From Promethearchaeota archaeon (GTDB lineage Archaea; Asgardarchaeota; Thorarchaeia; Thorarchaeales; Thorarchaeaceae): a DNA stretch of 14,168 bases. Location of the stretch: the NCBI GenBank assembly GCA_014728035.1, contig WJMJ01000112.1, positions 1 through 14,168 of the forward strand, given 5' to 3'. How positions within the stretch are numbered: the first letter of the stretch is position 1; each line of letters opens with the position of its first letter. Shown piece by piece: positions 1 to 14,168 of this stretch. The position numbers and the translations under genes are program-made. The notes under the pieces were generated by a model. The model did not search any database, had not been told where the DNA came from, and saw only the letters and a program-made list of their open reading frames with translations.

Positions 1-618
1 ACGAGCGGCCTCTGCATTAATACCAAGGAGAGCATAATCCTCATCCCAGACATTCTCAAGTTGGGCACGAATGTCAATAGGAGTTAGTCGAACAGAACCA
101 ACTTCGCCGACCTCATAGATAGAGGTTGGTTTCTCAAGTTTAAGTTTGAGTTGTTCGGATCCACAATGTGGGCAGCTCTTGGCTTTGGCACCGCGTTTCA
201 GAATCTCCTTTGATAGAGCAGCAGTCTTTTGGCCGATCTCAGGATATCGTTTGAACAGACGATTGTAATAATCAATCTCTTCATCAGTAAGTAAGATGCG
301 ACTACATTCTCGGCAGATAGCACGAAGCACTTTGTGAATGACTTTAGCATATCCTGCGTGCATGATAGGTCGAGCAAGCTCGATGTGGCCAAAATGGCCA
401 GGGCAGTTACCTACACGGTTACCACAGGTTCTGCACCGTTGACCGGGGTCAATGACACCGAGACGTTGGTCCATAATACCGGACTCGATGGGATAACCAT
501 CTTCATTGTAAGTATCTGCCACAACGATTTGGGCAACGGACATCTTACGAATATCTTCGGGACTTAGAAGCCCGAATTCAATGGAGTCGATTTTTTTGGT
601 AGGAATACCTGTTAGCAT
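1..618 (-). CDS. rpoA1: DNA-directed RNA polymerase subunit A' (Rpo1N; RpoA if unsplit), 5' part, runs off the window edge
   Basis: Absent from the ORF track because there is no stop in the window. Manual translation from ATG at 618: MLTGIPTKKIDSIEFGLLSPEDIRKMSVAQIVVADTYNEDGYPIESGIMDQRLGVIDPGQRCRTCGNRVGNCPGHFGHIELARP. It has the FGLLSPE strand, D.RLG, the Zn-binding CxxC...CPGHFGHIEL motif and later CRECS/CPHCG. It lies downstream of rpoB. Confidence 0.97.
   Translation of the reverse strand, partial: MLTGIPTKKIDSIEFGLLSPEDIRKMSVAQIVVADTYNEDGYPIESGIMDQRLGVIDPGQRCRTCGNRVGNCPGHFGHIELARPIMHAGYAKVIHKVLRAICRECSRILLTDEEIDYYNRLFKRYPEIGQKTAALSKEILKRGAKAKSCPHCGSEQLKLKLEKPTSIYEVGEVGSVRLTPIDIRAQLENVWDEDYALLGINAEAAR
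559..618 (-). repeat. Copy A of a 60-nt direct repeat (first 20 codons of full-length rpoA1)
   Basis: 49/60 nt identical to 1052..1111, with identical translation MLTGIPTKKIDSIEFGLLSP. The 20-nt perfect core GGTATTCCTACCAAAAAAAT is at 609..590 and 1102..1083. Confidence 0.95.
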
Positions 619-690
619 TAAATCACCTTCTGGATAGGGACGAATAAGTATTGGCAATATAGAGGACATATATATGGTCTATCCCCTATT
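619..690 (-). promoter_or_regulatory. Putative dedicated promoter and Shine-Dalgarno for rpoA1
   Basis: GAAGGTGA (630..623) lies 4 nt before the ATG. A palindromic TATA-like CATATATATG at 667..676 is flanked by an imperfect inverted repeat, ATAGAGGA/TCCCCTAT. Confidence 0.55.
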
Positions 691-859
691 CAGATGACAA
701 TTTAGAATCACTATGAAGTTGTTATAATCTTTTAGTTATGAAGGTCAACTATTGTAGAAAATCGAATGTGATGATATTTTAGACTTGAAAATGAACTAGT
801 TTATTTGCTGATTCATACAGATTTGGATACTAAAATCTAATCAATCTATAGCATCCATT

Positions 860-1111
860 TCACTGCCTCTCTAGTGAAGGAATGTCTAAATATTTGTCTA
901 TTAACTGTGACTCGACATAGGGGAGGGACTTGAATCCAAAAAACGCACCTACGACATTCTGTGAGAGCCGGATAGGTTCCTTCCCAATAAGGTATTGATG
1001 AGCAAGATAGATACAGATACTGGCGACCACAGCAGGTTCAAAGTCATTATCAGGGCTCAATAGTCCAAATTCAATGGAATCAATTTTTTTGGTAGGAATA
1101 CCAGTAAGCAT
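860..1111 (-). CDS. 83-aa chimeric ORF: RpoA' N-terminal 20 aa fused to an unrelated, possibly TFB/cyclin-like helical segment (functional small protein or displaced rpoA1 5' remnant)
   Basis: ATG at 1111..1109 overlaps the rpoB TAA stop (TAATG) and is preceded by GGAGATGA. The frame is open to the stop at 862..860. The track's start at 1141 lies inside rpoB, so 1111 is the more plausible start. Confidence 0.6.
   Translation of the reverse strand: MLTGIPTKKIDSIEFGLLSPDNDFEPAVVASICIYLAHQYLIGKEPIRLSQNVVGAFFGFKSLPYVESQLIDKYLDIPSLERQ
1052..1111 (-). repeat. Copy B of the 60-nt rpoA1 5' repeat (coupled to rpoB)
   Basis: Same peptide as 559..618. Ten of 20 codons differ, all synonymously. Similarity ends at codons 21-22 (GAA GAT vs GAT AAT). 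Confidence 0.95.
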
Positions 1112-4100
1112 TAGATCATCTCCTTGAGGCGCAGTCTGCACGCAAGACCAAGCGACATCATCTCTTGAATAAGAAGTTTGAAAGCATAAGACACAACTAC
1201 GCGGTTAATCTTAGAACCAGTTCCGCAGATGGGGCAATAATACTGGTCTTTATTTCGGTCATAGACACCAATCAAGCCACATTCTTCACATACAAGCATA
1301 GTACTCTTGTCAGACTCATCAAGAAGACGGCCTTTGAGAAGAATTGCAGCTCCATGTCCAATGAGAACATCACGTTCCATCTCACCAAATCGCAGACCAC
1401 CTTCTCTCGCACGACCCTCTGTGGGTTGACGAGTAAGAATCTGGACAGGACCCCGAGCACGGGCATGTATCTTGTCAGCAACCATGTGATGGAGTTTCTG
1501 CATGAATACGACACCAATGAAGATGTCGGAGATGAGTTTCTCACCTGTAACACCAGAATACATGGTCTCACGACCGTTATGCTGGAGTCCTGCATTGATG
1601 AGCATATCGAATAATTCCCGTTCACTTACACCACAGAAGGGGGTACCATCTTGTTGCCTTCCAACCATACAACCAGCTTTACCAGCAACCATCTCGAGAA
1701 TCTGTCCAATAGTCATTCTGCTTGGAATAGCATGAGGATTGATAATGAGATCAGGAACAACACCGTCCTCTGTAAAGGGTACGTCTACCTGTGGGACAAT
1801 ATAGCCAATAACACCTTTCTGTCCATGGCGAGATGCGTACTTGTCACCAAGTTCAGGAATTCTAAGGTCTCGAACCTTCACCTTGACCAATCTATTCCCA
1901 TCAATAGTTTCGGTTAAAATAACGCGGTCGACGACACCGGATTCACCATGACGTACAGCCACCGAGGTCTCACGACGATTTGGAGATTGAATGTCAAATT
2001 CTGAATATTCTTCCAAGAATCTTGGAGGAGAAGTTCGTCCGATAAGGACATCGCCACCTTGAACCTCTACTTCAGTTTCTATAATACCATCTTCACCAAG
2101 GTTTCTGTAAGATTCCTGTGCGCGATATCCACGAACGCTTCTATCTGGAATCTGGAAACGGTCTTCTTGACCACCCGGATATTTTCGTTCTTCACTCTCA
2201 TATACACGGCAGAAAGTACTACGACCTAGTCCTCGCTCAATGGATGCCTTGTTCATAATCAAAGCGTCTTCCATATTGTAGCCTTCAAAGGAAAGGATTG
2301 CTACAACGAAGTTTTGCCCAGCAGGGCGTTTTTCATATCCAATGGAGTCCATAGGCCGAGTCTTTACAATAGGAATTTGTGGATAGTGGAAGAAATGTGC
2401 ACGTGTGTCTGCACGGAAGTTGAAGTTTGAAGCAGGGACACCAACTGATTGTTTGGCCATTCCCGCCATGTATACGTTACGAGGTGACTGATTACGTTCA
2501 GGAAACGGAATGAGTGCTGCTGAGATGCCAAGGATAGTAGCAGGAACAATCTCAAGATGAGTGGTATTTGGTCCAATCTCATCTGGCATCATCGCAATCA
2601 AAGTATTCTCTTCCTCTTCAGCATCAAGGAACTCGATAATACCATTTCTAACAAGGTCACTAAATTTCCATTCTCCCTCGCTAATCATTCTGAGATGCTC
2701 ATCAGTAAGACGACTCTTTCCATTTTCTACAACTATTACTGGACGACGGACCCTACCAGCATCACAATTAACCTCTACCTCGTGAGTGTTCTCATAATAT
2801 GCTATGTTGGTTTCATGGTTGATTTCACCAGCTCGTCGCTTCTGTCGAATGGTCTTAGCCAAAACTAAGGGAGCTGGATGCACCCCTACCAAACGTCCAT
2901 TTAGAAATACGTCAGCCCATTTAGAGCTTCTTTTTCCACTTCTCTCTTCAATAGGTTCAACGTCCGCCTTGTAAAGTGCACGTTCAACAAAATCCTCATC
3001 TGTGCCTACTGAAATATATGCCATCATTGCAATATTCTTGACAAGGCCACAATTTGGTCCTTCAGGCGTTTCATTGGGACAAATTTTTCCCCAATGTGTT
3101 GAATGTAAGTCTCGAGCCTCAAAGTGTGGCTGAGAACGTGAGAGAGGTGAAACAACTCTCCGAAGATGTGACAGGGAGGAGATATAATTGGTGCGGTCAA
3201 GAAGCTGAGACACCCCAGCTTTGCCACCTACCCAATTACCAGTAGCAAGAGCATGTTTTAATCTTTGAGTGATAACGTCAGCTCTAACAGCAGTACGAAT
3301 GTTTGGTTTTCTACCTCGTACAGCAGTCCGTTCTAGTTGGTATTTGATATCGCGAGTAAGTGAATAGAGTGCAACTCTAAACAGGGACATTAGCAAATCA
3401 CCTGAGAGTTTCAGACGTTTATTGGCATAGTGGTCTTTGTCATCAGGTCGCCGTTTATTCAAAACCAAATCGAGAAGGCGTTCAACCATTTGACCTAGAT
3501 AGTAAGCTTTCTTGAGACGATGCTCTTCTTCTGTGCCAATATGTGGTAAAAGGTAACGGTCAAGAACCTTTTCAGCACGAGCTAGACGATATTCTTTGGT
3601 TTGCCCTACTGCAACCCGTTTTCCGATGAAATCCAATGCATTCTCACGGGTGGAACCAGCTTCTTCATCGCGTGCTGCATTTATGGGTGCAGACTGTTCA
3701 ATTGTAACAATAAGCTCGTTCCGTATCTCCTCATCGTCAGATATCACATCTGCGATGTCACGATCAGATTCAAGTCCTAATGCTTTCATTAAAATAGCAA
3801 GAGGAATCTTTCCAGGGACAGATGGGAAGGACACACGGAGCTCACCGGTGCGTTTTCTTTCGATGGTAACCGGAGCTCTAAAACCACGGGAAGTTGAGAA
3901 TACCTTTGCGATATGAGTATAGCTCGAACTCTTACTAGCCTCTTCTATGAGTATTCTGTTTGGAGCCAAGTCTTCTTGAGTAACAAGTACTCTCTCAGAA
4001 CCATTAATGATGAAGTAACCACCAGGGTCTTGTGGATCTTCCCCATGTGCAATAAGCTCTTCTTCATTCATTCCGTGAAGAAGACACTTCTCACTTCGCA

Positions 4101-4488
4101 ACATAATAGGAAGATCGCCTATGTAAATCCGAAGCGTTTCCATTCTGGTGGTGACAGAACCTTCCTTTCGAACAGGGGTACACTCGAGATATAATTTCGC
4201 TGCGTATGTAAGATTACGAATTCTCGCTTCGTTTGGAAAGAGAGGATGTTCGCTACCATCCGCTTCTCGCACGGATGGAGATTCAAGTGTTAATTCGCCC
4301 ATATCCACATAGTAACCTTCTACTTTTGGATTTAGACGGCCAATACTATCTACTACTCTTTGAAGCTCTTCACTGATGAAGCGATTAAATGAGTCGAGGT
4401 GTTGTCCAACTAACCCCTTCTCTCTAAAGTAAGCTTCTATAATCGGCCAGAGCTTCTGTTTGTCTTCGGTTCCCAAGCTTGTCACCAC
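1111..4488 (-). CDS. rpoB: DNA-directed RNA polymerase subunit B (Rpo2), unsplit, 1125 aa
   Basis: Motifs GGYFIINGSERVL, ETPEGPNCGLVKN, GYNMEDA, GDKYASRHGQKG, HMVADKIHAR, GGLRFGEMERD and a C-terminal CxxC...CxxC zinc site. GTG start. Confidence 0.99.
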   Translation of the reverse strand: MVTSLGTEDKQKLWPIIEAYFREKGLVGQHLDSFNRFISEELQRVVDSIGRLNPKVEGYYVDMGELTLESPSVREADGSEHPLFPNEARIRNLTYAAKLYLECTPVRKEGSVTTRMETLRIYIGDLPIMLRSEKCLLHGMNEEELIAHGEDPQDPGGYFIINGSERVLVTQEDLAPNRILIEEASKSSSYTHIAKVFSTSRGFRAPVTIERKRTGELRVSFPSVPGKIPLAILMKALGLESDRDIADVISDDEEIRNELIVTIEQSAPINAARDEEAGSTRENALDFIGKRVAVGQTKEYRLARAEKVLDRYLLPHIGTEEEHRLKKAYYLGQMVERLLDLVLNKRRPDDKDHYANKRLKLSGDLLMSLFRVALYSLTRDIKYQLERTAVRGRKPNIRTAVRADVITQRLKHALATGNWVGGKAGVSQLLDRTNYISSLSHLRRVVSPLSRSQPHFEARDLHSTHWGKICPNETPEGPNCGLVKNIAMMAYISVGTDEDFVERALYKADVEPIEERSGKRSSKWADVFLNGRLVGVHPAPLVLAKTIRQKRRAGEINHETNIAYYENTHEVEVNCDAGRVRRPVIVVENGKSRLTDEHLRMISEGEWKFSDLVRNGIIEFLDAEEEENTLIAMMPDEIGPNTTHLEIVPATILGISAALIPFPERNQSPRNVYMAGMAKQSVGVPASNFNFRADTRAHFFHYPQIPIVKTRPMDSIGYEKRPAGQNFVVAILSFEGYNMEDALIMNKASIERGLGRSTFCRVYESEERKYPGGQEDRFQIPDRSVRGYRAQESYRNLGEDGIIETEVEVQGGDVLIGRTSPPRFLEEYSEFDIQSPNRRETSVAVRHGESGVVDRVILTETIDGNRLVKVKVRDLRIPELGDKYASRHGQKGVIGYIVPQVDVPFTEDGVVPDLIINPHAIPSRMTIGQILEMVAGKAGCMVGRQQDGTPFCGVSERELFDMLINAGLQHNGRETMYSGVTGEKLISDIFIGVVFMQKLHHMVADKIHARARGPVQILTRQPTEGRAREGGLRFGEMERDVLIGHGAAILLKGRLLDESDKSTMLVCEECGLIGVYDRNKDQYYCPICGTGSKINRVVVSYAFKLLIQEMMSLGLACRLRLKEMI

Positions 4489-4505
4489 ACCCTGAATAGG
4501 ACGGG

Positions 4506-4585
4506 GGAACTACTACAAAGCTGAACGCTTCCCAACGCATGAACTCAGAAAATCCGAGCCCTATCATCTATGCAGTAGCAGCCCC
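4506..4585 (-). ncRNA. Predicted structured RNA (three-way junction) in the rpoB leader / tRNA-Lys-rpoB spacer
   Basis: Folded by hand on the minus strand. Outer stem GGGGCUGCUAC/GUAGUAGUUCC (11 bp). Arm 1 is UGCAU/AUGCG plus GGGCUCGGA-UUU-UCUGAGUUC. Arm 2 is GAAGC-GUUCA-GCUUU. The many G-U pairs favour the minus strand as the RNA. Confidence 0.45.
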
Positions 4586-4629
4586 GCTAAATTTACTCGA
4601 ACCAGGATGTTTTCCATTCAAGCAGTAAG

Positions 4630-4736
4630 TGGCGGGCTCGGCGGGATTTGAATTCGCGCCCTATCTCGCAGAGAGATAGAGTCCCGCGGCCCTCAGGTTA
4701 AAAGCCTGCTGCGCTGCCTATCTGCGCCACGAGCCC
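4630..4736 (-). tRNA. tRNA-Lys(TTT) with a 30-nt intron at non-canonical position 53/54; CCA encoded
   Basis: Minus strand reads GGGCTCG TG GCGC AGATAGGCA GCGC A GCAGG CT TTT AA CCTGA GGGCC GCGGG [intron 4682..4653] TTCAAAT CCCGC CGAGCCC G CCA. The mature cloverleaf is 77 nt. Confidence 0.93.
4653..4682 (-). other. tRNA intron (T-arm, 53/54) with a relaxed bulge-helix-bulge motif
   Basis: CGCG/CGCG 4-bp central helix with 3-nt bulges GG|A and AA|T, and a 9-bp intron stem CTCTATCTC/GAGATAGGG. Cutting at both bulges restores GCGGG-TTCAAAT-CCCGC. Confidence 0.88.
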
Positions 4737-5007
4737 TTAGTTATTATGGCATAATGTAGTATCATAACTGATTCAAGCATATTTGTTGTAATCAGTGAAA
4801 CTGAACATATAGCCATGCTTGGAGGGAAGCGATCCTGTGAGCAATCGAGGGGTCTTCTGTAAACATAAAAGGCTTTCCATAAAACGAAGCCAAATGGAAT
4901 GTCATCTACCAAAGGCAGTTGTAAAGCCAACTCTATTAATGTAGCGCACAGTAAAAAGGATTACGTGAAGCTGCATCAGCTAAAAAAAACAACGTTCCAA
5001 CGACAAC

Positions 5008-5055
5008 TTTAATAGAGAATCAGAGTTGAAGCCTTCCATCCGACACTTGTGTCGG
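5008..5055 (+). promoter_or_regulatory. Putative tRNA-Asp promoter (TATA-like) plus a palindrome at the expected transcription start
   Basis: TTTAATA at 5008..5014. CCGACAC-TT-GTGTCGG at 5040..5055 ends 5 nt before the tRNA. Confidence 0.45.
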
Positions 5056-5060
5056 CATAT

Positions 5061-5169
5061 GCCCCGGTAGTGTAGTTCGGCCGAGCATACAAGACTGTCA
5101 ATCCAATGAGATTGACACTCTTGGTGCGGACCTCTTGTGACCCGGGTTCAAATCCCGGCCGGGGCGCCA
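5061..5169 (+). tRNA. tRNA-Asp(GTC) with a 31-nt canonical 37/38 intron (5101..5131); CCA encoded
   Basis: GCCCCGG TA GTGT AGTTCGGCCGA GCAT A CAAGA CT GTC A [intron] C TCTTG TGAC CCGGG TTCAAAT CCCGG CCGGGGC G CCA. The BHB has central helix CTGT/GCGG and bulges CA|A and AC|C. Confidence 0.93.
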
Positions 5170-5196
5170 CTTATTGTTCTCATATAGAATTAATTT

Positions 5197-5982
5197 TTAT
5201 AGAGCAGTCCATCCACCATCAATGAACAATGTCTGACCAGTCATGTAATTAGATGCAGGAGAGGACAGATAGATTACAGCTCCTTTCAAATCGAAAGGTT
5301 TTCCTGTTCGTCCCAAAGCAGTTCGTGAAACAATCAAGTTCTTCAGTTCATCATCTTTGAAGATTTCCTCAGTCATTTCACTTGGGAAGAAACCAGGTGC
5401 AATACCATTCACATTGATTTTATGTTCGGCCCATTCAATTGCAAACGCCCTTGTCAAGTTAATTACAGCCGCTTTCGAAGCATAATACGGAGCCGCTTGA
5501 AATCTATCTCCTACCGCACCATATATTGATGCGATATTGATAATTTTACCATATTCATGTTTTATCATTTCGCGAGCTGCAGTTCGCGCGGTCAGAAAGA
5601 CACCTGTCAAATTAACATCAATGACTTTTTTCCATTCAGCAAGAGACATATCAATTGACGGATCCATTGCAGAAATACCTGCATTGTTCACTATTATTTC
5701 TAATGAATCAAATTCATCAATAGCTTTTTGGACCATCGCAATTACTTGGTCTTCATTTGTGACATCTGCTTCTACGGGAATGACTTTCGCATCCGTCTTA
5801 GCCATGATTGTTTCTGCAACATCTTTCAGTTTTTCTAGACGTCTCGCAGAGATTATTACATTCGCACCAGCTTCAGCTAGAGCCTCCGCAAATGTGACAC
5901 CAAGACCCGAGGATCCACCAGTTACTATTGCTGTTTGGTCTTCAATACCAAAACACAATTCGCTTATACTTTTCTTAGTCAT
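5197..5982 (-). CDS. Classical short-chain dehydrogenase/reductase (gluconate 5-dehydrogenase/FabG-like)
   Basis: TGGSSGLG NAD(P)-binding motif, NNAG, catalytic YYASK, VNGIAPG and GQTLFIDGG. The ATG at 5982 (MTKK) is preferred over the track start at 6000. Confidence 0.9.
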   Translation of the reverse strand: MTKKSISELCFGIEDQTAIVTGGSSGLGVTFAEALAEAGANVIISARRLEKLKDVAETIMAKTDAKVIPVEADVTNEDQVIAMVQKAIDEFDSLEIIVNNAGISAMDPSIDMSLAEWKKVIDVNLTGVFLTARTAAREMIKHEYGKIINIASIYGAVGDRFQAAPYYASKAAVINLTRAFAIEWAEHKINVNGIAPGFFPSEMTEEIFKDDELKNLIVSRTALGRTGKPFDLKGAVIYLSSPASNYMTGQTLFIDGGWTAL

Positions 5983-6087
5983 TAGCAACACAATTAACAA
6001 TATTTAACAACATTAAAGAGTCTTGTGACTTAACTATAGCTATATATCTAAATACAAGGGAGAGGATATTTTTAATGGTGTAAAGCT

Positions 6088-7809
6088 GTGGAAAGAGATG
6101 CATCAATTGTTTTAGCAGGTGCTGCGGGTCAAGGAATAGAAACAGTAGCAGGCATGCTTAGTTCGATCCTGAAGCAGTCGGGATATTATGTCTTTGTGAC
6201 TAGAGAATTTATGTCCCGGATAAGGGGTGGAACAAACTCTCTACAGCTTAGAGTAGCAGATACGAGAGTTGGAGCATATTCTCACAATACACACATTGCG
6301 ATTCCATTGAATGAGAGTGCACTACCACATCTCAAGAAATATGACAGAATACAGGATTTCACAATAATAATTGGAGAAGGTAAATTTCTGGACAGGGTTG
6401 AAAATCACGACAAAGAAAAGGTGATATCGATGGGATTTACCGATATTGCAAAAGAGATCGGAAATAAAATATATTCGAATACAGTTGCTGCTGGACTAAT
6501 AGCCGCTTTTTTCGAAGTTGATGATGCTCTGGCAATAGATTACCTCAAAGAGAGGTTCAGTGACAAAGGAGAAGATGTCATTCAGAAGAATATTGAAGCA
6601 TACCAGAAGGGACAAGAAGAGGGAACAAAGCTAGCTGAACAGAAGATAATCAAATTCAATATTGCAAGAAATGATCAAGCTACAAGTGAGCTACTCCTTA
6701 GTGGTACTGATGCTGTGGCATTAGGAGCGATTGCAGGAGGTTGTAATTTCATTGCATCATATCCCATGTCTCCTTCAACTGGAGTTCTTACATTTCTAGC
6801 AAATCAGTCTCAAGAATTTGGCATTTTTGTAGACCAGACTGAAGACGAAATTTCAGCTATTAACAAAGGATTGGGTGCATGGTATGCGGGAGCAAGGGCA
6901 ATGGTTACAACTTCCGGAGGTGGTTTTGCTTTGATGACAGAGGGGCTAAGTCTTGCAGGGATGATGGAAAGCCCAATGGTCATCCATTTAGCCCAAAGAC
7001 CAGGACCAGCCACGGGCTTACCAACACGAACAGGTCAAGAGGATCTCATGCACGCCCTAAATGCAGCACATGGTGAATTCCCAAGAATCATTTTTGCTCC
7101 GGGAACGCCAGAAGATGCATTTTATCTAGCACAAGGAGCATTCAATTTAGCATCCAAGTTCCAAGTACCAGTTATTATTCTTACAGACCAATTTCTTGTA
7201 GATTCTTCTGGAAACTCGCCAAAACTCCTTGTGGAAGATATTCAAGTTGTTAGACACATAGTGAAAACGGACTCGGAATACAAACGATACAAGCTTACAG
7301 AGGACGGAATATCACCAAGAGGAATTCCGTCATATGGAGAAGGAATCGTTATGGCAGATAGTGATGAGCATGATGAAAATGGTCACATAACAGAAGATCT
7401 GCATCTTCGTGAAAAAATGGTTGAGAAACGAGTCAAAAAGAAATACGCCCTCATAAAAGATGCTTCCCTACCTCCAATAATTGATGGGCCCGAAACGTAT
7501 TCCAAGCTGGTGATAGTATGGGGATCAAACTATTTTGTAGCTAAGGAGGCGGTAGAAAAGCTTGGTAGAAATGATGTGGCTGTAGCATATTTTCGTCAGG
7601 TATATCCAATATCAGACAAGACTAGAAACCTCTTCAAAGATATTGAACAAATTTGCATCATTGAAAACAATGCAACGGGACAATTTGCCAGACTTCTACA
7701 TAGCGAGGTTGACGTGAGGATTCCAGAAGAGGGGTTATTCTTGAAGTATAATGGATTGCCATTTGCAGTAGAAGAGGTTGTGAAGTTTCTTAGCAGTTAT
7801 TTCAAATAG
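6088..7809 (+). CDS. korA: 2-oxoacid:ferredoxin oxidoreductase alpha subunit (fused gamma-alpha)
   Basis: GAAGQGI and SRIRGG in the gamma domain; YPMSPST, EDEISA, TTSGGGFALMTE, QRPGPATGLPT, SDEHDENG and IENNATGQF. Substrate specificity cannot be determined from sequence. Confidence 0.9.
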   Translation: MERDASIVLAGAAGQGIETVAGMLSSILKQSGYYVFVTREFMSRIRGGTNSLQLRVADTRVGAYSHNTHIAIPLNESALPHLKKYDRIQDFTIIIGEGKFLDRVENHDKEKVISMGFTDIAKEIGNKIYSNTVAAGLIAAFFEVDDALAIDYLKERFSDKGEDVIQKNIEAYQKGQEEGTKLAEQKIIKFNIARNDQATSELLLSGTDAVALGAIAGGCNFIASYPMSPSTGVLTFLANQSQEFGIFVDQTEDEISAINKGLGAWYAGARAMVTTSGGGFALMTEGLSLAGMMESPMVIHLAQRPGPATGLPTRTGQEDLMHALNAAHGEFPRIIFAPGTPEDAFYLAQGAFNLASKFQVPVIILTDQFLVDSSGNSPKLLVEDIQVVRHIVKTDSEYKRYKLTEDGISPRGIPSYGEGIVMADSDEHDENGHITEDLHLREKMVEKRVKKKYALIKDASLPPIIDGPETYSKLVIVWGSNYFVAKEAVEKLGRNDVAVAYFRQVYPISDKTRNLFKDIEQICIIENNATGQFARLLHSEVDVRIPEEGLFLKYNGLPFAVEEVVKFLSSYFK

Positions 7810-7812
7810 TGG

Positions 7813-8709
7813 GTGAAGAAAATGAAAAGTGAAGATTATGAAATAATGAACGAAGTTGAATACGACATTGCATGGTGTCCAGGTTGTGGAAACTATCCCA
7901 TCAGAAAGGTAATGCAGCAGGTTCTAGCTGAATTAAAGATCAAGTTTCAGAATGTGGTTTTTGTTTCTGGAATTGGCCAAGCAGCGAAAATGCCACATTA
8001 CTTGAAAGTAAATGGCTTCAATGGACTTCATGGGCGAGCATTGCCTCCAGCTATTGCAATCAAGTCAGCAAATCCAGATCTCACGGTAATAGCTGAGAGT
8101 GGAGATGGATGTATGTATGGCGAAGGAGGGAACCACTTTCTGCATACAATTCTACGAAATCCCGACATCACTATGTTAGTACACAACAATATGGTATACG
8201 GTCTTACGAAAGGCCAAGCATCACCCACAAGTAGGAAGGGCTTCGTTACATCCGTTCAGACCACGGGTCGTGGGGGAGTAACAAACCAACCATTCAACCC
8301 CCTTGCATTGGCAATATCACTGGGCGCATCTTTTGTAGCCCGAGCATTCATTGGAGATAACGAAGAATCGAAAGAAATTATGAAACAGGCAATTCAGCAT
8401 AAGGGATTCTCTTTTGTAGATGTCTTTCAACCGTGTGTTACTTATAATCATCTTAACACCTATCAGTGGTATAAAGAGAACACATACTACCTTCCTGAAG
8501 ACCATGATATAAGCAGTCAAACAGATGCTCTAACAAAAGCCCTAGAAGATGATAAATACCCACTAGGTATTTTCTATGTACGGGATAATGTTTCAACCTT
8601 TGAAGAGGATAGTGGAATCTATGAGGAGGATGCAAAACCACTATTCCAAAGAGAAGTGGATAAGAAGAAGCTAAAGAAGCTGATAGACTCTCTAGCTGAT
8701 GGGCTCTGA
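7813..8709 (+). CDS. korB: 2-oxoacid:ferredoxin oxidoreductase beta subunit (TPP-binding)
   Basis: WCPGCGN, SGIGQ, LHGRALP, GDG...NN TPP motif, [11 protein letters not shown] and QPCVTYN. Starts 3 nt after korA; ATG at 7822 is an alternative start. Confidence 0.9.
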
Positions 8710-8815
8710 ACGTATAACATTGGTAGTTTCAGCAGCCTTATTGATACATCCCCCAATTACTACTACACATATGTCAGCTAGTACGATAAGAAGGCATTTC
8801 TGCATAATACTAAAC

Positions 8816-8866
8816 AAAAAAATATGCTCCCACCACCCGAAACCACTCCTTGAGAGGAGTAGTGGG
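8816..8866 (-). terminator. Hairpin(s) plus T7 tract downstream of the ferritin-like gene
   Basis: On the minus strand, CCCACTACTC can pair with GGGTGGTGGG (10 bp), or ACTACTCCT with AGGAGTGGT (9 bp). TTTTTTT follows at 8822..8816. Confidence 0.5.
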
Positions 8867-8898
8867 CAGTATCAAGCATTTTGGATAACAACTTAGAT

Positions 8899-9222
8899 TC
8901 ACTTGATTCCAAGCTTTTCCATCTCTTCTTCCACTTCTTCCATACCCTCGGTATAGAAGTCTTTCTCATCTGGTGCAAGATGATAGAGCAAACGCAGAAA
9001 TTCACCTGCATGTACCCGTTCTTCATTAGCGATATCAATTAGCACTTCTTGAGCTAATTTATCATCTGTAGATTCTGCAAGTTGGATATAAAGCTGAATC
9101 GCCTCATACTCTGCAGCAATCATGAAGCGAATTGCACGGATCAGTTCACTCTTGGTTAATTTGCGATCATTTGCAAGACCAGCAAAGGGATGACCAAATT
9201 CTGGAATACATAAAACCTCCAA
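8899..9222 (-). CDS. Small ferritin-like / rubrerythrin-family protein (encapsulated-ferritin-like two-helix type)
   Basis: LIRAIRFMIAAEYEAIQLY...DIANEERVHAGEF carries di-iron carboxylate E and ExxH ligands. The start is uncertain (TTG 9222 or ATT 9207). Confidence 0.85.
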   Translation of the reverse strand: MEVLCIPEFGHPFAGLANDRKLTKSELIRAIRFMIAAEYEAIQLYIQLAESTDDKLAQEVLIDIANEERVHAGEFLRLLYHLAPDEKDFYTEGMEEVEEEMEKLGIK

Positions 9223-9223
9223 T

Positions 9224-9466
9224 CTATTCCTTTGATAAAGGCAATATCTTTCTTGCTACAAAAACATCAGTATTACCTAAGGTTTCATATTCAACTTCAA
9301 CAGATTTCCCAGGTTCTAGCGAGTCATATTCTGTGTAATTATCAACTTTGATATCAATGGTCTTGTCGTCAGTATCAGATTTTATGGTAATGAATCCAAA
9401 CCTCACATCTTCTTCTGACAAATCACTTAGTTTAGTTGCGGTGATTAATCCTCTAATTTTTTTCAA
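9224..9466 (-). CDS. Small hypothetical protein, beta-rich, OB-fold-like
   Basis: 80 aa with alternating strands (IRGLIT, FITIK, IDIKVD..T.Y, LEPGKSVEVEY, VARKI). The stop is 1 nt before the ferritin-like TTG. The fold call is inference. Confidence 0.65.
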   Translation of the reverse strand: MKKIRGLITATKLSDLSEEDVRFGFITIKSDTDDKTIDIKVDNYTEYDSLEPGKSVEVEYETLGNTDVFVARKILPLSKE

Positions 9467-9733
9467 TATTCTAATACATCCTATAGATTTACTTGAATTT
9501 CCAAGTAAACACTTTTCTATAGTTAATTTCTCATCGGGACTAATAAAAGGTTGGATATTGTAATAAAATCAACACAATATAGCGAGCAAAAGAGAAATTA
9601 TTTGAAATCTAATAAATATTGCAACATACACGATAAGCATTAGCCCCATATAATTTCAGGCACATGTAGAATACATCAATTCTAGATATAATGCAAAATC
9701 AATAATTGAAAGAAGCTAACTGGTGGAAAGGCC

Positions 9734-10732
9734 ATGACAGACTTTCTAAAGAAAACATACAAAATAATGGAAATCCAGGGAAAAGCAATTATCGCGACAC
9801 TTGAATCTACAACACTACAACAACCAGAAGCTCTTCTTAATCGACAGCAGATCATTCTTACAGGTTGTGGAGATTCATATGCAGTGGCAAACTTTGGACG
9901 ATGGATTTTTCTGAACATTGGAATACCGTCTGTCTGTATCTCTCCAACAGAGATAGAACAGATTCCAATCAATTCCGACTTTACCATTATTGGTGTTACT
10001 GCTTCAGGTCGAAGTCGCACTACTGTCAAGGCACTTCGCCATGCCCAAGAGAGAGAAGCATACACAATAGCTTTGACAGATAATCCGAATGGAGAGATAC
10101 ATGAGCTCGCTCACGAGTTGTGGCTGACAGAGTCAGGAGTCACAACATATGATATTGTTCCAACTGCACCAACAACAACTGCAATGGGGTATTTATTGAA
10201 AATAGCAGAGATATTAGGCAATGATGAGAGCATAAGTAAAGATTGTAAACATCTTTCAAAAGTTATGGAGAATGCAATACAGTGGGCCAAGAAATGGGGA
10301 GAAGAATTCAGTGAGAAACTAATCCCAGATGGAACGTTGTATCTTATTTCAGAAGGACCAAATTTTGTGGCAGCAGACCTAGGAATGATGAAATTCAATG
10401 AATATGCAGTGATGAAAAGCCAAACGGTACTGAGGGAAGAATTTCGACACCACGGAAATCTTCCGACAAAGGATAATGACACAGTGATGTTAATCACAGA
10501 TTCCCCAATGACAGATGCAGATGAGAGATACATCCAAGTGATATCAGAAACATTACGGTTGAATGCTACAATCCTGTGTACTCCATCATATTTAGATATC
10601 AGAACACGTTTTGCACAAACAATCTTAAACACAATTGCATTACAGTACGCTGCATATCATAATGTATTGAAATATCATCCAGAAATGGAATGGTTCAGAC
10701 TTCCTAATGCCAAAGCATTCAGAATATATTGA
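9734..10732 (+). CDS. Double-SIS-domain sugar isomerase/deaminase-like protein (GlmS/FrlB/AgaS family, no glutaminase domain)
   Basis: EIQ, LTGCGDS, TASGRS, ALTDNP, MKFNE and EEFRH motifs; 332 aa. Confidence 0.85.
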   Translation: MTDFLKKTYKIMEIQGKAIIATLESTTLQQPEALLNRQQIILTGCGDSYAVANFGRWIFLNIGIPSVCISPTEIEQIPINSDFTIIGVTASGRSRTTVKALRHAQEREAYTIALTDNPNGEIHELAHELWLTESGVTTYDIVPTAPTTTAMGYLLKIAEILGNDESISKDCKHLSKVMENAIQWAKKWGEEFSEKLIPDGTLYLISEGPNFVAADLGMMKFNEYAVMKSQTVLREEFRHHGNLPTKDNDTVMLITDSPMTDADERYIQVISETLRLNATILCTPSYLDIRTRFAQTILNTIALQYAAYHNVLKYHPEMEWFRLPNAKAFRIY

Positions 10733-10774
10733 TGTGATTTAGAAAGGAATACAACTCATGGAACCAATCAAAGG

Positions 10775-11740
10775 ATGATGACGTTGCGCGATATTATAAA
10801 AGACAGCGATAGACCAGATGAAGTAAGACATATCGCAGAGTATGTTAATGCTCATCAAGACGAGTTCATTGCTTTTGTACGCGAAACTTTTGATGAGGGA
10901 ACAGAAGAATCTAAGAACCTAATTTTGAACCTGATTGATTATATTACCGAGCAATTAGCAATTTCTGTAATCGAACATGCAATTGAAGATTCAAGTGACC
11001 AAATAAGAATTCGTGGCCTTAAATCAGCATATCGTATTCGTGTAGAATCACTAAACAACAGACTGGCCGAATATATAGAAGACCAAGATTTACCTTTTGA
11101 AGTTCAGAAATGGTCAGTACACATTCTAGCAAGTACAGACCCTAGAGCATATGGAAAACAGCTTCGTAAAATGGCAAGAGATACTTCAATGGATCTACGA
11201 ATACGAAAGGAAATCATCTATGCACTTACCAATGTTTCAGATGATGAAACCATCGGAACATTTTGTACACTACTTGGAGATGCAAATCCAGAAATTCGGC
11301 AAGCTGGAGCATGGGCTCTAAGTAGAGTGAGTGTTCCAGCTTCGATTAACTGCTTATTAGCAGCCATGGAGGATGATGATGAGGAAGTTCGGAATTGGAG
11401 CATTCGTGCATTACGCGATATGGATGATGCTTACGCGCTTCAGATGCTTGTAGAAACAATGCTCAAAGTGGAACCCAATGAACAAACACGAATGATTAGA
11501 CTGCTCGTGGAAAAACGATCGGAAATAATTCTTCGCGCAATTGCTGAACTTCTATCCTCACCGGATGTGAATGTAAGACGTCTAGCAGCGTGGGCAATGG
11601 GCGTATCACCATATCCACCAGCCATGAATGCATTGAAAGAATTAATTGATGATGAAGACGAACAAGTTCAAACTTATGCCAAAAAGGCTATTGCTAGATT
11701 AGGAGGTCTTGATTTCAGAGGAGTGGGACTTGGTCTATGA
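10775..11740 (+). CDS. HEAT-repeat (PBS-lyase HEAT-like) protein
   Basis: Repeated L.D.xxEVR..A..AL units: LLGDANPEIRQAGAWAL, MEDDDEEVRNWSIRAL, LSSPDVNVRRLAAWAM, IDDEDEQVQTYAKKAI. Confidence 0.88.
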   Translation: MMTLRDIIKDSDRPDEVRHIAEYVNAHQDEFIAFVRETFDEGTEESKNLILNLIDYITEQLAISVIEHAIEDSSDQIRIRGLKSAYRIRVESLNNRLAEYIEDQDLPFEVQKWSVHILASTDPRAYGKQLRKMARDTSMDLRIRKEIIYALTNVSDDETIGTFCTLLGDANPEIRQAGAWALSRVSVPASINCLLAAMEDDDEEVRNWSIRALRDMDDAYALQMLVETMLKVEPNEQTRMIRLLVEKRSEIILRAIAELLSSPDVNVRRLAAWAMGVSPYPPAMNALKELIDDEDEQVQTYAKKAIARLGGLDFRGVGLGL

Positions 11741-11742
11741 TT

Positions 11743-12504
11743 TTACATCATACCTCTGTAGAGACCACCGTCGACTAACAGCAGAGCACCATGAATATAC
11801 GAAGCAATCGGACTAAGGAGAAATGTACATACAGCGCCAAATTCATTAGGTGAACCGATTCGTCCGAGAGGAATCTGAGAAATTAGATTCGCCTTGAGGG
11901 ATGAATCCGTTGATGCTTCAAAGAGTTGTGTGACGCGATCCGTCTGAATATAGCCAGGACAGATAGCGTTGACACGAATTCCATCTGGGCCTATCTCATC
12001 CGCCAAGGTTCGCATCATGCCAATTACTGCGGGGCGAAGTGCGTTTGACAACAGTAAATTAGGGATTGGTTGTTTTACAGATATAGAAGTACTGTATAAG
12101 ATAGATGCGTCTTTGGACTTTTTCAAAAGAGGAAGAAATTCTCTAGTAAGCCGTACTGCACTCATCAAAGTTAGCTCAAAAGATTCACGCCATTCCGAAT
12201 CAGAAATATCGCTGAATTCACCAGGAGGAGGGCCTCCTGCATTTACAAACAAGCCATCAAGATGGGATGTACTATCAGATACTTGCTCAACAAGAGTAAG
12301 AATATCTTCAGGTTTCGATACATCGGCAATAACATATTTGGAACTGGGTCCAAGGGATTCTACAGCCTCTTGTAATGATTTCTCAGTTCTTGAACAGATA
12401 ATCACAGTAGCACCCTCTTTGACCAATGATTGTGCGACACTAAAGCCAAGTCCTCGTGATGCCGCTGTAACAAGAATCGTCTTCTTTTTCATAGCAAGGT
12501 CCAA
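11743..12504 (-). CDS. SDR oxidoreductase, atypical BKR-like subfamily (3-oxoacyl-ACP reductase-like)
   Basis: TAASRGLG, NAGGPPPG, VNAICPG..TDR and LLVDGG. SNALR stands in place of YxxxK. Likely start is TTG at 12504 (MDLAMKKKT) after GGTGG, or ATG at 12492. The track's 12681 extension overlaps the next gene. Confidence 0.88.
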   Translation of the reverse strand: MDLAMKKKTILVTAASRGLGFSVAQSLVKEGATVIICSRTEKSLQEAVESLGPSSKYVIADVSKPEDILTLVEQVSDSTSHLDGLFVNAGGPPPGEFSDISDSEWRESFELTLMSAVRLTREFLPLLKKSKDASILYSTSISVKQPIPNLLLSNALRPAVIGMMRTLADEIGPDGIRVNAICPGYIQTDRVTQLFEASTDSSLKANLISQIPLGRIGSPNEFGAVCTFLLSPIASYIHGALLLVDGGLYRGMM

Positions 12505-12556
12505 AGTAAACCACCATACTATATGGTCACGTAGAAATATTTGATTCAATCTATAT

Positions 12557-12844
12557 TTACTTCGCGCTGGTGCGCACAGTAGGGTCCATTCTTGCACCCA
12601 TCTCAACCTCAAGATGCAGGAATGCAGAACTGAGACGCTGGAATTCTTTCTGTACCTTGAAGGTACCAATACCAATCTCATTAAGGAGGCTCTCGACTTT
12701 TCTTGGAGTTAACCGTGCATTTTCTTTGGAATTGAATGCAAGAACGACTCGATGGACATCTGGATCCGGTACTCTAAATACAGAACGACAATAGACTCCA
12801 CGTTCGCTCAGAGCATGCTTAATTTTCGATTCCACTTTTTTCAT
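12557..12844 (-). CDS. Hypothetical protein (95 aa, alpha/beta pattern)
   Basis: Clean ATG-started ORF with protein-like composition, co-oriented with and directly upstream of the SDR. No motif recognised. Confidence 0.7.
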   Translation of the reverse strand: MKKVESKIKHALSERGVYCRSVFRVPDPDVHRVVLAFNSKENARLTPRKVESLLNEIGIGTFKVQKEFQRLSSAFLHLEVEMGARMDPTVRTSAK

Positions 12845-13031
12845 TTTTATTCCCTATAGTCTATTCAGATTTGGAACTAAAGAACACCAGTAATATCAGT
12901 GTAATACCTAATACTCGTCCTCTGTTCTAACATAGTGTACCTCCGAAAGAATGAATACTATTCACTCGATTGCGCCGAGCATTCACCTGAAATGTGAAAT
13001 TGCATCCTTTGAGCAGTAGGTGTTAGTTCAA

Positions 13032-14021
13032 ATGGATGAGGAAGGTTTCAAGACATATTTAATGGACCGTAAAGTCTCAGAAGAGACAATTTCTGAATCA
13101 ATTGAATTGGTAAAACGATTCGAGTCATTTCTACAGGAGAACTTTGGAGAGGTTGTGTCTGTTGATACTGCAACTGAAGATGAAGCGAACAGATTTGTGA
13201 GGGAACTGATTCAAGAAGGTACGAATTCGCTAAAGAATTTAATAGCCATAGCAAGATACGGCTACTTCTCAAAGAATCAACAGCTTTACATCAGTGTGCT
13301 GGAACTCATAGATGGTTCTGATGTCGGAGAAGTGCTTTTTGAAAAGATAGGTGAAGCAGTCGGCGACTCACAGAGAACTGAAATATTTGGCGACATAGAG
13401 ATTCCACCAATAGGAACTCCATCAAAGGACAAACCAAAATTTACTAAGGCTATCATGGAACAGATGGAGTCCAACCTTGATGAAACAACCTGTCAGAAGA
13501 TATTATCCAGTGTAGCACATGGTATCCCCAAAGAATACTACGAGAAAGAACGAGCAAAGTTTCTTGAAGCAGGTAACGTTGATGAATATCTCAAAAAGAA
13601 ACGAGAACAGAACATATCAACATTGGAGAAACACAGAGAAGAAGGAACACTGTTCTTTAATCAAGAGATCACAGATGAAGTTCTAAAATACGTCAAAAGT
13701 AGACCAGATGTGCTTACTGGTGAACGACGTGGTGACGTTATCTATCATACCAAAATTCCATTCCTCACTCACAAGTATCTCAAAGAGAAAGACCCCAAGA
13801 TGAAACGTTACTATGCATGTCACTGCGCCTGGGCAAGAGAGACAATACTACAAGAGGACATGGAGGTCTCACCAACTTTCTGCTACTGCAGTGGAGGTTT
13901 CTCTAAACAGCCATGGGAAGTAGCATTTGATCAGGACCTTGAAGTACGAATGATCAAGTCTGCACTCAAGGGAGATATGGAGTGCGCTTTTGAGATTCCC
14001 ATCCCAGAGAAGTATAGATGA
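13032..14021 (+). CDS. Hypothetical protein with a Cys-rich C-terminal domain (DUF6144/V4R-like, putative metal or ligand binding)
   Basis: YYACHCAWAR...PTFCYCSGGF...KSALKGDMECAFEI resembles a V4R-type C-terminus. ATG at 13032 (MDEEGF) is preferred; an in-frame GTG lies at 13020. Confidence 0.75.
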   Translation: MDEEGFKTYLMDRKVSEETISESIELVKRFESFLQENFGEVVSVDTATEDEANRFVRELIQEGTNSLKNLIAIARYGYFSKNQQLYISVLELIDGSDVGEVLFEKIGEAVGDSQRTEIFGDIEIPPIGTPSKDKPKFTKAIMEQMESNLDETTCQKILSSVAHGIPKEYYEKERAKFLEAGNVDEYLKKKREQNISTLEKHREEGTLFFNQEITDEVLKYVKSRPDVLTGERRGDVIYHTKIPFLTHKYLKEKDPKMKRYYACHCAWARETILQEDMEVSPTFCYCSGGFSKQPWEVAFDQDLEVRMIKSALKGDMECAFEIPIPEKYR

Positions 14022-14168
14022 TATGCTAAACAGCTAGCATTGATAGAAAAATAGTTACAAAGACTATTTTGAGAAAATGAAAGGAATTGGAGCCGCATTG
14101 CAAAAAGAGTTTGACTCCTTGCTTGAACTACTTCACTAAAACGATTATAGAAGAATGGTCGGAACGGC

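Follow-up and report, generated by a model that had tools for sequence, protein, structure and literature searches.

The rpoB/rpoA1 junction of one Thorarchaeota population probably carries a lineage-specific 493-bp insertion scar, formed when foreign or mobile DNA recombined into it. The window analyzed here is an entire contig of 14,168 nucleotides from a metagenome-assembled genome (MAG) of a Promethearchaeota archaeon (assembly GCA_014728035.1, contig WJMJ01000112.1), and the evidence comes from this one contig of one MAG. The window contains the complete rpoB and the 5' part of rpoA1, which runs off the contig end (Table 1). Most likely, the insert is a harmless recombination scar of an already described kind and not a new regulator.

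Table 1. Features of the rpoB/rpoA1 region, in window coordinates
Feature	Position	Strand	Remarks
rpoB, unsplit RNA polymerase subunit B, 1125 codons	1114..4488	-	Stop TAA at 1113..1111; all seven Pfam Rpb2 domains matched
Copy B, rpoA1 codons 1-20	1052..1111	-	Ancestral position, TAATG overlap with the rpoB stop; now merely the 5' stub of ORF83
ORF83, chimeric 83-codon frame	860..1111	-	RpoA1 residues 1-20 plus 63 codons of foreign origin in frame; stop 862..860
X' fragment, last 63 codons of a diverged paralogue of the TBP-fusion family	863..1051	-	
Non-coding spacer, 241 bp, 30% GC	619..859	-	No match elsewhere in the genome
TATA-like motif CATATATATG	676..667	-	Inside spacer; putative promoter
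TATA-like motif TCTATATTG	663..655	-	Inside spacer; putative promoter
Putative ribosome-binding site GAAGGTGAT	630..622	-	Inside spacer
Vestigial rpoB end	632..618	-	Inside spacer
Copy A, codons 1-20 of the working rpoA1	559..618	-	
Identical 20-nt core of both copies	1083..1102, twin 590..609	-	Candidate crossover or conversion point
rpoA1, first 206 codons	1..618	-	Continues on G000:C25 via an exact 141-nt overlap (window 1-141)
rpoA1 tract, 97% identical to G001 versus 82% background	303..492	-	Other relatives no more conserved there (0.66-0.77)
Second such near-identical rpoA1 tract	41..135	-	

Duplicated start of rpoA1

A preliminary description, made from the letters of the window, had reported that the first 20 codons of rpoA1 occur twice, and the duplication is real: copies A and B each translate to MLTGIPTKKIDSIEFGLLSP. 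They differ at 11 of 60 nt, in 10 codons, with every change synonymous, all as reported, and their likeness stops at codon 21. The 11 differences fall on 14.7 synonymous sites without any amino-acid change, and not one of 200,000 simulations of 11 random substitutions yielded synonymous changes only. A blastn search of the 4.33-Mb genome with the region gave this pair as its sole secondary match (E 1e-13). We also confirmed the roles assigned to the two copies. The ATG of copy B overlaps the rpoB stop codon (TAATG) and then opens an 83-codon frame, here termed ORF83, and copy A begins the genuine rpoA1, the frame of which matches Pfam RNA_pol_Rpb1_1 (E 1.8e-42). The real start of rpoA1 is located 493 bp beyond the start coupled to rpoB. 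The similarity that had been pointed out upstream of both ATGs corresponds, codon by codon, to a vestigial rpoB end (AAG-GTG-ATT-TAA versus AAG-GAG-ATG-ATC-TAA). The repeat comprises 60 coding nt and approximately 15 nt upstream, and both copies can be aligned to the junction of the only congener, G001 (source name Candidatus Thorarchaeota). The rpoB product is 98% identical to RpoB of G001, and the nearest RpoB after that is 89% identical.

A 20-nt core, GGTATTCCTACCAAAAAAAT, is identical in copies A and B, and G001 differs from it at 4 nt. Given that 10 of 19 codons are changed, a run of at least six unchanged codons between the copies has a probability of approximately 0.03. Comparison with G001 (10 versus 11 differences) was uninformative as to which copy is native, and the codon usage of the genome's own rpoB and rpoA1 slightly favors copy B (log-likelihood -20.5 versus -23.3 for copy A), a weak preference. 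The divergence of the copies (49 of 60 nt identical, 82%) equals the background between orthologues of this genome (G000) and G001 (approximately 18% at the nucleotide level, with synonymous sites saturated), and thus one copy can simply be the orthologue of another lineage. As far as the sequences can tell, a copy that came in from another lineage through recombination would fit better than deliberate recoding. A scan of this genome for other such scars, based on nearby identical 12-mers with at least 4 nt differences, returned only tandem paralogues and repeat proteins. A palindrome within the repeat gives near-matches to the spacing of a bulge-helix-bulge (BHB) motif at 492 and 494 nt.

Composition of the insert

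The insert, 493 bp long when measured from a point in one copy to the matching point in the other, is present only in this genome and consists of the in-frame final 63 codons of an orphan gene family, a 241-bp spacer, and a second start preceded by a ribosome-binding site. Judged from its alignments, the tail of ORF83 derives from the TBP-fusion gene family, with 38-41% identity between the X' fragment and the C-termini of the family members on contigs C113 and C44 (E 3e-13, 7e-13, and 3e-11). This family combines a TBP domain (PF00352) with a helical tail of approximately 240 aa and was found only in this MAG, in which copies are located on C44 and C113 and an additional 3' fragment on C130; the tail is absent from 60 other genomes of the taxonomic family and from the rest of the public sets. 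Fragments of the fusion gene are scattered at other loci, outside the synteny with G001. A tRNA target beside the copy on C44 was considered and rejected: the conserved element of approximately 110 nt found there in multiple copies is not a tRNA according to ARAGORN and belongs to no Rfam family.

ORF83 is the only ORF in 619..1111 and matches no Pfam family, and the insert contains no transposase, integrase, or other mobility gene. The spacer has zero matches elsewhere in the genome. No second copy of the insert, free element, or donor was found in the genome or in the metagenome, viral, and protein collections searched. We also considered a BHB intron as the source of the 493 nt, defined by a 4-bp helix flanked by two 3-nt bulges at a spacing equal to the insert length. 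It was rejected, as the search gave one weak match at this distance, with a 2-bp outer helix, which corresponds to the background frequency.

The junction in relatives

The alignment of the junction across relatives, suggested as a check in the preliminary description, revealed a direct rpoB-rpoA1 junction and an empty site in every family relative examined (24 of 24, including G001). The rpoB-TAATG-rpoA1 arrangement is also that of relatives. Overall, rpoB abuts or overlaps rpoA1 at 28 of 30 loci. The flanks on both sides of the insert are collinear with G001. A 39-kb sediment contig joins position 568 to position 1062, omitting exactly the 493 bp; this contig probably represents the G001 population and is thus not independent evidence. 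A relative is present in just two sediment runs (share 0.04), which show a contig of less than 90% identity from which the insert is absent. As for closer relatives, a degenerate 47-mer fitting either copy had zero matches in metagenome_contigs or genome_contigs, and exact RpoB look-ups with three candidate starts returned no record. In the distant Asgard genomes G033 and G038, rpoB and rpoA1 are also apart, separated by AT-rich spacers of approximately 370 and 100 nt, respectively, but unlike the present locus these spacers contain neither a duplicated rpoA1 start nor a chimeric ORF. The separation in these two genomes shows that uncoupling of the two genes is tolerated in the phylum.

The part of rpoA1 directly downstream of the insert contains the longest tracts of near identity to G001 in the 3.5-kb alignment of the locus. 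The two tracts listed in Table 1 are probably inter-lineage recombination tracts. Farther into rpoA1, there is a 31-nt insert resembling a tRNA intron of the BHB type.

Proposed origin of the scar

Foreign or mobile DNA would have entered the junction with three parts: the terminal 3' portion of a TBP-fusion gene, AT-rich non-coding sequence, and a homologue of the junction of approximately 75 nt. The last part would comprise the last rpoB codons and the first 20 rpoA1 codons of a donor lineage about as distant as a sister species. The route was probably either a crossover in the shared 20-nt core or a homologous junction on one side combined with a microhomology junction on the other, at the Pro-Asp/Glu codons 20-21. 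A crossover in the core implies that the donor already had RpoA1-like codons 10-20 fused to the foreign tail, which needs further explanation. The outcome would be a long, diverged target duplication. The native start would have remained coupled to rpoB and now run in frame into the foreign gene tail, giving ORF83 as a by-product peptide, and RpoA1 would be made from the incoming start, by way of the ribosome-binding site that arrived with it and, perhaps, a promoter located in the spacer.

This account retains part of the first model of the preliminary description, in which an element inserted approximately 20 codons into rpoA1 and rescued the gene with its own expression signals and a recoded 5' end. 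An insertion at this point, with rescue by an incoming ribosome-binding site and start, agrees with the empty sites in relatives, the syntenic flanks, and the foreign or mobile character of the insert. The element and the recoding are the parts that we do not retain: wherever we searched, there was neither an integrase nor an element body nor a further copy of the insert, and recoding is not needed because the divergence between the two copies is no greater than that of ordinary G000 and G001 orthologues.

Alternative explanations

The same structure could have been left by a decayed site-specific integrative element of the tyrosine-recombinase type, with an attP that mimicked the rpoB/rpoA1 junction, the 20-nt core as the crossover, and the integrase and body deleted later, leaving 433 bp. 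We consider this origin unlikely. Direct repeats in which an identical core, with its clustering of unchanged codons, lies between diverged arms would agree with it, as would the empty site in relatives, and the scattering of TBP-fusion fragments outside the G001 synteny is as expected of decaying mobile DNA. Archaeal elements are also known to rebuild the ends of their target genes and to have att sites of up to 69 bp (PMC6563490). However, 619..1051 contains no integrase or mobility gene, no intact or free copy was found in the genome or in the searched collections, and an integrative element has no need for RpoA1 codons 10-20 on the far arm. Furthermore, att repeats normally match from end to end, whereas the present repeats are 82% alike. 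It is highly improbable that the arrangement exists in no single genome and that the contig fuses two co-occurring populations through an assembly or binning artefact. Grounds for such a suspicion are the contamination of the MAG (8.5%) and its size (1.1 Mb larger than the congener), the position of the feature at most 1.1 kb from the contig end, the branching of the assembly graph within rpoA1, where contigs C82 and C25 share only a 141-mer, and the mosaic character of the adjoining rpoA1 relative to G001. However, the assembly is of the k=141 de Bruijn type, with contigs that are k=141 unitigs; an overlap of exactly 141 nt is seen between contig ends in 48 pairs. The longest identity between copies A and B is 20 nt, so that the repeats cannot cause a false join, and the repeats, at 60-79 nt, are in any case shorter than k, making a chimeric join unlikely. 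Each of the two junctions (rpoB tail-copy B-X' and spacer-copy A-rpoA1) fits in one 141-mer and hence in single reads, the sample must contain the 433 bp of unique sequence in these contexts, and the MAG carries only one rpoB.

The remaining alternatives assign a function to ORF83. In one of them, ORF83 is a small protein maintained by selection, in which the N-terminal strand of RpoA1 tethers a TFB- or cyclin-like piece to RNA polymerase or TBP and synthesis is coupled to that of RpoB through TAATG; we regard this as quite unlikely. ORF83 is still translationally coupled to rpoB, its fusion preserves the frame with all 63 foreign codons open, and the amino acids of the stub are unchanged despite saturated synonymous divergence, which fits selection too. 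However, an in-frame junction has a chance of one in three, and amino-acid identity is expected anyway if the event was recent and the copies are orthologues. The origin of the tail from a TBP-fused family and its alignment, in register, with the second cyclin repeat of six of the genome's own TFBs also point toward such a function, but this alignment is weak (hhalign P 0.13), and the cyclin likeness is likewise not significant in Pfam, where the only match was CycT2-like_C (E 0.11), or in a PDB profile search, which gave Cyclin-L1 (E 5.4). The AlphaFold2 model of the helical tail was unusable (mean pLDDT 39.7). Moreover, the tail covers just the final 63 or so of the approximately 240 residues of the helical region, predicted by a low-confidence secondary-structure model to be without the first helix of the last repeat. 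ORF83 forms a singleton cluster found on one contig. No orthologue was detected in the 61 genomes of the taxonomic family, the congener included, or among the 1.84 billion and 5.8 billion sequences of public protein sets, and word-based search, a full HMMER scan, and degenerate-pattern scans of metagenome and viral contigs gave no homologue of ORF83 or X' outside this genome. The second model of the preliminary description, a conserved functional 83-aa protein, has no support in these results, as no orthologue was found and the part outside RpoA is the truncated tail of a larger protein. It is very unlikely that ORF83 acts as a lineage-specific accessory factor made in step with RpoB, in which the RpoA1 strand would dock on the polymerase, a TFB-like piece from a mobile TBP-TFB-like fusion would touch TBP or promoter DNA, and both copies would be under selection.

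Implications

If the insert is a recombination scar, even a tightly coupled junction between essential RNA polymerase genes may accept an insertion when the incoming DNA brings a replacement start, and core information-processing genes of Asgard archaea would be within reach of recombination with DNA of sister lineages. For annotation, the ORF coupled to rpoB should be treated as a chimeric stub, with the start of rpoA1 placed 493 bp farther on. As a scar in a single genome with no signs of function, the finding carries modest weight; the mobile TBP-fusion family and the intron-like insert in rpoA1 may merit more attention.

Comparison with known systems

Archaeal integrated elements in protein-coding genes, such as NitEve-E2 and the casposons in ef-2, rebuild the displaced end of their target (Krupovic et al. 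2019, PMC6563490). The present locus resembles them in the insertion into a coding gene, the restoration of the frame by what would be element-derived sequence, the flanking direct repeats, and the comparison with empty sites. In all 14 thaumarchaeal cases, the insertions are in 3'-distal regions, with short att sites (median 17 bp) and an identifiable element (PMC6563490), whereas the present insert replaces the 5' end, supplies a new ribosome-binding site, and retains no element body or integrase. The second system, insertion with long target duplication, was described from restriction-modification genes of bacteria, where the repeats are 93-99% identical (Nobusato et al. 2000; Furuta, Abe & Kobayashi 2010; PMC2853133). 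The repeats of the present locus are less alike (82%, 49 of 60 nt), and every difference is synonymous. The locus also differs in its host, an Asgard archaeon, in its target, the beginning of an essential gene for RNA polymerase, and in its cargo, which is limited to a gene fragment and a spacer. The class of long target duplications includes cases of gene fusion at the junction (PMC2853133). The present locus shares with this class an insert that lacks mobility genes and is missing at the corresponding site of a close relative, and direct repeats of more than 30 bp that flank the insert and can both be aligned to a single target.

Duplicated rpoA1 start and its junction in relatives

The window is the entire contig C82 (14,168 bp) of the metagenome-assembled genome G000 (4.33 Mb, 173 contigs, completeness 97.9%, contamination 8.5%), whose RpoB shares 98% identity with the RpoB of its only congener, G001, and no more than 89% with any other; its relatives are Candidatus Thorarchaeota according to their sources. 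Two rpoA1 starts are present, copy B (1111..1052, minus), which opens an 83-codon frame (ORF83) at the rpoB stop, and copy A (618..559, minus), which opens the working rpoA1. The encoded peptides are identical over the first 20 codons. The preliminary description of this duplication was right in every detail: 11 of 60 nt differ, every difference is synonymous (an outcome seen in 0 of 200,000 simulations of 11 random substitutions), and the pair is the sole internal repeat of the region within the G000 genome. The final 15 nt upstream of copy A match a vestigial rpoB end codon by codon, minus one codon, so that roughly 75 nt of the ancestral junction make up the duplicated unit.

Features of the rpoB/rpoA1 locus and copies of the TBP-fusion family in G000
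Feature	Position	Strand	Description
rpoB	4488..1114	minus	All Rpb2 domains; terminates in TAATG
ORF83	ATG at 1111, 83 codons (1111..860)	minus	Frame opened by the ATG within the TAATG at the rpoB end
rpoA1	Second ATG, at 618	minus	Rpb1 domain 1, E 1.8e-42
TBP-fusion fragment in window	863-1051	minus	Encodes ORF83 residues 21-83
TBP-fusion protein, C44 copy	G000:C44:207753-209033 (L035:11754-13034)	minus	427 residues; two-repeat TBP (PF00352), then about 240 helical residues
TBP-fusion copy on C113	G000:C113:11622-12871		TBP and tail as separate overlapping frames
TBP-fusion fourth copy	G000:C130:136095-136289		3' fragment only

The junction alignment proposed in the preliminary description, made across 30 relatives, showed rpoB joined directly to rpoA1 in every one of the 24 same-family genomes (16 genera, congener included), with the rpoA1 ATG overlapped by, or a few bases from, the rpoB stop. 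A 39-kb marine-sediment contig joins window position 568 to 1062, omitting exactly 493 bp; it is probably from the G001 population and thus adds no independent support. Collinearity with G001 holds on both sides of the insert, indicating a plain insertion rather than a rearrangement, and the 493-bp insert is specific to the G000 lineage. In two distant Asgard genomes, AT-rich spacers without duplication separate the two genes (about 370 nt, L031:1117-1492, in G033; about 100 nt, L029:1388-1492, in G038), so their uncoupling is tolerated in the phylum. In G033 the match to the RpoB C-terminus is broken into two overlapping pieces that lie in different frames, pointing to a frameshift or an error.

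An RNA-level intron was rejected for the 493-bp insert by bulge-helix-bulge scans. Separately, rpoA1 carries a 31-nt insert beyond the window (G000:C25:319-349, nt +796..+826) that none of the 16 aligned relatives has; its presence ends the frame at codon 271, and its removal gives 885 codons, as in G001. It folds as GUAG[AAA]-24-nt hairpin-CUAU[AAG], a 4-bp helix with two flanking 3-nt bulges 31 nt apart, and matches a tRNA-type (bulge-helix-bulge) mini-intron in shape. The strict scan missed it because its outer helix is interrupted.

Content of the insert

Two larger G000 proteins share 38-41% identity, at their C-terminal ends, with ORF83 residues 21-83 (tblastn E 3e-13 and 7e-13). The TBP-fusion family to which this part belongs is represented in G000 by four diverged copies or fragments. 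The helical tail of the C44 protein matched no Pfam family. The tail was absent from all 60 other genomes of the taxonomic family searched, and two protein sets (5.8 and 1.84 billion sequences) gave no match elsewhere; its resemblance to TFB cyclin repeats is weak and non-significant. Given this distribution, and the placement of the C44 copy just past the end of synteny with G001, the family behaves like decaying, lineage-specific mobile DNA. 3' of the ORF83 stop, the insert continues with a 241-bp spacer (30% GC) that matches nothing else in the G000 genome. TATA-like boxes lie in it 37-58 nt upstream of the copy A ATG, and GAAGGTGAT stands at the usual ribosome-binding distance from that ATG.

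A conserved, multi-copy non-coding element of about 110 nt was also noted (C44:207619-207729, C130:135985-136042, C127:3522-3573, C44:130952-131012, and C5:4255-4347), one copy being directly 3' of a TBP-fusion gene stop at the end of the G001 synteny. Three G001 copies are 84-96% identical, against a genome background of 75-82%. ARAGORN ruled out a tRNA, and no Rfam family was matched. Two genes beside the split copy on C113, a contig linked to C78 through a 141-nt overlap, encode an AbiTii-like protein (PF18864, E 2e-6) and a cysteine-rich product that faintly matches the TFIIB zinc ribbon (9703-10563, minus; 10805-11629, plus).

Divergence of the copies and exchange at the locus

The 11 differences between the copies fall across 14.7 synonymous sites, which amounts to saturation. 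The G000-G001 background across rpoB and rpoA1 is likewise about 18% at the nucleotide level, with synonymous saturation and 97-98% amino-acid identity. Since the two divergences match, the recoded 5' end proposed earlier is unnecessary, and the copies look as orthologous starts of lineages as distant as sister species would. Pro6 is present in both copies and in no relative, pointing to close kin, or an element living in the G000 lineage, as the source of the second copy. The copies share an identical 20-nt core, from which G001 differs at 4 nt, and their differences are clustered outside it (P ~0.03), suggesting crossover or conversion at the core. Measured against G001 the copies are almost equidistant (10 vs 11 differences), which does not discriminate the native copy; codon usage weakly favours copy B.

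Just downstream of the insert, two stretches of rpoA1, nt 125-316 and 482-578 (window 303-492 and 41-135), reach 97-99% identity with G001, where the background is 82%; no difference-free run in the 3.5-kb locus alignment is longer. Their synonymous sites are also near-identical to G001, and other relatives are no more conserved there. Judged from these alignments, the stretches probably arose by recent recombination between the lineages of G000 and G001, which have evidently exchanged DNA at this locus.

Origin of the insert

The low repeat identity and the lack of an integrase or element body led us to read the 493-bp feature as a recombination scar. On this reading, the chromosome would have recombined with mobile or foreign DNA that contained the corresponding junction of another lineage, either by a single crossover within the 20-nt core or through one homologous junction deeper in rpoA1 and one microhomology junction at codons 20-21, where RpoA1 and the TBP-fusion paralogues have a Pro-Asp/Glu motif in common. 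ORF83 would be a by-product, in which the orphaned native start, translated by coupling to rpoB, is continued in frame by a truncated gene tail, and RpoA1 would be translated from the incoming start. A scan of the G000 genome found no second isolated scar of the same type.

The preliminary description had considered an element that rescued rpoA1 with its own promoter, SD and recoded 5' end. This model is supported in part. Insertion stands, given the empty site in relatives and the collinear flanks; recoding is not needed, and the insert has no integrase or element body. A decayed integrative element, which departs from the recombination scar in mechanism only, is unlikely. The other proposal, selection on both copies for a functional short ORF, is unsupported: the stub is free of any amino-acid change, but ORF83 has no orthologue anywhere, its tail is a truncated piece, and the resemblance of that tail to cyclin repeats is insignificant, so we consider a functional ORF83 quite improbable. 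An assembly artefact is very improbable. Exactly 141 nt are shared by 48 contig-end pairs, and by C82 with C25 and C123 (141, not 142), identifying the contigs as unitigs from a de Bruijn graph built at k=141. The two repeats (60-79 nt) have no more than 20 identical bases in common, which makes a false join through them impossible, and each lies with both flanks inside one 141-mer, hence within single reads. On the side of an artefact, the C82-C25 link is inferred from overlap and the graph branches within rpoA1, which indicates a second allele or population in the sample.

The feature is similar to archaeal integrated elements by which the target gene end is rebuilt (PMC6563490), but has no integrase or element body. 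Bacterial insertions with long target duplication (PMC2853133) have no mobility genes, an empty site, direct target repeats of >30 bp and sometimes a junction gene fusion. The anatomy of the G000 scar matches theirs, although repeat identity is 93-99% there and 82% here. Found in one genome, the locus adds a modestly interesting archaeal example to this known kind of scar.

Follow-up and report, generated by a model that had tools for sequence, protein, structure and literature searches.

The boundary between rpoB and rpoA' is among the most conserved gene boundaries in archaea. Some integrative elements, such as those that target tRNA genes, duplicate or replace the end of the target gene and thereby preserve an intact copy of it. 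Repair of the MMBIR/FoSTeS type produces templated insertions flanked by duplications of the breakpoint.

The rpoB/rpoA' locus of one thorarchaeal genome resembles each of these in part. As with the integrative elements, a direct repeat of a gene end flanks foreign DNA and the essential gene is intact. However, the target is the start of a protein-coding gene in an RNA polymerase operon, the two repeats (copies A and B) are 78 nt long and 81% identical, the foreign DNA amounts to only 415 nt and the locus is without an integrase. As in MMBIR/FoSTeS repair, the breakpoint is duplicated and a captured piece of a gene lies between the copies, and the junction of copy A with the insert falls in a patch of chance similarity (RpoA' 'GLLSPED' against 'L.P.NDF' of the family to which the captured gene belongs). 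Unlike in such events, no donor locus with matching DNA was found in the assembly. The junction now holds a hybrid ORF of 83 codons (P0007). The explanation that we favor, at slightly better than an even chance, is that this ORF is the scar of an insertion-duplication that regenerated rpoA' in one Thorarchaeota lineage. Most likely it is a tolerated by-product rather than a designed regulator.

Anatomy of the junction and its relatives

The window, that is, the whole stretch of DNA analyzed, is an entire contig of 14,168 nt (C82) from the metagenome-assembled genome (MAG) G000, which has a size of 4.33 Mb in 173 contigs and is 97.9% complete with 8.5% contamination. The features of the junction are collected in Table 1. 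The locus order is rpoB, rpoA' codons 1-20, the 415-nt insert (635-1050), and then a relic of the rpoB end followed by rpoA' codons 1-20 and the rest of that gene. With the 78-nt duplication of the junction, the insertion totals about 493 nt.

Table 1. Coordinates of the features at the rpoB/rpoA' junction in the window.
Feature	Position	Strand	Description
rpoB, RNA polymerase subunit B	1111..4488	-	1125 aa, unsplit, ends ...RLRLKEMI
Chimeric 83-codon ORF (P0007)	860..1111	-	rpoA' codons 1-20 joined to TFB/cyclin-like codons 21-83; stop 862-860
RpoA'-derived codons 1-20 of P0007	1052..1111	-	original rpoB-coupled rpoA' start
TFB/cyclin-like part of P0007	863..1051	-	3'-terminal 63 codons of a gene paralogous to the 235-aa TBP-linked module
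Direct repeat copy A	1050..1127	.	end of rpoB (16-17 nt) with the initial ~61 nt of rpoA'
Direct repeat copy B	557..634	.	working rpoA' start codon 618-616, AGGTGAT Shine-Dalgarno-like motif, decayed rpoB 3'-end relic
Non-coding part of the insert, possibly 3' flank of the donor gene	635..859	-	225 nt, AT-rich
Real rpoA' (Rpb1 domain 1)	1..618	-	cut by the contig end; continues on G000:C25

The first-pass annotation had described a chimeric ORF translationally coupled to rpoB. That ORF exists as claimed, and its residues 24-59 read exactly as quoted. It encodes 83 aa from the ATG that overlaps the rpoB TAA stop (ATCTAATG), or 93 aa from a GTG upstream at 1141. Its first 20 residues (MLTGIPTKKIDSIEFGLLSP) recur unchanged as residues 18-37 of the real RpoA' ORF (669..1). 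The conserved rpoA' start is the ATG at 618; the in-frame ATG at 669, upstream of it, shows no conservation. The downstream rpoA' ORF matches PF04997 (Rpb1 domain 1) at 2.4e-42, and the hybrid ORF, with only 20 RpoA' residues, has no PF04997 match. Since the AGGTGAT motif is kept in copy B and a TATA-like ATATATAT lies in the spacer at about 664-677, some 50 nt upstream of the rpoA' ATG, initiation signals of rpoA' itself may be present in the insert and copy B.

Two further elements of the window were recorded. Positions 762-826 on the + strand, antisense within the inserted spacer, hold an element with a weak likeness to box C/D sRNAs (GTGATGA ... CTGA, closed by a GAA/UUC terminal stem). 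The Rfam families SNORD41 and SNORD52 match it at E 0.4-0.6, far under their gathering scores, and its internal C'/D' boxes are poor. An ORF at 13020-14021 on the + strand, close to the opposite contig end, carries a phage-integrase N-terminal SAM-like domain (E 1.6e-5), and no link was seen between this ORF and the insertion.

The closest named relatives are Candidatus Thorarchaeota (Asgard) MAGs, of which isolate BC (SHMX01000002.1) is nearest; this entry appears to be the same locus as that of the sister genome G001 (L046). In G001 the same ATCTAATG stop/start overlap is followed by a full-length rpoA' without the insert. In 27 of 29 other Thorarchaeota loci rpoB directly abuts rpoA', the rpoB stop lying 2-15 nt from the rpoA' match, and the C-terminus of rpoB is identical across 27 loci. 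All seven relatives that were read by translation have an rpoB ending in ...RLRLKEMI* with rpoA' beginning immediately, and a DNA search of 40 relatives found the two flanks adjacent and the insert absent. In two Thorarchaeota contigs, L072 and L074, no rpoB precedes rpoA' in the upstream sequence that the contig provides, 352 nt and 1200 nt respectively. A spacer shared with these two was looked for and was absent.

Comparison with G001 revealed that the locus is a mosaic. Synonymous codon differences amount to 45% in rpoB, 22% in rpoA' codons 1-210 and about 51% in codons 211-600, whereas a ratio near 1 is seen in other genome pairs. Nucleotides 116-360 and 451-600 of rpoA' are about 4-5% diverged from G001, with identical runs of 53 and 71 nt, against 17-20% in flanking rpoA' and rpoB. 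These tracts look like recombination from a G001-like lineage beside the insertion and, judged from the sequence, DNA exchange has happened at this locus. Divergence from G001 is ordinary over the initial 115 nt of rpoA', a stretch that takes in copy B. Copy B therefore probably did not arrive with the recombination tract, and the tract does not itself explain how copies A and B differ.

The possibility was considered that the arrangement is an artefact of assembly or binning, namely a chimeric contig built from co-occurring related Thorarchaeota populations. The contamination and the number of contigs of the MAG would be compatible with this, as would the sharp variation of synonymous divergence from G001 along the locus. 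Furthermore, the contig ends inside rpoA' at an exact 141-nt k-mer overlap with contig C25, which is an assembly-graph branch. However, exact identity between copies A and B extends over 19 nt at most, too short for a mis-join of contigs, neither insert junction matches other DNA in the assembly, and the genome has only one rpoA' 5' end. When C82 and C25 were joined and a 31-nt intron-like insert was removed, they encoded an RpoA' 97.5% identical to that of G001 over 606 residues. The ordinary divergence of the first 115 nt of rpoA' also speaks against an artefact, which we regard as highly improbable.

The 31-nt insert just mentioned breaks the frame of rpoA' on contig C25 (L126, nt 322-352), after ...SLIVE and before DLWELLQYH.... 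The predicted fold of this region is very stable (-32.7 kcal/mol, z -5.9), and a structure with a 3-4-3 bulge-helix-bulge lies 3.2 kcal/mol above the minimum free energy. Cleavage at that motif would excise exactly 31 nt and give back the protein of G001. The helix between the exons depends on synonymous codons that are absent in G001. A 30-nt insert with in-frame stop codons follows 'DEDGYPI(E/D)' in the rpoA' of L072 (nt ~537-566) and L074 (nt ~1336-1365). It has an internal CUGG/CCAG hairpin and exon-exon pairing, and in L074 the fold contains a 4-bp helix between two 3-nt bulges. These inserts probably belong to the same class of mini-intron at a different site.

A TBP-linked gene family as the source of the insert

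When the hybrid ORF was searched against its own genome with tblastn, two further matches to ORF residues 22-91 were found, on contigs C113 and C44. By BLASTP, it is 38% (E 3e-18) and 44% (E 5e-16) identical to the C-terminal ~65 aa of the corresponding proteins, P0004 and P0005. P0004 (C113) has 235 aa, and its start overlaps the stop of a gene for a divergent TBP (P0006; PF00352, 1.8e-33). P0005 (C44) has 427 aa and comprises TBP and the module in one reading frame. The hybrid ORF ends about five residues before the end of P0004. This match and the position of its end indicate that a third member of the family supplied the insert with its final 63 codons, its stop and its 3' flank. Moreover, 23 family-invariant residues are retained in the hybrid. 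Its non-RpoA part is no chance look-alike.

The family was found only in this genome. Searches of 5.8e9 clustered proteins and, with phmmer, of 1.84e9 representatives returned no member of the module family beyond the three copies in this genome and no homologue of P0007 itself outside contig C82. A comparison of contigs by exact protein likewise gave no homologue beyond the three copies, and the family is absent from 80 other genomes of the taxonomic family. A scan of JGI metagenome contigs with a degenerate DNA motif gave three chance matches, none with tblastn support.

The loci amount to a putative accessory set of initiation factors specific to this genome. On C113 (L016, 10835-12874), the divergent TBP gene is preceded by an ORF for a 265-aa Cys-pair-ribbon protein, which has a weak Zn_Ribbon_TF/TFIIB Zn-ribbon match (E 0.035), and is followed by the ribbon-less 235-aa module; stops and starts overlap. 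This locus adjoins STAND-NTPase/TPR and AbiTii genes in a variable region. On C44 (L017, 15751-17034), TBP and the module are fused. A third copy of TBP (G000:C60:5176-5610) is degraded by stop codons. This pseudogene locus was searched for the 5' remainder of the donor gene, and no match was found.

The insert was also weighed as the remnant of a larger mobile or integrative element with TBP and TFB-like genes, which integrated at the 5' end of rpoA', brought a replacement for the gene end and later lost most of its length. Each of the three family copies is found within 1 kb of a contig end, and one of them is in the variable region described above. The restriction of the family to this genome among those of its taxonomic family and the degraded TBP copy on C60 would fit such an element, and the low identity of the repeats is as if the element had carried its own version of the target end. 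However, an integrase was not found, nor were repeats of an inverted or exact att-like kind or a further copy of the insert DNA, and PHROGs searches with P0007 and the module gave no matches. In addition, both repeat copies have the derived residues T3 and P6, where G001 has S3 and T6, indicating that the copies split within this lineage. An origin from such an element is a slim prospect. A transposable element or MITE was rejected: there are no inverted repeats in window positions 1-1400, terminal or otherwise, and no second DNA copy of the insert, including its non-coding spacer, in the genome.

Relation of the module to TFB and cyclins

The first-pass annotation had seen, by eye, a TFB/cyclin pattern in the non-RpoA part of the hybrid. 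On the fragment alone this pattern found no confirmation. No match to PF00382 at E<=10 was obtained for P0007, its non-RpoA part (residues 21-83), P0004, the module part of P0005, or halves of these. The only Pfam match of P0007 alone was to CycT2-like_C, at E 0.07-0.13 over 17 residues. What sustained the reading was the homology to the two larger TFB/cyclin-like proteins of the genome. The resemblance of P0007 to TFB and cyclins is real by descent and weakly supported at the level of the fold.

Sequence searches of P0007 and the module against the PDB gave nothing significant, the profile search matching only cyclin-L1 at E 4.4. When the module alignment was compared by hhalign with the six canonical TFBs of the same genome, the score was 27.1 (E 0.0048, probability 7.4%). 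Column shuffles scored 14.3 +/- 2.4 with a maximum of 24.8, so that none of 150 reached the real score, and the reversed profile scored 13.1. The aligned part begins where repeat 1 ends ('RP.K..LEEI' over 'PRxLDEIA' of TFB) and reaches helix 3 of repeat 2 ('LAGACVYLAH' over 'LAAAAIYIAS'), with the module in register with helix 3 of the second TFB cyclin repeat, 'DPxGLAAAAIYIAS'. The nearest neighbors of the module by the Atlas language model are all Cyclin_N (0.90-0.92), and its Atlas structure neighbors include TFIIB-repeat clusters (TM 0.36-0.43). The AF2 model of P0004, from an alignment of three sequences, is all-helical, with 11 helices, though at a poor pLDDT of 42.7. The evidence for a TFB-core/cyclin fold of the module is consistent in direction but weak; we rate the fold as likely to belong to the TFIIB/cyclin clan.

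The module resembles the archaeal TFB/TFIIB core (PF00382) in that its paralogues are predicted to be all-helical, measure about 235 aa and are linked or fused to TBP. It also has '..IYECIVRY..RPKKKDLEEI' and '..CVYLAHRY..LTQNIL' in the order in which TFB has 'AAIYAACRI..PRxLDEIA' and 'AAIYIAS..RTQREIA'. It differs from TFB/TFIIB in lacking not only a PF00382 match but also a zinc ribbon and a B-reader: helices begin at the very start of the 235 aa, and CxxC pairs are absent. The likeness to the cyclin box (Cyclin_N PF00134, CycT2-like_C PF21797) consists of the nearest clusters, all Cyclin_N, and of weak matches on 'ICIYLAHQY'; every score, however, is under the family thresholds. The linkage to TBP would place the module in the TFIIB branch of the clan, not among the cell-cycle cyclins. 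This partnership is one of gene linkage and fusion only, and it concerns the paralogues P0004 and P0005 and not the fragment in P0007.

From the TFB alignment, the fragment corresponds to helices 3'-5' of a putative second cyclin repeat and the C-terminal tail. In TFB, helices 3'-5' include the helix-turn-helix that reads the BRE. Since the fragment starts at helix 3', without helices 1' and 2', the domain is incomplete; in contrast to TFB, P0007 keeps only this part of repeat 2, joined to 20 residues of RpoA'. The Atlas model of P0007 has a pLDDT of 0.45, and an Atlas search with P0007 itself gave no usable feature match. Of the two readings that the first-pass annotation had offered, the alternative one, an in-frame remnant of a TFB-like gene, is favored, because the paralogues adjoin or are fused with TBP and align with helix 3 of TFB repeat 2.

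Origin and possible maintenance of the hybrid ORF

The anatomy of the locus, its uniqueness and the homology of the fragment are established; the course of the insertion, translation of the hybrid and its lack of function are what we infer from them. In the insertion-duplication that we favor, a 415-nt piece of DNA would have been joined in frame after rpoA' codon 20. The piece would comprise the end of a gene from the TBP-linked TFB-core/cyclin-like family specific to this genome, namely its final 63 codons with the stop, and about 225 nt of 3' flanking sequence. Simultaneously, a 78-nt stretch across the junction, with 16-17 nt from rpoB and 20 rpoA' codons, would have been duplicated downstream of the insert, so that an intact rpoA' with its own ribosome-binding site survived. 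The simplest mechanism would be a microhomology-type illegitimate join or a template switch that captured a gene fragment, and survivors would be limited to events that regenerated the essential rpoA'. The 83-aa hybrid is probably made, as the rpoB stop is still overlapped by the former rpoA' start. The protein would consist of the 20-residue N-terminal strand of RpoA' followed by three helices of a five-helix repeat.

The remnant of rpoB that precedes copy B, 16 nt long, carries four changes, at positions where copy A equals G001. This suggests that the arrangement is not very recent, although two of the four improve the Shine-Dalgarno match.

Over rpoA' codons 1-20, copies A and B differ by 11 synonymous and no non-synonymous changes, in 10 of the 20 codons. 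With G001 as the outgroup, five of these fall on the copy-A branch and six on that of copy B. The chance that five random substitutions in copy A would all be synonymous is 0.001-0.0025, which hints at a small protein that is maintained. According to this proposal, the RpoA' strand would dock on the C-terminal clamp element of RpoB and translation would be coupled to that of RpoB. It is supported, furthermore, by the fusion being in frame and open, with a stop codon near the paralogue ends and the 23 family-invariant residues kept, by the persistence of the rpoB-coupled start and by the age that the changed rpoB remnant suggests.

However, the synonymous-only pattern is also expected if the copies diverged as working rpoA' starts in two lineages and later recombined. 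The sequence 'KKIDSIEFGLLSP' is invariant across Thorarchaeota and its synonymous sites are saturated, so two separately diverged working starts would give the same A/B pattern. The mosaic of the 5' part of rpoA' relative to G001 also tells against maintenance, as do the occurrence of the ORF in one MAG and the small part of the RpoA'-RpoB interface that 20 residues represent. A maintained protein of this kind is unlikely.

Docking of P0007 with RpoB residues 1006-1125 lends the maintained protein weak support. The predicted complex scored 0.33 against 0.01 for the best control. It passed a mark that 58 of 80 solved complexes also pass, as do 2 of 110 mismatches, although only 7 of the 80 pass it at scores of 0.60 or less. 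The runs agreed in at least 41% of contacts, with a partner pLDDT of at least 43. Because P0007 shares residues 1-20 with RpoA', the predictor may have passed it by drawing on solved RNA polymerase structures that it had learned. The predicted contact is physically plausible, no more.

The first-pass annotation had given most weight to an RNA polymerase-tethered regulator, decoy or assembly factor. Against this idea stands that the fragment has only three of the five helices of a cyclin repeat and is predicted to fold poorly, which also counts against maintenance in general. That a maintained P0007 carries a remnant of a TFB-like helix-turn-helix and acts as an RpoB placeholder or assembly factor, decoy or regulator seems to us an unlikely reading. 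In its fullest form, the proposal is that a repair scar within the core operon for RNA polymerase gave rise, in an Asgard archaeon, to a new microprotein gene. Its product would be made in step with RpoB, would place an RpoA' strand on the RpoB clamp element, would carry a BRE-reading, TFB-like helix-turn-helix, and would have been under purifying selection since about the divergence of the genus. We consider this quite unlikely.

By the scar interpretation, a conserved rpoB/rpoA' boundary has here been broken and then repaired by duplication, which uncoupled the translation of rpoA' from that of rpoB. If P0007 is made and binds RNA polymerase, it would be a rare case of a polymerase-associated protein newly arisen from a scar. 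Otherwise it is a well-documented by-product which automated annotation will list as a gene. The insert also calls attention to a previously undescribed family confined to this genome, in which a TBP paralogue is paired, and once fused, with a TFB/cyclin-like module that lacks a zinc ribbon. This family bears on how Asgard archaea diversify their transcription-initiation factors.
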